IMG/VR virus record: IMGVR_UViG_3300045988_033256
DNA from: a virus
Reading direction: 5' to 3' (one strand)
Length of the DNA stretch: 50,200 nt
The notes below the pieces were generated by a model that ran no database searches, had not been told where the DNA came from, and saw nothing but the letters and a program-made list of their open reading frames with translations. A program made the position numbers and the translations under genes. Numbering within the stretch: the first letter of the stretch is position 1; each line of letters opens with the position of its first letter. Shown here one piece after another: positions 1 through 50,200 of this stretch.

Positions 1-119
1 CACTTACTGCATTCATTATTTTTCTTCCTTTCAAACACAAATCATCGGCGGGTGCGGAATCTCCGTATCTACCGGTCTCCACAGGTGCAGGCAATACGGA
101 TGGTTATTGATGTACTCCG
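1..119. repeat. Terminal overlap copy 1 (identical to 50082-50200)
   Basis: Read by eye, the 119-nt string cacttactgcattcatt...gatgtactccg is identical at both window ends. The match runs to the window edge. Confidence 0.95.
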
Positions 120-396
120 ACTTAGGCGGGTGGAATTGCATAACGCGCTCGTCCTCGCCGAAAAACATATCCTTAATCGCGCACATCTCGTCCCATGTCG
201 GGCAGCACTTGCGCTGTGCAGAGCCGGGCGAAACACTGACGTGCTCCCATCCCATGCCGTTGCTTGCAATCACTCGGAACGACTTGCCGCCAACATACAC
301 CTTGAAAACACCGTTTCCGCTGTCGCCGGTGCAGCCGTAAAACTCGCGTTCTCTGTCTTTCAGCCGAAACTTGTCCAGCTTGTGCAGGTCAATCAT
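31..396 (-). CDS. Conserved phage protein of unknown function (GMGWEHVSVS...PTWDEMC...FHPP...LHLW motif family)
   Basis: The ORF-track frame 31..465 is trimmed to the ATG at 396, which is preceded by GGAGGTGGACAGA. The 4-nt-type overlap with the upstream gene end (389) suggests coupling. The motif pattern is recalled from many prophages. Confidence 0.7.
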   Translation of the reverse strand: MIDLHKLDKFRLKDREREFYGCTGDSGNGVFKVYVGGKSFRVIASNGMGWEHVSVSPGSAQRKCCPTWDEMCAIKDMFFGEDERVMQFHPPKSEYINNHPYCLHLWRPVDTEIPHPPMICV

Positions 397-715
397 TCTG
401 TCCACCTCCATAATGTTCAACAATGTACTGGTTCGCCGTGGTTTCCGGCGCGGTTTTCCATGCAATCAAGCCGATCACGTTCGTGAGCAACATCACACCG
501 ACAAAAATCAATCCGCAGGCAGTGTATAAACCAAACACCGGTACCCCTTCGCTGTTGCATATGACACAAGCCAAGAGTATGAAAATTGATAAACCTATCG
601 CCAGTGCGCCCAAAATTACAAGCCATTGAAACTTGACCGATTCCCGCGCAATAACCTCCTGCACCAGTGTTTCCGGTGTAACGCCTATCTGTGCGGCGAT
701 TTCTGCAATGGTCAT
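389..715 (-). CDS. Membrane protein (2-3 TM helices) with an N-terminal HTH-like segment
   Basis: 108-aa ORF with an ATG at 715 in an ATGA overlap with the upstream gene. Hydrophobic stretches include WLVILGALAIGLSIFILLACVI and GLIFVGVMLLTNVIGLIAW. Confidence 0.65.
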   Translation of the reverse strand: MTIAEIAAQIGVTPETLVQEVIARESVKFQWLVILGALAIGLSIFILLACVICNSEGVPVFGLYTACGLIFVGVMLLTNVIGLIAWKTAPETTANQYIVEHYGGGQND

Positions 716-987
716 TCTTCCACCCTCTCATACGTCTTCGCGAACACATCAGGTTTACACGGGTAGTATTCGCCGTTTACACCCTTGATGATGTAGTCGC
801 CGATAGTGGCGTACATCATGCCCTCAAGAGTGCTTATCATCAAATCGTAATTAAGAATCACACCATCTGCACGCTGCTTGCGAGCAGTAAAAATTGCTGT
901 GTTTCCACAGAAATTCGCAATTCCTTCGCGGTTCTTACCCGTCCAACGGACGGCCTCAATCTCCACGGGTTTCTTTCTGTACTTCAT
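712..987 (-). CDS. Small conserved phage protein (PGDYG-like; ...GDYIIKGVNGEYYPCKPDVFAKTYE)
   Basis: 91-aa ORF with RBS AAAGGAGAG upstream of the ATG at 987. The C-terminal motif is typical of a widespread phage family. Confidence 0.7.
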   Translation of the reverse strand: MKYRKKPVEIEAVRWTGKNREGIANFCGNTAIFTARKQRADGVILNYDLMISTLEGMMYATIGDYIIKGVNGEYYPCKPDVFAKTYERVEE

Positions 988-1001
988 TCTTTGCTCTCCT
1001 T

Positions 1002-1226
1002 TCAGCCTTTCGGGTAAGCATCTTTCTTGCTCTTTGCTCGGATTCGATCAAAGGCAGCTTCAACCAGATTGCGCCAGAATGTGCAGTGCGCTGAAAATTC
1101 GAAAATTGCTTTACCACCGATGAACAGCAAGCACCAGAGCAATCCAAACAGAAGAATCAAACCGCCAAAAATTACGGTAACGCAAACATATGCGTTGACA
1201 ACCGGGGTAGGGATGTTAGGTATCAT
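1002..1226 (-). CDS. Small membrane protein
   Basis: 74-aa ORF with one long hydrophobic segment (VCVTVIFGGLILLFGLLWCLLFIGG). It overlaps the upstream gene end by 11 nt. Confidence 0.55.
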   Translation of the reverse strand: MIPNIPTPVVNAYVCVTVIFGGLILLFGLLWCLLFIGGKAIFEFSAHCTFWRNLVEAAFDRIRAKSKKDAYPKG

Positions 1227-1764
1227 CGTCCGTAACCTCCATCTCTCGAATCAGCCGGTTCAGATACCACCGTGCTTTCTTTAAGTCCTCCACACCGTTT
1301 TTGTTCCGGTGCCGCCAGAGGTACTTAAAGGAATTACACAGGCAAAAGTCCTTTACCGCCTCTACGCCAAACGCCGCCTGCATCGCGTCGATGCATTCAA
1401 TGCCGCCGGACGTGTAGTGCGCCGGGCGGTTTACCGGGTCAGGCTTTACTACTTCGAGGTACTTCTCGACATATTCGGTCATGTCATCCGTCGGATTGGA
1501 CACACCAAGGGTTCGGCGCTTCGGCTTTGCGTCCTCGCTGTTTTCCTCGACTATCTCGGCAATGGTGGGCGAGTTTTCTTCGATCACCTCAAATCCGAGA
1601 TACTGCGCCACCTCCGCAGGGTACGCATAGGCGTAATCTACGCAGCTTTCCCCTTTACGGCAACGCGTTCTGATTTCGCATTCTGTCATGCACGTTGTGC
1701 CGCAGTTTGCTTTCAGCATTGCCTCCGTGCTTTCGTAAACCTTCCCGTCTTTCTTAAACTTCAT
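1216..1764 (-). CDS. DUF3310-like phage protein
   Basis: The C-terminal PAHYTSGGIECIDAMQAAFG...FCLCNSFKYLWRHRNKNGVEDLKKARWYL is the classic DUF3310 signature. RBS AGGAGAAAG precedes the ATG at 1764. Confidence 0.8.
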   Translation of the reverse strand: MKFKKDGKVYESTEAMLKANCGTTCMTECEIRTRCRKGESCVDYAYAYPAEVAQYLGFEVIEENSPTIAEIVEENSEDAKPKRRTLGVSNPTDDMTEYVEKYLEVVKPDPVNRPAHYTSGGIECIDAMQAAFGVEAVKDFCLCNSFKYLWRHRNKNGVEDLKKARWYLNRLIREMEVTDDDT

Positions 1765-1933
1765 CGTCTTTCTCCTGTGTCATTCTCTCAACGGCTTTCT
1801 TCACGCCTGCCATAATCAAGCACCACTCACCCACCGTTAAATACGCAGCTATATCGCGCACCGCTGTAACAGCGTCACGCGCCATTTTCGGTTCAATCGG
1901 CTTGTCTATGTCGGCTTTGGTGATTTCACGCAT
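1754..1933 (-). CDS. Hypothetical protein (59 aa)
   Basis: Frame 1754..1960 is trimmed to the ATG at 1933, which is preceded by AGGAGGGCGGACA. It is coupled to both neighbours. Confidence 0.5.
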   Translation of the reverse strand: MREITKADIDKPIEPKMARDAVTAVRDIAAYLTVGEWCLIMAGVKKAVERMTQEKDDEV

Positions 1934-2177
1934 TGTCCGCCCTCCTGTTCCATGCTTCAACAGCTTCTTCGTATCTATCCCTGTTGGTAACAGGTGCTAT
2001 ATATTCTGCTCGTGAAATTACACTGTTCTGCCGAAAATAAATTCCGCATTTTTCACAACCGACACGACATTCGATGGTGAAAATAGGCATACTCACCATA
2101 TACAGATAGTTCGCTTTGCGTTCACAAGAAGCGGACGCCTCTCCCCCGCAGAACGGGCAAGGTTTCAGTTCAGCCAT
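1926..2177 (-). CDS. Lar-family restriction-alleviation-like protein
   Basis: The protein starts MAELKPCPFCGG and ends EEAVEAWNRRA, the hallmark ends of Lar-like proteins. The ATG at 2177 is preceded by GGAGG. Confidence 0.65.
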   Translation of the reverse strand: MAELKPCPFCGGEASASCERKANYLYMVSMPIFTIECRVGCEKCGIYFRQNSVISRAEYIAPVTNRDRYEEAVEAWNRRADNA

Positions 2178-2427
2178 TGTCCGCACCTCCGTCCTTTCTC
2201 TCGCCGTAGCTGCAAAAATTGTCAACACACATCGGCATATAGTTAAATGCACGGCAACGTACAAGGCCTCTCCGTTCTTCTGTGCGATATTTGCAATCCT
2301 TGCACCGCACCACTGGTACAACATCGGCAGTGGGAACGTCACGTACAGCCCATACCGGATTAAGCCCCTTTAGATACGCTTCTCCGACTGCATCTTCCGC
2401 CGCTTCACGCTCAATATATTCAGCCAT
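2170..2427 (-). CDS. Hypothetical Cys-containing phage protein (85 aa)
   Basis: Frame 2170..2496 is trimmed to the ATG at 2427 (MAEYIEREAA...VVRCKDCKY...). It has 8-nt overlaps with both neighbours. Confidence 0.6.
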   Translation of the reverse strand: MAEYIEREAAEDAVGEAYLKGLNPVWAVRDVPTADVVPVVRCKDCKYRTEERRGLVRCRAFNYMPMCVDNFCSYGERKDGGADNG

Positions 2428-2803
2428 TTTCGCACCCCTTTTCCAAATGAGTTGCACTTTTCTGCTTCTCAAAGTAAAACTCAATCGGCTTTTCATTCTC
2501 GATCACATTCCCGTAAACTACGCCAACCTTATAAATGTAATTTTCGCGCAGCTTTCTCGGAATTTCCGCGATGTAGCGCCGGAATGTTTCCAGCGTATTG
2601 GCTCGCTTATAATGATTGCACATTCGACAGGACGGCATGAGATTCGAAATATCATCTGTCCCCGCATCTTCAATTCCCCATGCCCTCAGTGGGAGAAAAT
2701 GATCTACTTGCATATCTTTGTATGCAATCTCTCTGCCGCAATAAGCACAGTGTCCGTCGTATTTGCGGTATACTTCTTCGCGGGTTTTCTTACTTATCGC
2801 CAT
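2420..2803 (-). CDS. HNH endonuclease
   Basis: GHCAYCG...VDHFLPL...NLMPSCRMCNHYK is a canonical HNH motif. The start is trimmed to the ATG at 2803. Confidence 0.85.
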   Translation of the reverse strand: MAISKKTREEVYRKYDGHCAYCGREIAYKDMQVDHFLPLRAWGIEDAGTDDISNLMPSCRMCNHYKRANTLETFRRYIAEIPRKLRENYIYKVGVVYGNVIENEKPIEFYFEKQKSATHLEKGCENG

Positions 2804-2895
2804 CGTTTTTCTCCCATTCCTCGCTTCTCCGATAAATTTCCTCCGCATAATCGTCCAATTCACAGTCGCCGCCAATTCCGGTTTTCACGGTCACC

Positions 2896-3942
2896 TCAAA
2901 AAACGTATTTTTCGTGTGCAATCCGAAGATCGCTCTCTCGCACATCTAAGTAAATCTGTGTCGTGGAGAGTTCTTCATGCCCGAGCATCATGGAAACCAT
3001 TTCGATCGGCATACCACGCCGCAGAGCAAATGTTGCACAAGTCCGGCGAAAACGGTGTGCATGAGCGCCCTGAACGCCCGCCCTTTCAGCAACGCGCTTA
3101 CACAAGCAATTCACGCTTTCGCGTGAGAAATGCCCCTCTGCGACCATATCCGGATTCCGAAACCAAGCCTCCTTGCGTGATGGCTTCGTAATGCGCCTCG
3201 GAAACAGATATTCGTTGTTATCGCTGCGTTCCTTGAGATATGCATTGATCGCAACAAGAGCTCTTGCACTCAGGTATACCGTCCGCACCTTGTCGCCTTT
3301 ACCGATCACAGTGATTTTGTCGCCGTTGATGTCGTCCTTTCGGATTGCACACACCTCTGCGGCGCGGCATCCGGTAGACAAAAGCGTTTCAAGCATTGCT
3401 GTTTCAAATGACGTTCTGCAAGCTACACGCATTCGCTCAACTTCCATATCAGTAAACGCCGACTCTTTTCTGCGCTTGCACTTAATAGCTTCCACGCGAT
3501 CTATCGGATTTCTGGTTATAATCTCTTCTTTAGTCAAATAGGTGTAGAAGCTGGACAGAAACCGTCTAACGTCATTGCAGTATGTCTTCGTTCGTCCTTT
3601 GGTCATCAGTTGAGCGATATACACCTGTATATCCTCGCTGCGCACCTCGTCCGCATTTTTCTGGATTGTGCGCAGGAACAGCCCCACAGCTTGCAGATAA
3701 ACCTCTATCGTGCGCGGACTGCGACCCGCAACCGCCTTGGCGACTGCAAATCGCTTCATCAGCACCTCATTGCGTGTTTTGCCATAGGGCACGATCGCTG
3801 TTTCCTTTGGGCGGACATCGTAATCATACAGAATGATCTCCAGCTGACTCTTGACAATCTGCAGGTCGCTGCCTGACTGTATATACACATCCAGCAATCG
3901 GTCGATCAATTTTTCTGTCAGTTGCACATCATCATCTCCCAT
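2896..3942 (-). CDS. Tyrosine site-specific recombinase (XerC/D-like), second tyrosine recombinase of the phage
   Basis: The C-terminal catalytic signature is AHAHRFRRTCAT...LGHEELSTTQIYLDV. An N-terminal SAM-like core-binding domain is present. It overlaps the upstream HsdM-like gene by 25 nt. Confidence 0.9.
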   Translation of the reverse strand: MGDDDVQLTEKLIDRLLDVYIQSGSDLQIVKSQLEIILYDYDVRPKETAIVPYGKTRNEVLMKRFAVAKAVAGRSPRTIEVYLQAVGLFLRTIQKNADEVRSEDIQVYIAQLMTKGRTKTYCNDVRRFLSSFYTYLTKEEIITRNPIDRVEAIKCKRRKESAFTDMEVERMRVACRTSFETAMLETLLSTGCRAAEVCAIRKDDINGDKITVIGKGDKVRTVYLSARALVAINAYLKERSDNNEYLFPRRITKPSRKEAWFRNPDMVAEGHFSRESVNCLCKRVAERAGVQGAHAHRFRRTCATFALRRGMPIEMVSMMLGHEELSTTQIYLDVRESDLRIAHEKYVF

Positions 3943-4646
3943 CGTATCCGTTCACACCAGGCATCTGACAAATACAATCCCGGCATGAACCAGATGTCCT
4001 GACCTGCTTTCCGGCGCGGAATGATTTTTCCCACTGCCGGGTTTGACAGTGTATCCGCAATCACTACATAACCGGCACAGCCAAGCAGGCTGAGTTGAAT
4101 GTAACACATCAGCGCCGCCGTGCGGTCTACGTCCTGCCCTACGAACAACGTCTGATCCGTTCCGATGCCCGCGTGTTGCAGACTGTTTCGCGCCGCGATC
4201 AGCGTTGCACCCGCACCGCACGCACAGTCGTTCACCTTACAGTATCCGTGTTCTGCTACCTGTTCGACAGCACTTCGGATCGTTACCGACGACAGCAGCC
4301 TGCACACACTGTACGGAGTGAAAAACTGACCATGCCAATGACTGCCAAGTTCCAGCCGCATAAACATATCACCAAGGAAATCCTGTTCCGACTGCTCTTC
4401 CAGTGCCGTCACCATTTGTGCAAACAGTTCTGCGAAAACGCTCTGTTCCGCTCTGTCGTACTGCTGCATGATCTCGTTATACTGCTTTTCGCGCTTTGCC
4501 TGCATATCACAGCGGTTTGACAACGCAATCGCAGTCAGCTGTACAAAGTCGCTCCACACCTGCCATGCACTTGTATGGCTGCACAGCTTTTGGAACGTCT
4601 GGCAGAAAGTTTTCTGTGCCTCAGTTTGAAAAGCAGGCGCTTTCAT
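3918..4646 (-). CDS. HsdM/N6-adenine-methyltransferase-like protein lacking the catalytic NPPF/Y motif
   Basis: It contains GQFFTPYSV (HsdM motif X), VNDCACGAGATL (SAM motif I), GQDVDRTAALMCYIQLSLLG and IADTL. It then ends after 242 aa with no (N/D)PP(F/Y/W). Confidence 0.7.
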   Translation of the reverse strand: MKAPAFQTEAQKTFCQTFQKLCSHTSAWQVWSDFVQLTAIALSNRCDMQAKREKQYNEIMQQYDRAEQSVFAELFAQMVTALEEQSEQDFLGDMFMRLELGSHWHGQFFTPYSVCRLLSSVTIRSAVEQVAEHGYCKVNDCACGAGATLIAARNSLQHAGIGTDQTLFVGQDVDRTAALMCYIQLSLLGCAGYVVIADTLSNPAVGKIIPRRKAGQDIWFMPGLYLSDAWCERIRWEMMMCN

Positions 4647-4756
4647 TTTGTCAGCAACTCCTTCCGCAGCTCTTTGAGCTTGTCCGTCAGCAGGCTCTCG
4701 GCCTTGCTCCCGGCTTTCAGCTTGCCGCCCTGTCCGCAGAATTTACATTTTGCCAT
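4643..4756 (-). CDS. Small CxxC peptide (37 aa), translationally coupled to the HsdM-like gene
   Basis: Hand translation gives MAKCKFCGQGGKLKAGSKAESLLTDKLKELRKELLTK. Strong RBS AGGAGAGGAGAACAACCA precedes the ATG at 4756. Its TGA overlaps the next ATG (ATGA). It is below the ORF-track size cutoff. Confidence 0.5.
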   Translation of the reverse strand: MAKCKFCGQGGKLKAGSKAESLLTDKLKELRKELLTK

Positions 4757-4776
4757 TGGTTGTTCTCCTCTCCTGT

Positions 4777-5976
4777 TCAACTATGATTGACGCGGCACCA
4801 ATGCCGCTGTGCTTTCTTCTTCCGTGCCGTCCGGCAGGCGCCGCAGAAACGGTTCTCTTTCCTCTCGTAGAACGTGCCGCCGCACCGAGCGCAATACTGC
4901 GGACGGATACGCCGAAATTCTGTGCAGTCATCGCAATTCGCGCAGCCGGCAGAGCACCCACCGAAGTCGTCCCAGTTCTGGCACATAAAACGCTGCCAAT
5001 ACGGATCGTAGCCCAGGTCATTCGCCCGTTTCCGCAGTAGACCCGCGAGATATGACAGCTGCTTGCGCACCTCTGTTCTCGTGGTGGACAGGTACACCGC
5101 CTGCTTGACTTTCGGCTCCGGCGCACCGGCTCCCCACGGACCATCGCCCATATATTCGCGCACCTTATCCGCGTTTTCGGTCAGATACACCGTGTAGACC
5201 TTGCCGCGCACCGCCTTTTCCGACTTTCCGAGCGCTTGTCCGATTGCCATGTAGCTGTCACCGTGACGGATACCGTCCGCCAGAACTGCATAGTCGTTAT
5301 CTGACCACATTGCGCTTTTTCCGTGGTTATCTGCCTTAACCGGTCTGTCCTTAATGCCGAGGTCCCGGCACCGGTGCTGGATCGCACCAGTTGTACGGTG
5401 CAGCAGTTCCGACAGCTCCGCCCATGTATATCTGTGCTGACTGAGCAGCATTTTAAGGCGGCTGTCCTCGTCTGCCGTCCAAGGATCCTTGCGCTGGATC
5501 GCGCAGGCGCGGTAATCTTTTTTGCGCTGCTCTGCGACCCACGACGGTTCCCAGCCGAGTGCCAGCGGCTCCATTTTCGAGAAGTTGAGGAAACTGCGGT
5601 TGCGCTCCGCCCATTTCCAGAACTCCTCCAGATAGACCACAGAAAAGCTGCACTGGCGGACTTTCTTTCGGTGCACCGGCAGGCCGCGGTTCTCTACCCA
5701 GCTTTTGCGCTGGTAGGTTTTGCCGCTTTCCCTTCCTGTCACTGTGGCGAGCAACTGGTTCAGCGTGACGTACCCGCCTGCCATCAGCACAGCTCCCAAG
5801 CCGAGCCGCTGGGCCCGAACAACGACCGCGTTCTCCGTGCGGTTCAATTTCTTCGCGATGGCGGGCACCGATGCATAGCCCCACTTCTCTGTCAGATAGC
5901 TTTCATCCTCCGGTGTCCATGGGCGCTTGCCGAGCGGCGGAGATTTACGCTTGCGAACCGCTGCCGCTGTTTCCAT
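4777..5976 (-). CDS. DNA-binding protein with three Myb/SANT-like repeats and a C-terminal Cys-rich (zinc-ribbon-like) basic tail
   Basis: Three W..ED..L...W-type repeats (PWTPEDESYL, DPWTADEDSRL, MWSDNDYAVL). The C-terminus is CANCDDC...YCARCGG...FCGACRTARKKK. RBS AAAGGAGAA is present. Confidence 0.75.
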   Translation of the reverse strand: METAAAVRKRKSPPLGKRPWTPEDESYLTEKWGYASVPAIAKKLNRTENAVVVRAQRLGLGAVLMAGGYVTLNQLLATVTGRESGKTYQRKSWVENRGLPVHRKKVRQCSFSVVYLEEFWKWAERNRSFLNFSKMEPLALGWEPSWVAEQRKKDYRACAIQRKDPWTADEDSRLKMLLSQHRYTWAELSELLHRTTGAIQHRCRDLGIKDRPVKADNHGKSAMWSDNDYAVLADGIRHGDSYMAIGQALGKSEKAVRGKVYTVYLTENADKVREYMGDGPWGAGAPEPKVKQAVYLSTTRTEVRKQLSYLAGLLRKRANDLGYDPYWQRFMCQNWDDFGGCSAGCANCDDCTEFRRIRPQYCARCGGTFYERKENRFCGACRTARKKKAQRHWCRVNHS

Positions 5977-6096
5977 CTCTCATTCTCCTTTCAAGCGAAT
6001 TACATCGGGTTGTATTACCCGTTTTCGCGCTCCTCACGATTCACGCTCGCCGCCGGCGAAAAACCATCCGGGTACCGCCGTTCCAGCTTCTCGCAT

Positions 6097-6477
6097 TTAA
6101 CCTGTTTCATCCTCATCCGCTCCTATAATTTCAACCTCAACCCGCGGGTGTTTGGAATCCACCTCAAAGTGATCTTCAAACCCTCGGATATTCTTCCAAC
6201 CGTCGTTCGACAGGTATCGTGCTTTCACCAACGCATCCTGAATCACCTTTCTGCCAAACGCGCAGATATTGTCCTTGTCCCGTCTCCGGTCTTTTTCGTA
6301 CCAACGATAGACCATATACACCGGCTCCTCAAATTCCACGTTTCCGAGCTGTCTTGCCGCGTGCATCACAACGGTTTCGCACTTCTTTTTCAGTTGTGCG
6401 CCTAAGTACCGGTTGCGCCGTTCCGCCTCGATCAGCTCATTCAGTCCCGGCAGCGGGCCTTTGATTACAAATTTCAT
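6097..6477 (-). CDS. rusA: RusA-family Holliday junction resolvase
   Basis: 126 aa with PGLNELI...RRRDKDNICAFGRKVIQDALVKARYLSNDGW...EVEI, matching the RusA pattern. It has an ATGA-type overlap with the upstream gene. Confidence 0.8.
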   Translation of the reverse strand: MKFVIKGPLPGLNELIEAERRNRYLGAQLKKKCETVVMHAARQLGNVEFEEPVYMVYRWYEKDRRRDKDNICAFGRKVIQDALVKARYLSNDGWKNIRGFEDHFEVDSKHPRVEVEIIGADEDETG

Positions 6478-7196
6478 CTTTCACCTCTGCTGGCTTTCAC
6501 TCGTGCCGCCCACTCATTTTCCCAGTCACTGGCGGCGGGCGCACCGTTAAACATCGGCGCATCCGTTTTGGTTTTCTTCGGCTTGTCTTCGATTCTGTCC
6601 CAAATGATACCCTTCCACCTCTGTGACATACTCAGCCGGATAACCTCGGCTACTGCCTGTTCGCCGTGCTGCTTTACGCGGTTCTCAATCATCGTGAGAA
6701 GGTTTCTGAGACTGGTTGGCTCGTATGCATCCCTGCGCTCCTTCTTGTATGTAATCCAATCTTGAACCGCCGAACATACCGGCTCCGAAAACCGTTCCGT
6801 CAGGTCGAGTTTCTTATCGGCTTCTTGGGCTTTTGGCTTCGGTTTAGGCTTCGGCGAACATTTTGCCGGTGTTGTCGCTTCGTCCGGCGTACTTTGGTAC
6901 TCATCATACTTGCTGACGGTAATCACGGTGTAGTGCCGATTGGTTTCCACCGTGATTTCGCCGGTCTTTTTCAGTTTACCGAGCGCCGTCCTTACCTGCT
7001 GCACAGACAGTCCGCTTTCCGCCGAGAGTGCCGCATAACTGGTCGCAAACGCACCGCGAGGTATTTCTATACCCTGCCACTCGCAAGCCTTGTAATTGGC
7101 TCTCAACAGGATGTGAAGCCATAACTTGCAGGTGGGGAGGTCTTTGTACCATCCCCACTCTGTCAATGCGCGGTGCAGTTTTATGTGCCCGTTCAT
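6474..7196 (-). CDS. Phage replisome organizer / DnaD-like replication initiation protein
   Basis: The N-terminal IKLHRALTEWGWYKDLPTCKLWLHILLRANY is typical of replisome-organizer N-domains. It has a PKPKPKPK linker and a DnaD-like C-terminus. Confidence 0.75.
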   Translation of the reverse strand: MNGHIKLHRALTEWGWYKDLPTCKLWLHILLRANYKACEWQGIEIPRGAFATSYAALSAESGLSVQQVRTALGKLKKTGEITVETNRHYTVITVSKYDEYQSTPDEATTPAKCSPKPKPKPKAQEADKKLDLTERFSEPVCSAVQDWITYKKERRDAYEPTSLRNLLTMIENRVKQHGEQAVAEVIRLSMSQRWKGIIWDRIEDKPKKTKTDAPMFNGAPAASDWENEWAARVKASRGER

Positions 7197-7212
7197 CGTC
7201 CCTCACCACCTG

Positions 7213-7608
7213 TTAAAACGGCGGTTCGTCATCGTCCGCCTCGTCGGTCGGAATAAAATCGCTGTTACCGCTGCTCTGTTCGCGGTTCTTCTTGGTCTCG
7301 CCGAAGCTGACTTCCTCGCAGTTCAGTTCGATTGCGGTACGGTTGTTGCCGTTCTGGTCTTGCCACTTGCGGGACTGGATACGGCCAACAACGATTGCCA
7401 TCATCCCCTTCGAGAACCACTGTGCAACGAATTCTGCCTGCTTGTTCCATGCAACGCAGTCGATAAAATCGGTCTGCTTCTCGCCGTTTGCGTCCTTGCG
7501 GTCTCGGTCAATCGCCAGCGTGAACGAACAAACCGCTGTGCCGCTCTGTGTGTGGCGTAACTCCGGGTCTCGCGTCAGCCGACCCATTAAAATTCCCTTA
7601 TTCAGCAT
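7213..7608 (-). CDS. ssb: Single-stranded DNA-binding protein
   Basis: MLNKGILMGRLTRDPELR...VAWNKQAEF...IVVGRIQSRKW is an OB-fold signature. The acidic tail is DDDEPPF. The start is trimmed to the ATG at 7608. Confidence 0.9.
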   Translation of the reverse strand: MLNKGILMGRLTRDPELRHTQSGTAVCSFTLAIDRDRKDANGEKQTDFIDCVAWNKQAEFVAQWFSKGMMAIVVGRIQSRKWQDQNGNNRTAIELNCEEVSFGETKKNREQSSGNSDFIPTDEADDDEPPF

Positions 7609-7778
7609 TTGCAAATCTCCTTCGTGATGTACGATTTCAGTTCTTCCGGCGTGTAATACACCCGAGCGCCGATACGCACGCAACGGATATAACCCGCCTT
7701 GTGGATTTCGTCCAGTGTGTCAACGCTGATGTTCAGCGCGTCCGCCGCTTCCTTGCGCGTAAGTAACAGCTTTTCCAT
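7602..7778 (-). CDS. Excisionase/MerR-type HTH DNA-binding protein (58 aa)
   Basis: Hand translation gives MEKLLLTRKEAADALNISVDTLDEIHKAGYIRCVRIGARVYYTPEELKSYITKEICKC. The ATG directly follows the upstream stop (TAAATG), and its TGA overlaps the ssb ATG. It is below the ORF-track cutoff. Confidence 0.65.
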   Translation of the reverse strand: MEKLLLTRKEAADALNISVDTLDEIHKAGYIRCVRIGARVYYTPEELKSYITKEICKC

Positions 7779-8084
7779 TTATCGTCCCGTCCCTTTCGTA
7801 TACTTCTGGTTTTCCTCGCTCCACATGGGATAGAGGCTTTGCAGGTACTCCCGCATTTCCCGCTTGATTTCCTTTCCGTCACCCTGATCTGCCTCTCGGT
7901 GACACTCCGGGCACAGCATGACTAAATTTGTCGGGATGCCCATGCCGCCGCGTGCTCTGCTGACATAATGTGCCGCCTGCAACACTCCGCCTTTCCCGCA
8001 GTGGCGGCAAATGCCGCCGTCCCGCTCCCAGCATTCGCGCCATACCGCCGGGCTAATGCCGGTAAACTTGGTCTGCCGTCTCAT
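7779..8084 (-). CDS. HNH-type nuclease (101 aa)
   Basis: CRHCGK...AAHYVSRARGG...NLVMLCPECH is an HNH-like motif. The start is trimmed to the ATG at 8084, in an ATGA overlap with the upstream ORF. Confidence 0.7.
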   Translation of the reverse strand: MRRQTKFTGISPAVWRECWERDGGICRHCGKGGVLQAAHYVSRARGGMGIPTNLVMLCPECHREADQGDGKEIKREMREYLQSLYPMWSEENQKYTKGTGR

Positions 8085-8248
8085 TCTTCCATGTCCTTTC
8101 TCGCCGCGCGTTCCAGTCTGCGCTTTGCCGTCCGGCGATTTGCTTTTTTCATCTTTGCCCAACCTCTGTGGTTATAAGCCCAGCACTCGTATTTGTGCGA
8201 AAATTCGCCGGGGTTTCTTGCAAATCTCTTGTAGTTTCCCCACTTCAT
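8081..8248 (-). CDS. Small highly basic protein (55 aa)
   Basis: Frame 8081..8338 is trimmed to the ATG at 8248 (MKWGNYKRFARNPGEF...). It has ATGA overlaps on both sides. Confidence 0.45.
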   Translation of the reverse strand: MKWGNYKRFARNPGEFSHKYECWAYNHRGWAKMKKANRRTAKRRLERAARKDMEE

Positions 8249-8796
8249 ACGCCGCGTTCCTTTCTTCCGGTTTCCCACTCGTCTTTCAACTCGCTTAACA
8301 GGCTGGGTGGCGCGGTTTCTACTCCGGCGTTTTTGCAATCCTGAATGCAGTTGTCAATCAACTGTGACATTTGCCGCTTGTCAAAATCGCTCGAACCATA
8401 ATACGCAAGCACTGTTGTGCATCCGCTGATTTTCGACGCTCTGGTTTCAATAAACCTTCCGGTATGGTTACTCGCCCACTTTTGACCGAAACTCGCTACT
8501 GCCCTTGTCTGCATACACAGTACTTCATAGTTGCCAATGTCTTTGATATGTCGTCTGTAAATGCACTCCGGTGGTTCACCCATGGCCTTAGCCAGTTTTC
8601 TGCACAGCGCCCAGTACATCGCATTTGCGTCAAGGTCTCGTATTTCCTGCTTAGGCGCGATCTTGGCGGTATACACCTTACCATCTTTGAGTTTTTCGCA
8701 CTCAACTCGTGCCATAGGTGCATTGCTGATGTGAATACACAACCAATTTCCGAGATCATTGTGTATTACCTGCGCACGATCAAACTCATGCGTCAT
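8245..8796 (-). CDS. NinB/Orf-like recombination mediator (tentative)
   Basis: RDLDANAMYWALCRKLA and YYGSSDFDKRQMSQLIDNCIQDCKNAGVE resemble the lambda Orf segments RSLDQNRKLWACLGDV and GQSTSRMRVGEFAELLELIQAFGTERGV. It is adjacent to the SSAP gene. Confidence 0.5.
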   Translation of the reverse strand: MTHEFDRAQVIHNDLGNWLCIHISNAPMARVECEKLKDGKVYTAKIAPKQEIRDLDANAMYWALCRKLAKAMGEPPECIYRRHIKDIGNYEVLCMQTRAVASFGQKWASNHTGRFIETRASKISGCTTVLAYYGSSDFDKRQMSQLIDNCIQDCKNAGVETAPPSLLSELKDEWETGRKERGV

Positions 8797-9659
8797 GGCA
8801 TAGCCTCCATTGCCTCCTGATGGTCTTTATCGTCCATCTTCTTGTTCAGCTCTACCATCAATGCGCCGAAATCATTCATTTTCAGTTTCGGAAGATCATC
8901 CAGCGGGAAACCGATGGTTTCTTCAAACTGCTTTTTCGTGGTTGCGCCCAGCGCTTTTGCAATCTTCTTAATGGTGGTGGTTTCCACCTCACCAATCACA
9001 TCTTCTGGCGGCTTTTGCAGCGCCAGCTCCCGCTCGATTTTTTTAAGCGCAAAATGATATTCGTCATACGTTACCTCGGACGTAGTACGGCAGCCGGTAA
9101 GTCGCATAAGGTGTTCCTGCGCCTTGGCATTTCCGTAAACATCCTGAAGCCTGCGCGCAAACGCCTGACAATCACGTTTAATCAGCTTATCCGTGCCCGC
9201 GCATTCTGCTTCTCCGGAATACTTGGTTTGATCTTCGCGCACGCTATCATCGTTCCAGTACACATCCGCACCAACACCGAGCATCTTAGCCGCTACGGAA
9301 ATCGCATCGGTGAACGCCATCTTCCAGCATTCGTCCGAAACTTGCGGGCCGTTTCGGGTCTGCGAAACGAACTGACTGCCACCCGTACCCGGAATAGCCT
9401 CCGACCATTCGCCGTCCGCCTTGACAAACAGATTGATATTGCAGAATGCACACACAACGCCGTCATGCGTTTCGAGCCACTGTTTGACAATCTCAGTTTT
9501 CCAACCAATACCGCACGGCCCGAATTGCTCGGTCAATGCCTTAATGCGCCACATAGGGTTAATGTCGGTAAAACCTTTCAGTTTTCCGGCCTGAATCTCC
9601 TTTTGCGCCGTCTGCGGCACCGTGCGCAGCGCATTATACAGCGTCAGATTGTCGCTCAT
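8793..9659 (-). CDS. Single-strand annealing protein, Rad52/Sak-like
   Basis: GKLKGFTDINPMWRIKALTEQFGPCGIGWKTEI matches the Rad52-superfamily h..LN..FG..GW core. It sits in the recombination module with SSB, RusA and the NinB-like gene. Confidence 0.65.
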   Translation of the reverse strand: MSDNLTLYNALRTVPQTAQKEIQAGKLKGFTDINPMWRIKALTEQFGPCGIGWKTEIVKQWLETHDGVVCAFCNINLFVKADGEWSEAIPGTGGSQFVSQTRNGPQVSDECWKMAFTDAISVAAKMLGVGADVYWNDDSVREDQTKYSGEAECAGTDKLIKRDCQAFARRLQDVYGNAKAQEHLMRLTGCRTTSEVTYDEYHFALKKIERELALQKPPEDVIGEVETTTIKKIAKALGATTKKQFEETIGFPLDDLPKLKMNDFGALMVELNKKMDDKDHQEAMEAMP

Positions 9660-9874
9660 TCTTCATCCTCCTGCTCGTAGTCATAAACTGACATTTTCAA
9701 ATCATCGAGAAAGTTCTCGATCTCCTGCGAAAACAAATCCTTGTAATCTTCCAGATACAATCCAATAGCAGTTTCGGCTTCCCGCATATCCTGCAACCGG
9801 TTAAGTCGCTCCTGATCTGCCCTCTCCGGCGGCTCTAACGCCCGCTCGGGGCATCCTGTAATTGCATCACGCAT
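9656..9874 (-). CDS. Acidic hypothetical protein (72 aa)
   Basis: The start is trimmed to the ATG at 9874, preceded by GGAGG at 9-nt spacing. The gene is coupled to its neighbours. Confidence 0.5.
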   Translation of the reverse strand: MRDAITGCPERALEPPERADQERLNRLQDMREAETAIGLYLEDYKDLFSQEIENFLDDLKMSVYDYEQEDEE

Positions 9875-10121
9875 TGCGCAGCGCCTCCAATACCTGCTTC
9901 TCCGAGGCAAAGGTTACGCGGTTGTCCTTGTCCCACTTATCCCAGTATCCGTTTCTGTAGCGATAGCACTCTTTCTTCTTCAGCTCATCGCCGTTTACCA
10001 CCTCAAAAAACCACACTTCTGCAGTGCAAGTCAGCGCCGAAATGTTCATCATCACCGGCGTTTCCGGTTTCTTTTCAAGAACCAGATCAAGCAGGCTGTG
10101 AAACAGCTTCTTGTCTTTCAT
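9867..10121 (-). CDS. Hypothetical protein (84 aa)
   Basis: The ATG at 10121 shares one nucleotide with the stop of the upstream gene (TAATG). Confidence 0.55.
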   Translation of the reverse strand: MKDKKLFHSLLDLVLEKKPETPVMMNISALTCTAEVWFFEVVNGDELKKKECYRYRNGYWDKWDKDNRVTFASEKQVLEALRNA

Positions 10122-11110
10122 TATTCATCCACCTCTATAATCGCGCCGTTTTTCAGCATATAAAACGTATCCGCTTTGATGGTTTCTCCATCTACGCAAA
10201 CAGCCTGAACGCCTAAAATGTGCATTTTTTCATCACGTTCCGTGAGCACCAGCCAACAGCCGACAGCACCTTTCGCTTTGCTGCCATACCCGGTAACGAC
10301 CGCAATGTTTTCCGCTCCTCCAACCGTGGCGGCGCTCTGGTTTCCCGTGTTCGTGGCGGCGCTCCAGTCGCCCGTGTTTGTGGCGGCGCTCCAGTCGCCC
10401 GTATTCGTGGCGGCGCTCTGGTTTCCCGTGTTCGTGGCGACGCTCCAGTCGCCTGTGTTCGTGGCGGCGCTCCAGTTGCCCGTGTTTGTGGCGGCGCTCT
10501 GGTTTCCCGTGTTCGTGGCGGCGCTCCAATCGCCCGTGTTCGTGGCGGCGCTCCGGTAGCCCGTGTTCGTGGCGGCGCTCCGGTCGCCCGTGTTTGTGGC
10601 GGCGCTCTGGTTTCCCGTGTTCGTGGCGGCGCTCCAGTCGCCCGTATTCGTGGCGGTGCTCTGGTAGCCCGTGTTCGTGGCGGCGCTCTGGTAGCCCGTA
10701 TTCGTGGCGGCGCTCCGGTCGCCCGTGTTTGTGGCGGCGCTCTGGTTTCCCGTGTTCGTGGCGGCGCTCTGGTAGCCCGTGTTACTCTCTTTCGCGCTCT
10801 TAAAATCCACTTTTTCCAGAATGAACTTCACGCCAGCCTGAATCAGCCCCGAAAGGCCAATCTCTGTTTCAATCTTTATTTTTTTGCCAACCCGCTTGCT
10901 GTCCTCCCCAGTCTGCTCGTTAGTATCCAAATCTACCTCGCAGTAACGCGAATCTGCCGGGTTGTAGTATCCGAATACGTCCATCGGGTTCTCGCAGGCG
11001 TGGAAACCCTTGTGGCAAATATCCGCCGTGTTTTCCTCGTACTCTTTGCCGATTTCGTACTGAAAACCACGGCATTTCAAGTCCTTGTCAAAGCCTTTGT
11101 AGCATTTCAC
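10121..11110 (-). CDS. Repeat protein: conserved N-domain (CRGFQYE...GFHACENPMDVFGYY), 17 octapeptide repeats (TNTG-xx-SAA) and a C-domain
   Basis: 329-aa ORF with a GTG start at 11110, preceded by GAGGAGGA at 9-nt spacing. The architecture is recalled from a family widespread in phages and bacteria of unknown function. Confidence 0.8.
   Translation of the reverse strand: MKCYKGFDKDLKCRGFQYEIGKEYEENTADICHKGFHACENPMDVFGYYNPADSRYCEVDLDTNEQTGEDSKRVGKKIKIETEIGLSGLIQAGVKFILEKVDFKSAKESNTGYQSAATNTGNQSAATNTGDRSAATNTGYQSAATNTGYQSTATNTGDWSAATNTGNQSAATNTGDRSAATNTGYRSAATNTGDWSAATNTGNQSAATNTGNWSAATNTGDWSVATNTGNQSAATNTGDWSAATNTGDWSAATNTGNQSAATVGGAENIAVVTGYGSKAKGAVGCWLVLTERDEKMHILGVQAVCVDGETIKADTFYMLKNGAIIEVDE
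10325..10786 (-). repeat. 17 tandem in-frame 24-bp repeats
   Basis: The units encode TNTG[N/D/Y][Q/R/W]SAA. Variation is confined almost entirely to two adjacent codons (AAC/GAC/TAC and CAG/CGG/TGG). Confidence 0.9.
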
Positions 11111-11201
11111 TTGCTTTTCGTCCTCCTCTGTGGTATCCTTGTATTAAATCAATTTACCTTTGCCGCTGATTGGGTATCCTACCACCCGTCAGCGGCTTTT
11201 C

Positions 11202-11477
11202 TCATGCCCGTTCCGGCATCTCCAAATTCCCACTGATCGGTGCAAAGCACTGCGGGAACGTGTTGCCGAACTCGTCTTTCCAGAGCATAAACCGCCAACC
11301 CATCTTGTCAACGGTCCAAGTCTTGAATCCGCACTTTTCAAAGTAATCTGCCTGCTCCGCCATCATGGACAGCGTGCATACATCGTCAGGCTCGAATTTC
11401 ATTCTGCCCTTCTTCCGCGGTGCAAACCGCATCACTCTCTCGGTATCAAACGCCGAGCCGTTAATTTTTACTACCAT
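11202..11477 (-). CDS. Hypothetical protein (91 aa)
   Basis: The ATG at 11477 is preceded by ACGGAGGAC. Confidence 0.55.
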   Translation of the reverse strand: MVVKINGSAFDTERVMRFAPRKKGRMKFEPDDVCTLSMMAEQADYFEKCGFKTWTVDKMGWRFMLWKDEFGNTFPQCFAPISGNLEMPERA

Positions 11478-11616
11478 GCTTGTCCTCCGTTCTCATGCTG
11501 ATCGTCTTTGCGCTCTCGCGCATATGCAGGCCGTACTTAGCAGCGTTCATCGCCTTGCCGATAACTCGGCGCTGCATATCTTTGACTTTCAGCGTCTTGC
11601 GTCTTGCTTCCGTCAT
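11461..11616 (-). CDS. Small basic hypothetical protein (51 aa)
   Basis: The frame is trimmed to the ATG at 11616, preceded by GGGGAGAAAACAGGAT. Confidence 0.4.
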   Translation of the reverse strand: MTEARRKTLKVKDMQRRVIGKAMNAAKYGLHMRESAKTISMRTEDKHGSKN

Positions 11617-11632
11617 ATCCTGTTTTCTCCCC

Positions 11633-11842
11633 TCAGCGGTAACGACCGCGATATCTCTGCCGGTGCTCATAGGCCGCAAGCAACATGCTTGCCCTTGCGC
11701 TCACCATGCCGACAGCCAGCAGCGCCAGCATGATAGCGGCTCCGGAAAACAAGTCGATTCTTCCGTTCTCGGTCATGCCGCCGCTGATCAGCATTCCGAA
11801 AAAACAAAATCCTGCTAACCATCCGTAGCGTTTGTAGGTCAT
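11633..11842 (-). CDS. Small membrane protein (69 aa)
   Basis: The track start at 11851 is TTG. The in-frame ATG at 11842 (MTYKRYGWLAGFCFFGMLISGG...) follows AAAGGGGA. Two hydrophobic helices are present. Confidence 0.5.
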   Translation of the reverse strand: MTYKRYGWLAGFCFFGMLISGGMTENGRIDLFSGAAIMLALLAVGMVSARASMLLAAYEHRQRYRGRYR

Positions 11843-11871
11843 TGGTTTCAATCCCCTTTCGCGGTTTCTTG

Positions 11872-11962
11872 TAACCCTCGAACGTAGTGAGAGGGTTATT
11901 CTTTTCTTTCTTTCTTAGAAAGTTAAATTAATATATATTCGACCGTAGGGAGAATATATATA
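11872..11962. promoter_or_regulatory. Twin hairpins with different stems but near-identical 11-nt loops, each followed by a TTCTTTTCTTTCTTT tract (origin-like or RNA element)
   Basis: H1: taaccctc (11872-79), loop GAACGTAGTGA, gagggtta (11891-98). H2: atatatattc (11931-40), loop GACCGTAGGGA, gaatatatat (11952-61). Polypyrimidine tracts lie at 11899-11916 and 11966-11980. Confidence 0.5.
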
Positions 11963-12002
11963 TACTTCTTTTCTTTCTTTGTTACTTTCTTTCTTATTCC
12001 TT

Positions 12003-12079
12003 GGTTTGTTATCGGTGTGTTATCGGTTTGTTGATTGTGTGTTATCTGTGTGTTGATGGTCTGTTGTTGGAGTGTTACG
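12003..12079. repeat. Seven contiguous 11-bp iterons (consensus GGTGTGTTATC)
   Basis: The units are ggtttgttatc, ggtgtgttatc, ggtttgttgat, tgtgtgttatc, tgtgtgttgat, ggtctgttgtt and ggagtgttacg. The period is exactly 11 bp, about one helical turn. Confidence 0.85.
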
Positions 12080-12296
12080 CAGACGCTTCCGCCTGCACCA
12101 ATCGGTTAGCCACATCGGCCACATGATAGCGACCGCCGGTTAAACGCGGAACACCATCTAAATAACGCTGTACGGTACGATAACTAACGCCAAACCAGTC
12201 TTTTAACTGTTTTGTGGTAATATATTCGCACCCTGCGAACGTGCGCAAACGGCCTTCAACCGTGCGTCTGCGGTTGCTTAATTCTGTTGCTGTCAT
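12075..12296 (-). CDS. Small HTH DNA-binding protein (73 aa) flanked by the iteron arrays
   Basis: ITTKQLKDWFGVSYRTVQRYL is an HTH. The ATG at 12296 is preceded by GGAGGG at 8-nt spacing. Confidence 0.7.
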   Translation of the reverse strand: MTATELSNRRRTVEGRLRTFAGCEYITTKQLKDWFGVSYRTVQRYLDGVPRLTGGRYHVADVANRLVQAEASA

Positions 12297-12316
12297 TCGT
12301 TCAACCCTCCGCTTTC

Positions 12317-12361
12317 TGTGTGTTATTGGTGTGTTGCTTAGTGTGTTGATGGTGTGCTATC
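12317..12361. repeat. Four further copies of the 11-bp iteron
   Basis: The units are tgtgtgttatt, ggtgtgttgct, (ta)gtgtgttgat and ggtgtgctatc. The GTGTT cores are spaced 11, 12 and 11 bp apart. Confidence 0.7.
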
Positions 12362-12467
12362 GCTCATCATCATTGTTGCCGCCACGCAGCATTGCACACA
12401 CAATAAGCAGCGCCATTTCTACGCCCAGTGTTGCCAGCACTCCGGCAACGAACGGGTGAATATACAT
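12357..12467 (-). CDS. Small hydrophobic peptide (36 aa)
   Basis: MYIHPFVAGVLATLGVEMALLIVCAMLRGGNNDDER. The ATG at 12467 is preceded by GGAGGTGATACCG. It is the tail of the spurious 151-aa track ORF. Confidence 0.5.
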   Translation of the reverse strand: MYIHPFVAGVLATLGVEMALLIVCAMLRGGNNDDER

Positions 12468-12503
12468 CGGTATCACCTCCGCTTGTTCGCCCCTTCCCGA
12501 CCG

Positions 12504-12512
12504 TGGTATAAT
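12504..12512 (+). promoter_or_regulatory. Extended -10 promoter TGGTATAAT
   Basis: It is a consensus TGnTATAAT lying 22 nt upstream of the ATG at 12535. A possible -35 TTGTTC lies 18 nt upstream. Confidence 0.6.
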
Positions 12513-12534
12513 AGCCGGGAAAGGAGGTGTTGAT

Positions 12535-12765
12535 ATGATGCACTTAGGTTCAGAGCTTCGCCGTATCGAGCAAGAAGCCGAATTGGAATTTCGTGAATCC
12601 ATGTTGAAGCAGCTTGAAGATGAACGCCAGCAACGCGAAAAATCTGACGTAGAAGAACGCCGATTCGCGCTGAAATGGAATCGCATCAACCTTGCTGTTG
12701 CGATTTTCGCCGCGTTAGTCGGAACGGCCGGTCTTGTTCTCTCTCTTGTGTCTATCCTCTCGTAA
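12535..12765 (+). CDS. Tail-anchored membrane protein (76 aa; charged coiled-coil N-part, C-terminal TM)
   Basis: RBS AAGGAGGTG lies 5-6 nt before the ATG. The C-terminal LAVAIFAALVGTAGLVLSLVSILS is hydrophobic. The gene has its own promoter and is antisense to the leftward early operon. Confidence 0.65.
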   Translation: MMHLGSELRRIEQEAELEFRESMLKQLEDERQQREKSDVEERRFALKWNRINLAVAIFAALVGTAGLVLSLVSILS

Positions 12766-12849
12766 CAATGCGATCCGATAGACGATACTGCAACAACTCC
12801 AACCCAGTGCAAAACTGGATAGACAAAGCGCTATAACTTTCAGCACCAT
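12715..12849 (-). CDS. Possible small membrane peptide (44 aa) convergently overlapping the + strand gene by 51 nt
   Basis: Hand translation gives MVLKVIALCLSSFALGWSCCSIVYRIALLREDRHKRENKTGRSD. RBS GGAGGTGA lies 7 nt before the ATG at 12849, directly downstream of the Cro-like gene. Confidence 0.35.
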   Translation of the reverse strand: MVLKVIALCLSSFALGWSCCSIVYRIALLREDRHKRENKTGRSD

Positions 12850-12866
12850 GTCCTTCTCACCTCCGC

Positions 12867-13076
12867 TTATGCGCTCTCGTTGTCATGACGGTCAAACAGA
12901 TACTCGATATTCATGCCGGGGAACAGTTTGTCTCGGATAACACGGGCTTCGCTGTAAGTAAAATCCGTGACGCCTTGCATCTTGTTTCGTACCGTCTTTT
13001 CGCTGCAATTCATAACCTGCTGAATATCATAGTAGGTCACATTGAATCGCGGCATTTCTTTTTCAATGAATCTCAT
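12867..13076 (-). CDS. Cro-like / DUF739-like HTH regulator (69 aa)
   Basis: The start is trimmed to the ATG at 13076, preceded by CAGGAGGTGA. The HTH is CSEKTVRNKMQGVTDFTYSEARVI. It is divergent from the CI-like repressor. Confidence 0.75.
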   Translation of the reverse strand: MRFIEKEMPRFNVTYYDIQQVMNCSEKTVRNKMQGVTDFTYSEARVIRDKLFPGMNIEYLFDRHDNESA

Positions 13077-13090
13077 ACAATCACCTCCTG

Positions 13091-13181
13091 TTACCATATT
13101 CGGTAATCTGTGTTATTATAATATCACCGAATACGGTAATTGTCAATGGTGTATCGGAAATATTTTTACCTAATTCGGTAA
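13091..13181. promoter_or_regulatory. Three operators TTACC-N6-GGTAA (O1 13091-13106, O2 13124-13139, O3 13166-13181)
   Basis: The sequences are ttaccatattcggtaa, tcaccgaatacggtaa and ttacctaattcggtaa. They are inverted-repeat half-sites in the divergent CI/Cro intergenic region. Confidence 0.8.
13118..13146 (-). promoter_or_regulatory. Leftward early promoter (TTGACA-17-TATTAT)
   Basis: The -35 is the reverse complement of 13141-13146 and the -10 is the reverse complement of 13118-13123. O2 fills the 17-bp spacer and O1 lies just downstream. Confidence 0.7.
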
Positions 13182-13189
13182 TTTCTTTA

Positions 13190-13218
13190 TTGACACTGCA
13201 TGCGTATAGTTATATAAT
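13190..13218 (+). promoter_or_regulatory. Repressor promoter (TTGACA-17-TATAAT)
   Basis: Perfect consensus hexamers lie at 13190-13195 and 13213-13218. O3 ends 9 bp upstream of the -35. Confidence 0.75.
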
Positions 13219-13243
13219 GAAGTCATAGAAAGGAGGAATTGAA

Positions 13244-13636
13244 ATGCTGGTAGACGCGCTGGATATAATGAAGCAAAAAAGTGGTAAAACACTGCAACAG
13301 ATTAGCGATGAGTGCGGAATACCCAAAGGAACGCTCAACAAAATCTTTGCCGGGCAAACCAAAGACCCGCAATACGGGACTTTGAAAACCATTGTTCATG
13401 CACTCGGATTCACTGTTGACGATCTGGAGAAGTTCGAAAATCCAGAAATAAAAAAATCTCCCGCTCCGGCCGAAGCCAAAGCGAGAGAGATAAATGCAAA
13501 ACATATTATGGATGTGTTTGTGTCAGCTGGAATTATGCCTGCTGGCGAAGATTTGTCTAACGAGGACTTAATCTTTCTCCGATCGATCGCCAACGCAGTT
13601 TTTACTTGGTTTCAAGAGCGCCACCAGGCCGGATAA
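13244..13636 (+). CDS. CI-like XRE-family repressor (130 aa)
   Basis: The N-terminal HTH is KTLQQISDECGIPKGTLNKIFAGQTKDP. RBS AAAGGAGGA is present. It is divergent from the Cro-like gene. Confidence 0.85.
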   Translation: MLVDALDIMKQKSGKTLQQISDECGIPKGTLNKIFAGQTKDPQYGTLKTIVHALGFTVDDLEKFENPEIKKSPAPAEAKAREINAKHIMDVFVSAGIMPAGEDLSNEDLIFLRSIANAVFTWFQERHQAG

Positions 13637-13866
13637 AATCTTTTCCGGTTCTTCAAATGTATTGAGATAGGCGGCGAATGCCTCATAGTTTGGATATTTA
13701 TTATTTTCCATGTTTTGTTCCCTGCCTTTCTTGATACTATGGTATTACCAATATAAGGCAATATCAAGCAAAACCGTCCGTCAAGTTATGACAATATTAT
13801 AAATCGAACACTTGTTCGATTCAAGGACGAGTTTTCAGATTACAAGTAAAGTCCAATAAACAGGAC

Positions 13867-14142
13867 TTATTGCTTCTCTGGAGAGATTCCAGCCTCGCCC
13901 AGTTTCTTCGTCAAGAACTGCGCGACGGCTTTCGTAAGGTCACTAAAACCGGCTGCATCAAAGCCGACAAGATATCCGTTGTTTTCGGCATTGGTCAAAG
14001 CTGTTTCAGCAAGGCGGATAGCCTTGCCTCGCTGGTGCTTGGTAAGCGGCAACGTGTTGATATAGTGATAGAGTAATTCAATTCTCTTGCGCGTATCTTC
14101 ATCGCGTTTAACGTAGATTGCGCAGCATTCATCGTGCCTCAT
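13867..14142 (-). CDS. Hypothetical protein (91 aa)
   Basis: Track ORF 13867..14430 is trimmed to the ATG at 14142, preceded by AAAGGAGC. The upstream part of the track ORF is non-coding-like. Confidence 0.55.
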   Translation of the reverse strand: MRHDECCAIYVKRDEDTRKRIELLYHYINTLPLTKHQRGKAIRLAETALTNAENNGYLVGFDAAGFSDLTKAVAQFLTKKLGEAGISPEKQ

Positions 14143-14446
14143 GGTTCTAGCTCCTTTCGAGTGTATGGCGCATGGGGGTCGCGTTTTGCTACTCCCCCGT
14201 CGATTCGACAGGCTGGGGGAACAAAACGTTCCCTCAGCGGATAGCGTCGCGATTTGCGACGGAATACCGTCGGTTAAAACTACGGTACTTTCGGGTAAAA
14301 ATGTCCGTAACTGCAACCCGGTCAAAATTGTCCGGGTTCGGTGATGGGGTTTTGCACAAAAATGTGCGAAAGTACTTTCAAAGCCCCTGGCACAGCAGAC
14401 GGAACGTCTCGCGGCCTTTGGGCGTAACAAGCGTTTGCGTACCAGC
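14143..14446 (-). ncRNA. 304-nt ORF-free, stem-loop-rich spacer (structured leader or ncRNA candidate)
   Basis: It lies between the antirepressor stop and the next RBS. Stems include aacccgg/ccgggtt (14316-14339), cgtcgc/gcgacg (14246-14261), ggggg/ccccc (14174-14198) and ggggttt...aagcccc (14346-14387), which encloses two hairpins. Confidence 0.3.
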
Positions 14447-15136
14447 TCACTGGGTTTTCTCGTTGAAGCACTCTTTCACTTCGAACAGACCGTCGTTCTT
14501 GTCCTCATAGGGAAGCAGTTTGCCGCGCTTGTCACGGTAAATGTACTTTTTCTCGATAAGGAAATTAACGAAGCTCTTGGGCTTGATACCCAGTTCCTTT
14601 GCGGTTTCGCGGAAATTGGTCAGCAAGTTCCGATCGACAACCTCGTCGAAGTAACCCGCCTTGGGGCGCATGATCTCGTTCTCTACCTTTGCTGCGGAAA
14701 GCTCGACAGAGGTGCGGGAAAGCAGCGCGTTCTTTTCCTCAATGGTTTTCTGAGCGACAAGCAGGGCTTTCGCCATCAGTTCCTCAGGGCTGAGAGTTTC
14801 CTGGCCGGCAATGTAGCCGCCGTTCTTGCGGATAGAGGGAATAACATCGTGCGTAATCCATCGCTTGAACGCTTTGGCCTCCGGCTTGCGAGAGCCGAGA
14901 ACCAGAGTGTACAGGCCGGGTTCATTCACGGCGTTTACCGAAAGCCCGTTGCTGGCACCCTCGATTGAAACGAGGGTGCGCTCATCAGCATCTAAACGGC
15001 GCATGGCATCGGTGGGATTTCCGATTTCAAGCGCCTTGCAAACGTCAGCCGCTACGAACCACGGTTCATTCTCAATGTTCAGCGTGCGAACCTCGCCAAA
15101 TTCGGGGTTGGTAAATGCAATGATTTTGTTATCCAT
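14447..15136 (-). CDS. Phage antirepressor (BRO-N domain plus KilA-C/ORF6C-type C-domain)
   Basis: FTNPEFGEVRTLNIENEPWFVAADVCKALEIGN...AFKRWITHDVIPSIRKNGGY is the canonical BRO-N signature. Confidence 0.9.
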   Translation of the reverse strand: MDNKIIAFTNPEFGEVRTLNIENEPWFVAADVCKALEIGNPTDAMRRLDADERTLVSIEGASNGLSVNAVNEPGLYTLVLGSRKPEAKAFKRWITHDVIPSIRKNGGYIAGQETLSPEELMAKALLVAQKTIEEKNALLSRTSVELSAAKVENEIMRPKAGYFDEVVDRNLLTNFRETAKELGIKPKSFVNFLIEKKYIYRDKRGKLLPYEDKNDGLFEVKECFNEKTQ

Positions 15137-15138
15137 AC

Positions 15139-15339
15139 TTAATCCTCCATTTCGATGATGTCAGTTACCTTTGCGCGCAGCGCGTGAGCAATGCGGCCTA
15201 CGGTTTTGGGCGAACAATTCCCGCGCGCAATCGCGTTACACAAAGACTGGCGGGAGATTCCGCTAATTACGGCGAACTCGTTCTTCGTGAGCTGGTTTTC
15301 CGCAAGCAGAATGTCAATTTTGCTTTTGCTAAGTTTCAT
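15139..15339 (-). CDS. XRE-family HTH regulator (66 aa; Cro-like of the second switch)
   Basis: The start is trimmed to the ATG at 15339, preceded by GAGGTG. The HTH is LTKNEFAVISGISRQSLCNAIARG. Confidence 0.75.
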   Translation of the reverse strand: MKLSKSKIDILLAENQLTKNEFAVISGISRQSLCNAIARGNCSPKTVGRIAHALRAKVTDIIEMED

Positions 15340-15386
15340 TTGTGGCACCTCGTTTCTATTTCTAATTTTCGTATGTTGCAAGTATG

Positions 15387-15415
15387 ATTATATATTAAAT
15401 ATAGAATCGTGTCAA
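15387..15415 (-). promoter_or_regulatory. Consensus promoter TTGACA-17-TATAAT for the antirepressor operon
   Basis: The -35 is the reverse complement of 15410-15415 (tgtcaa). The -10 is the reverse complement of 15387-15392 (attata). Confidence 0.7.
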
Positions 15416-15450
15416 TGAAATTATACTATATTTCGTAAAGTGGTGAGTAA

Positions 15451-15942
15451 ATGACCGTAGGTGAACGGATTAAACAGCAAGCAGAAAAACGAGGAATATC
15501 CCTAAAAGAGTTGTCGAAACGCGCGGATATTCCGTACACAACGCTGTATTCTATGGTGAGAAGTGGTGCGGTTCGTGCATCCCATGACAAGTTAGCGGCT
15601 ATCGCCAATGCCCTTGAAATCAACGTGAACGAACTAAGCCCTGACGCTTCAATCCGTGTAAACAGTGCGCCGGAAATGGTGGAGCTACAGCAGAAAGTAG
15701 CAGCTGGTCAGGCAACCGAGCAGGAAAAGCAGGCATGGCTCGAAGCCAATCTAAAAGGCTTAGAGCGTATGCAACACTCAATCGAATTCATGCTGCATGA
15801 TCTCGCGCAGTATGATGAGACAAAAAAAATCGCCCGTCAATCTCGGCTGACGACAATATTCAATCAGCTTACCGAGGACGGGCAGGAAAAAGCATTGGAT
15901 TTCCTTGAGATCATGCTCGGAAATCCGAAATATAAGAAATAA
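15451..15942 (+). CDS. XRE-family repressor (163 aa; second immunity repressor)
   Basis: The HTH is ISLKELSKRADIPYTTLYSMVRSG. It is divergent from the antirepressor operon. Confidence 0.85.
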   Translation: MTVGERIKQQAEKRGISLKELSKRADIPYTTLYSMVRSGAVRASHDKLAAIANALEINVNELSPDASIRVNSAPEMVELQQKVAAGQATEQEKQAWLEANLKGLERMQHSIEFMLHDLAQYDETKKIARQSRLTTIFNQLTEDGQEKALDFLEIMLGNPKYKK

Positions 15943-15958
15943 AGGGGAGGGTAACTTA

Positions 15959-16471
15959 ATGGATGTTAATTTGCTGAACAACGAAAAAATTGTTACCGAA
16001 TGCACCTACGCACCGCGATTTTTCATGTGGTACAAAATTTCCATAGCCCTATGGAGTGTGTTTACCGTTGCTGTATTCTTCGGCGGGGTTGCAATAGGAG
16101 GAATCGTAAACGGTTTAGAATCCGCTTGGCTGATTGCTGTTATTGACGCGCTTGTAATATACGGAATGTATGCACAACAGCAAACTAAACTCGTTTTGAC
16201 AAATAAGCGTTTGATTGGCACGAAAGGCATTTTCAAAAAAGAAATGCTTGATGTTCCGCTTGATAAAATCGACAATGTATCTGTGAAAACGAAGTTCTCA
16301 GAAAACATTGGTGAAATTTCCATATACAGCAACAGTGGAATCTATACGATGCAGAAATTTGACCGTCCTGTTATCATGCGGCTTGCTATATTGGAGCAAA
16401 TCAGCATTTACAAACAGGAGCAGGCGGAAATGCATGCGCAGGCGATTGCAAAAGCCATGAAAAATGCGTAA
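15959..16471 (+). CDS. Membrane protein with bacterial PH domain (DUF304/bPH_2-like)
   Basis: The start is trimmed to the ATG at 15959, preceded by AAAGGGGAGGG. It has two N-terminal TM helices followed by KLVLTNKRLIGTKGIFKKEMLDVPLDKIDNVSV...GEISIY. Confidence 0.8.
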   Translation: MDVNLLNNEKIVTECTYAPRFFMWYKISIALWSVFTVAVFFGGVAIGGIVNGLESAWLIAVIDALVIYGMYAQQQTKLVLTNKRLIGTKGIFKKEMLDVPLDKIDNVSVKTKFSENIGEISIYSNSGIYTMQKFDRPVIMRLAILEQISIYKQEQAEMHAQAIAKAMKNA

Positions 16472-16479
16472 GCAAAAAA

Positions 16480-16513
16480 ATAACGCCCACCGGCGGCAAC
16501 CGGCGGACGTTAT
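16480..16513. terminator. Imperfect 14-bp hairpin preceded by an A7 run (terminator-like, mainly on the minus strand)
   Basis: The stems are ataacgcccaccgg and ccggcggacgttat, with 12 of 14 positions paired. The A-run at 16474-16480 would be the U-tract on the minus strand. Confidence 0.35.
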
Positions 16514-16581
16514 ACGGGGGTAGAAATCTTGTGCAACGGAATTCTACCCTCTTATTATATCGAAAATAGGAGGAAAATGCA

Positions 16582-17760
16582 ATGCCACGTCGAAAAAAAG
16601 ACCCTCGCGGCTTTGTCCGTGAGACCGGAACGTATATGGGAAAGCATTACGACCTGAGAGCAAAAACCGAAAAGGAACTCAACGAGAAAATCAGGGCAAA
16701 ACGTGCAGAGATCGAATCCGGAAGTAAACTCATTGAAGCCGGTGTTACCGTAAAGGAATGGGGGAAACGCTGGGTAGAAACTTACAAGTCCGGCGTGAAG
16801 GAATCCACGCGCAGGCTGATCGAGGGACGGATTGTGAACTACGTCTATCCCTACATTGGAGATATTCCTGTTAGTAAGGTACGTCCACTGAACTGTCAGG
16901 AAGCGCTTAACTCTGCGGAAGGACGTGCGCCGGACACCGTAAAGAAGGTGCAGCAGGCCATCGAGCAGATGTTCCGCGCAGCCAAGCAGAACGGCTTGTG
17001 CGTCAATAATCCTGCGGAAGATTTGAAGATGCCCCGTACTGGCAAGCAGAAGAGCCACAGGAGCATTACAGACCGAGAACGTGTTATTTTACTGGAAACC
17101 GCAAAGACGCATCCTGCGGGAACGTGGGTGCTTACTCTGCTGTATAGTGGCTTGCGTCCGGCGGAAAGCCTTGTGCTGACATACGCCGATATTACAGGCG
17201 GTATGATTACCGTTAACAAGGCATACGACCGGGACACCCGCGCCGAGAAATACCCCAAGTCAGACGCAGGCGTTCGCAAAATCCCGATCATCCCCCAGCT
17301 TGCCGCAGTCCTGCCGAAAGCCGGTTCGTTCGGTGAATTGGTTTTTCCGCGTAACGGGCACTTGTACGATGATAAGTCCATGCGTGCCATGTGGCAGGGT
17401 TTCCGCGCCGCAATGGACGATACCGAACGCGAGTTGATCGCGGCGGGGAAAATCTCACCCATCGCCGAGCAGTTGCCGCCTATCGTTCCATACGATCTGC
17501 GCCACACGTTCTGCACAGATTTAGAGCGTGCGGGCGTACCACTCAACGTCGCAAGCAAACTCATGGGACACGCATCTATCGAGATCACCGCCAAGATTTA
17601 CACGCACACCGGCGAGGATATGATTGAGCGTGCAGGTGAGCAATTAGCCGCCTTGTTCAGTCCCACATTTAGTCCCATTAACGAAATGCAAAAAACGCCT
17701 ATGGCTGACATTATGCGAGAGCTGAAAGAACTTCGTGCAGCAGTGCTCAAAGCCGTATAA
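16582..17760 (+). CDS. int: Tyrosine integrase (phage integrase family)
   Basis: 392 aa with an N-terminal arm-binding/SAM-like region. The catalytic motifs are RPAESLVL...DLRHTFCTDLERAG...LMGHASIEITAKIYTH. RBS AGGAGGAAAA is present. It is adjacent to attP. Confidence 0.95.
   Translation: MPRRKKDPRGFVRETGTYMGKHYDLRAKTEKELNEKIRAKRAEIESGSKLIEAGVTVKEWGKRWVETYKSGVKESTRRLIEGRIVNYVYPYIGDIPVSKVRPLNCQEALNSAEGRAPDTVKKVQQAIEQMFRAAKQNGLCVNNPAEDLKMPRTGKQKSHRSITDRERVILLETAKTHPAGTWVLTLLYSGLRPAESLVLTYADITGGMITVNKAYDRDTRAEKYPKSDAGVRKIPIIPQLAAVLPKAGSFGELVFPRNGHLYDDKSMRAMWQGFRAAMDDTERELIAAGKISPIAEQLPPIVPYDLRHTFCTDLERAGVPLNVASKLMGHASIEITAKIYTHTGEDMIERAGEQLAALFSPTFSPINEMQKTPMADIMRELKELRAAVLKAV
17659..17677 (+). 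repeat. Putative integrase arm-type sites (2 x AGTCCCA, 12-bp spacing), left arm
   Basis: The sequence is tcAGTCCCAcatttAGTCCCAtta. The same heptamer pair recurs to the right of the core. Confidence 0.5.
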
Positions 17761-17770
17761 AATAACAAAA

Positions 17771-17814
17771 AAAGCCTTGTTTCAATGGATTTACCAAAGA
17801 AACAAGGCTTTTTA
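17771..17814 (+). terminator. Rho-independent terminator (bidirectional type) after int
   Basis: 11-bp stem agccttgtttc/gaaacaaggct (17773-83 and 17799-809), followed by TTTT and preceded by an A-run. Confidence 0.8.
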
Positions 17815-17817
17815 ATA

Positions 17818-17869
17818 TGGAGCTGCTAACCAGATTTGAACTGGTGACCTCATCCTTACCAAGGACGAG
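17818..17869 (-). other. attP core: 3' portion (anticodon arm to CCA) of a tRNA-Thr(GGU) gene
   Basis: The reverse complement reads cgtcc-TTGGTAA-ggatg aggtc accag-TTCAAAT-ctggt tagcagc T CCA. This gives an anticodon loop with GGT, a T-arm, the acceptor 3' strand and CCA. No matching 5' acceptor or D-arm lies upstream. Confidence 0.7.
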
Positions 17870-17923
17870 GTGAAATTTCGAAACCCCACAGTATGTCTGA
17901 ACTTTTGACACTTCAAAAATTTT

Positions 17924-17942
17924 AGTCCCATGTTTAGTCCCA
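17924..17942 (+). repeat. Putative integrase arm-type sites (2 x AGTCCCA), right arm
   Basis: The sequence is tttAGTCCCAtgtttAGTCCCActt, with the same orientation and 12-bp spacing as the left pair. Confidence 0.5.
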
Positions 17943-18020
17943 CTTGACATATACATTGTACCACAGATAGCGCGGGACTTCAACACCGCAATGAAGGGAG
18001 GACATTTGCCCTCCCTTCAT

Positions 18021-18722
18021 TCAATGCTTCACAACATAGAGATAGTATGCCGTTTCCTTATTTTTTACTGCGTCCTTGTCTTCGAGCCAGAACGCACAAG
18101 CAGCGTCAACATAGTAATCAATGTTGCGGATGCCGTGTTTCTCGTTGACCTTGCAAAAGTCGGAGTAAACAGCGTTCATTGCCACCCAAAATTCTACCGG
18201 GTCGCAATTCATGTTGTGCTGCTGCATTACCTGCTTGCACTGTTCAAACGTCCAGTGCGGACCGGTCGTGCCGTCAGCGTTCTGCATGTTGTGCACCCAT
18301 TCGTCCGCCATGTCCTTAGTCATACGTCCGGTGTGCGTACTGGAAGCATAGCCCATAGTGCGCTCAGAACCGTGCGTCTTGTCACCTACATAAGAAGTAT
18401 CCCCCATGTAAGCATCATCGTCACGAAAGCCAATAGGGCGCATCTCGTCCTCGTAATCGGGGTACTCGTCATACTCCGGATATTCCATGCTGTTTTTCGG
18501 TGCAAAGCGTCCGTCAGAATAACGGCGATAATTCCGCATCTCCGGTTCGCCGCCGTGAATACGCTCATCATAGTAACCGTAAGGCTCAATATGATTGTAC
18601 CGATACCGCACGCCGTAATGCTGGCGATCTTCGGGATACGTCTTGCGGATTCTCCATTCCTCCGGCGAAGCATGCTCTCGGCGGGTGTGCTGCATCAACA
18701 GCATTCGGGTTCCTCGTTTCAT
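18021..18722 (-). CDS. Cargo protein C (233 aa): Tyr/Arg/Glu/Asp-rich low-complexity N-half plus conserved C-terminal globular domain
   Basis: RBS AAGGGGG is present. The N-half reads YGVRYRYNHIEPYGYYDE...EYPEYDEYPDYEDE. The C-half reads ADEWVHNMQNADGTTGPHWTFEQCKQVM...EFWVAMNAVYSDFCKV. Confidence 0.7.
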   Translation of the reverse strand: MKRGTRMLLMQHTRREHASPEEWRIRKTYPEDRQHYGVRYRYNHIEPYGYYDERIHGGEPEMRNYRRYSDGRFAPKNSMEYPEYDEYPDYEDEMRPIGFRDDDAYMGDTSYVGDKTHGSERTMGYASSTHTGRMTKDMADEWVHNMQNADGTTGPHWTFEQCKQVMQQHNMNCDPVEFWVAMNAVYSDFCKVNEKHGIRNIDYYVDAACAFWLEDKDAVKNKETAYYLYVVKH

Positions 18723-18734
18723 GATGATACCCCC

Positions 18735-19121
18735 TTACGCCGTCGGCGCTGTGCCGTTAATAGACCGCAGCGTGTCAGAATGAGAGCAGCAGGAATTACC
18801 GAGCATTCGGAAACTGCCGCCGCTGGACGAAGTGACCACCCGGCAAAGGTACTTGTGACGGGTGTCCAGATTAAACACTGTCGCCTGTGCGCCGTTGCAT
18901 TTCAGCAGCGGATACGTTACCGTTCCGTCGCCGATTGTGATTACTACCGGTGCGCCGATGATCGTTGTGCTCGGAATGTTCTGAGCGATCACGATTCCGT
19001 ATACGCAGCCGTTCTGGTAATCTCCCGCCGGAATGTTCACTGTCAGCACGCCGCTTGCGTAAGTCACGCCCTGTGAGATACGCAGGTTCGGACACAGTTT
19101 TTGTACAGGCTTGCAAGCCAT
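18735..19121 (-). CDS. Cargo protein B (128 aa): beta-rich, Cys-containing protein of unknown function
   Basis: The ATG at 19121 is preceded by GGAGG at 8-nt spacing. The protein reads MACKPVQKLCPNL...GNSCCSHSD. Confidence 0.7.
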   Translation of the reverse strand: MACKPVQKLCPNLRISQGVTYASGVLTVNIPAGDYQNGCVYGIVIAQNIPSTTIIGAPVVITIGDGTVTYPLLKCNGAQATVFNLDTRHKYLCRVVTSSSGGSFRMLGNSCCSHSDTLRSINGTAPTA

Positions 19122-19140
19122 AATCAAAACCTCCTATCAA

Positions 19141-19163
19141 AGCCGGGGGAATGTCCCCCGGCT
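19141..19163 (-). terminator. 9-bp GC hairpin between cargo genes A and B (attenuator or weak terminator)
   Basis: The stems are agccggggg and cccccggct with loop aatgt. On the minus strand the hairpin is followed by TTTGATAGG. Confidence 0.45.
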
Positions 19164-19174
19164 GAACGTATCTC

Positions 19175-19981
19175 TCACATGCCGCAGCAGGTGTTGCAGC
19201 CACAGCCGGAAAACTGGTAAGGTGCCGGAACCGGGAACGCCGGAACGGGAGCCGGACGCAGAGCGTTTACCAGATAATTGTTCTGTGCTTCCTGAGATGC
19301 GGCAAACTTCAAAGTCTGGTTCTCCGTCTGGAGCGCCGCGATCTTCTCTGCCTGACGTGCAGTTTCCATCTGGTCAATCCGCGCAATGATACGGTCGGTA
19401 TCGTTGTGGGTGGACTGGATAATGTCGCGTGCGTTGGTTGCCGCGTTGTAATTGGTGTCGCAGAAGCCGCGTTCTACCTGTCTCTGGGTGTCGCAGCAGC
19501 AGCTTGCCATCTGCGTACCGAGTGCGGTCAGGCCCGCGGTCACGCCGTTAAAGCCGTTGTTCATGTTGGTGTTTACGCCGTTGATAAGCTGGGCGTTCTG
19601 ATAGCCGAGCTGGCAAACCGAATTGTCCACGCCGTGGAAGCCGTTAGAAACCGCGCTGCCGAGCGTGTTGAAGCCGGTCAGCATACCGTTGTTCATGCTG
19701 TAAAAGCCGTTGCACAATCCGTCCTGAATGCCGAGAACGGAACGGGAAAGGTTGTTGAAATTAAACTCACTGCACAGGTCAGAACGAGTTACTGCACCCT
19801 GATAGCCTGCGCCGTTGCCGCCGTTGTTGCCCCAGCCCCAGCCGTTGCCGCCGAAGATCAGCGCAATAATCAGAAATGCAAAAATCCACGAGCCGTTGCC
19901 ACCCCACATACCGTCATTGCCGCCGCCGTTGTTGCTGTCCTGCCCCAGTGCATAACCCAGAGCCATCGAATCGTCACTCAT
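19175..19981 (-). CDS. Cargo protein A (268 aa): Gly/Asn-rich segments flanking one TM helix, NGF repeats, coiled coil, Pro-rich and Cys-rich C-terminus
   Basis: RBS AAAGGAGAC is present. GNGSWIFAFLIIALIFGGNGWGWG resembles YjcZ-type small sporulation proteins. The protein ends ...PAPVPAFPVPAPYQFSGCGCNTCCGM. Confidence 0.75.
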   Translation of the reverse strand: MSDDSMALGYALGQDSNNGGGNDGMWGGNGSWIFAFLIIALIFGGNGWGWGNNGGNGAGYQGAVTRSDLCSEFNFNNLSRSVLGIQDGLCNGFYSMNNGMLTGFNTLGSAVSNGFHGVDNSVCQLGYQNAQLINGVNTNMNNGFNGVTAGLTALGTQMASCCCDTQRQVERGFCDTNYNAATNARDIIQSTHNDTDRIIARIDQMETARQAEKIAALQTENQTLKFAASQEAQNNYLVNALRPAPVPAFPVPAPYQFSGCGCNTCCGM

Positions 19982-20009
19982 ATTAGAAGTCTCCTTTTTC
20001 TTGAAATAT

Positions 20010-20037
20010 GCAAAAACGAAGCGCGCGCTACTTCGTT
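20010..20037 (-). terminator. Rho-independent terminator on the minus strand, just upstream of cargo gene A
   Basis: The minus strand reads AACGAAG-tagcgcgcg-CTTCGTT followed by TTTTGCATATTT. Confidence 0.7.
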
Positions 20038-20083
20038 GTGCGCGAAATTATCCGTTTTTATCAAGAACAGAAAACTGAAAATA

Positions 20084-20092
20084 TGGTATAAT
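20084..20092 (+). promoter_or_regulatory. Extended -10 promoter TGGTATAAT
   Basis: It lies 24 nt upstream of the ATG at 20117. Confidence 0.6.
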
Positions 20093-20116
20093 GATTTTGT
20101 GAAAAGAGGTATTGAA

Positions 20117-20884
20117 ATGAAATTTGCTATTGAAAATTATTTAGGGAAACACATCAATCATGTAAAAATCATAGGCGTGGACAGTTCAAACATACATTCC
20201 AACTATCGTCACTGGGTTTTTCAGTGCGATTGCGGCAATATGTTTTGCGACATCCCTTGTCGTGTTTTGAGCGGTCACCGCAAATCATGCGGTTGCATAA
20301 AAGGGAAAAGCTCCATGACGCATGGTTGCAACGGAGACGAGTTTTATCCGACTTGGTGGTCAATGATGCAGCGTTGCTACAATCCAAAGAACCATAATTA
20401 CCAACGCTATGGCGCGAGAGGAATTAAGGTTTGTGAAGAATGGCAAGACCCGAAGCAATTCATTGCATGGGCGAAAAGCACCGCAGGTCACAAACTTAAA
20501 TCACTTTCACTCGATAGAAAAGATAACAATTCCGGATATTCTCCCGATAATTGCCGTTGGGCAACTGCACGCGAGCAGAGCAACAACAGGGTAACAACCG
20601 TATTCAATACCATTGATGGCGTTACTATGCCTTTTACCTATTGGTGCGAAAAATATAACATTTCTCCCGCTACCGTCCGCGCAAGAATGAAAAACGGATG
20701 TTCGTTAGAAACTGCGTTGAAGGAACCAACACATCAAGATCATGTAATGATAGCCATAAACGGAGTATCTAAAAACATAAGTGATTGGTGTAAAGAGTTT
20801 GGTGTTACAAGGAGTACAGCGTATAAACGAATTCGTTCCGGATGGGACCCGGTAAAAGCCGTTTCTACACCGCCCAGAAAATAA
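20117..20884 (+). CDS. Homing-endonuclease-like / DNA-binding moron protein (255 aa) in an AT-rich island
   Basis: The core is MTHGCNGDEFYPTWWSMMQRCYNP...YQRYGARGIKVCEEW...LSLDRKDNNSGYSPDNCRWATAREQSNNR. Two NUMOD1-like HTH repeats follow (IDGVTMPFTYWCEKYNISPATVRARM and INGVSKNISDWCKEFGVTRSTAYKRI). It is the only + strand gene in this region. Confidence 0.75.
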   Translation: MKFAIENYLGKHINHVKIIGVDSSNIHSNYRHWVFQCDCGNMFCDIPCRVLSGHRKSCGCIKGKSSMTHGCNGDEFYPTWWSMMQRCYNPKNHNYQRYGARGIKVCEEWQDPKQFIAWAKSTAGHKLKSLSLDRKDNNSGYSPDNCRWATAREQSNNRVTTVFNTIDGVTMPFTYWCEKYNISPATVRARMKNGCSLETALKEPTHQDHVMIAINGVSKNISDWCKEFGVTRSTAYKRIRSGWDPVKAVSTPPRK

Positions 20885-20910
20885 GGTAACTATAAAAATT
20901 TCTGTGATTT

Positions 20911-21135
20911 TTACAGTTTCATGCCGAACTGCTGTGCAAACTGATCGAGGTCGATTCCTCGTTCCTTTGCAATGTTCATTGCCATCTGCCGCAGCGCGTC
21001 CGGGCTTTTGCCCTGCATGGATTTCATTAGGGTGCTCACCATAGGATTATTGCCGGTCATTTGGTTCAGCATCATCATAGGATTTCCGCCGTTCCTCATA
21101 AGCTGCAACACCTGCATCATCGGATTATTTACCAT
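20911..21135 (-). CDS. Met/Asn-rich small protein (74 aa)
   Basis: The start is trimmed to the ATG at 21135, preceded by GGGAGGTG. Confidence 0.55.
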   Translation of the reverse strand: MVNNPMMQVLQLMRNGGNPMMMLNQMTGNNPMVSTLMKSMQGKSPDALRQMAMNIAKERGIDLDQFAQQFGMKL

Positions 21136-21523
21136 CGTTTGCACCTCCCAGTTGTTCACATAACTTGTTAAACCGTCGGATAAGCTCGTTGAATTCCGTT
21201 CTCGGAACATAATCTGACAAATCTATTTCCGCAGGTTTATTCGTTTCCGGCTCCTGTGCTCTGCGATACATCACAAAGTCAGCACAGCCGGTTTGCAAAT
21301 TAAGCTGTTTGGTGTAAATCGCGCCGTGTGCCGTGTCCGGCATGATAGTAAGCGCACCGGAAAAGTCCGTCTGTACCGCGCGTGCTTCCTCCACGCTTGC
21401 CACAGGTCGGACAATATGCTGTGGAGATTGCACCTGCTGTTGCATTGGTGTCTGCATTGGCTGTTGCGGGTACTGCTGTTGATACTGCGGCGTGTAGCCA
21501 GTGTAACCATAAGGATATGCCAT
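21125..21523 (-). CDS. Gln/Tyr-rich N-terminus protein (132 aa), conserved in Firmicutes phages, function unknown
   Basis: The protein begins MAYPYGYTGYTPQYQQQYPQQPMQ and continues VEEARAVQTDFSGALTIMPDTAHGAIYTK. The ATG at 21523 overlaps the upstream stop (TAATG). Confidence 0.65.
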   Translation of the reverse strand: MAYPYGYTGYTPQYQQQYPQQPMQTPMQQQVQSPQHIVRPVASVEEARAVQTDFSGALTIMPDTAHGAIYTKQLNLQTGCADFVMYRRAQEPETNKPAEIDLSDYVPRTEFNELIRRFNKLCEQLGGANDGK

Positions 21524-21693
21524 TAACCCAGCACCTCCGTAACGTGTTCGCTAATGGATTTACTTACCGCCTCTTTGTAGGATATATACTCCTCTAAGCA
21601 ATCTGTGTTGCCTGCGTTGCGGTAAACTGCTACAATGCGACGAGCGCACTCAGGGTCATACCCCATGCGTTCAAGTCTCTGTTCGTAACTCAT
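21523..21693 (-). CDS. Small hypothetical protein (56 aa)
   Basis: Hand translation gives MSYEQRLERMGYDPECARRIVAVYRNAGNTDCLEEYISYKEAVSKSISEHVTEVLG. RBS AAGGAAGTGA is present. It is below the track cutoff. Confidence 0.5.
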   Translation of the reverse strand: MSYEQRLERMGYDPECARRIVAVYRNAGNTDCLEEYISYKEAVSKSISEHVTEVLG

Positions 21694-21767
21694 GCGATCA
21701 CTTCCTTATACTGAAAGTATAAGGTCTGTCGGGCGTGAAAACCTGTCACAAATCTGTCAACTTGCTG

Positions 21768-21968
21768 TCACAGCACGCGCAGCATTTTGCATTTGATGCT
21801 GTTCAACCGACGATGCACCGTGCTTTCGCTCATGTGCAGCGTCATGCAAATCTGAGTAATAGAGCGCGCCGATGTTCGCAGGTCAAACACGGCGCGCTCT
21901 TCTGGTGTAAAATTGCACTCACGCCGGAAGTATTCCACCTCCGGCCTTGTAAATTCCGTTAATTTCAT
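21768..21968 (-). CDS. Sigma-70 region-4 / LuxR-type HTH protein (66 aa)
   Basis: The start is trimmed to the ATG at 21968, preceded by GAGGGGA. The pattern is FTPEERAVFDLRTSARSITQICMTLHMSESTVHRRLNSIKCKM. Confidence 0.65.
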   Translation of the reverse strand: MKLTEFTRPEVEYFRRECNFTPEERAVFDLRTSARSITQICMTLHMSESTVHRRLNSIKCKMLRVL

Positions 21969-22013
21969 GCGGTATCCCCTCGTTATGGTGTCACCGCATA
22001 TCTTTCCCCTCGT

Positions 22014-22149
22014 ATAAAAAAATCGGGTGCGACACACTTTCGCGCTTCGCACCCTATAAAAACACACCGTCCCACGTCCTCTACGTCTATACCCTATGTA
22101 GGTTCATAAGGCTTCGGGGAGCGCAGGAACAATGCGTTTTTTCAATTCT
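22014..22149 (-). ncRNA. Leader or small RNA of about 135 nt running from the 22156 promoter to an intrinsic terminator (stem 22025-22032 / 22047-22054 plus U7)
   Basis: The minus strand reads GGGTGCGA-agcgcgaaagtgtg-TCGCACCC followed by GATTTTTTTATACG. It lies between the promoter and the RBS of the sigma-r4-like gene. Confidence 0.5.
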
Positions 22150-22155
22150 GATAGG

Positions 22156-22184
22156 ATTATACCATCTTTTGTGTTCGTCCGCAA
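22156..22184 (-). promoter_or_regulatory. Promoter TTGCGG-17-(TGG)TATAAT immediately after the endolysin stop
   Basis: The -10 is the reverse complement of 22156-22161, with an extended TG. The -35 is the reverse complement of 22179-22184. Confidence 0.65.
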
Positions 22185-22185
22185 C

Positions 22186-22923
22186 TTAGCCGTAAAGGTG
22201 CGCACGGTCGTTGATAACCAGTAGGCGCAGCAGGTCGGTCGTCAGTGCCAGCTTGCCCTGATCGTCGCCTTGCAGAAATCCCTTATTGATGAGCTTCTGA
22301 ACGGTCTCTTTGCCCCATGCGGGTACTGCGTCTACCGTGTTATATACCTTCTTGGCGTTCTCAGCGTTTGCAATCTCCTGCTTTGCGATTGCGCGGGTCT
22401 GTGCTTCCGTCATGTCTTCAACCTCTTTCTCTGTCAGCATGGTTTTGAACTTCTCCCACAACTGAGGATTGCGAATCCACGGTTCGGGACAATTTTTTCT
22501 CGTCACATCATAGTGACGGCACACGCGGGATACCGGAATATGGTACTTTGCCATCAGCTCACGGGTCAGCTTTGCGGCACGCTTCATTGTAGCTTCTGGG
22601 ATAACGTACACGCCGTTTCGGATAACGCTACACATCTCAATTCCAATGGAATTAGCGTTCCGGCAGTCGTTGTAGTAACTGCCGCCGCGTTCCCTGCCGC
22701 AATGCCATGCCGTGTCGCTGTCCTTTACGCTCTGCACGATTCTTTCCGTATCCACGAAATAATGTGCGCTTGCGTTCAAACCGCCCTCACGCGCGAAATA
22801 ATCCGCGTTATTCTGTGCCGTATCGCCATTGTTCGCGGTAAAGTGCAGGCAAATCCAGTTGATTGGGAAGTCTCTGCCCTTGCGGTAGTTGCGGGAATTA
22901 CACTGCTTAAATGGAATACTCAT
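22186..22923 (-). CDS. Endolysin, N-acetylmuramoyl-L-alanine amidase (Amidase_2/PGRP type) with a C-terminal binding domain
   Basis: WICLHFTANNGDTAQNNADYF...ASAHYFVD...SIGIEMC...VCRHYDVTRKNCP are Zn-amidase motifs. It sits directly downstream of the holin. Confidence 0.9.
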   Translation of the reverse strand: MSIPFKQCNSRNYRKGRDFPINWICLHFTANNGDTAQNNADYFAREGGLNASAHYFVDTERIVQSVKDSDTAWHCGRERGGSYYNDCRNANSIGIEMCSVIRNGVYVIPEATMKRAAKLTRELMAKYHIPVSRVCRHYDVTRKNCPEPWIRNPQLWEKFKTMLTEKEVEDMTEAQTRAIAKQEIANAENAKKVYNTVDAVPAWGKETVQKLINKGFLQGDDQGKLALTTDLLRLLVINDRAHLYG

Positions 22924-23193
22924 TTACTCACCCTTCTTTTTCGGTGCGGTGTAGGTCAGCGCCGTTTCGGAATCCGTAATGCCCGCCGTCGTCGGGTCAA
23001 TGAACACGCTCAGCACCGCAAGGCACATCGTACAAAGCTGCACCGGATTAGACAGCACCGAAACAATACCGTCCCACACAGCCGCCCAGCTCGTAAACGT
23101 CTGCGGGTCAACGCCAATGGCCGTAATCGCCACGCTGACAATACCAACCCAAAACCACGGGTTCTTCATTCGTACAGGGATATTTACCTTCAT
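22924..23193 (-). CDS. Holin (phi-LC3-type)
   Basis: The start is trimmed to the ATG at 23193, preceded by GAGGTAA. The protein reads RMKNPWFWVGIVSVAI...SVFIDPTTAGITDSETALTY. Confidence 0.8.
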   Translation of the reverse strand: MKVNIPVRMKNPWFWVGIVSVAITAIGVDPQTFTSWAAVWDGIVSVLSNPVQLCTMCLAVLSVFIDPTTAGITDSETALTYTAPKKKGE

Positions 23194-23197
23194 ACTC

Positions 23198-23524
23198 TTA
23201 CCTCGCAATATGGTCTATTGCAATTCCTTCTAAGAACTGCTCGTAATCCTTCGTCGTCTTTTCAATGGCCGCAAGTCCTGCTTCTACCTCACCGTTGCAG
23301 TGACCGCGCTTTAATGCCATTGCTACGCCAACGGTAAGCTGACAGTTTGCGTTAAGCATTGCAAGCTGCAAGCGTCCCTCTTTGGCTCGTTGTTCCGCCC
23401 TCCGGTTTACCCGCTCCGTTTCTTCCTTTGCTCGCTTCTCGCGCTTGCCGGACTGCGCCGCCATAGCAGCGCAGATAATTCCGACAGCACCCGTGATAAT
23501 GGTGCAGATAACCTCCGTCGGCAT
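23198..23524 (-). CDS. Membrane-anchored coiled-coil protein (108 aa), lysis-module associated
   Basis: The N-terminal TM helix is VICTIITGAVGIICAAMAAQ, followed by a basic helix. Confidence 0.55.
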   Translation of the reverse strand: MPTEVICTIITGAVGIICAAMAAQSGKREKRAKEETERVNRRAEQRAKEGRLQLAMLNANCQLTVGVAMALKRGHCNGEVEAGLAAIEKTTKDYEQFLEGIAIDHIAR

Positions 23525-23647
23525 AATTAAATACCCACAATAGCAGAGGTGTTATATTCGTACATAGTTTCTTCCTTTCCGGGTATTCGCCCTATCAAAG
23601 TGTACATTTTTCTTTTATTTTGAGCACTTTACCGCAATTCTGAGCAT

Positions 23648-24049
23648 TTAGTCGAAGATATCGTGCAAACGATCTTCAACCCATACCGCAACCGCCGACA
23701 GCGCCGCCCATGCAATGGTAAACTGCGGGCACACCTGCCCCATGATATTGCCGGGCACGCCAGAGTAGTCCCACACGTCAAGACCGAGCCAGACATTGAG
23801 CACCAGACCGGCCAGCAGCTCCATCACGGTGCAGATCACAGCGCCCTGTGCCATCTGCAAGATGATCGGCGGTCGCTGCTGGATCTCATTCAGCAGGCCA
23901 ACTGCCACAAAGCACACGCCGCCGAGGATACCCATAGACCAGTGCGTGTAGCCGCGCCATGCGATCTCGATCAGCATATACATCACGCCGCCGATCAGCG
24001 CGAACAGCAGGTGCTCAAGCACAGACTTAGGCGTAATTCCACGCAACAC
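23648..24049 (-). CDS. Polytopic membrane protein (133 aa; DUF1113/CmpB-like)
   Basis: The GTG start at 24049 is preceded by AGAGGAGG at 6-nt spacing. Four hydrophobic helices are present. Confidence 0.65.
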   Translation of the reverse strand: MLRGITPKSVLEHLLFALIGGVMYMLIEIAWRGYTHWSMGILGGVCFVAVGLLNEIQQRPPIILQMAQGAVICTVMELLAGLVLNVWLGLDVWDYSGVPGNIMGQVCPQFTIAWAALSAVAVWVEDRLHDIFD

Positions 24050-24647
24050 TCAAGACCTCCTCTGCCGTCGCGGCATTGTGGAGATCCACCTCTGCTGCCT
24101 GCTGGATACTCACTCGTGGCTCAACGTAGGCTGCAATCGCCAGTGCCAGCGCACACAGATCGGCATACTGCCAGACCGTACACTCATCGCCGGTCGAGTT
24201 CCAACGCAGCTCACGTTCCACGCCCGCAGACTGCGCAACCTGCTGTACCGCCAGCGCCGATGTGAGCTGTGCCTGTTTTTCCGACGTTACAGCATACTTC
24301 TTGCCGTCCGTCCATGTCATCGGATTTTCAGACAGCCATGCGGCGAGGTCGGTTTTGCTGTCTGCGATACGCTGCTCACGCAGATCATCAACTGAGGTCA
24401 GTTGTGTGCCGTATTCCTCGCCGACGGCCTGTAAAAGCAGTGCGTCAGCCTGTGCGGTCACACGCTCCTGCAAATCAGCACCATCGGCAATCTCGGTGAC
24501 ATACTCGTCATACTCCCACTGCGTGTTTCCGTCTGCGTCTGTGGTTTCAACCGGATTCAGGCAAAACCTTACCCACGCGCGTCCCAGCTTGTTCGGCAGA
24601 CTATTCGCGGAGATTTTCTCCGGCTTGTTGTCGCCGTGTACCTTCAT
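24027..24647 (-). CDS. Tail-fibre-associated hypothetical protein (206 aa)
   Basis: RBS AAAGGAGTGA is present. It lies directly downstream of the tail-fibre gene. Confidence 0.6.
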   Translation of the reverse strand: MKVHGDNKPEKISANSLPNKLGRAWVRFCLNPVETTDADGNTQWEYDEYVTEIADGADLQERVTAQADALLLQAVGEEYGTQLTSVDDLREQRIADSKTDLAAWLSENPMTWTDGKKYAVTSEKQAQLTSALAVQQVAQSAGVERELRWNSTGDECTVWQYADLCALALAIAAYVEPRVSIQQAAEVDLHNAATAEEVLSVAWNYA

Positions 24648-24661
24648 TTAGATCACTCCTT

Positions 24662-26365
24662 TCAGGGTTCGCACAGGAGACGCGCGGAAACGTTCGAGCC
24701 CCAATCCGACGAAGCGTAGCCCGCAAAGAAGTACAACAGACCCGCAGCCGCACCGTCGCCCCAGGCACCACCAACACACACCACGCGCCAGCTTGACGAG
24801 GAATAAACGTAGTCCGGGATGTACGTCGTTTCCGAACCGCCAGATGTTTTCGGAATCAGTAAACCATTATCGGTAACGATCAAATCCTTAATCCAACCGA
24901 TCGTAGTCAGTGTACCAATATTGGTGTAGCCGGTCGAGGTATCGTCCGCATACTTGCTCGGGTCAGTGCAGTAGTAAGCCGTTGTACCGTTGACATTAAA
25001 GCCGTCTACCCACTGAAACACGTTGCCCCAGAGGTTTTCGATACCTCTGTATTGAACAGCGGATAGATTGTCCGAGTCGGATGCGTGTCCGGTATGATAG
25101 GTCATACTGTCCGTTCCACCAGAATAAAGCGCAGCGCTGTTATTGCCGTATGTGAATCCTTGTCCGATCTTAGACTGACAGTTCCAGTCTGCGAATTCCA
25201 CGATATACAGAAAGATAATTGCACAGTACGTTGCGAAATCGTAGAGATGGAATTTTGAGCCGCGAGGCCACGCAGTGTTTCGAAACCATGAACGAGTATT
25301 ACTAACAAGAGGGGATACGCCGGACTTGCTTATAATTTGATTCCCCACGTGGTACTTTCCGATATATTTACCACTACCCGGATGTTTTGTCATTCCGGTT
25401 TTTGGTTTATCGGAAACATAAAAATACTGTTTCGTGCCGTTGCGTTTCGCCGCAACGTAAAACTCCGGGATAAATACCATTGTATAGTTGCCGGAGCGTG
25501 AAAAACCGCTATCACCCTTCCACGCTGTCACTGTGCCGGATACGTTGAGGTTACATTCCCTCATTCCAGACCACGGTGCATAGCTATCAAAAGGTGAACT
25601 GCCCGAACCAGTACCAACAGCCGGAACAGGTTCAGTTGTCACCGAGCGCGTAACCAAACCGTATGGGTCAGTGCTCGGTGTTAACCTTGTCAGCGCCGTG
25701 CTCGAATTGCTCGTATCCCACACCACGCCGAACACAGTTGCATAGAAGAGTGTCAGCGTCTTGCTCTCGCCGCTCTTGCTGATCGTGACTGCACCGCTGG
25801 CCGTGTCTCTGCCTTTGGAAGCCTTGATTGCCCAAGTACCCGCCTTTCCGACGGTAAAAACCGCTGTGCCGGTGCTCGTCTTGGTCAGCACCGTGCTGCC
25901 CAGTGTCGCCGTCACCGCCGAACCGCTATCTACGGTTACGGTAATCGTACTCTGGAATTTCTCAAGCGTTACTGCAAGTGCTGTGTAATATGCCTTAGTT
26001 GTAACCTCGGCAGTGTACGTCGTACCGGAAAGTACCGCAGAAAGCGTGTAGGTCGTGTTAATACCGAGCACGCTTACCGTTGCCGTCTTGCTGCTGTCCA
26101 CCGCGCCGGTGTAGGTTTCACCGCCGCCGGAGAGCGTCCACGCCTGACCGACAAAATCGCTTGCAAATGTCAGCGTAATATAAGAACCGCCGCCGCCACT
26201 CGATGCATCAACTGCACCCGGAACATTGTCAGCCGTAAAGCCTACAAGCTGTCCTTTCTTACCCCTTAACCCATCCTGTTTACTGTCCCATGTAGATTCC
26301 TTTTCGCGTACCGCGCCGACCGCAGAATCAATCTGTGCGCCGGTGTGCGAAGAATTGTAAGCCAT
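24662..26365 (-). CDS. Tail fibre / receptor-binding protein with a C-type-lectin (FGE-sulfatase-like) C-terminal domain
   Basis: The N-terminus MAYNSSHTGAQIDSAVGAV is typical of fibre proteins. The C-terminus reads ...YRGIENLWGNVFQWVDG...SWRVVCVGGAWGDGAAAGLLYFFAGYASSDWGSNVSARLLCEP. Confidence 0.8.
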   Translation of the reverse strand: MAYNSSHTGAQIDSAVGAVREKESTWDSKQDGLRGKKGQLVGFTADNVPGAVDASSGGGGSYITLTFASDFVGQAWTLSGGGETYTGAVDSSKTATVSVLGINTTYTLSAVLSGTTYTAEVTTKAYYTALAVTLEKFQSTITVTVDSGSAVTATLGSTVLTKTSTGTAVFTVGKAGTWAIKASKGRDTASGAVTISKSGESKTLTLFYATVFGVVWDTSNSSTALTRLTPSTDPYGLVTRSVTTEPVPAVGTGSGSSPFDSYAPWSGMRECNLNVSGTVTAWKGDSGFSRSGNYTMVFIPEFYVAAKRNGTKQYFYVSDKPKTGMTKHPGSGKYIGKYHVGNQIISKSGVSPLVSNTRSWFRNTAWPRGSKFHLYDFATYCAIIFLYIVEFADWNCQSKIGQGFTYGNNSAALYSGGTDSMTYHTGHASDSDNLSAVQYRGIENLWGNVFQWVDGFNVNGTTAYYCTDPSKYADDTSTGYTNIGTLTTIGWIKDLIVTDNGLLIPKTSGGSETTYIPDYVYSSSSWRVVCVGGAWGDGAAAGLLYFFAGYASSDWGSNVSARLLCEP

Positions 26366-26369
26366 GCCA

Positions 26370-26747
26370 TCACTCCTTCATGCAGAGAAATTCGTTTCCG
26401 TCCGCGTCGAGCATGGTTTCGTTGCTGTCAGACGGAATAAAGCCCCAGTTGTCGTTCCAACTGCCATCCACACCCTGTGCGTAGAGGGAAATGCGATATT
26501 CGCCATCGCCAGAGAGCAGGAAATCATCGTAGACCTCGAACTGACGTTGCGTTACAGCAGGAGTCTGGGAGAAGGACGCAATAAGCGTCCCTCTCCCTCT
26601 GCCCCATTCCTCGCCGGACTTCGTAGCGCGGCACTCGAATGCCTGATACGGAATGTCAGACTGAAATGCAACAATCACCTTGTCGAAGCCAGAAACCGCC
26701 GAAATTCTCTCTCCCGTGATGGAAAAAGTCAGATTTGGAGCTGCCAT
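26370..26747 (-). CDS. Tail/baseplate accessory protein (125 aa)
   Basis: It is tightly coupled (TAAATG) within the tail operon. Confidence 0.6.
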   Translation of the reverse strand: MAAPNLTFSITGERISAVSGFDKVIVAFQSDIPYQAFECRATKSGEEWGRGRGTLIASFSQTPAVTQRQFEVYDDFLLSGDGEYRISLYAQGVDGSWNDNWGFIPSDSNETMLDADGNEFLCMKE

Positions 26748-27410
26748 TTACGCCACGCTCCAAGTACCGGCAGCGTTCTTTACGAACACCTTGACGATTT
26801 TCACGCCGTCGCCAGCGGATGCCGTTTCGAGGTCTGCGCCGTTGATAGTGACATTGATTGCAGTGTCGGCCTTGTAGCCGCCCTCAGTGCCGCTGGTGTT
26901 GGTGGAACCACTGGTAGTCGGAATCTGAGTACCCGCATTTTCAAGGCTGGATTCGCTCGGAACAACCTTGATTTTGTATTCCTCGAAGTCCGCATTAGCA
27001 GAGAACGAGAACGCAGATACGTTGAAGGTTGCCACCTTAGAAATCTTGCTCTTGTCCGGGCCGGTAATCGTAACAACCGGAACGGCGGTATCCAGCGTGA
27101 TCTTCGCGGTAACAGCAGCGGTTTCATTGCCTACGTCGTCTCGTACCTTGATGGATACGGTTTTCTGACCGTCGCCAGTGGTCAGCGTAATCGCCTTAGA
27201 CTTTACAAACGTTGCCCATGCAGCCTCGGCTTCCGTTGCTGCGCCTGCCACGCCCCAAATCTTCATCTGGTAGCCGGTCGTTACGCTGTCCGTCAGACCA
27301 ATCGTAGCCGTTACTGCCGTACTGGTTGCATAAGCAGCACCGTTGTTCAGTTTGAGGGTAAGCCCGGCAGGCGCGGTCGTGTCCAGTGTTAAATTAAAGA
27401 AAGATGCCAT
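26748..27410 (-). CDS. Ig-like (Big-type) domain tail protein (220 aa)
   Basis: TTAPAGLTLKLNNGAAYATS...DTAVPVVTITGP is typical of bacterial Ig-like repeats. Confidence 0.65.
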   Translation of the reverse strand: MASFFNLTLDTTAPAGLTLKLNNGAAYATSTAVTATIGLTDSVTTGYQMKIWGVAGAATEAEAAWATFVKSKAITLTTGDGQKTVSIKVRDDVGNETAAVTAKITLDTAVPVVTITGPDKSKISKVATFNVSAFSFSANADFEEYKIKVVPSESSLENAGTQIPTTSGSTNTSGTEGGYKADTAINVTINGADLETASAGDGVKIVKVFVKNAAGTWSVA

Positions 27411-27413
27411 GTT

Positions 27414-27551
27414 TTACACTCCTTTTGTGTTTAATTCAAGGTAAAGGTAGGAACTCTTGCGGCGATAGAGCAGTTCCTCGCCCAAATACGCCTCGTAAAT
27501 TCCCATCTTTCCTAAGAAATACGCGATAATGCTTTTGTCTCCGATATACAT
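27414..27551 (-). CDS. Possible small protein (45 aa)
   Basis: Hand translation gives MYIGDKSIIAYFLGKMGIYEAYLGEELLYRRKSSYLYLELNTKGV. The ATG at 27551 follows GGGGTGACGGA. It fills the only gap in the tail operon. Confidence 0.4.
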   Translation of the reverse strand: MYIGDKSIIAYFLGKMGIYEAYLGEELLYRRKSSYLYLELNTKGV

Positions 27552-27555
27552 TCCG

Positions 27556-28197
27556 TCACCCCGTTATCAGATAAAGCATAGTTTCATCGTGCTTTTCGAT
27601 TGCGTCATACTCTGCACGGGTCAAAACGCGAATAGCAGAAACATCATTTGAAAACACGTTGCCATGCCCGCCACCCGATGCGGGTACACCGGTATCTTCT
27701 TCGCCAATCCACCAGTTGCCGTTGTCTCCGATGAACGGAGTTAAGCCCTTCGCGCTTACGCCCGTGTCCTTGCCTGCAATTACCCAGTTGCCGTTATCGT
27801 CAATGGTCGGGTAAGTGTTGGCAAGCGCTTGCATTCGCTTTTCAAGTTCGGTAAACGCTGTCGGGATTTCCGGCCAGTGTGCGTCACCGCTCATCGTAGG
27901 CGGGATGTATGCGTGGATGCTGTTTGTGCTGCGCGTTTTCTCGCCTTGCGTGCCGTGCAGCTCGAAAGCATATTCACCTGCAACGGGAAGATTCTGTGCG
28001 GTCAGCAACACCGAGATTCCGGTTTCGTCCTGCTGCATCGGCAAGATATCCATGTTCCCACCTGCTGACACATACATTTCCCACGTCCAGTCGGGTGGGA
28101 GATTGCCTGTAACTGTGATGGAGCGCGTCAGATTATCATGCTGGCGGGCAAGCACTTCACAATCTGCGGTCAGCTCCCAGTTGTTGAAATAGATCAA
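27556..28197 (-). CDS. Tail protein with GxNGNWxIG..DTGV repeats (213 aa)
   Basis: The TTG start at 28197 is preceded by AAAGGAGAG. The repeats are DDNGNWVIAGKDTGV and GDNGNWWIGEEDTGV. Confidence 0.65.
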   Translation of the reverse strand: MIYFNNWELTADCEVLARQHDNLTRSITVTGNLPPDWTWEMYVSAGGNMDILPMQQDETGISVLLTAQNLPVAGEYAFELHGTQGEKTRSTNSIHAYIPPTMSGDAHWPEIPTAFTELEKRMQALANTYPTIDDNGNWVIAGKDTGVSAKGLTPFIGDNGNWWIGEEDTGVPASGGGHGNVFSNDVSAIRVLTRAEYDAIEKHDETMLYLITG

Positions 28198-28214
28198 CTT
28201 TTACTCTCCTTTCC

Positions 28215-30254
28215 CTAATAGTAGATGATAACGCAGCCTGCAACGCCAGCAGAACCAGCCGAACCGGTGCCTCCGCGTGCGGGATTCCAGTATACGGTGC
28301 TATCTTTTGCTCCAATGCTCGCTTTATCGCTCGAATCTTTTTCTGCGCCGCCCCAGCCACCGCCACCGCCACCGCCGTGACCTCCATAGCCACCGCAGCC
28401 AAACAAAGTTGGCTGTGTCGGTGGCTCTGCGTTTGCTCCTGCGCCGCCAACCACAATTCTTGCTCTGGCATATTTGTCACCCGGATCGCGAATGCTGCCA
28501 TTGTTACCCGGAGAACCGTTTGCGCCATAAGCAGCGCCACCGCCTCCGGAACCACGAGAAACCAGCTCATCATAATCACGGTTGGAACGATCTTCAACTA
28601 ACGACGTGCCGCCTATACCACCCATAAATTCAAGAACATTTCCGCCTGCATAAGCCTCGTGTTCGTACCCATTTTGGCCCGTATCCGGATTGGTTTCGTT
28701 GAACCAACCGCCGCCGTCGCCTCCGTCCGCACCAGCGTAGCCATCTTGCCCTTTCGCGCCGTACACGTTTCCCGAAAACAGCTCAATAAATCCGGAATCT
28801 TGTTCTACGCCATCCACAGACGAAAGCGAACCAAACGTTGATGCTTCATCTGAAATAGATACCGCAAATTCCTGACCGGGTGAAACCGTAACTGTACTTT
28901 CGAGAATTGCACCTCCGTTGCCGCCACTTCCCGCAGCGCCGCCGCTACCGCCGTGGCCGCCTAAAGCAAGGCTGTCGGAATAAAAAGAGCTGCTCGGCGC
29001 ATCCTGCCCCGATTTACCATCCGTGCCATTAGATCCATGTCCAATCATAACAACACGAATTTTGCTACAATTTTCAGGGACGGCAAAAGTCGTAGATTGA
29101 GAAATCACGATAACATTTTCGTAATAGTTTCCCGGCTTTACTGGTTGAAATCCAATAGCAACACGCAGAGTTGCTCGCATGATCTGACTGATTGCAACAT
29201 CTACGGCTTCTATAAAACCTGTATCGGCTTCCATAAACGGAGTTGTAAACGATATTTTTTGACCCACACTTTCTCCCGCGTACAAGATATCGCTTTGAAC
29301 TTGTGTTTTTAAGCCATAGTAATTCATCAAACGTTCTGCGATAGATGGCGAGTTAATGGCGTTTACCAAGGTTGCATCCTTCACGGTTTTAGTCGAATCA
29401 GATGCATTGCTCCGTGCATTATTTTGTAGGCGGTACAGTTTCGCTGTGTGTGTATATTTTTTCCCTGTAAGCGTTCCCGCTCCTGCGCCAATAATTGCAT
29501 AGTTTGCATTAGATGCAATAATTTCGAACGTGCCATCTACGGCCAAATCGTGCATCGGGTTGTCAAAGGTAACAAGTTCTCCGTTTGAACTTGATCCAGT
29601 AAAGAGCGTTACTTGTTCATCCGTTGTGAGCGCAGCATAGGCATGCTCGGTTACGTCTATTTCGGTTGCAGGGCTAACAGCTTTAACGCTGCCGCCTCGA
29701 AACACTCTATCCGCTGCAATATTCGTAATGTCAGAAGATAAGACAAACACACGGAGAGTACCGTTGGTTTCAGAAATTATATTTGCTCCCACAGCAAACA
29801 GCAGTTGATTGAGATTGTCTCGTCGCGTTGATATCGGAAGCCATCCATAGATTGTAATGTTACCAAGCGCGGATTCCAGAGTATATTCCGCATTGCCCAT
29901 CACGTCCGCTAATACATCAGAAAATGTATTTCCGTTGTACATGCCGCCAAAATGCTTTTGATTATCCAAAATACCAATGGCGTTAATGCACGAAAAATTA
30001 AATTTGTTGGTCGCAACTCGTTCAATCTGTGATAGATACATGGTTACAATCAACTCATCGTTTTCAAAGAACTGCACTTTTTCTCCTACCGAAAAGTCAG
30101 TTTCTTTTAATGAATCAGAACGGACAGAAAACACAAACGTGTCTATTTCTAACTCTTGCAAGGGCAGCGATGCAGCATGATATATATTTCCCGACACAAT
30201 TTCTGCGTCAGTGAATGTGGAATTTCCGCAAACAATTTTCTTGATATTCCTCAT
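28215..30254 (-). CDS. Tail tip / prophage-tail (endopeptidase-type) protein with a Gly-rich C-terminal region (679 aa)
   Basis: Its size and its position after the Dit-like gene and the tape measure fit this call. Gly-rich tracts include GGHGGSGGAAGSGGNGG and GGYGGHGGGGGGGWGG. Confidence 0.75.
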   Translation of the reverse strand: MRNIKKIVCGNSTFTDAEIVSGNIYHAASLPLQELEIDTFVFSVRSDSLKETDFSVGEKVQFFENDELIVTMYLSQIERVATNKFNFSCINAIGILDNQKHFGGMYNGNTFSDVLADVMGNAEYTLESALGNITIYGWLPISTRRDNLNQLLFAVGANIISETNGTLRVFVLSSDITNIAADRVFRGGSVKAVSPATEIDVTEHAYAALTTDEQVTLFTGSSSNGELVTFDNPMHDLAVDGTFEIIASNANYAIIGAGAGTLTGKKYTHTAKLYRLQNNARSNASDSTKTVKDATLVNAINSPSIAERLMNYYGLKTQVQSDILYAGESVGQKISFTTPFMEADTGFIEAVDVAISQIMRATLRVAIGFQPVKPGNYYENVIVISQSTTFAVPENCSKIRVVMIGHGSNGTDGKSGQDAPSSSFYSDSLALGGHGGSGGAAGSGGNGGAILESTVTVSPGQEFAVSISDEASTFGSLSSVDGVEQDSGFIELFSGNVYGAKGQDGYAGADGGDGGGWFNETNPDTGQNGYEHEAYAGGNVLEFMGGIGGTSLVEDRSNRDYDELVSRGSGGGGAAYGANGSPGNNGSIRDPGDKYARARIVVGGAGANAEPPTQPTLFGCGGYGGHGGGGGGGWGGAEKDSSDKASIGAKDSTVYWNPARGGTGSAGSAGVAGCVIIYY

Positions 30255-30257
30255 GTG

Positions 30258-30635
30258 TCACGTCCTTTGCGGTGCCATTGCGATAAACTGCACGGAAAGT
30301 CCCGTCCAGTATGATTCTCCGGGTTTCTTGCGAATGAGATTGTCTTGTCCGGCAGTAACATATGCGTTAAACGTAAGCGTGCTCTGTGCATACGGAACAA
30401 CAATTCTGTGACTGTCCTGCGGTGCACTCAGAACCTCGTACAGCGCATCGTAGTCGCCGTACTTGCCAACTGCGGGAAGAATCGTAATCTCGTAGTTGTA
30501 AAACGTACCGATAATGTCGCGAATCATTGCGCCGCTGAGCGTTCGCTCTGCGTTCTCGCCGTCAAGCACCTGAAATTTACGGGTAAGGCTTGTAACAAGG
30601 ACGTTGTACTTCTTTCCGTCTACGGTAAGTTCCAT
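30258..30635 (-). CDS. Distal tail protein-like (125 aa)
   Basis: It lies immediately downstream of the tape measure gene. Confidence 0.6.
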   Translation of the reverse strand: MELTVDGKKYNVLVTSLTRKFQVLDGENAERTLSGAMIRDIIGTFYNYEITILPAVGKYGDYDALYEVLSAPQDSHRIVVPYAQSTLTFNAYVTAGQDNLIRKKPGESYWTGLSVQFIAMAPQRT

Positions 30636-33389
30636 TTATGCACCTCCTGTTACAAGACTCACGCCACGCCGCCGCGTTTCGCCGCTGTTGTACGGGCCGG
30701 TAATGCGTGCAAACTTCGCGCCGTCGATGTACAGCTCGATAGGTTGACTGCTGTTGCCCGTGCCGCCGCGTGCGTCCAGTGCCGCGTTAAACGCATCAAT
30801 CATGGTGGACAGTGGGGTTTCCACGTTCACGCCGCTTTTCTGATCGCCCAACAGAGCGAGAAATTCGCTGTTCGGGCTGATAACTGCACCATTTGCAAGG
30901 GCAGGAATGTCAAGCGAATACGCAGCAGCAGGAGAATCCAGCGAAAATGCGCTTAATCCGCCACCCAATGCGCCAACAAGCGACGAAATACCACTTCCAA
31001 TGCCACTTCCAATTTTGCTAATCAGATTAAGGACAAAGGAAATAGCGTCGCCCAGTTTCGTAATGGTATCCGTCAAACCCTCAATAATAGAGATCACAGA
31101 AAAACCGATAAACTGAACGATAGGTTTGATAATGCTCCAAATCGTTTGCAGAATCGGAGCCAGCGCAGATACTATCTTATATACTGCCTGTAACGCCGCT
31201 GCAAGAAGATTGAGGATTGCCGGAGCGGCTTCTTCGATAGTCCACTTGCTGAACGGCTGGAGGACGTTCTCATACGCCCACGACAGGCCGTTCATGATAA
31301 TATCTACAAGCGGTTCAATCGCCGCCAACAGGTTGCGGAACGCCGTCATTAGCGGTTCAAAGTTGAGTCCGCTTGCCCAGTTCGCCCAGGCCTGCGACAT
31401 TCTGTCAATGCCTGCAAGCACATCGTCGATGATTTTAAGGATGCTTGTCCAAATCGCGACACCGTTACCGTTGTACTCCCATGCGGATTGCAGGTTTTCG
31501 GCAATGGACTTAATCGCGGCGATAATGTTCGTGACGATCGAGAGAATGTGCGCAAAGATACTTTGTCCCAGTCCGCCCTGCGTCCACGCCGTGATAAACG
31601 CCTGTCCGATAGAATTAACGAGATTCACAACCGACGTAATCATTTGAATCAAGGTGTTTATCATCGTTTGTCCGGCATTACCATCGTTCCACGCGGCTAA
31701 AAACGCTTGACCGATTGCGTTAATTGCCTGAACCACCGTGGTAATGAGGGTCATAATGCTTTGCAGCATGATTTGTCCCGCGTTACCATCGTTCCATGCT
31801 GCAATGAACGCCTGCCCAATAGATGTGATAATCTGAATGATCGTGTTCAGCAAGTCCATAATTGCTTGCAACATCTGTTCGCCCGTGTTGTTAGTGTTCC
31901 ACGCATTGGTAAATGCCGTTGCAATGGCGGTAATCAGATCGAAGATAGTTTGCAGCAGCAGTTGAATGTTGTTAAGCGTTTCAAGTCCGGTTCCGTTCGT
32001 CCAGATTGCCATAAATGACTGACCGATAGCAGAAACCATGTCTTTCAGCGCAGACAGAGCGTTCTTTGCGCTTTCAATAGTCTGCTGTCCGTACTGCGCC
32101 CACGAATCCTGAAATACTTTCCAGAAGTCAGTGAGCCATTGCGGTGTCTGATTTTTTACTGCGGAATAATCCGTATCAAACTTGGGTGCGCTCGGGTCGG
32201 TCGTGTTACTGCTGTTATTGGTTAATTTCTGGACTGTATCGAACGATGCAAGGGCCTTTTCAGCTTTCTTCGCAGACGATGCCGTGGAATCCAGTGCATC
32301 CGTTTGCTTGTTCAGTTCCTTTGCATTTTCCTGCGCCTGCTGTGCGGTCGTACCGAACACGGACGCGATAAACTGCGCCATCTGCGCCGTTACCTGTGCA
32401 AGAGCCTGCATCAGCTTATTCAGCCACGGAATGATAGATTCATAGATAGGCTGGAACGCCGTCAGCAGGTTACTTTTCACCTGTCCAAACGACTTTGCAA
32501 ACGTTTGGTTTGCAAGCAGAGCCTTGCCCAAACGGTCAGTCATTGCCGTAAGCGCTTTGGAAATCAAGTTGAAGAACAACGCGCCCGCAACGATAGAACG
32601 CAGACGTACACCGAACGACTGCACGCCGCCCGTTGCTTTCTTCATAGATTTTTGGCTGGAACGTCCGAAACTGGAGAATTTGGCTTTGAGCTTGTCAATC
32701 GCTGCGCCCAATTTGCCACCGAGAAAATTTTGCAGACTTCCGACAGACGTTTTCAAGCCAGCGCCCAAACCCGCAATAACTCGTTTCAGTTTAGCCATTT
32801 TGGAATTTGTCTGACTTACGAAGTCATTCATTTCCGATTTGGACTGTTTCAGCCCGGCCTTCATGTTCTCTAACTGCGTGGTCTCATTGGCAAGGTTTTG
32901 CCGCACATTCTGGCCGGCGCTGCTCATCGTGGACGATTGCTTGATCTCGGCAAGCTGTTGTTTCAGTTGTGCCGCTTTATCATCTGCGTTTCGCAGAGCT
33001 TCGCCCAATTTATCCGATTCAGCAACAAGCGAATTCAGCTTTTGCGCCGATTCCGAGAATTCCTCCTGTGGGATTGCGCCCGTTGCCGCCTGTTTCAGTT
33101 TGGTGTTGTAATCGCTCTGAGCCTTTTCAATCTCAGCGTTTACTTCATCCAACCGAGCAGCCAGACGTGCGGCTTCTTTCTCCGTTGCTGCAAGGTCGGC
33201 TTGCATTTTAATGCCCTTCGTGCCGCCAGCAGCTACCTTGTTCCACTGTTCAGCAAGTTTTTGTACCTTTGCGGCTTGTTTATCTACGGCGGCTGATTGC
33301 TTCTCAATGTCTTTCGTCATTTGTGCAATCTGCTTTTTCGCTTGTTCGTCGCTTACAGTAGCGTCGATTCTGATAGAGCCATCCGCCAT
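30636..33389 (-). CDS. Tail tape measure protein (917 aa)
   Basis: It is a long alpha-helical protein with internal repeats (AFI(A/T)AWN(D/T)GNAGQ... x3). It is preceded by chaperone-like genes. Confidence 0.9.
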   Translation of the reverse strand: MADGSIRIDATVSDEQAKKQIAQMTKDIEKQSAAVDKQAAKVQKLAEQWNKVAAGGTKGIKMQADLAATEKEAARLAARLDEVNAEIEKAQSDYNTKLKQAATGAIPQEEFSESAQKLNSLVAESDKLGEALRNADDKAAQLKQQLAEIKQSSTMSSAGQNVRQNLANETTQLENMKAGLKQSKSEMNDFVSQTNSKMAKLKRVIAGLGAGLKTSVGSLQNFLGGKLGAAIDKLKAKFSSFGRSSQKSMKKATGGVQSFGVRLRSIVAGALFFNLISKALTAMTDRLGKALLANQTFAKSFGQVKSNLLTAFQPIYESIIPWLNKLMQALAQVTAQMAQFIASVFGTTAQQAQENAKELNKQTDALDSTASSAKKAEKALASFDTVQKLTNNSSNTTDPSAPKFDTDYSAVKNQTPQWLTDFWKVFQDSWAQYGQQTIESAKNALSALKDMVSAIGQSFMAIWTNGTGLETLNNIQLLLQTIFDLITAIATAFTNAWNTNNTGEQMLQAIMDLLNTIIQIITSIGQAFIAAWNDGNAGQIMLQSIMTLITTVVQAINAIGQAFLAAWNDGNAGQTMINTLIQMITSVVNLVNSIGQAFITAWTQGGLGQSIFAHILSIVTNIIAAIKSIAENLQSAWEYNGNGVAIWTSILKIIDDVLAGIDRMSQAWANWASGLNFEPLMTAFRNLLAAIEPLVDIIMNGLSWAYENVLQPFSKWTIEEAAPAILNLLAAALQAVYKIVSALAPILQTIWSIIKPIVQFIGFSVISIIEGLTDTITKLGDAISFVLNLISKIGSGIGSGISSLVGALGGGLSAFSLDSPAAAYSLDIPALANGAVISPNSEFLALLGDQKSGVNVETPLSTMIDAFNAALDARGGTGNSSQPIELYIDGAKFARITGPYNSGETRRRGVSLVTGGA

Positions 33390-33404
33390 TTATTCACCGC
33401 CTTT

Positions 33405-33938
33405 CTAATTGATCTGCGCCCAGAAAGCGTCAATAGCTTCCTTTTCTTCTTCGGAAAGTGCGGGTGCAGGGGTTAAATTACGTTTGAGACGTTCGTATTC
33501 CTGTTTCTGTTTTCCCTTCATTTTGCTTGTGTCCGTGCCTCTGATTTGCAGGGCATGAGACATTGCCGAATCTTCGTTAAGGCTTTCCATCATTGCCATA
33601 AACTCAAACCAGTGCAGATTGACCTTGTGCAGCTCAATGCCGAACGTCTGCCGGAACGATGCGTACAACCGTGCAGAATCGAAATCGAACCACATCATGC
33701 GTTTACCGCCGGGTTCAATCTCTCTATCGTCGCCACAGCGAACAAACCACTGTAAACCTTCCAGTGCAATGTCAATGGGTGGCATCCCTGCTCCGTAAAG
33801 CAAGGATAAGGCCACCCATACACGGTCATTATCGCTTAAATTCGGGTCGTCCAGCGCAAGGGAAATCTGAATGCCGATTCTGTAATCCGTGCGAATCAGA
33901 TACCCCTTGTAAGAGCTTGGCAGGCGGTCGAGCAGCAT
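33405..33938 (-). CDS. Gp15-family phage protein (tail assembly associated)
   Basis: The track start is GTG at 33956. The ATG at 33938 gives MLLDRLPSSYKGYLIRTDYRIGIQI, the typical Gp15-family N-terminus. Confidence 0.7.
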   Translation of the reverse strand: MLLDRLPSSYKGYLIRTDYRIGIQISLALDDPNLSDNDRVWVALSLLYGAGMPPIDIALEGLQWFVRCGDDREIEPGGKRMMWFDFDSARLYASFRQTFGIELHKVNLHWFEFMAMMESLNEDSAMSHALQIRGTDTSKMKGKQKQEYERLKRNLTPAPALSEEEKEAIDAFWAQIN

Positions 33939-33939
33939 G

Positions 33940-34332
33940 TTAAACACTGCCGACACGCTCCGCGCTGTATTTGCTCATGTTTGCTGCACGCTTCTCAACG
34001 TGGCTGTCAATGATGGGGGTAAGCTGTGCGAAGAAATCAAGGAACTGGTCGGAGGACGGAAGCACCGCACCAAACACCTTCGCGCAAGTATTTTCGCCAA
34101 TCAGCGCGTCGATTTTTTCCTTAACGTCTTTGTCAAACGCTACGATATCGTCCAGAGTGTCCAGAACGTCGCCTTTCTTCTCAGAAATAGCCGTTGCCTT
34201 GTCTTTGATTTCATTCAGCAGGTCGAAAAAGCCTTTGACAAAGCTATCATCAGACAGCGGAAGGGAGATCGTCTCTCCCTTGTCGTTGACTTCAATAACC
34301 TTTACGCCGCTGTTTACGCGGATACTATCCAT
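33940..34332 (-). CDS. Tail assembly chaperone-like protein (130 aa)
   Basis: It lies between the major tail protein and the Gp15-like/tape measure genes. Confidence 0.6.
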   Translation of the reverse strand: MDSIRVNSGVKVIEVNDKGETISLPLSDDSFVKGFFDLLNEIKDKATAISEKKGDVLDTLDDIVAFDKDVKEKIDALIGENTCAKVFGAVLPSSDQFLDFFAQLTPIIDSHVEKRAANMSKYSAERVGSV

Positions 34333-34346
34333 TCCTCGTTACCTCC

Positions 34347-34868
34347 TTATACGGATACGTTCGCAGTGAATACCGGTGCACCGCCGGTGATCTTAACAGT
34401 GCCTGGAATCGGGTCGCCTACATAGTTCAGCGTATATTCCAGCGTCGGGGATTCGCCGCCTGCGCCGCCGTAGGTATCAACCTGTACAGATACTTCCTGT
34501 ACTTCTGCAACGTAGGTTGCAGTGTCGCTGTCACTGGTAGCATTCCACATGTCCACATTCAGCAGCCATGCGTGAGAATCTGCCAGAGTAGCGCGAGCGC
34601 GACGCTTCTTGTCGATAAACTCAAACACATCGTCGCCCTTGGTGCACTGCTGAGAAACGCTCATGGTCGGCTGATAGCCGGTAATCTCAGTAGTTGCAGA
34701 ATCAGAAATAATGTCCTGCTCAGTCTCGGTCTGTGCACCGTAGTCCGTAGATGCTTCGGTTACGTTCTTGCCGATTCGCGCCCACTTTGCAGTGGAATAC
34801 TCACCCATTTTATCAGTGGTATCCAGAAAGTGTGCAATCAGAGGACGTTTAATCTTTTCAGTTGCCAT
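34347..34868 (-). CDS. Major tail protein
   Basis: 173 aa, with the N-terminus MATEKIKRPLIAHFLDT...KWARIGKNVTE typical of siphovirus major tail proteins. The gene order supports the call. Confidence 0.75.
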   Translation of the reverse strand: MATEKIKRPLIAHFLDTTDKMGEYSTAKWARIGKNVTEASTDYGAQTETEQDIISDSATTEITGYQPTMSVSQQCTKGDDVFEFIDKKRRARATLADSHAWLLNVDMWNATSDSDTATYVAEVQEVSVQVDTYGGAGGESPTLEYTLNYVGDPIPGTVKITGGAPVFTANVSV

Positions 34869-34870
34869 TT

Positions 34871-35302
34871 TTACACCTCAACTTCATAGTTAATGGTTAA
34901 GAGAATTTGGTAATCCTCGGTTAAATCTTCGTATCGAGCGATAAGCCCCGCAGGGGTCGTTCGCTCAACAGATGTGACGGTCATTCCCTCGCCGAGATCA
35001 GGCGGGTTTTCTTCCGCCCATGCTCCCAGCTCATTCAGCAAGGATTCAACGTCGAGGCGTCCCTCGCTGTCGGTCGGCAGGGCGCGATACATCACGCCGA
35101 ACGGGTACTGTGCAGCATATCCGCCGTCAATGTACTGTGCGGTTTTATACGCGCTCTGTACACTGGTAAGCATCATGCCTGACCGTTCCGGCGGGAGATA
35201 TTCAAACTCGATTTCGGGAGCATAGCCTTTCAGCCATAAAAGAACAGCCCGTGAAACACCGTCTTGTTCACGAGCTGTTACCGTGTTCAATTTCTCACTC
35301 AT
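34871..35302 (-). CDS. Head-tail joining / tail completion protein (143 aa)
   Basis: Called from its position in the head-tail connector block. Confidence 0.55.
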   Translation of the reverse strand: MSEKLNTVTAREQDGVSRAVLLWLKGYAPEIEFEYLPPERSGMMLTSVQSAYKTAQYIDGGYAAQYPFGVMYRALPTDSEGRLDVESLLNELGAWAEENPPDLGEGMTVTSVERTTPAGLIARYEDLTEDYQILLTINYEVEV

Positions 35303-35693
35303 CGGTCAAAATCTTGCGCACTCCTTCCCTCCAGTGTCCCTCGTTCACCGCGCGGCTTGCCTCAAACCAGTGCGATTGCGCGTGTTTGTGCACCGCCTTA
35401 CTGTATTTAAGGTCGCGCTCGGTCAACACCTTGCGCACGCCCTTAGGCGCGAATGTGCTTCCTGTTGCCGGGTCGATCATCACCTTGACGTAATACTGAA
35501 AACCTGCATACGGCGAGGCATACACGATGGCATGCCCGTGCCGCTGCACGTTCATTGCCAGCGCTTCGGTTCGCGCCGGAACAAACGGGTCGGTGTCCTT
35601 GATGATTTCCTCGCAAAGCCACTTGTTCGCCTTTTCTACGCGCTTATCGAGCAGATTTTTCGGCAAATGCAGTTTCATGGAGTAATAAATCAT
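35295..35693 (-). CDS. Head-tail joining protein (HK97 gp10-like / minor capsid family, 132 aa)
   Basis: Called from its position and the DTDPFVPARTEAL motif. Confidence 0.6.
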   Translation of the reverse strand: MIYYSMKLHLPKNLLDKRVEKANKWLCEEIIKDTDPFVPARTEALAMNVQRHGHAIVYASPYAGFQYYVKVMIDPATGSTFAPKGVRKVLTERDLKYSKAVHKHAQSHWFEASRAVNEGHWREGVRKILTDE

Positions 35694-36001
35694 CGTCCGC
35701 CCACCTCCAAATGCTGCAACAGGCCGTAATCATACCGAGAAACGCTCGTAACACGGTACGTTTCGTGTTTCTCACGGCATTTCTGGTAGCTGCCCTCATC
35801 CGGCACATCACCACGGGCGAAATAGTCCTTTTCAGGCGATAGCGTGAGTTCGCACGGCAGAGGGATATACAGCGTGACGGAATCCGCGCTGTTGAGTGCG
35901 GTTTTCGTTGCCGCTGTGCCTCTGGTGCTTTCCAGCAACACGCCTGTAAGCACTGTTCGGCCGGACGGCTGAAAGATCGTCACAGTGTGCGGTAATTTCA
36001 T
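35690..36001 (-). CDS. Head-tail adaptor-like protein (103 aa)
   Basis: Called from its position. It has ATGA-type overlaps on both sides. Confidence 0.55.
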   Translation of the reverse strand: MKLPHTVTIFQPSGRTVLTGVLLESTRGTAATKTALNSADSVTLYIPLPCELTLSPEKDYFARGDVPDEGSYQKCREKHETYRVTSVSRYDYGLLQHLEVGGR

Positions 36002-37173
36002 GCTGTCACCTTTGCCCTTTCAAACTGTGTCGGCAATTCTGCCGCTTCGGAAAACGCCTTGTATTCGCGCCGTAACGCTTGCAGGCGAATCTTTGCATTG
36101 TCGGCTTGCTCGGTATCCCCGGCGGCTTCAAACGCCATCCTGCGCCGTGTCTGCTTCCGCATAGCCGTTTCCAACTTGCGCTGCATCTGCGTCGCTTCGT
36201 AGGCGGTGTAAGTCTTGCCCTGATACTCAAACGGCGGCGGGTCGATGTTCTTTAGTTCATCGTCCGTATAGACGCGCTCGGAAACGCCCTCCAAAAACGG
36301 ATGCCGGTGGTGTCTACAGTTAGCGCCCTCCAGACCGTCAACCTGTCCCAATCCGCAAACCTTGTAGATATTCGGGTACTTGCTGCCGTCTTTCGTGGCG
36401 TATACCTTGCCTTGCCAGCGCTTATGATTTGACCAAACGTGCGGTTTGTCCTTATCGCGTGCTCCACGATGGGCGGTCACTTCGTATAAGTCGGTTTCCA
36501 ACACCTCAGCTGCTTCTTCGGCATACTTGGATGTAACCTGATTCAGACCGGTTACAATAGCACGCCGCGCCGCAACGTCAGCATGGTTCATCCAACCAGA
36601 CGCATAATCAACCGTGCGGATACCGCTGTCAGCCAGTTCCCGTACAGCATCTTCAAGCGCCTGCTGCACCGTAAATCCGCCAGAGTAAACCTTCATTTCT
36701 GCCTTATCAAGCACAGCCTGATAGGCTTTTGCGATAGGGCGGAACACGATTTCGCCGTTCGTCTGCACAGCAAAACCCAAAGAACGGGTAATGTTGCGGT
36801 ACTCATCGAGCATTTGCTTGCGAATCAGTTCAATTTCTCGTGCCGTCACGATTTCAAGTGGCATTGTAATACCTGCCTTGTCGGACAACTCGCCGTAATA
36901 CTCGCGGTTTAGCTTTACCGCACGGTCAAGCGCGCCCTGCACTTCCTCCGTGCTGGTCTTGGTATGATTTGCGATACGCCGTTCGATGGTATCCATATCC
37001 AGACCATAGGTTTTCAGCGTGCGTATGTCGTTTATCGTTACCTCGTTCAGTTCGCCGCTCAACTTGAAGCGGGAGCAAATCTCACGCAACAGGTCATCTT
37101 CCATTGCGAGGATTGCTTTCACAAGCGGTTTAGGCGCGTTTTCAAGGTATTCCGGAGTAATAGGATACTTCAT
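35998..37173 (-). CDS. Minor capsid / head morphogenesis protein (SPP1 gp7-like, minor capsid protein 2)
   Basis: The start is trimmed to the ATG at 37173, sharing 1 nt with the upstream TGA. The protein contains ...TAHRGARDKDKPHVWSNHKRWQGKVY...GANCRHHRHPF. Confidence 0.75.
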   Translation of the reverse strand: MKYPITPEYLENAPKPLVKAILAMEDDLLREICSRFKLSGELNEVTINDIRTLKTYGLDMDTIERRIANHTKTSTEEVQGALDRAVKLNREYYGELSDKAGITMPLEIVTAREIELIRKQMLDEYRNITRSLGFAVQTNGEIVFRPIAKAYQAVLDKAEMKVYSGGFTVQQALEDAVRELADSGIRTVDYASGWMNHADVAARRAIVTGLNQVTSKYAEEAAEVLETDLYEVTAHRGARDKDKPHVWSNHKRWQGKVYATKDGSKYPNIYKVCGLGQVDGLEGANCRHHRHPFLEGVSERVYTDDELKNIDPPPFEYQGKTYTAYEATQMQRKLETAMRKQTRRRMAFEAAGDTEQADNAKIRLQALRREYKAFSEAAELPTQFERAKVTA

Positions 37174-37565
37174 CAGCCGATACCGCCATAGAGTAAGCCA
37201 GTACCGCACAAATACTGTGCGATAAGTCGTTTTTGCCGATCTTCAATGCTCTGCACCTGTGCAGCAATAGCAGAGTTAGCGCCGTAACTGCGAGACCACG
37301 AGCCGACACTCTCAGAGGATACCGCGCCGCCGTCCGTAGAAAAGACGGCGGATTCTGCGGTTTCCTGATTGTGCATGACTTCTGCCAGCGCACAGTTAAG
37401 GCGTTTTACTCGGTGCATTACAGTGTCACTCAGAACGCCGTCAGAGCGTCCGAGCGTTGCGCAAGAGATAATATCCGCCGCTCTCCCTGCTACGCGGTCG
37501 TAATCCTTCTCATCAATCAGATTACCCTTGTAACAGGTGCGGTAAAAGTCATAGTTTGCGTACAC
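37173..37565 (-). CDS. Head-tail connector protein (gp6-like, 130 aa)
   Basis: The GTG start at 37565 is preceded by AAAGGAGC. It lies directly downstream of the major capsid gene. Confidence 0.6.
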   Translation of the reverse strand: MYANYDFYRTCYKGNLIDEKDYDRVAGRAADIISCATLGRSDGVLSDTVMHRVKRLNCALAEVMHNQETAESAVFSTDGGAVSSESVGSWSRSYGANSAIAAQVQSIEDRQKRLIAQYLCGTGLLYGGIG

Positions 37566-37583
37566 GGCGGATTGCTCCTTTCT

Positions 37584-38630
37584 TTACGACGGCAGGGTTA
37601 CAGTTGCAATGTACAGGCCGTTCGGGTCGGGCAGAACCGGGATAAACATACCGGATGCCTTAGTCCAGATTGCAACCGGGTCGGGGGTCTGCCACTGGGT
37701 CATGGTGATGTACTGGTTCTGCGATGCAGCAGTAAATGCGCCCTGTGCTTCCTCCTCCGGAGTTACACCCCACAGGCCAGCGCCGAACGAACCGTTTGCC
37801 ATGGTTGCGAGGAACGCAATCTTGTTCTTCGGGAAGTAGCGCTGAGTGGTCAGCGTGCCGTCTGCCTTTTCGTAGTTGTAAACCTGATCGTTTACAGTGA
37901 TGCGCTCGATGCCGAACAGACGGGAGAACAGGCTCGTAATTTCGTCCTGAGTTGCCAGACGACCAGCGAAAGCAGAGCCGAAAAGCGCGTTCTGGATAAC
38001 AGCGCTCTTAGCGAGCAGGCTGAGAACAGCAGAGCTGGTGACGATCTCACGCAGTACGCGGCCGGTTGCAATAGCAGCGTCGCGCACGCCCTGAATATCG
38101 TCGAGGATGGTCTTTGCCTTTGCCTCGGTAGACCAATCGAAAGCCTTGTTCGTGTGGTCGGTCGGAACACCGAAGTCGATAGTGGTATTGACGTGGTTCT
38201 CGTTGATGGTCATCTTGCCGGTTGCAAGAAGCTCCTGCTTTGCAACCTCGGTACGGGTCTTTACACCCTCGGCCAGACGCGCCATATCGTCAAAGATATA
38301 GTCGAGAATCTCGTTGTTGGTGCTTACGCCGTGGTTGCGGAGCAGGCGGACACGCTCAGAAAGGTTGATCTTGCGCTTGATGAGCAGCTTCTCAACGGTT
38401 ACGATGCTTGCAGTCGGGCGGGAGCCGATCTGTGCCTCTGCGTCGAGCGCGTGCACGGTTGCCATGGTCGGCAGGTATGCGCTGTCAGACATAGCGAGAT
38501 ACTTTGCGGTGATGTTCTGCGTCTTCTGGTCAGGGAACAGGCGGTCGCCGGACAGCTCCGGGCGTGCAATGTTGAAATTCTGACCGAAGTCCAGCAGTTC
38601 AGCTTCTTTCAGCAGTTCTACAAATTCCAT
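37584..38630 (-). CDS. Major capsid protein (capsid protein E-like)
   Basis: 348 aa. It lies after the scaffold and decoration-like genes. The N-terminus reads MEFVELLKEAELLDFGQNFNIARPELSGDRLFP. Confidence 0.85.
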   Translation of the reverse strand: MEFVELLKEAELLDFGQNFNIARPELSGDRLFPDQKTQNITAKYLAMSDSAYLPTMATVHALDAEAQIGSRPTASIVTVEKLLIKRKINLSERVRLLRNHGVSTNNEILDYIFDDMARLAEGVKTRTEVAKQELLATGKMTINENHVNTTIDFGVPTDHTNKAFDWSTEAKAKTILDDIQGVRDAAIATGRVLREIVTSSAVLSLLAKSAVIQNALFGSAFAGRLATQDEITSLFSRLFGIERITVNDQVYNYEKADGTLTTQRYFPKNKIAFLATMANGSFGAGLWGVTPEEEAQGAFTAASQNQYITMTQWQTPDPVAIWTKASGMFIPVLPDPNGLYIATVTLPS

Positions 38631-38644
38631 AGGTTATTACTCCT

Positions 38645-39010
38645 TTACGCTCTGGTGGTTTCCGGCGCGTTAACAAAAACAACGCCGCTCTTTTCGAGGG
38701 TGGACTTTGCGCCAGTCTTGGAGCTATCGTCCGCGCTCGGCTGTGCGGGCAGGCGGTTTGCATATACACGGCCAGCAACAATAACAGCAGCTACACGGTC
38801 GCCGTTGGTTACGTCCACATCCTCAAACACAATGCCCTCTGCGGTGTTGTCGTTCAGCGGGAAAATAGTGCCCTGCTTAACAACCTTCCGATTGCCATCA
38901 GCAGTGCCGAGGGTTGCAGGAATGAGACGGGTCTTGGTAATCAGACCAACTTCGCTTGCGAGGATAGACGGCTTGCGTGCACCGTCAACTTTGTTTACAT
39001 AAGTGCCCAT
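38645..39010 (-). CDS. Head decoration-like protein (121 aa)
   Basis: It lies between the scaffold and major capsid genes. Confidence 0.5.
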   Translation of the reverse strand: MGTYVNKVDGARKPSILASEVGLITKTRLIPATLGTADGNRKVVKQGTIFPLNDNTAEGIVFEDVDVTNGDRVAAVIVAGRVYANRLPAQPSADDSSKTGAKSTLEKSGVVFVNAPETTRA

Positions 39011-39017
39011 AGGTTAT

Positions 39018-39602
39018 TTACTCCTTTCCCTTGGGTGCGAACTGTGCGGAATACCGCTGTGCAGCCAGACCGGCAGCACTTACCGCATGCGGTGCGGGAT
39101 TCTGAATCGGATTTGCAAACGTCGGAGCGGGTTTTTCGCTCTGAAATGCCGCCGGGTCGGATTCCTGCTGCTTCTTGCAGTAATCGTCAAAGCCGGTCAG
39201 CGTGCCGTCCTTCATTTCCAGTTTGTTTGCGGTCAGGTCAGCGATAAATGCCTTTTCTGCCGCCTTGGAGGTAAACTTAATACCCTTTGCGGTGATACCG
39301 GCGCGTACTGCGTCCGCATAATCGCGGGCATCGAGCTTGCTCTGGAATTCTGCGGTGTCGGTGTCGTACTTCTTCTGCAGGGTGTCGAGCTTGGTCTTCA
39401 AGTCGTCCGCGTCGCCCGCATTCTTCTTCAAGTCCTCAATGTCCTTGTCGCGCTGGGTGAGCTGGTCGCGCAGGTCGGTAACGTCTTTCTTGGCTTCTGC
39501 CGCCTGTGACTTGTATTTCTCAACATCCTTGCCGTTCAGTGCAAAAACCTTATCTGCCTGTTCATCAGTCAGACCGATTTCTAACAGTTCTTCTTTCTTC
39601 AT
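39018..39602 (-). CDS. Scaffolding protein
   Basis: It is a highly charged helical protein. The N-terminus MKKEELLEIGLTDEQADKVFALNGKDVEKYK is typical of phage scaffold proteins. Confidence 0.8.
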   Translation of the reverse strand: MKKEELLEIGLTDEQADKVFALNGKDVEKYKSQAAEAKKDVTDLRDQLTQRDKDIEDLKKNAGDADDLKTKLDTLQKKYDTDTAEFQSKLDARDYADAVRAGITAKGIKFTSKAAEKAFIADLTANKLEMKDGTLTGFDDYCKKQQESDPAAFQSEKPAPTFANPIQNPAPHAVSAAGLAAQRYSAQFAPKGKE

Positions 39603-39713
39603 GTGTGTACTCCTTTCAGATTAGGCGTTTTAGGTGGTCGCCGTCACCGATCTGCCTGCACTTTTAGGCTTGCAGGATAGCCAATTTCCGTAGTTTAATG
39701 CCGTTGCGGGCAT

Positions 39714-39735
39714 GAAAAAAGCGCCTTACAGCGCT
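39714..39735 (-). terminator. Rho-independent terminator after the portal gene
   Basis: The minus strand reads AGCGC-tgtaag-GCGCT followed by TTTTTTC. Confidence 0.6.
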
Positions 39736-39794
39736 GGATTCACTTTATCAAAGTGGGTTATGCGATTATCAAAGTCGATTGGCTAACAGTTTGA

Positions 39795-41213
39795 TTATTC
39801 CTCGCCCTCTGTTAGCTTTTCCGCGTTCGGCATCATTGCCCGCGCTTCTTCCTCGGTTACGCCGTACTTCTTTGCAATGTACAGCTCGCCTCGAATGAGA
39901 CCGGCAGAAACGTCATTGCGCATATCCGCAAGTTCTTTCTGCTTGCTCTCGGTGTCCTGCACAACGCCGTCGCCCCAATCGCACTGCAAGTCCCAATCAC
40001 CAGCAGGCGCAAGACCGTAAAGCGTGGCGTAAACGTCCATTCCATACAGCAAGCCGTTCAGAGCGTGTTCAAGTGCCGCCTGCGCATCCCTCACAGTGAC
40101 ATACATTGTCTGCTTACTGGATACGATCTCGGTTGCAGTTGCGTTTACCGTCTGCGGGTCGGACAGCGTGCCGAAAGACAAGCCGCAGTTCAGCTCGATC
40201 ATTTTCAAGGTGTCTTGGAAGCCCTTGTATAGTGCATCGTTGCGGAATGCCGGTGAAAACTCCTGATAGAAGTCTACGTCTTCAAACGGCATTCGGCGGA
40301 ACAGACGGTCACGGAGCAGCGGGTTCGTGTGCGATAGTCCGTGCTCATCTACAACGCGCTGTGGAATCGCAGAATCACTCATCAGGATACGGCGTTCGCC
40401 GCTTTCATATTCCCACATGAGCCGCTCCCACTGCTGGTCAGCCTGCCGGATGAGGTCAACTGCTGCGCCGCTGTAAAGCGACACACCGAGCGGGCTTTCC
40501 GGCTCGATGTTGTTTGCAATCGGCACTTTGAAAAAACCGAAAAGCGGACGTTCTACGTTCTGAATCGTCGTTTCCGGCGCAATCTGTGCCCAGTCCTCTA
40601 CAGTATTCAGCGGTACTTCCGAGCCGATACTACCGTTCTTGTCGGAGTTGTACGCCTTGTTCTTGATGGTGTACACGCCGCTTTTCAGTTCGTGGTACTC
40701 CAATTTGGTATAATATCGGTTCTTTTCTCGCTTGGTATCCGCGAACACTGCCGCTGTGATTTCGCCGTTGCTGTCAACACTGACCGGGTACGCGCTGCCG
40801 ACTGTGTTAAAGTCCACAAGCACACGGTTCTCTGATACAAACGGCTTGTAGAAGAAACCGCCGACCGAGAGACCCTTTTCAACGTCAATTCGCATGTGTG
40901 GAATCATACCGCGCAGGCTTTCGTTTAGGAACTCGGCTCGTGCGCCGCCATCAACAGTGATGGTGCTTTCAATGGTGGTTGGGCGTGCCACTGCTCGGCA
41001 GATAGCCGACGGCAGGCCGCAAGACGTAACATTCCGGTTGCCGTGCTGACCGAGCCACTCGGCATCGTCCATATACATCCGTCGCCACAGGTCAATGTTT
41101 GACTGCATCGTGGAATCATAGACCGCCGTCGCCCCTGTCAGTTCTTCAATTTTGTTTGCCGGAATCATTGCTTGCCTCACCGCCTTTATTAACTGCTTCA
41201 ACCGTTCAAACAT
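39795..41213 (-). CDS. Portal protein (SPP1 gp6-like)
   Basis: 472 aa. It overlaps the terL end and has the typical size and position. Confidence 0.9.
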   Translation of the reverse strand: MFERLKQLIKAVRQAMIPANKIEELTGATAVYDSTMQSNIDLWRRMYMDDAEWLGQHGNRNVTSCGLPSAICRAVARPTTIESTITVDGGARAEFLNESLRGMIPHMRIDVEKGLSVGGFFYKPFVSENRVLVDFNTVGSAYPVSVDSNGEITAAVFADTKREKNRYYTKLEYHELKSGVYTIKNKAYNSDKNGSIGSEVPLNTVEDWAQIAPETTIQNVERPLFGFFKVPIANNIEPESPLGVSLYSGAAVDLIRQADQQWERLMWEYESGERRILMSDSAIPQRVVDEHGLSHTNPLLRDRLFRRMPFEDVDFYQEFSPAFRNDALYKGFQDTLKMIELNCGLSFGTLSDPQTVNATATEIVSSKQTMYVTVRDAQAALEHALNGLLYGMDVYATLYGLAPAGDWDLQCDWGDGVVQDTESKQKELADMRNDVSAGLIRGELYIAKKYGVTEEEARAMMPNAEKLTEGEE

Positions 41214-42483
41214 TCACAAGCCCCCTTGCTCTAACCTCTCGGCGCACTATCGTCTGGAAGTAATAGCGTGATGCGTCCATATCATGGTCGAATTCCTTGA
41301 TAACCGCATCTTCGGGGGATTTATCGTCCCACATATACATGCCGAATTCGTCGATTGCTCCGGTACAGCTTGCATTGTACTGTGCATAACCAGCAGCAAG
41401 CAGCGTTCCCATCAGGCGGATACCGTCAAGCACGCTGTTGTCTGCGTCACGCACACGGAATTTACCGTGTCTGCGGATTGTTTCCTTGAACGATGCAGCC
41501 GAGGGGTCAATAATGATCGCCTCGATATACTGACCACCAACGAACGTTTCAAGATCGGCGTAGTATTCCTCATCTGTTTTCTGTTTCTTCTCCTTGCGGC
41601 TGTCGTGCCGATACGCACGCACGCAAGTTGATTTGCAGGTCATTTCATCAAACCGCCAAAGCTGGAACACGGTCGGGTTAATCGTGCCGTAGTCACAGGA
41701 CACAAACCAGCGATTGCCGGAACCTTCACCATCCGTAACGTGCAGTTCGGTTGAGAACATAGGATAAACCAGACCCTCTGCAACACGTCGCATACCGAGG
41801 ATATCACGCTGATACCAGATGCTCTTGCGGTCGTATGTCGCAAGGATTTCTTTCAGACGTTCATCCGATACAGAAAGGTTGTCTGCAATGGTGAAATGTC
41901 CGTAGTTGAAACCGTAGTTTGGGTTCTCCCGCTGCTTCTCCATATGGAAGTTGAGCACGTCTGTGTAGTACGGGTGGTTCTCGCCCTTCGGGTTAAGATC
42001 GTGATAAATACCACGGTCACCGCTCGTCATGGTACGGTCAAAGACTTCCTGCACAAACTTAGGGTGGCACTCGTTTGCCTCAGTGATATACGCAAGGCCG
42101 TAAGTGTTGCCCTTAATGTTCTTCTCGTCGCCGTCTTTACGACCGCCGGATACAAGCACGATCTTCTCAGCGCCGTTCCGCGTCTTGACGTAGATGCAGT
42201 CTCGGTTCTGGTACTTACCTACCCGGCAATTCTGCTTGCCGAAATAGTTAATCATGCCGTAACCGTCGCAGTCGATGATATTAAGCATTGCCGACGCAGT
42301 AGAAACGCCTGCAATGAGGTGAAATCTGTTCGGGTGCTTTTCCAATCGAGCGCAGAACGCCGTTGTTTGCAATACGTTCTTACCGCCACGCTTGCCGCCC
42401 TCGGCCACGTTGAACCAGCTATGAAGGGATTTATAGAAATAATCCACTTGTTTTTTCGTGAACGGTGCGGGGATATTATCCAT
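41206..42483 (-). CDS. terL: Terminase large subunit (PBSX/Terminase_3-like)
   Basis: The track start is TTG at 42489; the ATG at 42483 is used. The protein has the Walker A-like segment AEGGKRGGKN and a C-terminal nuclease domain. Confidence 0.93.
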   Translation of the reverse strand: MDNIPAPFTKKQVDYFYKSLHSWFNVAEGGKRGGKNVLQTTAFCARLEKHPNRFHLIAGVSTASAMLNIIDCDGYGMINYFGKQNCRVGKYQNRDCIYVKTRNGAEKIVLVSGGRKDGDEKNIKGNTYGLAYITEANECHPKFVQEVFDRTMTSGDRGIYHDLNPKGENHPYYTDVLNFHMEKQRENPNYGFNYGHFTIADNLSVSDERLKEILATYDRKSIWYQRDILGMRRVAEGLVYPMFSTELHVTDGEGSGNRWFVSCDYGTINPTVFQLWRFDEMTCKSTCVRAYRHDSRKEKKQKTDEEYYADLETFVGGQYIEAIIIDPSAASFKETIRRHGKFRVRDADNSVLDGIRLMGTLLAAGYAQYNASCTGAIDEFGMYMWDDKSPEDAVIKEFDHDMDASRYYFQTIVRREVRARGLVNV

Positions 42484-42847
42484 CTTCAAAATCCTTTATG
42501 TCTCTGTCCGGTGCAGGCTTCATCAGCATATCAACGAGTGGCTGCACGCCGTTGTCGTTGTCGCTTTCCATCGGCGCAGGGGTATCGCTCTGCCCGAGGT
42601 ACTGCCTACCTAACCAGATCAGCATTTGTATATTTCCACCTTTAGCCGCCTGTACCTGCCAGTGTCTCAAACGCAAGCGCATCTGTGACACGCCGCGCAC
42701 ATAAGCCGCCCTTACATCCTTGCGATTCAGAAAGTTTCCTCTCGCAAAGTCCAGAGCGTCCGCAATGTCCGCTTGGGTATTGCCCTCTGCGGCAAGTTCT
42801 TCGACGGCTTCAAGATCAATTACTTTCTTCGGTCTGCCTCTCGGCAT
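42476..42847 (-). CDS. terS: Terminase small subunit
   Basis: The N-terminus MPRGRPKK is followed by the HTH GNTQADIADAL. It overlaps terL. RBS AAAGGAGG is present. Confidence 0.8.
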   Translation of the reverse strand: MPRGRPKKVIDLEAVEELAAEGNTQADIADALDFARGNFLNRKDVRAAYVRGVSQMRLRLRHWQVQAAKGGNIQMLIWLGRQYLGQSDTPAPMESDNDNGVQPLVDMLMKPAPDRDIKDFEDG

Positions 42848-42869
42848 TTCCTAACCTCCTTTCACCCAA

Positions 42870-42898
42870 TAGAAAAGCACCGAGACTTTCCCGGTGCT
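42870..42898 (-). terminator. Rho-independent terminator 22 nt upstream of terS
   Basis: The minus strand reads AGCACCG-ggaaagtct-CGGTGCT followed by TTTTCTATT. Confidence 0.7.
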
Positions 42899-42920
42899 TT
42901 GTCTGTTGAGTTGTGTTTGC

Positions 42921-43046
42921 TTAGGTCGAGGACGAGCGAGCGCCACGAGCGCCAGCCGCACGACGGCCAACCGCTACGCTACGACGGCGCACACCGCCAG
43001 AACGGCCACGGTTTGCAAGTCTGCCACTACCATAACCACTACCCAT
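42921..43046 (-). CDS. Arg/Gly-rich peptide (41 aa) bracketed by two terminators
   Basis: Hand translation gives MGSGYGSGRLANRGRSGGVRRRSVAVGRRAAGARGARSSST. RBS GGAGGTG lies 5 nt before the ATG at 43046. It is below the track cutoff and could instead be a non-coding leader. Confidence 0.4.
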   Translation of the reverse strand: MGSGYGSGRLANRGRSGGVRRRSVAVGRRAAGARGARSSST

Positions 43047-43065
43047 GCTCCACACCTCCTTTCAA

Positions 43066-43100
43066 ATATACAAAAAGGACTATCTTTCGCAGATAATCCT
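43066..43100 (-). terminator. Rho-independent terminator after gene 43112..43477
   Basis: The minus strand reads AGGATTATC-tgcgaaa-GATAGTCCT (9 bp, one G.U pair) followed by TTTTTGTATATTT. Confidence 0.75.
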
Positions 43101-43111
43101 TTCCGTTATAT

Positions 43112-43477
43112 TTATTCACCAATGATTTTGCTCAAATATTCTTTTGAGCCTTTGCCGATTCGCGCAAACTTCATATCTTCGGTTTTAATCGGACGCTTGA
43201 CCGCCCGCGCGAATTCCTTGCCTTCGATATACTTTAGATCAGTATCGAATTCGAGAGATTCAAGAAATTCCTCTTTCTGCGCTCTGCTGGTAAAGCAGAT
43301 ACAACACCAATATTCAGTGTCGCACATATCGCGGAATCGCTTGTTCTCAGCGCCCATGCGCTCGCGGAAACTCTTTTCTACGTCTCCCAGTTCATCGAGG
43401 CACTCGCTTTCGAGCTGCTCTAATTCAATGTGATCGTCTTTTGTTTCCTTAACTTCGTCGTCGTTCCAATATCCCAT
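43112..43477 (-). CDS. Hypothetical acidic protein (121 aa)
   Basis: The ATG at 43477 overlaps the upstream stop. No motif was recognised. Confidence 0.6.
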   Translation of the reverse strand: MGYWNDDEVKETKDDHIELEQLESECLDELGDVEKSFRERMGAENKRFRDMCDTEYWCCICFTSRAQKEEFLESLEFDTDLKYIEGKEFARAVKRPIKTEDMKFARIGKGSKEYLSKIIGE

Positions 43478-44184
43478 TACAGTTCGCCCCTCCTGAATAA
43501 CTCAAGTTCCGCAAGCGGAAACCATGTGATGATCTTTTCGTAATCCCTCGGGAAATTCTCCTTGATCGGCTTCAAGAACCGGTAATCGATACCATCGAAC
43601 GTTCTGCCGAACAGCTTATAGTCTACCGGCAACCGAACACCGCTTGCATCAAATTCGCGCAGCAAGTCGGCCTTTACCCAGTCGAACACCGGATAGAACC
43701 GCTTTGCATTGTGGTTGATCGCTCCATGTGTTTTCATGGCGATACGCCGCATAGGACTGTCTGCCATTCTAACGCCGGTCGCAGTGTATACGCATTCCGG
43801 CAGGCGCTTGCATTCGCGGATGATCTCGCCAATCTCGGCATCATCATATTCTTCGCCCGGCAAGTCCAGCGCCTCGATCTTGGTTACATGCTCCGGCGAC
43901 TGGAAGACCAGATTTCGCAGCAGCCGGTACAGTGATCTGTGCGGCAGTCTGTAAATGTGAGTGCCGAAAAAATCCTCATAGTATGCGAGGCTGTTTTCGA
44001 CGAATTCCAGACCCGGCACAGTGTAACAATAATACGGGATTACATGCTTGAAGTACTTTCTCAGCTGCAACCACGCTGCAATGCTGTCCTTACCTGTGGA
44101 AAATGCTAAGATCGCGGTATCGCATTCCTCTGCCATAGTGCGGCACAGGCTCTCTCCGCTGCTTGCATCTACTCTATCATACAC
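43477..44184 (-). CDS. PAPS-reductase / PP-loop ATPase family protein
   Basis: AILAFSTGKDSIAAW is a PP-loop SGGKDS variant. A GTG start at 44184 is proposed, with GAGGAGGA 9 nt upstream and overlapping the upstream TAG. An ATG at 44136 is the alternative. Confidence 0.75.
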   Translation of the reverse strand: MYDRVDASSGESLCRTMAEECDTAILAFSTGKDSIAAWLQLRKYFKHVIPYYCYTVPGLEFVENSLAYYEDFFGTHIYRLPHRSLYRLLRNLVFQSPEHVTKIEALDLPGEEYDDAEIGEIIRECKRLPECVYTATGVRMADSPMRRIAMKTHGAINHNAKRFYPVFDWVKADLLREFDASGVRLPVDYKLFGRTFDGIDYRFLKPIKENFPRDYEKIITWFPLAELELFRRGEL

Positions 44185-44384
44185 TACGCTTTGTCCTCCT
44201 CTTTGTCTCGCTCCATCTGGCAATCAATCGCACGAGCGATAAAGCCATTCACGCTTTCGCTCCGGCCTTCCACATGGGATTTGATCTCTTCTTTCTTACC
44301 TTTCGGCAGGGTTAAATTAACCCGGTCATACGCCTTGTTGATGTACTTATTGGTTGCTTTCTGCTGCGCCTTGCTGGATGGCAT
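44184..44384 (-). CDS. Arc/CopG-like ribbon-helix-helix protein (66 aa)
   Basis: The start is trimmed to the ATG at 44384, preceded by GGAGGTG. The protein reads KATNKYINKAYDRVNLTLPKGKKEEIKSHVEGRSESVNGFIARAI. Confidence 0.7.
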   Translation of the reverse strand: MPSSKAQQKATNKYINKAYDRVNLTLPKGKKEEIKSHVEGRSESVNGFIARAIDCQMERDKEEDKA

Positions 44385-44409
44385 ATAACAGCACCTCCTA
44401 ACGATAGCT

Positions 44410-44438
44410 ATTATACGCCTCAGATATGTTTGTGTAAA
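44410..44438 (-). promoter_or_regulatory. Promoter TTTACA-17-TATAAT for the RHH operon
   Basis: The -10 is the reverse complement of 44410-44415. The -35 is the reverse complement of 44433-44438. Confidence 0.6.
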
Positions 44439-44455
44439 TATACATAACCAACAAA

Positions 44456-44508
44456 TATACTTGCGCAAATATAGTTGTTTTGCCTATTGCTATACTTGCG
44501 CAAATATA
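44456..44508. promoter_or_regulatory. Two identical 18-bp near-palindromic operators TATACTTGCGCAAATATA (44456-44473 and 44491-44508)
   Basis: It is a perfect direct repeat with a 35-bp period and a palindromic core TTGCGCAA. Copy 2 fills the spacer of the + strand promoter. Confidence 0.75.
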
Positions 44509-44515
44509 TTATACT
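44487..44515 (+). promoter_or_regulatory. Promoter TTGCTA-17-TATACT for the + strand cassette
   Basis: The hexamers lie at 44487-44492 and 44510-44515. Confidence 0.55.
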
Positions 44516-44559
44516 ATAGTCACAGTAAAGAAAACGAACACCGAAAGGAAGTAATCAAT

Positions 44560-45024
44560 ATGTTAACTAACCGAGAAACCAACGCAGCAATCAAGCGCGA
44601 ACTGAAAGCCGCAGGCTACAACACCAAGTCCTTCAAGGTATCCGTTAAGGATTGCGGATACAGCACCAGCGCACATGTTACGATCAAAGATCCGGCTGTT
44701 AAGCGCAGCGACGTTGAGAAGCTGCTCATGCACTGGGACGAGATCGACCGCGACGAGCGCACCGGTGAAATCCTCGCAGGCGGCAACTTTTATATGTTCG
44801 TTGAGTACGAGTACGGCCTCTTTGATGAGGTATCCGCCGAGTACATCGACGAGGCGGAAAAGGTGCTCAGAAGTTCCGAGGGCATCATAACGGTTCGCCC
44901 TGGTCTCCTGTACTATGACTACCGTCTTCACGACAGCAAAAGCCGCTGCACCGCCATTGGCGGAGCGAAAGAACTTGCTAAGTACATTTACCTGTATCAG
45001 CAGTTCGGCACGATCGGCGCTTAA
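44560..45024 (+). CDS. Hypothetical protein (154 aa), resembling LPD29-type domains of conjugative-element polyvalent proteins
   Basis: The start is trimmed to the ATG at 44560, preceded by AAAGGAAG. The N-terminus reads TNAAIKRELKAAGYNTKSFKVSVKDCGYSTSAHVTIKDP. Confidence 0.65.
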   Translation: MLTNRETNAAIKRELKAAGYNTKSFKVSVKDCGYSTSAHVTIKDPAVKRSDVEKLLMHWDEIDRDERTGEILAGGNFYMFVEYEYGLFDEVSAEYIDEAEKVLRSSEGIITVRPGLLYYDYRLHDSKSRCTAIGGAKELAKYIYLYQQFGTIGA

Positions 45025-45090
45025 AAGGTTCTCGCGGGGTTCATCCCAAAGCCCCGCAGCCACAATAATTTTAATTTGGAGGTACACACC

Positions 45091-45636
45091 ATGAACACCA
45101 TCAAGCACACCGAATACAAATACAACGGTCGCCGGGTTATCCTCGACACCTGCGAACTCACGCCGGGCAAATACGAGACTATGCTCCTGTACCCCAACGG
45201 CCACGAGATCGACTGCCGCACGGCACGCACCGAGGCGGACGCAATCGCAGACTTTGACGAGCTGCTGACCGCCTACCCGGCAGACACCAAGCCCGCAGCA
45301 CCCAAGCCGCTTACCGGCAAGTACGCCAAGCTCCGCGACGATCTGCGCAAGGTGTACGAGATCGGCAAAGCCGCAGCCGCACAAGTTGAGGACGGCGGCA
45401 CCTGCAATTTAGATGCGCCCTCGCTCCTACTCCCGCGCTGGCAGTCCGCCAAGATTGAGCAGGCTTGCAAGGAGGCAGGATGCGGCTGCTTTGAGTGGAA
45501 GTGCTTTAACCGGCGTTGGGTTATCTGCTTCCACATTCCCGGTCAGGCATACAAGCGCGAGACCGCTGCCGAGGTAATGACCAAGGCGCTTACCGCTATG
45601 GGCTATGATGCCCTCACATACTGCGCCATCGACTAA
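45091..45636 (+). CDS. Hypothetical protein (181 aa)
   Basis: The ATG at 45091 is preceded by TTGGAGGT. The protein contains DGGTCNLDAPSLLLPRW...GCGCFEW...PGQAYKRETAAEVMTKALTAMGYDA. Confidence 0.65.
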   Translation: MNTIKHTEYKYNGRRVILDTCELTPGKYETMLLYPNGHEIDCRTARTEADAIADFDELLTAYPADTKPAAPKPLTGKYAKLRDDLRKVYEIGKAAAAQVEDGGTCNLDAPSLLLPRWQSAKIEQACKEAGCGCFEWKCFNRRWVICFHIPGQAYKRETAAEVMTKALTAMGYDALTYCAID

Positions 45637-45704
45637 CCCACTCACCCGCCCCGGAGGAACGAGGGAATTCTCCCGCCCGGCTCATGCACCCGCGGCGGAA
45701 CATA

Positions 45705-45734
45705 TTGACACTACCCCGCACATCGGGGTACAAT
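45705..45734 (+). promoter_or_regulatory. Internal promoter TTGACA-18-TACAAT
   Basis: The hexamers lie at 45705-45710 and 45729-45734. The spacer contains a ccccg/cgggg hairpin. Confidence 0.5.
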
Positions 45735-45821
45735 TATCACAACAGCGCAAAACCTAAAGTCCTGCATATCGGACTTACAACGTGATACACTATTCACAAC
45801 AAACAAGGAGGAAAAAATATC

Positions 45822-46055
45822 ATGGCAGATTTAAGAGTTTGGGACAACGCAGGCAACATGATTCCTAACAAAACCGTACAGGATTGGATTGATTTTTACA
45901 AGGCGCAAGGCTACAGCGGCAACTTTTTCATCAATAAAAAGTGCTATGATTTCTTCACTCTTTCCGTCCGCACCCCCTACGATGTGGACAAATCCAAAGT
46001 TGTAACCAAAATCGACAACGGTTACTACGGCACGCCGGGCATTATCACCGAGTAA
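45822..46055 (+). CDS. Hypothetical protein (77 aa)
   Basis: RBS AAGGAGGAAAAAA is present. Confidence 0.6.
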   Translation: MADLRVWDNAGNMIPNKTVQDWIDFYKAQGYSGNFFINKKCYDFFTLSVRTPYDVDKSKVVTKIDNGYYGTPGIITE

Positions 46056-46068
46056 AGGAGGCAGCAAA

Positions 46069-46506
46069 ATGAAAATTCAAGTAGTGAAAGACTACACGAC
46101 GAATTTTGAGGGCGATGTTTATACCATCGACCTCAGCCGCAAATTTGAGGGATTCGAACCCGGAGATTTGATCTGTTATGCTTGTCCGTTCTCGCCTGCT
46201 ATGCCGCTGCAGCTCGAACTTGCAATTCGTGCAGACGGTTCTTTGATCTTCCGAAGCTGGAAATTTATCGAGGGCGAAGGAAACCATTACCTTCACACGC
46301 GCGAGCTTTCCGAGGCCGACCGCAAAGGCATCCAAACGCCATTCATTCCAACCGAAGCGCAGACCGATACCGTGAACGGCCTGTTCTCAGGCCGCATCAA
46401 GTTTGAAGGTCTAAAACTTGCGGTAGGCTCTACTCTCCAGCGCATTTGCCCTATCGACTTGCAGCGCGAAGAAAAGCTGACCGGCGAAAATATTTATCTT
46501 GCCTGA
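46069..46506 (+). CDS. Hypothetical protein (145 aa)
   Basis: RBS AAAGGAGG is present. Confidence 0.65.
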   Translation: MKIQVVKDYTTNFEGDVYTIDLSRKFEGFEPGDLICYACPFSPAMPLQLELAIRADGSLIFRSWKFIEGEGNHYLHTRELSEADRKGIQTPFIPTEAQTDTVNGLFSGRIKFEGLKLAVGSTLQRICPIDLQREEKLTGENIYLA

Positions 46507-46522
46507 TTGTAAATACCATGAC

Positions 46523-46560
46523 AAACCCCGCTCACCAAAGCCATAAGGTGAGCGGGGTTT
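46523..46560. terminator. 14-bp perfect-stem hairpin (bidirectional terminator-like)
   Basis: The stems are aaaccccgctcacc (46523-36) and ggtgagcggggttt (46547-60). Only short U-tracts follow on either strand. Confidence 0.6.
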
Positions 46561-47680
46561 CCCATTATACGACTGTTTCGGTTTTGCAGGACTTGCACCC
46601 GCTTTCGGCTCTATGCAAACCGGTATACCTCCACAGGGAGGTATGAACGCTATCGTCGCGTCTGTACGTCGGGCTTTTACCGACGGTTTCCCGGCTGTCC
46701 AGAACGGTTGTATGAAATCCAGAGAGGTATTACCTCACTTTCGCAAGTTTACTTGTGTTTCCGTTCTGTGTGATTAGGTTGTTTATTGCAAGAGATAAAC
46801 AGACTGGTGCTCTTTCGTGGCGTGTACTTAGCCACCCGAAAGCGCCGTATCGGCTTTGTAACTTTGTTAGCAAACTGGTGTTTTGCTCTCGGCTCTCTAA
46901 GTCCGTGTGAGTGCTTATCCAGTAGCACTCGCCCTCTCGATATAGGCTGTTCGGCGTCTCTGTCCGTCGTGTCACGCGTCTCTATCGGTGCGTAATCCGG
47001 CTGATTCCCTCGTAAGGTTACAGCGGGGAGCGACCCCGGTCGCGGCGTGCCTGCAAGCACCCGCTGAACTCTGCAAAGCCGTTGCAGCAGCTTCACAGGC
47101 GTTCGGAAACAGATTGTCCGTCTTTCCAGACTGTCAGAATATTATCGTCCTCGTTGGAGGCGTTGTGCTCCCTCCACCTCATGCAGTTTCGGGAACAGAT
47201 CGCCTTGCACGTCGTCCATCATGCAAGGCTTGCCAAAAGTCCGCCATGTTGCCCTTGGCTAAAAAGGTTCTGTACGTTACCCGTCCGGCCTCATGAAGCC
47301 ATCCGGGCGTTTTTGCGGTGACTGTTGCCCGCAGACACCGCAACACATTCTCAATTTTAGCGTGTATGTTATTACTCCGTCACCCTCATGCAGGCTTTGG
47401 AGCATATCGGCGTGCCGCGCAAAAGACACGCCGAAAGAATAGAAAGGATAATCAATGCCTTCGTTCCGCGAAAGGCGTTTTGCTCCTCTGCCCTCATGCA
47501 GACTTTGGAGCAGGTCAGCGGCAGGTCTCCCCACCGCTTTAAGTAGGTATTTGGGGTTAAACAGAAAGGCTTATCACCCGTCAGCCCTCACGCAGGCTTC
47601 CGGGCGTGTACCCGCCTTTCGGCGGGCTGAAAGTGGAGGAACGAAACTCCGTGATTCCGCCCTTTAGGGCTTTTATCACG
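46561..47680 (-). ncRNA. Candidate large structured non-coding RNA (about 1.1 kb) containing 5-7 repeated hairpin modules; strand tentative
   Basis: No credible ORF or RBS is present. A TGGTATAAT promoter lies at 47686-47694 on the minus strand and a strong hairpin lies at 46523-46560. Local stems are dense, and hairpins with a conserved loop and compensatory stems occur at 47167-47196, 47280-47307, 47373-47404, 47481-47512 and 47575-47608. Confidence 0.55.
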
Positions 47681-47685
47681 ATATC

Positions 47686-47694
47686 ATTATACCA
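47686..47694 (-). promoter_or_regulatory. Extended -10 promoter TGGTATAAT
   Basis: The reverse complement of attatacca is TGGTATAAT. It lies about 40 nt downstream of the stop of the late-regulator gene and points into the ORF-free region. Confidence 0.6.
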
Positions 47695-47733
47695 CCATTC
47701 TTTGTAGTATTGTGTAGTCCGTTTTCCACAGCT

Positions 47734-48090
47734 TTATGCACAGCCTGTGCGTATATGTTCTACTGCCCGCAACGCCCGTGCGTGCATCTTTCCGCGAACG
47801 TGCACTTCGTTGTAATTCATTCTCTCGGCGGTCTCTCTCCACGTCCGACCGTTTACATAGTGCTCGATCAACAGCGCCCGCAGCGCCGCATCCTGCACCT
47901 TAGCCGTTGTGCTGATAATCTCGGCCTTAATCAGCGCAAGTCGTTCCTGTTCTTTCTGTATCTTTTCGGATAGGGCAAGATATGCATCCGCCTTGTTTGC
48001 AGTCACGTCGCCTCCGCCGCCCGGTGTGTCCTTGATCGTCGCCGTTGCGCTTGTCGCCCGTGTCCACGCCCTTACTCGTGCTTCTTCCAA
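47734..48090 (-). CDS. DUF1492/ArpU-like late transcriptional regulator (sigma-70 region-4-like HTH); start uncertain
   Basis: LLIEHYVNGRTWRETAERMNYNEVHVRGKMHARALRAVE fits the family. The first canonical start is TTG at 48090 with no RBS, and the frame stays open up to 48153. Confidence 0.7.
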   Translation of the reverse strand: MEEARVRAWTRATSATATIKDTPGGGGDVTANKADAYLALSEKIQKEQERLALIKAEIISTTAKVQDAALRALLIEHYVNGRTWRETAERMNYNEVHVRGKMHARALRAVEHIRTGCA

Positions 48091-48136
48091 CGCAGAGATT
48101 GATTTTTCAAGGTCAATCCCTCGTCTGAGCCATTCT

Positions 48137-48352
48137 TTAGTCGTCGTGTGCCACTACCTCCTCCATACCGTGCTGTGTATATCGCCTGCGACGGCTGATT
48201 CTCGTCGCCTTGCGGACGCAACCCACACCCGGTTCACATCCGCGCGATTTCCCCGTGTCGATCAAATAATGACACGCCCACAGTTTAGAGCCTTGGCTCG
48301 TACCCAGTACTCGCCAGTATGCGCACCCAGCGCATTCGCTTTTCTTTTTCAT
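48137..48352 (-). CDS. Small Cys-rich (zinc-binding-like) protein (71 aa)
   Basis: The protein reads MKKKSECAGCAYWRVL...WACHYLIDTGKSRGCEPGVGC. Its ATG overlaps the upstream gene end. Confidence 0.6.
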   Translation of the reverse strand: MKKKSECAGCAYWRVLGTSQGSKLWACHYLIDTGKSRGCEPGVGCVRKATRISRRRRYTQHGMEEVVAHDD

Positions 48353-48618
48353 GCTAATGCTATTCCATTCTCCCGCAGTTCTTCAATCAGATCGTCGATT
48401 TTAACGTATTTTCGGGCGATACTGTCTGCGAGGTAGTTTGTTTCGTCCCATATCCGCCGTAATCGGTCATAGTCGTACCCTTCTTTATCCCGTAGAACGC
48501 TAAACATAATTGCCCATGTAGACGCAACCGCCGTGTTCGTTGCGTCTCGTTTGGCTTTTTCTATGTCACCCTGCGTCGCCGGTATTCGGTATGGGTTGAC
48601 TTTCTTTTTCTTCGCCAT
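48349..48618 (-). CDS. Hypothetical protein (89 aa)
   Basis: ATG at 48618. The composition is coding-like. Confidence 0.6.
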   Translation of the reverse strand: MAKKKKVNPYRIPATQGDIEKAKRDATNTAVASTWAIMFSVLRDKEGYDYDRLRRIWDETNYLADSIARKYVKIDDLIEELRENGIALA

Positions 48619-48684
48619 TTCCGTACCTCCAAAGCAAATAGCGATTGATTTCTTTCAGGTATTTTCGCATCTCTGCGCTATACA

Positions 48685-48960
48685 TCACTCGTCCGCACGC
48701 TCCAAACCATCTAACGCTCCGCTAAGTACAAGCGCCGTTGCTTCAACTAAAATAGTCATTTTAATCCGTGGCAGGTTATCGAACGGAACGTCTTTCGGCT
48801 TGTTCTTGCGCTGACCAGCGGTTTTCTGTGTCAGCATACGGCACATCTCGTCTACCGCTTCTTTAAGCAATGGTATGTTCGGTTTCTGGTTCTGAAATGC
48901 CGTCCAGAGCGCAAAATTTTCAAGATTTTCCTCTGCTTTTGCTTTAAGTTTATCATTCAC
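48685..48960 (-). CDS. Hypothetical protein (91 aa)
   Basis: The GTG start at 48960 follows AAGGAA. It overlaps the recombinase gene end by 8 nt. Confidence 0.55.
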   Translation of the reverse strand: MNDKLKAKAEENLENFALWTAFQNQKPNIPLLKEAVDEMCRMLTQKTAGQRKNKPKDVPFDNLPRIKMTILVEATALVLSGALDGLERADE

Positions 48961-49786
48961 ACGCTGATTCCTTCTTTTTCTTTCTTGCGTATGCCGCCCT
49001 GCGCTTTTCCGCGCATGCTGCGCACATCACTCGTCCGGGTATCGCATCGCGACATTGGCAGACCACGCAGACACCAGCGGCTTTCAGTTTGAGATACCAC
49101 GGGTCTTTTGCTTCTCGTTTCGGTTTAACTGGCTTAGGTTTTACTTCGCGCTTCTGTTTGACCGGTTTTGGCTTTGGTGGCTCCCGTTTCGGCAGCTCTA
49201 CGCCCACGCGCTTGCAGCCGTCTCGAAACGAGCTTACCGCCATTCCCAATTCACGCGCCGCTGCTGATTGTGACAGTTCGCCTTTCCTTGCGCGGTCCGC
49301 TACAGCAGCAAATTCCTCCGGAAGCGGTTTTTCTCTCCGTCCGAAATGTACGCCTCGCGCCTTTGCCGCAGCGATGCCCTCCGCCTGCCGCTTCTTGATG
49401 TTCTCACGCTCGGACTGTGCGACGTATGACAGCAGTTGCAAAACGATGTCCGCAATCAACCGCCCGGTCAGGCCCTTGTCCTCGCGCGTATCCAGCAGTG
49501 GCATATCGAGCACCACGATATCGGCGTTCTTCTCTTTCGTGATATGCCTCCACTGCTCCAAAATCTCATCGTAATTGCGTCCCAGACGGTCAATGCTGGA
49601 TACCATCAGCGTATCGCCTGTACGCAGTCTGCCGATAAGTTCGATGTACAGCGGTCGGTCAAAGTCCTTACCAGACTGCTTTTCTACGACAATATTTTCC
49701 CGCTGCACGCCTGCGCCGGTCAGACTGATAATCTGCCGTTCCTCGTTCTGATCGCGGGTAGATACACGGGCATAGCCGTAGGTCAT
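48953..49786 (-). CDS. Small serine recombinase (resolvase/invertase type) with a Lys/Pro-rich linker and C-terminal zinc-ribbon-like basic tail
   Basis: MTYGYARVSTRDQNEERQ...VSSIDRLGRN...SYVAQSERENIKKRQAEGI is the catalytic domain. The HTH is GELSQSAAARELGMAVSSF. The tail reads KPKPVKQKREVKPKPVKPK...CVVCQC...CAACAEKRRAAYARKKKK. Confidence 0.9.
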   Translation of the reverse strand: MTYGYARVSTRDQNEERQIISLTGAGVQRENIVVEKQSGKDFDRPLYIELIGRLRTGDTLMVSSIDRLGRNYDEILEQWRHITKEKNADIVVLDMPLLDTREDKGLTGRLIADIVLQLLSYVAQSERENIKKRQAEGIAAAKARGVHFGRREKPLPEEFAAVADRARKGELSQSAAARELGMAVSSFRDGCKRVGVELPKREPPKPKPVKQKREVKPKPVKPKREAKDPWYLKLKAAGVCVVCQCRDAIPGRVMCAACAEKRRAAYARKKKKESACE

Positions 49787-50097
49787 TCATCCTCACGCTC
49801 CAACATATCCAAATACTTCCGTGCCATCGCCGCCACCTGAATTGCCTCGCAAGCCGCTGCTTCGGCGTACTGCTCAACCAGTGCCACATGCTGCGCCGTC
49901 GGGATACCGTCACGGATACGGTGCCAGAGCTGCTCCATTGCCATTTCGATACTGGCGCATTCTTCTTGCAGTTCCTCGGCTTCTTCTTGCATTACCGCCC
50001 ATCCCTCGTGCTCCGAGTGGAACTGCGGAAAACGCTCATTTGCGCTTTCCAGTTCCTTTTCAACGAGCATCTTTACGTCTTCACTTACTGCATTCAT
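49783..50097 (-). CDS. All-alpha NTP-pyrophosphohydrolase (MazG-like) candidate (104 aa)
   Basis: The start is trimmed to the ATG at 50097, preceded by AGGAAGAAAAATA. The protein reads FHSEHEGWAVMQEEAEELQEE...EAIQVAAMARKY. Its first 16 nt are duplicated at 1-16. Confidence 0.5.
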   Translation of the reverse strand: MNAVSEDVKMLVEKELESANERFPQFHSEHEGWAVMQEEAEELQEECASIEMAMEQLWHRIRDGIPTAQHVALVEQYAEAAACEAIQVAAMARKYLDMLEREDE

Positions 50098-50200
50098 TAT
50101 TTTTCTTCCTTTCAAACACAAATCATCGGCGGGTGCGGAATCTCCGTATCTACCGGTCTCCACAGGTGCAGGCAATACGGATGGTTATTGATGTACTCCG
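50082..50200. repeat. Terminal overlap copy 2 (identical to 1-119)
   Basis: See copy 1. Confidence 0.95.

Follow-up and report, generated by a model that had tools for sequence, protein, structure and literature searches.

The gene-free stretch of 1.1 kb that follows the stop codon of 47734..48090 (-) is predicted to be a minus-strand gene for a highly folded non-coding RNA, about 1,160 nt long (46520..47679), a prediction made without expression data. It looks like a large folded RNA that is new to the known families and whose role is unknown. Its structure, strand, conservation and non-coding nature, and the lack of an Rfam match, are shown by fold z-scores, RNAalifold, compensatory pairs, the absence of a conserved ORF and comparison with Rfam. 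In the following, the window means the whole 50.2-kb stretch of DNA that was analysed.

Non-coding nature and strand

The space between the stop codons of 46069..46506 (+) and 47734..48090 (-) holds only overlapping ORFs of at most 115 aa in several frames. No conserved ORF was found in 46518-47694 when the frames were compared between the repeated units of the element and between homologous loci. The frame that reads Leu-His-Glu in the repeated motif differs among the units of one sequence and among close relatives (by unit [2,0,0,2,0] in the window, [2,0,0,1,2] in L001 and [1,1,0] or [1,1,1] in lineage B), and core variants differ by a 1-nt indel. The initial annotation had seen no credible ORF here and had named a conserved intact ORF in related phages as one of the findings that would refute it. 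Its judgement holds: none of the short frames is conserved in homologues.

The folding signal belongs to one strand. In 150-nt windows the fold z-scores of the minus strand were -1.4 to -5.2 over 46425-47700, while the plus strand averaged about -1 and flanking coding DNA about 0. RNAalifold applied to 43 relatives gave -332.9 for the minus strand and -239.4 for the plus strand. The initial annotation had left the strand undecided; it is the minus strand that encodes the RNA. Dense local folding had been proposed as well and proved to be better than chance, on this strand only. The hairpins listed at that time are all present (46625-46644, 46667-46685, 46781-46800, 46812-46842, 46869-46887, 46909-46930, and 47049-47100 enclosing 47071-47087). 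The wider proposal of a giant phage non-coding RNA, possibly of a new class, is supported by the lack of a conserved ORF, by ample covariation and by the absence of an Rfam match.

Conservation and distribution

The same element occurs in more than 100 related phage loci, which represent four lineages (A to D) of human-gut Oscillospiraceae phages. The lineage A consensus comprises 270 pairs, and G-U occupies 1273 cells compared with 14 for A-C. Helices overall are 89-99% paired, as against 30-49% with slid partners. Absence of covariation would have spoken against a structured RNA; compensatory changes were found at 36 pairs of the lineage A consensus, at five of ten pairs in the module hairpin and at 14 of 19 pairs in the 3' domain (both described below). 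Two general criteria for a structured non-coding RNA are fulfilled: compensatory substitutions preserve the helices to an extent that the controls do not reach, and the signal is strand-specific, G-U being tolerated and A-C not. Moreover, phages that share only 67-69% identity in the adjacent regulator share 91-96% in the RNA, which indicates that selection acts on the RNA itself. The family is narrow, with all four lineages coming from related gut phages; part of the covariation therefore stems from recombining alleles and paralogous units, not from deep phylogeny.

A comparison with phage collections had been proposed in the initial annotation. Deposited phages (INPHARED) searched by blastn in 'distant' mode gave no match. 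A scan of IMG/VR with the core motif GCCGGANNACNNACCGATAG retrieved only members of lineages A and B together with about 20 unrelated matches that were due to chance or to other genes. A single locus, on a 25-kb contig of a Subdoligranulum variabile MAG, was found in the genome-collection scan. The metagenome pattern scan yielded one true member (L321) among the 120 loci listed, but its pattern was too weak, being required to start with four plain bases, and the scan is uninformative on wider distribution. Literature searches that covered RNA anti-CRISPRs, tRNA-like RNAs of prophages and large RNAs of phages found no description of this element. Distant regulators of the DUF1492 type lie directly upstream of packaging genes without such an RNA, which suggests that the RNA is an accessory insertion.

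Transcription signals and the adjacent regulator gene

An extended -10 element, TGGTATAAT, can be read directly on the minus strand at 47686..47694, as had been claimed initially, and predicts a start at about 47679. All of lineages A-D have TGnTATAAT or TATAAT at a constant distance of 5 nt from the 5' hairpin. The sigma-70 scan did not report the promoter at 47686-47694 because it has no -35. At the other end a hairpin at 46518..46565, present in the consensus fold, is a putative bidirectional terminator shared with the convergent gene 46069..46506 (+). Its perfect stem of 14 bp (46523-46560), also noticed initially, is extended by the repeat search to 19 nt at 89%. The terminator scan missed this hairpin because the loop has 10 nt and the U-run is short; at the same position a canonical stem with the U-tract UUUUGCUU is found in lineages B and D. 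As both scans were negative, the case for the two signals rests on conservation. We infer that the RNA is probably made as a transcript of its own, with the conserved -10 and the terminator as the only support in the absence of transcriptome data.

The gene upstream, 47734..48090 (-), lies outside the RNA. It matched phrog_36 and, below the respective cut-offs, two Pfam families: Phage_antitermQ with 19.9 and 22.3 bits (E 7e-4 and 1.3e-4; cut-off 26) and DUF1492 with 19 bits (cut-off 21.5). The AlphaFold model (pLDDT 86) has a C-terminal domain that resembles region 4 of ECF sigma factors with TM scores of 0.64-0.80. The best Foldseek matches were to ECF sigma region 4; no Q structure appeared among the 50 matches listed, none of which fell below E 0.001. 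From this model the product would be a regulator resembling sigma-70 region 4 (DUF1492 type) with no demonstrable relationship to Q antiterminators. Its identification as a Q antiterminator is not supported by structure comparison.

The 5' region and the tandem units

The RNA opens with a terminal hairpin (47649..47681) that in the consensus fold has an outer stem UCGUGAU/AUCACGG and an inner hairpin GCCC-UAAA-GGGC. Counterparts are found at the same place in lineage B (CGUGG/CCACG and GCUCC/GGAGC) and lineage D (GUGG/CCAC and GAGG/CCUC). It is followed by the stretch UCCUCC (47635..47640), which resembles an anti-Shine-Dalgarno sequence and is conserved in lineages A-D, its contexts being GUUCCUCCACUUUC in A, GUCCUCCUAAUUC in B, GUUCCUCCG in C and UUUCCUCCUACGC in D. 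In the lineage A consensus fold UCCUCC pairs only with 47692-47696, upstream of the predicted start. This partner would be absent from the RNA, so that the unpaired state of UCCUCC is not established.

Next come tandem units of about 100 nt, five in the window and two to five among relatives. Each consists of a variable clamp hairpin and a conserved module hairpin of 36 nt. In the latter a stem of 6 bp leads through a purine-rich internal loop (GA/AA) to a second stem of 3-4 bp, which carries a GCRYGA hexaloop with U-G or C-G as its closing pair. The clamp of unit 1 (47610..47627) reads GCCCGCC-GAAA-GGCGGGU in the consensus fold and corresponds to CCCCYGC-UUCG-GCGGGGG in lineage B and CCCCGC-GAGA-GCGGGG in lineage D; those of units 2 to 5 lie at 47517-47538, 47407-47434, 47314-47342 and 47202-47229, each before its module. 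The covariance model of the module, R1, recognised module 1 at 47573..47608 (loop UGCGUGAG; 47.5 bits, E 1.9e-12), module 2 at 47479..47514 (loop UGCAUGAG; 53.6 bits, E 2.3e-14), module 3 at 47371..47406 (49.8 bits, E 3.7e-13), module 4 at 47276..47311 (loop UUCAUGAG; 43.9 bits, E 2.4e-11) and module 5 at 47164..47199 (42.8 bits, E 5.4e-11). There were no other matches in the window at E < 0.1, and model and pattern searches found no further copies of the two loop motifs elsewhere in the window at significance. All 159 matches of R1, in 46 loci, are within this element.

In 54 distinct copies the module hairpin is 89.4% paired, compared with 75.5% for shuffled and at most 46.5% for slid controls. 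Pair 4-34, for example, is GC in 29 copies and GU in 25. The stems covary and the loop is almost invariant; its core is most commonly CAUG, which is self-complementary, or else CGUG, CACG or CGCG. The units are about 95-112 nt long, 60-75% alike and spaced 94-207 nt apart. Tandem Repeats Finder reported no tandem repeat because they are too diverged. Loop-loop kissing between units is not supported: CACG loops, which have no mutual pairing, co-occur in lineages B-D. A hammerhead-like reading of CUGCAUGAGG was also rejected, as the motif is a hairpin loop without stem II/III or GAAA and no Rfam ribozyme matched.

The core, the 3' domain and the tRNA-like minihelix

Beyond the units lies a second repeated hairpin (47108..47135; GUCUG-GAAAGA-CGGAC, preceded by UUCUGAC) with two compensatory pairs in lineage A. 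It is present once in lineages A, C and D and two to three times in B, where the stems are GCCCG/CGGGC and GCGUG/CACGC. Two long hairpins follow within 47042..47104 (47072-47097 and 47042-47064), with a ten-pair stem that contains three compensatory pairs; these are the 47049-47100 structure of the initial annotation with its nested hairpin. The most conserved core (46931..47040), shared by lineages A-D, is made up of GGGGUCGCUCCCC, GCUGUAACC..UCAGC, CGG..CCG, a ACCGAUAG loop, GUGACACG and GYCC-ANANYGAGA-GGRC. The helix around ACCGAUAG occurs as CGC/GCG, CAG/CUG and CAA/UUG, and GYCC/GGRC covaries. The next segment (46736..46930), which includes hairpins 46909-46930, 46812-46842 and 46781-46800, proved variable and dispensable in the comparison with relatives: it is swapped in some members of lineage A (alignment break q804-q998, with about 170 nt unaligned instead) and mostly absent from lineage B.

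The 3' domain (46625..46703) contains a 3-bp GNRA hairpin (46684-46693) and hairpins at 46669-46683, 46648-46660 and 46625-46644, the last reading AUACCUCC-CUGU-GGAGGUAU. Covariation supports the domain: it is 98.4% paired and at most 49% paired when slid. The GNRA hairpin appears as CGG-GAAA-CCG, GGC-GCAA-GCC, GGA-GGAA-UCC or UGA-GAGA-UCA, and the stem of 46625-46644 as CCUCC/GGAGG, CCGCC/GGCGG, CCCC/GGGG or CCGC/GCGG.

Close to the 3' end, 46579..46622 folds into a stem CGGUUU/AAACCG that encloses GCGGG-UGCAAGU-CCUGC. All six acceptor-like pairs and three of the five T-stem pairs covary (columns 84-89/123-128 and 105-109/117-121), and the 7-nt loop follows the pattern U-G-C-R-A-N-Y. The element meets the criterion of a tRNA-like minihelix: an acceptor-type stem, a 5-bp stem and a T-loop with U and A at positions 1 and 5. 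Counterparts of the acceptor-like stem are UGCAGCC/GGCUGCA in lineage B and CGGCCCU/AGGGCCG in lineage D. The Rfam family Tymo_tRNA-like gave a weak match at 46574-46646 (-) (14.9 bits, E 3.5). With default settings ARAGORN found no tRNA or tmRNA anywhere in the window, and at 80% thresholds it made calls in three of five lineages, with mismatched and mutually inconsistent cloverleafs; a genuine tRNA was therefore rejected. The minihelix shares an acceptor-like stem of 6-7 bp, a 5-bp stem and a 7-nt T-type loop with tRNA-like structures such as the tRNA-like domain of tmRNA, the viral 3' TLS and mascRNA, but has no D arm, anticodon arm or CCA.

Comparison with known RNA families

At gathering thresholds cmscan of the window against Rfam 15 reported only GP20-b, which lies elsewhere. 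A permissive scan of 46400-47800 (E <=10) assigned no family, including ROOL and GOLLD; OLE, HEARO, raiA, 6S, tmRNA, RNase P, riboswitches and ribozymes of Rfam 15 were also without a match in this interval. The best scores in the region, 14.9-16.6 bits (E 0.84-7.1) against gathering thresholds of 40-60, were at chance level and mostly driven by the terminator. Lineages B, C and D matched nothing in Rfam at E <=1. The check with large-RNA models suggested initially was thus negative at either level.

The initial annotation had likened the locus to ROOL and GOLLD. The likeness stands in kind, as a large, ornate, prophage-borne RNA, but not in membership, since neither model matches. ROOL and GOLLD frequently have tRNA genes next to them; here no tRNA genes are adjacent and ARAGORN was negative over 50.2 kb. 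The present candidate is also longer, has two to five exchangeable tandem units and a tRNA-like minihelix, and is so far limited to one group of gut phages. ROOL and GOLLD are large prophage-associated RNAs of unknown function (PMC5737381), which are reported to form RNA-only homo-oligomers (PMC12286853). Common to them and to the RNA described here are a length of several hundred to about 1,000 nt, the absence of ORFs, dense structure, occurrence in Firmicute prophages and an unknown function.

Tandem structured units that repeat the same short loop, in a copy number that varies between strains, are known from CsrB/RsmZ, ToxI and pseudo-ToxI arrays, and phages use the pseudo-ToxI array that they carry against a host protein. 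The repeats of ToxI-type arrays are nearly identical and 34-46 nt long, whereas the units here are longer and diverged, and the RNA has no GGA motif. Furthermore, the partner protein is unknown and 600 nt of non-repetitive conserved structure follow the units. There is no gene for a ToxI-type endoribonuclease toxin after the array, as no minus-strand ORF is found there; convergent genes come next, but only past these 600 non-coding nt.

The lambda PR' leader (6S RNA) and StxS of Stx phages are similar in having a constitutive-looking promoter directly after the late regulator gene and a terminated non-coding transcript upstream of late genes. They differ in size (about 200 nt for 6S, about 1,160 nt here), in the regulator, which here resembles sigma region 4/DUF1492 and not Q, and in the convergent genes that follow the terminator of the present element. 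Racr RNA anti-CRISPRs are small structured phage RNAs with solitary repeat units that act as protein decoys (PMC10651486). A parallel is that in one relative (L178) a gene similar to AcrVA2 is located about 550 nt beyond the RNA. But a Racr unit as a whole mimics a CRISPR repeat of 28-37 nt, while here only the loop is conserved and the stems differ between units; covarying stems around a conserved loop argue against a CRISPR-repeat mimic.

Possible function

As an explanation of the whole we tentatively prefer a stand-alone non-coding RNA gene whose product, arranged like beads on a string, has a scaffold or decoy role; function is inferred, likewise without expression data. RNA polymerase would start about 7 nt downstream of the extended -10, just past the stop codon of the sigma-region-4-like regulator gene, and transcription would stop at the strong hairpin 46518-46565. 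The transcript would then carry, in order, a protective 5' hairpin, UCCUCC, five units, a multi-helix core, GNRA-capped hairpins, the tRNA-like minihelix and the terminator. Each of the repeated hairpins with identical loops may bind one copy of a host or phage protein in the manner of CsrB or ToxI, so that the number of sites would set the capacity of the RNA, and the tRNA-like end may serve processing or stability. That the RNA does work as a multivalent scaffold or decoy remains a doubtful inference without a known protein partner, and we know of no RNA-binding protein documented as recognising a GCRYGA hexaloop. The multivalent design speaks for it, with near-invariant loops on covarying stems in two to five copies. 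Against it, the 3' 600 nt look less like a sponge than like a conserved, compact fold, and variation in copy number fits other roles equally well.

In a narrower version, to which we give little weight, the RNA would be a decoy for counter-defence or host takeover and soak up a host protein that binds or cleaves RNA, such as a defence nuclease or a regulator. Several copies of one hairpin would be combined with look-alikes of translation RNAs (the acceptor/T-arm minihelix and UCCUCC), and phages would tune the capacity by gain or loss of units. The RNA lies in an accessory hotspot, where one relative has the anti-CRISPR-like gene mentioned above.

It might be argued that the hexaloops, GNRA loops and T-loop serve RNA-RNA contacts instead of protein binding, and that the RNA assembles itself, like ROOL and GOLLD, into a defined three-dimensional body, a multimer or a cage. 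The RNA is indeed large, ORF-free and prophage-borne, and it is rich in motifs for tertiary contacts, having tandem internal loops of purines, a T-loop and several GNRA tetraloops. The homo-oligomers reported for ROOL and GOLLD (PMC12286853) and the self-complementary CAUG of the commonest loop core point the same way. Nevertheless we consider self-assembly rather unlikely: there is neither a ROOL or GOLLD model match nor a tRNA gene nearby, two to five units and a dispensable segment of about 195 nt fit a rigid architecture poorly, and loop cores vary, those with CACG in lineages B-D being unable to pair with each other. A different role altogether would be that of a leader of the late packaging and structural operon, analogous to lambda PR'-6S-tR', in which transcripts would as a rule end at the terminator unless the regulator or put/nut-like hairpins allow read-through into terS and terL. 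In its favour, a late-type regulator lies on one side of the element and the terminase genes (42476..42847 and 41206..42489) on the other, terS and terL of lineage B are on the same strand about 900 nt past the terminator, and the promoter directly follows a regulator gene with weak, sub-cut-off Phage_antitermQ matches. What makes a leader unlikely in our opinion is that convergent genes (in lineage B a small convergent ORF, in A, C and D genes directly past the terminator) come before the terminase genes, so that read-through would be antisense to them in all four lineages. In addition, the regulator model matches sigma region 4 with no Q among the structure matches listed, distant homologues of the regulator work without such a leader, and it is not obvious why a leader should need a tRNA-like end or conserved structure over 1.1 kb.

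C-rich or CU-rich seeds aimed at ribosome-binding sites are common in Firmicute sRNAs, and UCCUCC is kept near the 5' end in four lineages amid diverged sequence. It or other unpaired segments could pair in trans with Shine-Dalgarno regions of host or phage mRNAs, the remainder giving stability; yet a 6-nt seed does not require 1.1 kb of covarying structure, and without target data we regard this as quite improbable. Compensatory changes alone cannot tell RNA from single-stranded DNA, and with motifs repeated about 100 bp apart near terminase genes the region might act at the level of DNA, as an origin, as a site for packaging or as an array bound by proteins, with hairpins formed by cruciform or single-stranded DNA and without any functional RNA. 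This is hardly tenable in view of the strand asymmetry (G-U over A-C, with alifold and z-scores favouring one strand), of the conserved promoter and terminator that delimit the element precisely, and of motifs typical of RNA (GNRA and UNCG tetraloops, T-loop); a double-stranded binding site, moreover, would keep the sequence of the stems and not their pairing. Decayed or unusual coding DNA, for instance for a repeat protein with an LQSLHEG motif, can practically be dismissed. One member of lineage B, L098, does have three units in one 115-aa ORF (..LQRLHEAGG.., ..RLHEDAPG.., ..LQSLHEGGG..), but the frame relation is broken in nearly all others, including close relatives of L098 ([1,1,0], [1,0,2,2]), in lineage A the motif of unit 1 is followed at once by a stop codon, and paired changes occur in the flanks of loop 'codons' that do not vary. 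A repeat peptide is refuted by this lack of a conserved frame.

Implications

To our knowledge, the large and highly structured non-coding RNAs of bacteria and phages fall into no more than about a dozen classes. RNase P, tmRNA, OLE, ROOL, GOLLD and HEARO/omega RNA each gave unexpected biochemistry once they were studied. The prophages that carry the present element are abundant in human-gut Oscillospiraceae, being represented by dozens of IMG/VR contigs, and its modular design, in which identical-loop hairpins in varying number are joined to a conserved core and a tRNA-like end, is well suited to experiments. Long 'empty' gaps beside phage late regulators merit screening for RNA genes. If the scaffold or decoy role that we prefer were true, the element would be a new RNA player in the conflict between gut phages and their hosts; if self-assembly were true, it would be a new natural RNA architecture.

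Structure and coding capacity of the RNA element

Better-than-chance folding at this locus is found on the minus strand only. Across 46425-47700 the fold z-scores of this strand ranged from -1.4 to -5.2 (150-nt windows), while in controls of the same window size the plus strand averaged about -1 and neighbouring coding DNA lay near 0. The whole-RNA consensus computed with RNAalifold from 43 sequences of lineage A, the group of related phage loci to which the window belongs, had an energy of -332.9 kcal/mol on the minus strand versus -239.4 on the plus strand and comprised 270 pairs, 36 of them compensatory. Its 99.5% pairing is inflated because RNAalifold picked the structure on the same alignment; the informative figures are the slid controls (about 40%) and the asymmetry between G-U cells (1273) and A-C cells (14). 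For the 3' domain 48 distinct sequences from all four lineages (A to D) were available: 19 pairs were 98.4% paired versus at most 49% when slid, and 14 of the 19 showed compensatory changes. A 3-bp GNRA hairpin occurs as CGG-GAAA-CCG, GGC-GCAA-GCC, GGA-GGAA-UCC and UGA-GAGA-UCA, the hairpin AUACCUCC..GGAGGUAU has the alternatives CCGCC/GGCGG, CCCC/GGGG and CCGC/GCGG, the helix flanking the invariant ACCGAUAG loop is CGC/GCG, CAG/CUG or CAA/UUG, and in the 5' hairpin CGUGAU/AUCACG plus GCCC/GGGC is replaced by CGUGG/CCACG plus GCUCC/GGAGC. Paralogous units and recombining alleles supply part of this covariation, and the counts carry no significance estimate of the R-scape type.

Five units of about 95-112 nt, arranged in tandem, make up the upstream half of the element; each is composed of a variable-sequence hairpin and a conserved 36-nt hairpin. 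In the latter a 6-bp stem leads through an internal loop of two purines per strand (GA/GA or AA/GA) to a 3-4-bp stem, which is capped by UGCRYGAG, a GCRYGA hexaloop with U-G closure (C-G in lineage D). A covariance model of this module hairpin, trained on 39 distinct copies and searched against the 50.2-kb window, gave exactly five matches, all on the minus strand, at 47573-47608, 47479-47514, 47371-47406, 47276-47311 and 47164-47199 (E 2e-14 to 5e-11; next best 0.11). Over 54 distinct copies the paired cells made up 89.4%, versus 75.5% after shuffling and at most 46.5% with slid partners, and none of 500 shuffles equalled the observed pairing. Five of the ten stem pairs were changed on both sides, and one pair was divided between GC (29) and GU (25). 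The loop is near-invariant across units and the stems drift; lineage A has 2-5 copies, lineage B 3-4, lineage C 4 and lineage D 3.

The interval between the stops of 46069..46506 (+) and 47734..48090 (-) contains only short, overlapping ORFs of at most 115 aa in all frames. A protein-coding reading was rejected, since the Leu-His-Glu frame of the conserved loop varies among units and among close relatives, core variants are separated by a 1-nt indel, and a search of the RNA element for a stop-free frame common to the relatives found none; coding DNA can practically be dismissed as an explanation. The initial annotation had proposed a large structured phage non-coding RNA, dense in local hairpins and without a credible ORF between these two stops. 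Every hairpin it listed was recovered, and its proposal is supported by one-strand folding, compensatory pairs and the absence of coding, expression being inferred. We are highly confident that the element is a structured RNA of the minus strand.

Predicted transcript ends and the tRNA-like minihelix

A -10 element, TGGTATAAT, lies at 47686-47694 (-), about 40 nt past the stop of the upstream gene, and a GC-rich hairpin with a 14-bp perfect stem at 46523-46560 was read in the sequence and found by a repeat search. Both had been pointed out before and both are present. Simple consensus scans reported neither the -10 element (no -35) nor the hairpin as a terminator (10-nt loop, short U-run), so the case for promoter and terminator rests on conservation. 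The -10 element is kept as TGGTATAAT in lineage A, TGATATACT in B, TGTATAAT in C and TATATAAT in D, and its spacing to the first hairpin is constant. A strong 3'-terminal hairpin is present in all four lineages, with a canonical U-tract in B and D, and in all four the genes that follow it are convergent. Taken together these features suggest a stand-alone gene, and the element is probably its own transcript of about 1,160 nt, from 47679 to about 46520, although in the absence of expression data this remains an inference.

Among close relatives, including L026 and L061, the 10-nt terminator loop (46537-46546) is found in either orientation (..CACCUUAUGGCUUUGGUG.. vs ..CACCAAAGCCAUAAGGUG..), as though recombination between the arms of the inverted repeat had flipped it. 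In L098, a lineage B locus, 3-4 tandem copies of the 11-nt unit TTGCTTAGATG (2680-2715) stand immediately past the lineage B terminator, a feature not seen in the window.

Directly 5' of the terminator two stems are nested: an inner one of 5 bp, capped by a 7-nt loop, and around it an outer one of 6-7 bp. For the outer stem lineage A has CGGUUU/AAACCG, lineage B UGCAGCC/GGCUGCA and lineage D CGGCCCU/AGGGCCG. The loop, U-G-C-R-A-N-Y, has the T-loop form. The 3' strand of the outer stem directly adjoins the inner one, an arrangement also found in the acceptor/T-arm half of a tRNA. An actual tRNA was rejected, because ARAGORN called none here at default settings, its cloverleafs at 80% thresholds were inconsistent and had only the T-arm in common, and the sole Rfam match, Tymo_tRNA-like, scored a weak 14.9 bits.

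Distribution and genomic context

The upstream protein retrieved 76 related loci from IMG/VR, and a motif scan retrieved 100. Lineage A loci match the window at 88-96% identity over the stretch that follows the regulator gene. In L061-L076 the RNA region is 91-96% identical even where the adjacent regulator protein shows only 67-69%, and the non-coding DNA is therefore better conserved than the adjacent gene. These loci are mosaic: inside the RNA, single hairpins exist as discrete alleles shuffled among sequences that are otherwise near-identical, and lineage B-type core segments occur in some lineage A members (L014, L016, L070). Lineage B has only sequence blocks in common with the window. 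Lineages C and D were found through protein homologues, L178 (C) with 77-80% identity and L179 and L180 (D) more distant. The only match in genome collections was a Subdoligranulum variabile MAG. The origin of the IMG/VR and ENA records, together with the human and lemur faeces that yielded distant relatives, would fit gut phages of Oscillospiraceae.

The product of the upstream gene is a small helical protein, with a C-terminal domain that can be superposed on ECF sigma region 4 (target TM 0.64-0.80; model pLDDT 86). It matches phrog_36 ('transcriptional regulator'), and its Pfam scores for DUF1492 and Phage_antitermQ are both below threshold. Around its start (48088-48156 (-)), the ORF begins at a TTG (48090) without a Shine-Dalgarno sequence. 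The 21 in-frame codons upstream, preceded by TAG at 48154-48156, encode the conserved N-terminal helix TTTKEWLRRGIDLEKSISA of relatives; lineage C and D regulators open with MTAKEWL, their ATG standing in place of an ACG of the window, and others are called as 164-167 aa and reach into the gene upstream. The start actually used could involve a non-canonical codon, coupling or a frameshift from 48137..48352.

Distant homologues of the regulator (26-32% identity) close the replication module both in Dulem virus 37, where a DNA-packaging protein gene comes next, and in a Heliusvirales phage, where a ParB-like gene and small hypothetical ORFs follow. Neither has a large gap; the RNA and its convergent genes thus have the look of accessory DNA inserted between the late regulator gene and terS/terL (42476..42847 / 41206..42489).

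The convergent genes form a small accessory block (L178 4353-5902; window 45076-46506 (+)). In L178 a 145-aa protein gene, in the position of 46069..46506, is followed by a gene with an AcrVA2-like match (PF26125), whose place is taken in the window by 45076..45636 (phrog_23592, unknown function) and 45822..46055; the block may be an anti-defence island beside the RNA. Long ORFs overlap on opposite strands at 44461-45636: 44563..45384 (-, 273 aa, no Pfam match), 44461..45024 (+) and 45076..45636 (+). A phosphoadenosine-phosphosulfate-reductase-like gene (43477-44223 (-)) lies just upstream of the terminase genes, and a small serine recombinase of the resolvase/invertase type (277 aa, 48953-49786 (-)) upstream of the regulator module. 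The sole Rfam family in the window is the GP20-b cis-regulatory motif at 39622-39682 (-) (57.6 bits; gathering score 36.2), between 39795..41213 and 39018..39602, minus-strand ORFs of the structural-gene region.

Relation to known RNAs and possible function

The initial annotation had likened the locus to ROOL and GOLLD and suggested a new class. The likeness of kind stands but membership does not: the Rfam covariance search that it had called for matched no Rfam 15 model in any of the four lineages, and ARAGORN found no tRNA genes near the element in the 50.2-kb window. A self-assembling particle of the ROOL/GOLLD type is accordingly an unlikely reading. Somewhat weaker still is a late-operon leader, for the lambda PR' leader is similar in position only, and the element appears to end before convergent genes. 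The conserved UCCUCC would be the means of action of an antisense regulator, which we consider improbable, and a DNA-level element, to be set beside folding on one strand only, very improbable.

The exchangeable units, the near-invariant loop with drifting stems and the division of the downstream 600 nt into a conserved core and a dispensable segment are best fitted by a multivalent RNA of the beads-on-a-string type. Such an RNA would present several identical binding sites for one partner, the array being joined to a folded body, and the tRNA-like tail might have a role in processing or stability. On this reading the element would work in the manner of CsrB/ToxI-type repeat RNAs, but it is not one of them, having neither short near-identical repeats nor a toxin gene. 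That it is a multivalent protein scaffold or decoy is only a tentative inference of function. With four related lineages sampled, the family is a narrow one, and no description of it was found in the literature searched. Marked by an unusual modular architecture, the element constitutes a new RNA family, one comparable in kind to ROOL and GOLLD.

Follow-up and report, generated by a model that had tools for sequence, protein, structure and literature searches.

The stretch of phage DNA analysed here (the window, 50,200 nucleotides) carries on its minus strand five copies of a compact two-tier hairpin, which occupy the 5′ half of a proposed structured non-coding RNA of about 1,160 nt (47680-46520). 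Our preferred reading, to which we give about even weight, is that the five modules are reiterated docking sites for one partner. The RNA appears to be a previously undescribed structured non-coding candidate, and its carriers are temperate siphovirus-like phages of human-gut Oscillospiraceae, with Subdoligranulum as the probable host.

Five two-tier hairpins read from the minus strand

Twenty-eight distinct module instances went into a covariance model (R1). Run over the whole 50-kb window with filters off, it returned exactly five matches, all on the minus strand (47609-47570, 47515-47476, 47407-47368, 47312-47273 and 47200-47161; E 7e-12 to 2e-7), and the sixth-ranked match had E>1. An earlier note on this DNA had counted five to seven hairpins: the five stand at the positions it gave, while its two "degenerate copies" have no R1 match. 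The spacing of 94-112 bp that it reported is borne out by start-to-start distances of 94, 108, 95 and 112 nt. A repeat search of the window recovered the repeat families of the array, and the word CTGCRYGAGG occurs four times in the window, each time within the array and on the minus strand, with about 0.55 occurrences expected by chance. The spacers between modules are non-repeated, and Tandem Repeats Finder found no tandem repeats at a minimum score of 30. The modules are as follows:

47575-47606, minus strand: module 1, GCCCGG / AA / GCCU-GCGUGA-GGGC / UGA / CGGGU, hexaloop at 47593-47588; R1 50.9 bits, E 5.5e-11; MFE -21.3 kcal/mol, z -5.04
47481-47512, minus strand: module 2, UGCUCC / AAA / GUCU-GCAUGA-GGGC / AGA / GGAGCA; R1 54.3 bits, E 6.8e-12; z -3.04
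47373-47404, minus strand: module 3, UGCUCC / AAA / GCCU-GCAUGA-GGGU / GAC / GGAGUA; R1 53.1 bits, E 1.5e-11; z -3.30
47278-47309, minus strand: module 4, GCCCGG / AU / GGCU-UCAUGA-GGCC / GGA / CGGGU; R1 37.0 bits, E 2.2e-7
47166-47197, minus strand: module 5, GUUCCC / GAA / ACU-GCAUGA-GGU / GGA / GGGAGC; R1 47.9 bits, E 3.2e-10

Each module is 32 nt long and combines a 6-bp outer stem, a purine-rich 3x3 internal loop of tandem G·A / A·A type, an inner stem of 3-4 bp and the hexaloop G-C-R-Y-G-A, under which the inner stem is closed by a U·G pair. What had been described as an 18-20-nt loop is thus not open, since it contains the covarying inner stem and the hexaloop. Seven positions are invariant across the 28 distinct modules (C15, U16, C18, U20, G21, A22 and G24); the C15-G24 pair never changes, U16·G23 is present in 26 of the 28, and pair 14-25 appears as CG, GC, UG, AU or GU. 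A K-turn was rejected by inspection for the internal loop, as a 3x3 loop has no room for a 3-nt bulge together with tandem G·A pairs.

Stem positions pair in 94.6% of cases among the 28 distinct modules, against 81% after shuffling and 31-55% with the partners slid, and in 99.1% among the 22 distinct best matches (control ranges over both tests: 81-87% for shuffles, 27-55% for slid partners). Compensatory stem changes are seen among the modules of the window and also in about 100 related phage contigs, so that the same surface of hexaloop, inner stem and purine internal loop is presented on stems of differing sequence. This upholds the view that selection on an RNA structure, and not plain duplication, accounts for the hairpins. 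The covariation signal comes largely from paralogous modules, and the number of independent substitution events behind it is modest, the viral, genome and metagenome scans having found two lineages of closely related gut phages (A and B). In module 5, the inner stem ACU..GGU of the window is replaced in relatives by GCU..GGC, a compensatory change.

The loops differ in how far they vary. Module 1 has GCGUGA in 37 of 38 aligned lineage-A sequences. Module 4 is the one with loop variation among relatives: over 38 aligned sequences it shows GCGUGA (14), GCAUGA (9), GCGCGA (8), UCAUGA (3), ACAUGA (1) and UCAUGG (1), and it is absent in 2. Its inner stem takes the forms GGCU/GGCC, GACU/GGUC, GGCU/GGUC and GGCU/AGCC.

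The array RNA is read from the minus strand. The stems pair as minus-strand RNA at 94.6-99.1% of positions and as plus-strand RNA at 73-78%, because many pairs are G·U: about 20% of those on the minus strand, each of which would be an A·C mismatch on the other. Folding z-scores of the modules run from -2.3 to -5.0 on the minus strand versus +0.7 to -2.8 on the plus strand, and the fold of 47100-47680 reaches -232.9 kcal/mol (z -5.40) on the minus versus -203.8 kcal/mol (z -3.68) on the plus strand. All 292 model matches, from 71 sources, lie on the strand of the neighbouring regulator gene. The pairing, the z-scores and this common strand make firm what had earlier been a lean toward a minus-strand RNA; the plus-strand T-runs that had been set against it are A-runs upstream of minus-strand modules. 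The modules were rejected as intrinsic terminators, which are G+C-rich hairpins with a U-run directly behind them, as A-rich or mixed sequence follows the modules on the minus strand.

The proposed larger RNA unit and its surroundings

The earlier note missed that the array is one domain of a structured RNA of about 1.16 kb that, as read from the sequence, has its own promoter and terminator. The unit would be transcribed from an extended -10 promoter just after the late-regulator gene, with a predicted start near 47680, and would end at a strong intrinsic terminator, the putative 3′ end of the RNA. Its parts and its upstream neighbour are listed here:

47734-48090, minus strand: small sigma-70-region-4-like regulator gene (previously called "ArpU-like"), the upstream neighbour, outside the RNA
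47686-47694, minus strand: extended -10 promoter-like element TGGTATAAT, read from the sequence
46520-47680, minus strand: whole proposed ncRNA unit, about 1,160 nt, bounded by the promoter-like element and the terminator in both lineages
47650-47680, minus strand: 5′-terminal two-tier hairpin P1, CGUGAU..GCCC UAAA GGGC..AUCACG, present in MFE and centroid folds
47610-47627, minus strand: hairpin GCCCGCC-GAAA-GGCGGGU directly 5′ of module 1, from the predicted fold and lineage comparison
47116-47131, minus strand: second repeated hairpin type, GUCUG-GAAAGA-CGGAC, preceded by UAUUCUGAC
46930-47024, minus strand: accessory hairpins without an R1 match, the claimed "degenerate copies" at 47000-47024 and 46930-46956
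46579-46696, minus strand: conserved 3′ domain, arm variants tabulated in 39 sequences
46693-46684, minus strand: GNRA hairpin Ha, stem CGG/CCG, UGA/UCA, GGA/UCC or UGG/CCA, loop always GNRA
46683-46669, minus strand: hairpin Hb, CCGG/CCGG, UCGG/CCGA or UCCG/CGGA
46661-46647, minus strand: hairpin Hc, part of the 3′ domain
46644-46625, minus strand: hairpin Hd, CUCC/GGAG, CGC/GCG, CCC/GGG or CGCC/GGCG
46602-46586, minus strand: T-loop-like hairpin GCGGG-UGCAAGU-CCUGC, enclosed by the stem 46622-46617 / 46584-46579
46520-46560, minus strand: intrinsic terminator AAACCCCGCUCACC-UUAUGGCUUU-GGUGAGCGGGGUUUGUC, an inverted repeat

Lineages A and B are about 55% identical, and both keep the promoter-like element, P1, the 3′-domain helices and the terminator. 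The helices of the unit differ between them by compensatory changes, some having been tabulated by pattern extraction rather than from one global alignment. For the promoter-like element, lineage A has TGGTATAAT and lineage B has TGATATACT, and an invariant GATATCGTG comes next in both. P1 becomes CGUGG..GCUCC AAG GGAGC..CCACG in lineage B, with compensatory changes in both tiers, and the hairpin 5′ of module 1 has the counterpart CCCCUGC-UUCG-GCGGGGG in the same place. The second hairpin type, with one copy in lineage A and two to three in lineage B, changes its stem from GUCCG/CGGAC to CCCG/CGGG. The T-loop-like hairpin occurs with the stems GCAGG/CCUGC, CGCGG/CCGUG, CACGG/CCGUG and CGCGG/CCGCG and the loop UGCRANY. 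The lineage-B terminator has other stem sequences, GCACCUCCCCG / CGGGAAGGUGC, then UUUUGCUU. Within the unit, only the 46560-46520 hairpin fits an intrinsic terminator; it also resembles one for a plus-strand gene that ends at 46506.

The accessory hairpins did not hold up as degenerate modules. The one at 47000-47024 is a lineage-specific insertion hairpin whose loop is free to vary in relatives (UUACGA, UAAAAA, CUUGUUUG), and it sits within a conserved stem (GCUG/CAGC in lineage A, GCGG/CCGC in lineage B). The one at 46930-46956 belongs to the most variable, dispensable segment of the RNA and is missing from two relatives (L083 and L078).

Unit length ranges from 834 to 1,219 nt in relatives, and the RNA of L083 folds with a z-score of -5.5. 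Variation is lowest over the first 350 nt or so, the stretch with modules 1-3. The region is under selection, since its DNA keeps 90-96% identity even in phages where the identity of the neighbouring regulator protein has dropped to 69%. Alternatively, the unit could be a long 3′ UTR of the regulator mRNA.

The number of modules varies from two to five: of 94 complete arrays, 49 have five modules, 13 have four, 12 have three and 20 have two. The gene order on the minus strand is regulator, promoter, structured RNA, terminator, optional cargo and then a small protein, a PAPS-reductase-like protein, terminase and portal. The regulator matches phrog_36 "transcriptional regulator" (E 8e-9), and its Pfam matches all fall under curated thresholds (Phage_antitermQ 7e-4 to 1e-3, Sigma70_r4_2 2e-3 to 2e-2, DUF1492 0.14). 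The gap from the terminator to the late genes ranges from about 0.1 kb to >2.9 kb with variable cargo inside: the window and many relatives hold 1.2 to >2.9 kb of cargo, sometimes on the opposite strand, and in L083 just about 100 nt separate the terminator and the first late gene. The late operon has promoter-like -35/-10 elements of its own and lineage-specific direct repeats, which lie beyond the RNA terminator. Because the gap is variable and carries cargo, and because the late operon has its own promoter-like region, the RNA is separable from that operon. Searches of the neighbouring proteins with Pfam, PHROGs, PADLOC and NCBIfam found no RNA-binding family, and the adjacent genes have no defence or anti-defence annotation.

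Coding capacity, known families and distribution

The unit is non-coding. Substitutions show no codon periodicity, variable sites being spread evenly over the three codon phases, and no open reading frame is conserved in the unit, where open frames shift in position and length between relatives. A protein-coding repeat was rejected on the spacings of 94, 108, 95 and 112 nt, which do not keep frame, and on the lack of periodicity; the repeated peptide LQSLHEG that the modules could encode also falls to stop codons.

At gathering thresholds, the sole Rfam 15 match in the window is GP20-b at 39622-39682, outside the unit, and permissive Rfam scans of 46400-47800 and of the L083 RNA gave chance-level matches only (at most 23.5 bits, far under the cut-offs). 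The families covered include GOLLD, ROOL, OLE, HEARO, raiA, pRNA, riboswitches, tmRNA and 6S. ARAGORN found no tRNA or tmRNA genes in the window. Compared with a tRNA, the 3′ domain has a T-loop-like hairpin in a 6-bp stem, without a D arm or anticodon arm and, in lineage A, without CCA. In the literature, the loop word GCAUGA turned up unrelated microRNA papers only.

Several repeat-bearing systems were considered and rejected. In type III toxin-antitoxin systems, the antitoxin RNA (ToxI/CptI-like) is a run of abutting, near-identical tandem repeats, each about 34-45 nt long, with a terminator and then the gene of an endoRNase toxin behind it; such an RNA, or a phage pseudo-ToxI, does not fit modules that are 94-112 nt apart, a region without tandem repeats and neighbours without a PADLOC match. 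A CRISPR array or a phage solitary-repeat anti-CRISPR RNA is recognised by identical repeats of 28-37 nt with spacers of uniform length, or by a repeat in common with a host CRISPR; on the first of these marks, it disagrees with stems that differ between modules and with uneven spacing. As for an rRNA-hairpin mimic, R1 scored at best 7.8 bits (E about 1) against the E. coli rrn operon, in a 16S segment that we take not to form a hairpin in the accepted 16S fold.

The RNA is confined to the two lineages in all the collections searched. Among 50,697 phage genomes on deposit, none has similar DNA. In IMG/VR, a two-module pattern retrieved lineages A and B and about 38 matches from other environments, none of which fitted the model. 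A 20-mer search of 185,579 species genomes gave one true match, in a Subdoligranulum variabile MAG; its other matches were due to chance or to a multi-copy element of Pseudomonas that is unrelated. When metagenomes were scanned with a three-module pattern, >120 matches came up, of which 10 were real, all from lineage A or B and all in human-gut assemblies; the remainder are coincidences, attributed to G+C-rich or repetitive sequence. Words like CTGCGCGAGG are apparently common in high-G+C DNA, which would explain why chance matches in metagenomes were far above the advance estimate.

A proposed multivalent RNA and the alternatives

The idea of a multivalent RNA that binds some partner, raised in the earlier note, stays the best reading. 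One RNA would bind several copies of one partner through its reiterated modules; that partner, most likely a phage or host RNA-binding protein, would be sequestered or assembled in trans, and the 3′ domain, with its GNRA and T-loop-like hairpins, would be the folded core. The beads-on-a-string layout and the variable copy number are as expected for reiterated independent sites. As a counterpoint, the middle two loop positions tolerate transitions (R-Y), as wobble RNA-RNA pairing would. A more far-reaching proposal, which we put forward tentatively and with clearly less confidence, is that the locus represents a new class of large phage RNA whose expandable two-tier hairpin array serves as a multivalent decoy or assembly scaffold. 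As a decoy, the RNA might draw off an immune sensor or an RNA-binding factor of the host while the phage infects or is lysogenic; as a scaffold, it might use its palindromic CAUG/CGCG loops to self-associate, forming a particle of RNA alone in the manner of ROOL and GOLLD. In either version, copy number (2-5) would tune capacity. Among known systems, our favoured functional model is that of the CsrB/RsmZ sponges, which likewise have many short hairpins with one loop motif on variable stems and a varying number of hairpins. In contrast to them, the present RNA is phage-encoded, its larger two-tier hairpins stand about 100 nt apart, and the GGA / A(N)GGA loop motif is found in no module, the loops being GCRYGA.

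The hexaloops might instead dock on RNA, through kissing contacts within or between molecules by which the RNA folds or self-assembles into a higher-order particle, as ROOL and GOLLD, two large phage-associated RNAs, have been shown to do; we consider this unlikely for the present RNA. At the centre of the loop stand four bases that are complementary to themselves, fully in CAUG and CGCG and with wobble in CGUG, and module 4 of lineage A switches among these three and never shows CACG; in OLE L9.3 and GOLLD L21a, such palindrome switching was taken to indicate symmetric intermolecular kissing loops (PMC12286853). The RNA is also large and phage-encoded, and GNRA and T-loop-like motifs are typical of compactly folded RNAs. 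However, lineage B has two GCACGA loops, whose CACG is not self-complementary and has no CGUG partner loop in that lineage, and the absence of CACG from lineage A is weakly significant (about 3 expected and none seen, with phylogeny ignored). Mutual information found no covarying partner for the variable module 4 loop beyond lineage linkage, and the coexistence of arrays of two, three, four and five modules is awkward for a fixed architecture. Overall, the array RNA shares with GOLLD and ROOL, large "ornate" ncRNAs from phages and prophages of hosts such as Firmicutes, its size (0.8-1.2 kb), a high degree of structure, its conserved and more variable parts, its GNRA-type motifs and other motifs of tertiary interaction, and the absence of a protein; some of its loops also have tetranucleotide palindromes of the kind that serve intermolecular kissing in GOLLD and OLE (PMC12286853). 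It differs in matching neither Rfam model, in not lying beside tRNA genes, in being known from two gut-phage lineages only, and in its tandem near-identical modules of variable number, an array that GOLLD and ROOL lack.

An analogy with lambda, where the late-transcription order is Q - PR′ - 6S RNA - tR′, would make the unit a cis-acting leader or insulator for late transcription, with a regulator or antiterminator loading on the nascent RNA, or a read-through stop. We judge this improbable. It would suit the minus-strand order of regulator, promoter, RNA, terminator and late genes, the weak similarity of the regulator to phage antiterminator Q and sigma region 4, and the short distance to the late genes in L083; the Q match, however, is below the Pfam threshold, the late operon has promoter-like elements and direct repeats beyond the RNA terminator, and elsewhere kilobases of variable cargo intervene. 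Likewise, nut boxB, HK022 put and Q-qut sites lie downstream of a late-regulator gene and upstream of late genes and have conserved-loop hairpins, with a terminator ending the leader, but they are single or double sites with GNRA-like pentaloops, not two to five reiterated hexaloop hairpins with a folded 3′ domain. A lambda-type nut site comprises a linear boxA and a short GNRA-like pentaloop hairpin bound by an N-type arginine-rich protein, and each operon arm has one such site; the neighbouring proteins, searched with Pfam and PHROGs, include none recognisable as N-like.

Decidedly improbable, in our assessment, is a base-pairing regulator or ribosome decoy, in which the transcript or pieces of about 100 nt would pair with mRNAs or the 16S 3′ end, or titrate 30S subunits. 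The loops do expose AUGA, GUGA or ACGA beside GG, all loop variants could by reasoning from their list pair (with wobble) to a UCGUG target, and the 5′ leader, like the sequence behind three of the modules, has CCUCC or CCUUUC stretches. Yet the Shine-Dalgarno-like GAGG that the earlier note placed in the loop has only its G-A in the hexaloop; the next two G's are paired in the conserved, covarying inner stem, so such a reading requires melting a conserved helix. The anti-SD-like CCUC loops belong to the wrong strand. Furthermore, the 4-6 exposed nucleotides are too short for specific pairing, a start-codon reading does not suit the GCGCGA and GCACGA loops, and no complementary site in a phage mRNA was found, because CTGCRYGAGG is absent from both strands of the window outside the array.

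A DNA-level element is very improbable, whether as duplex sites (for the terminase small subunit at pac/cos, or for the late regulator) or as hairpins in single-stranded DNA. The region does lie between the late regulator and terminase genes, where the pac/cos sites of many Gram-positive phages are found, and each module is an inverted repeat; but the arms differ between modules of one phage and stay complementary, which a sequence-reading dsDNA protein does not need, and a duplex site does not produce the G·U asymmetry. Covarying helices span >1 kb, including the GNRA and T-loop-like hairpins, and the uneven spacing is not helix-phased, so that the phased DNA sites suggested before fit neither this spacing nor the strand-asymmetric G·U pattern. 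A packaging role also recalls the pRNA of phi29, which forms a multimeric ring, a pentamer or hexamer, on the packaging motor. Both are phage RNAs encoded beside packaging functions with loops capable of 4-bp loop-loop pairing, and five is also the commonest module number here; in contrast, the present modules are covalently linked, their number is not fixed at five, and the region has no match in Rfam, which includes a pRNA family. The packaging genes present here are of the terminase type, and phages of that kind are not reported to need a packaging RNA.

The least probable of the alternatives is a template array for a UG27-like reverse transcriptase. UG27 ncRNA arrays are of variable length, occur in gut prophages of Bacillota or Bacteroidota and gain and lose units; the system has an adjacent reverse transcriptase, two accessory ORFs and units of about 135-167 nt with the motifs AUCN7UANAG and UUYA (bioRxiv 10.64898/2026.09.22.753630). 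The resemblance lies in the gut-prophage setting and in the variable number of structurally conserved RNA units, gained or lost between close relatives. Unlike the sequence-diverse UG27 units, those described here are shorter (about 94-112 nt), have a conserved hexaloop and are embedded in a larger RNA with 5′ and 3′ domains of its own. The UG27 motifs are missing from the array, the 2 matches to AUCN7UANAG elsewhere in the window being within chance; no reverse transcriptase or accessory gene lies nearby, and domain scans of the neighbours and of ten larger non-structural ORFs gave no reverse transcriptase.

Few bacterial or phage ncRNAs longer than about 800 nt with conserved structure are known, examples being OLE, GOLLD, ROOL, HEARO and raiA, and the functions of most are open. 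This locus adds a candidate with a readable anatomy, a hairpin reiterated two to five times on a putative folded core, carried by abundant temperate phages of a common human-gut genus. The short module (32 nt) and its defined conserved residues give direct experimental access. Should a host regulator or a defence component prove to be the partner, gut phages would possess, in this RNA, a tool for takeover or anti-defence; should the RNA be its own partner, it would broaden the young field of natural RNA-only assemblies.

Hairpin modules and their strand

The repeated hairpins described in the earlier note are real: a repeat search of the window recovered their family, and a covariance model of the module (R1), built from an alignment of 28 distinct instances from the window and related contigs and run with filters off, gave exactly five matches in the window. 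All are on the minus strand, with E-values from 7e-12 to 2e-7, and the next best exceeds 1:
47609-47570, minus strand, R1 match (covariance model)
47515-47476, minus strand, R1 match (covariance model)
47407-47368, minus strand, R1 match (covariance model)
47312-47273, minus strand, R1 match (covariance model)
47200-47161, minus strand, R1 match (covariance model)

Since R1 finds only these five copies, two further "degenerate copies" proposed earlier are not modules. Four copies of the core CTGCRYGAGG lie in the 50-kb window, always in the array and only on the minus strand, against a chance expectation of 0.55.

Read on the minus strand, the module consists of an outer stem of 6-7 bp, a purine-rich 3x3 internal loop (AAA/AGA, GAA/GGA, GAU/GGA and similar) that in several copies is only a tandem R-A/G-A mismatch, an inner stem of 3-4 bp with a final U·G pair, and an apical hexaloop, G-C-R-Y-G-A. 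C15, U16, C18, U20, G21, A22 and G24 are invariant in all 28 distinct modules. The loop of 18-20 nt in the earlier note is therefore mostly structured, with inner stem, internal loop and hexaloop lying within it.

The module stems covary. Among the 28 modules, 94.6% of stem cells pair; shuffling the columns gives 81%, and shifting the partners by one to three columns gives 31-55%. In the 22 distinct best R1 matches from 71 sources, 99.1% pair. Paralogous modules and orthologous variants are pooled in these figures, so independent substitution events are fewer than cells. Pair 14-25 is CG in 10 modules, GC in 10, UG in four, AU in three and GU in one.

The RNA strand is the minus strand, as the earlier note had leaned towards supposing. 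On this strand, G·U makes up about a fifth of the pairs (U16·G23 in 26/28 modules, G5·U34 in 14/28), and the same stem positions pair in just 73-78% of cells on the plus strand. Folded singly, minus-strand modules give the proposed structure at z-scores of -2.3 to -5.0 versus +0.7 to -2.8 on the plus strand, and the whole array gives -5.40 versus -3.68. Every R1 match (292/292, in 71 sources) lies on the strand of the upstream regulator gene. The T-runs that had cast doubt on the strand are A-runs preceding minus-strand modules.

The larger structured RNA

The array belongs to a whole structured RNA and is not an array alone, a conclusion that goes beyond the earlier note. This proposed non-coding unit of about 1,160 nt (47680 to 46520, minus strand) carries modules 1-5 in its 5' half and lies in the following stretch:
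46506-47734, bounded by a plus-strand ORF (ending at 46506) and a minus-strand ORF (48090-47734)

The stretch contains no conserved reading frame; substitutions in the RNA lack three-base periodicity, and open frames shift among relatives. Rfam at gathering and permissive thresholds and ARAGORN gave no match for the RNA, nor did BLAST of the region against deposited phage genomes.

Relatives, gathered via the upstream protein (76 IMG/VR loci), module patterns in IMG/VR, a genome scan and a metagenome scan, fall into two lineages, A (the window's type) and B (e.g., locus L083), only about 55% identical over the region. Even in contigs with an adjacent regulator protein of only 69% identity, the region keeps 90-96% DNA identity. 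The unit starts at an extended -10 element that reads TGGTATAAT in lineage A, TGATATACT in lineage B, with an invariant GATATCGTG after it; in both lineages it opens with a two-tier 5' hairpin and closes with an intrinsic terminator whose stems differ between lineages with pairing kept. Its length ranges from 834 to 1,219 nt. The first ~350 nt (modules 1-3) are least variable, and the segment around 800-1,000 nt, absent altogether in some relatives, is most variable.

Of the 94 complete arrays, five modules are present in 49, four in 13, three in 12 and two in 20, and deletion end-points suggest gain and loss by putative recombination between modules. In lineage A, the loop is GCGUGA in module 1 and GCAUGA in modules 2, 3 and 5; module 4, in 38 aligned sequences, shows GCGUGA (14), GCAUGA (9), GCGCGA (8), UCAUGA (3), ACAUGA (1) and UCAUGG (1), and is missing in two. 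Lineage B reads GCACGA, GCACGA, GCAUGA in order.

The 3' domain comprises several helices with compensatory changes between lineages. A three-pair hairpin always bears a GNRA loop (CGG-GAAA-CCG, UGA-GAGA-UCA, GGA-GGAA-UCC, UGG-GAGA-CCA), three more hairpins accompany it, and a five-pair hairpin carries the T-loop-like loop UGCRANY. Another type of reiterated hairpin has one copy in lineage A and 2-3 copies in lineage B:
47116-47131, minus strand, CUGRC-N-G plus YCCGG-AAAGA-CGGRC, hexaloop GAAAGA
L083, about 12005-12020 and 12075-12090, GAAAGA-loop hairpin

In L026 (about 5517-5554, corresponding to the window's terminator at 46520-46560), L061 and L062, the terminator-hairpin loop is inverted, from TTATGGCTTT to AAAGCCATAA, with stems unchanged, which looks like a flip via recombination between inverted arms. 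The RNA also has recurring pyrimidine stretches that resemble the 16S 3' tail: CCUCC in the 5' leader in lineages A and B (window about 47632-47640, minus strand; L083 about 11607-11615), CCUUUC or CCUCC 3' of modules 1, 2 and 5, and CACCUCC after the T-loop-like hairpin in lineage B (L083 about 12386-12392).

Genomic setting, phage and host

The minus-strand order is a 71-aa Cys-rich protein, the regulator, the RNA, a cargo slot, a small protein, a PAPS-reductase-like protein, and then terminase large subunit, portal, scaffold, major head, tape measure and tail. The regulator is small and sigma-70-region-4-like (phrog_36; all Pfam matches sub-threshold). Features of this setting are as follows:
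48953-49786, minus strand, DNA-invertase-type serine recombinase (phrog_125, Resolvase domain), about 0.9 kb 5' of the regulator gene
48137-48352, minus strand, 71-aa Cys-rich gene, upstream of the regulator
48090-48160, minus strand, region of the regulator's N-terminal segment (about 3910-4000 in L001, L007, L020, L040, L061, L072)
44461-46506, plus strand, variable cargo slot between RNA terminator and late operon
about 44455-44510, minus strand, ATATTTGCGCAAGTATA present twice as a direct repeat shortly before the first late gene
L083 12446-12490, direct repeats upstream of the late genes in lineage B, TTGCTTAG three times
39622-39682, minus strand, GP20-b motif (Rfam), 57.6 bits, E 2.9e-10
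16582-17760 (plus) and 2896-3942 (minus), two tyrosine integrase-family proteins

The regulator's conserved N-terminal segment, TKEWLRRGIDLEKSISALEEARV, lies ahead of the gene's first canonical start, a TTG at 48090, and overlaps the TAA stop of the Cys-rich gene. The equivalent start position is ATG in lineage B and ACG in the window and 6/6 lineage-A loci examined, where an in-frame TAG lies four codons upstream. This start would be explained by initiation at ACG or by a +1 shift, at GAC GAC U|AAA, fusing both proteins.

The window's cargo slot holds four unannotated opposite-strand ORFs (187, 186, 77 and 145 aa) with no match in Pfam, PADLOC or NCBIfam and a single PHROGs match, to a family without assigned function; in relatives, the distance from RNA terminator to late genes runs from about 0.1 kb (L083) to >2.9 kb. 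The late operon possesses a separate promoter-like region, whose direct repeats are not the same in A and B; lying beside a -10-like TATAAT or TATCAT, they may be lineage-specific binding sites for the late regulator.

The phage is probably temperate, given the window's two tyrosine integrase-family proteins. In a scan of 185,579 species genomes, the sole true match was a Subdoligranulum variabile MAG (Oscillospiraceae), and all true metagenome matches with a source label came from human-gut assemblies. GP20-b, between the portal (41213-39795) and scaffold (39602-39018) genes, is the only known RNA family that Rfam found in the window. A multi-copy Pseudomonas element (L213-L270, e.g., CP140254.1) contains a 23-mer, GCTCCAAAGCCTGCGTGAGGGCA, matching module 1 across inner stem and hexaloop, probably a chance identity multiplied by copy number.

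Possible roles of the array

The favoured model is that the RNA would be made as a separate transcript acting in trans as a multivalent protein-binding platform (sponge or assembly scaffold), on which the modules would be reiterated, independent docking sites. It is favoured because loop and internal-loop residues are fixed while stems vary, because the hairpins are local, beads-on-a-string, with unrelated spacers, and because module copy number is variable.

In the main rival model, the module loops would mediate RNA-RNA docking. CAUG and CGCG are palindromes, with CGUG a wobble intermediate of both, and the loop changes resemble the palindrome switching from which intermolecular kissing loops were argued for in OLE and GOLLD (PMC12286853); however, the two CACG loops of lineage B are without a partner, and a search for a covarying partner column found none. 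A cis-acting leader or antitermination role would suit a position after the late regulator but fits poorly with a late operon whose promoter-like region is separate, with cargo in between. 

The ribosome-related mechanism of the earlier note, in which Shine-Dalgarno-like or anti-Shine-Dalgarno loops would act on 30S subunits, is weak and without support, because both final G residues of GAGG form base pairs within a conserved helix and the anti-SD reading requires the wrong strand. Its alternative of DNA sites accounts for neither the strand-asymmetric G·U pattern nor the uneven module spacing. Among published systems, UG27 comes closest as a precedent for variable ncRNA arrays of gut prophages and would imply a reverse-transcription template array; here, the array lacks the UG27 motifs, and scans of the neighbouring proteins and ten larger ORFs found no RT.

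The known distribution, two lineages of related gut phages, is narrow and therefore limits both the covariation evidence and generality. The RNA is a new family among the large structured phage RNAs of unknown function, and its distinctive feature is an expandable hairpin array.
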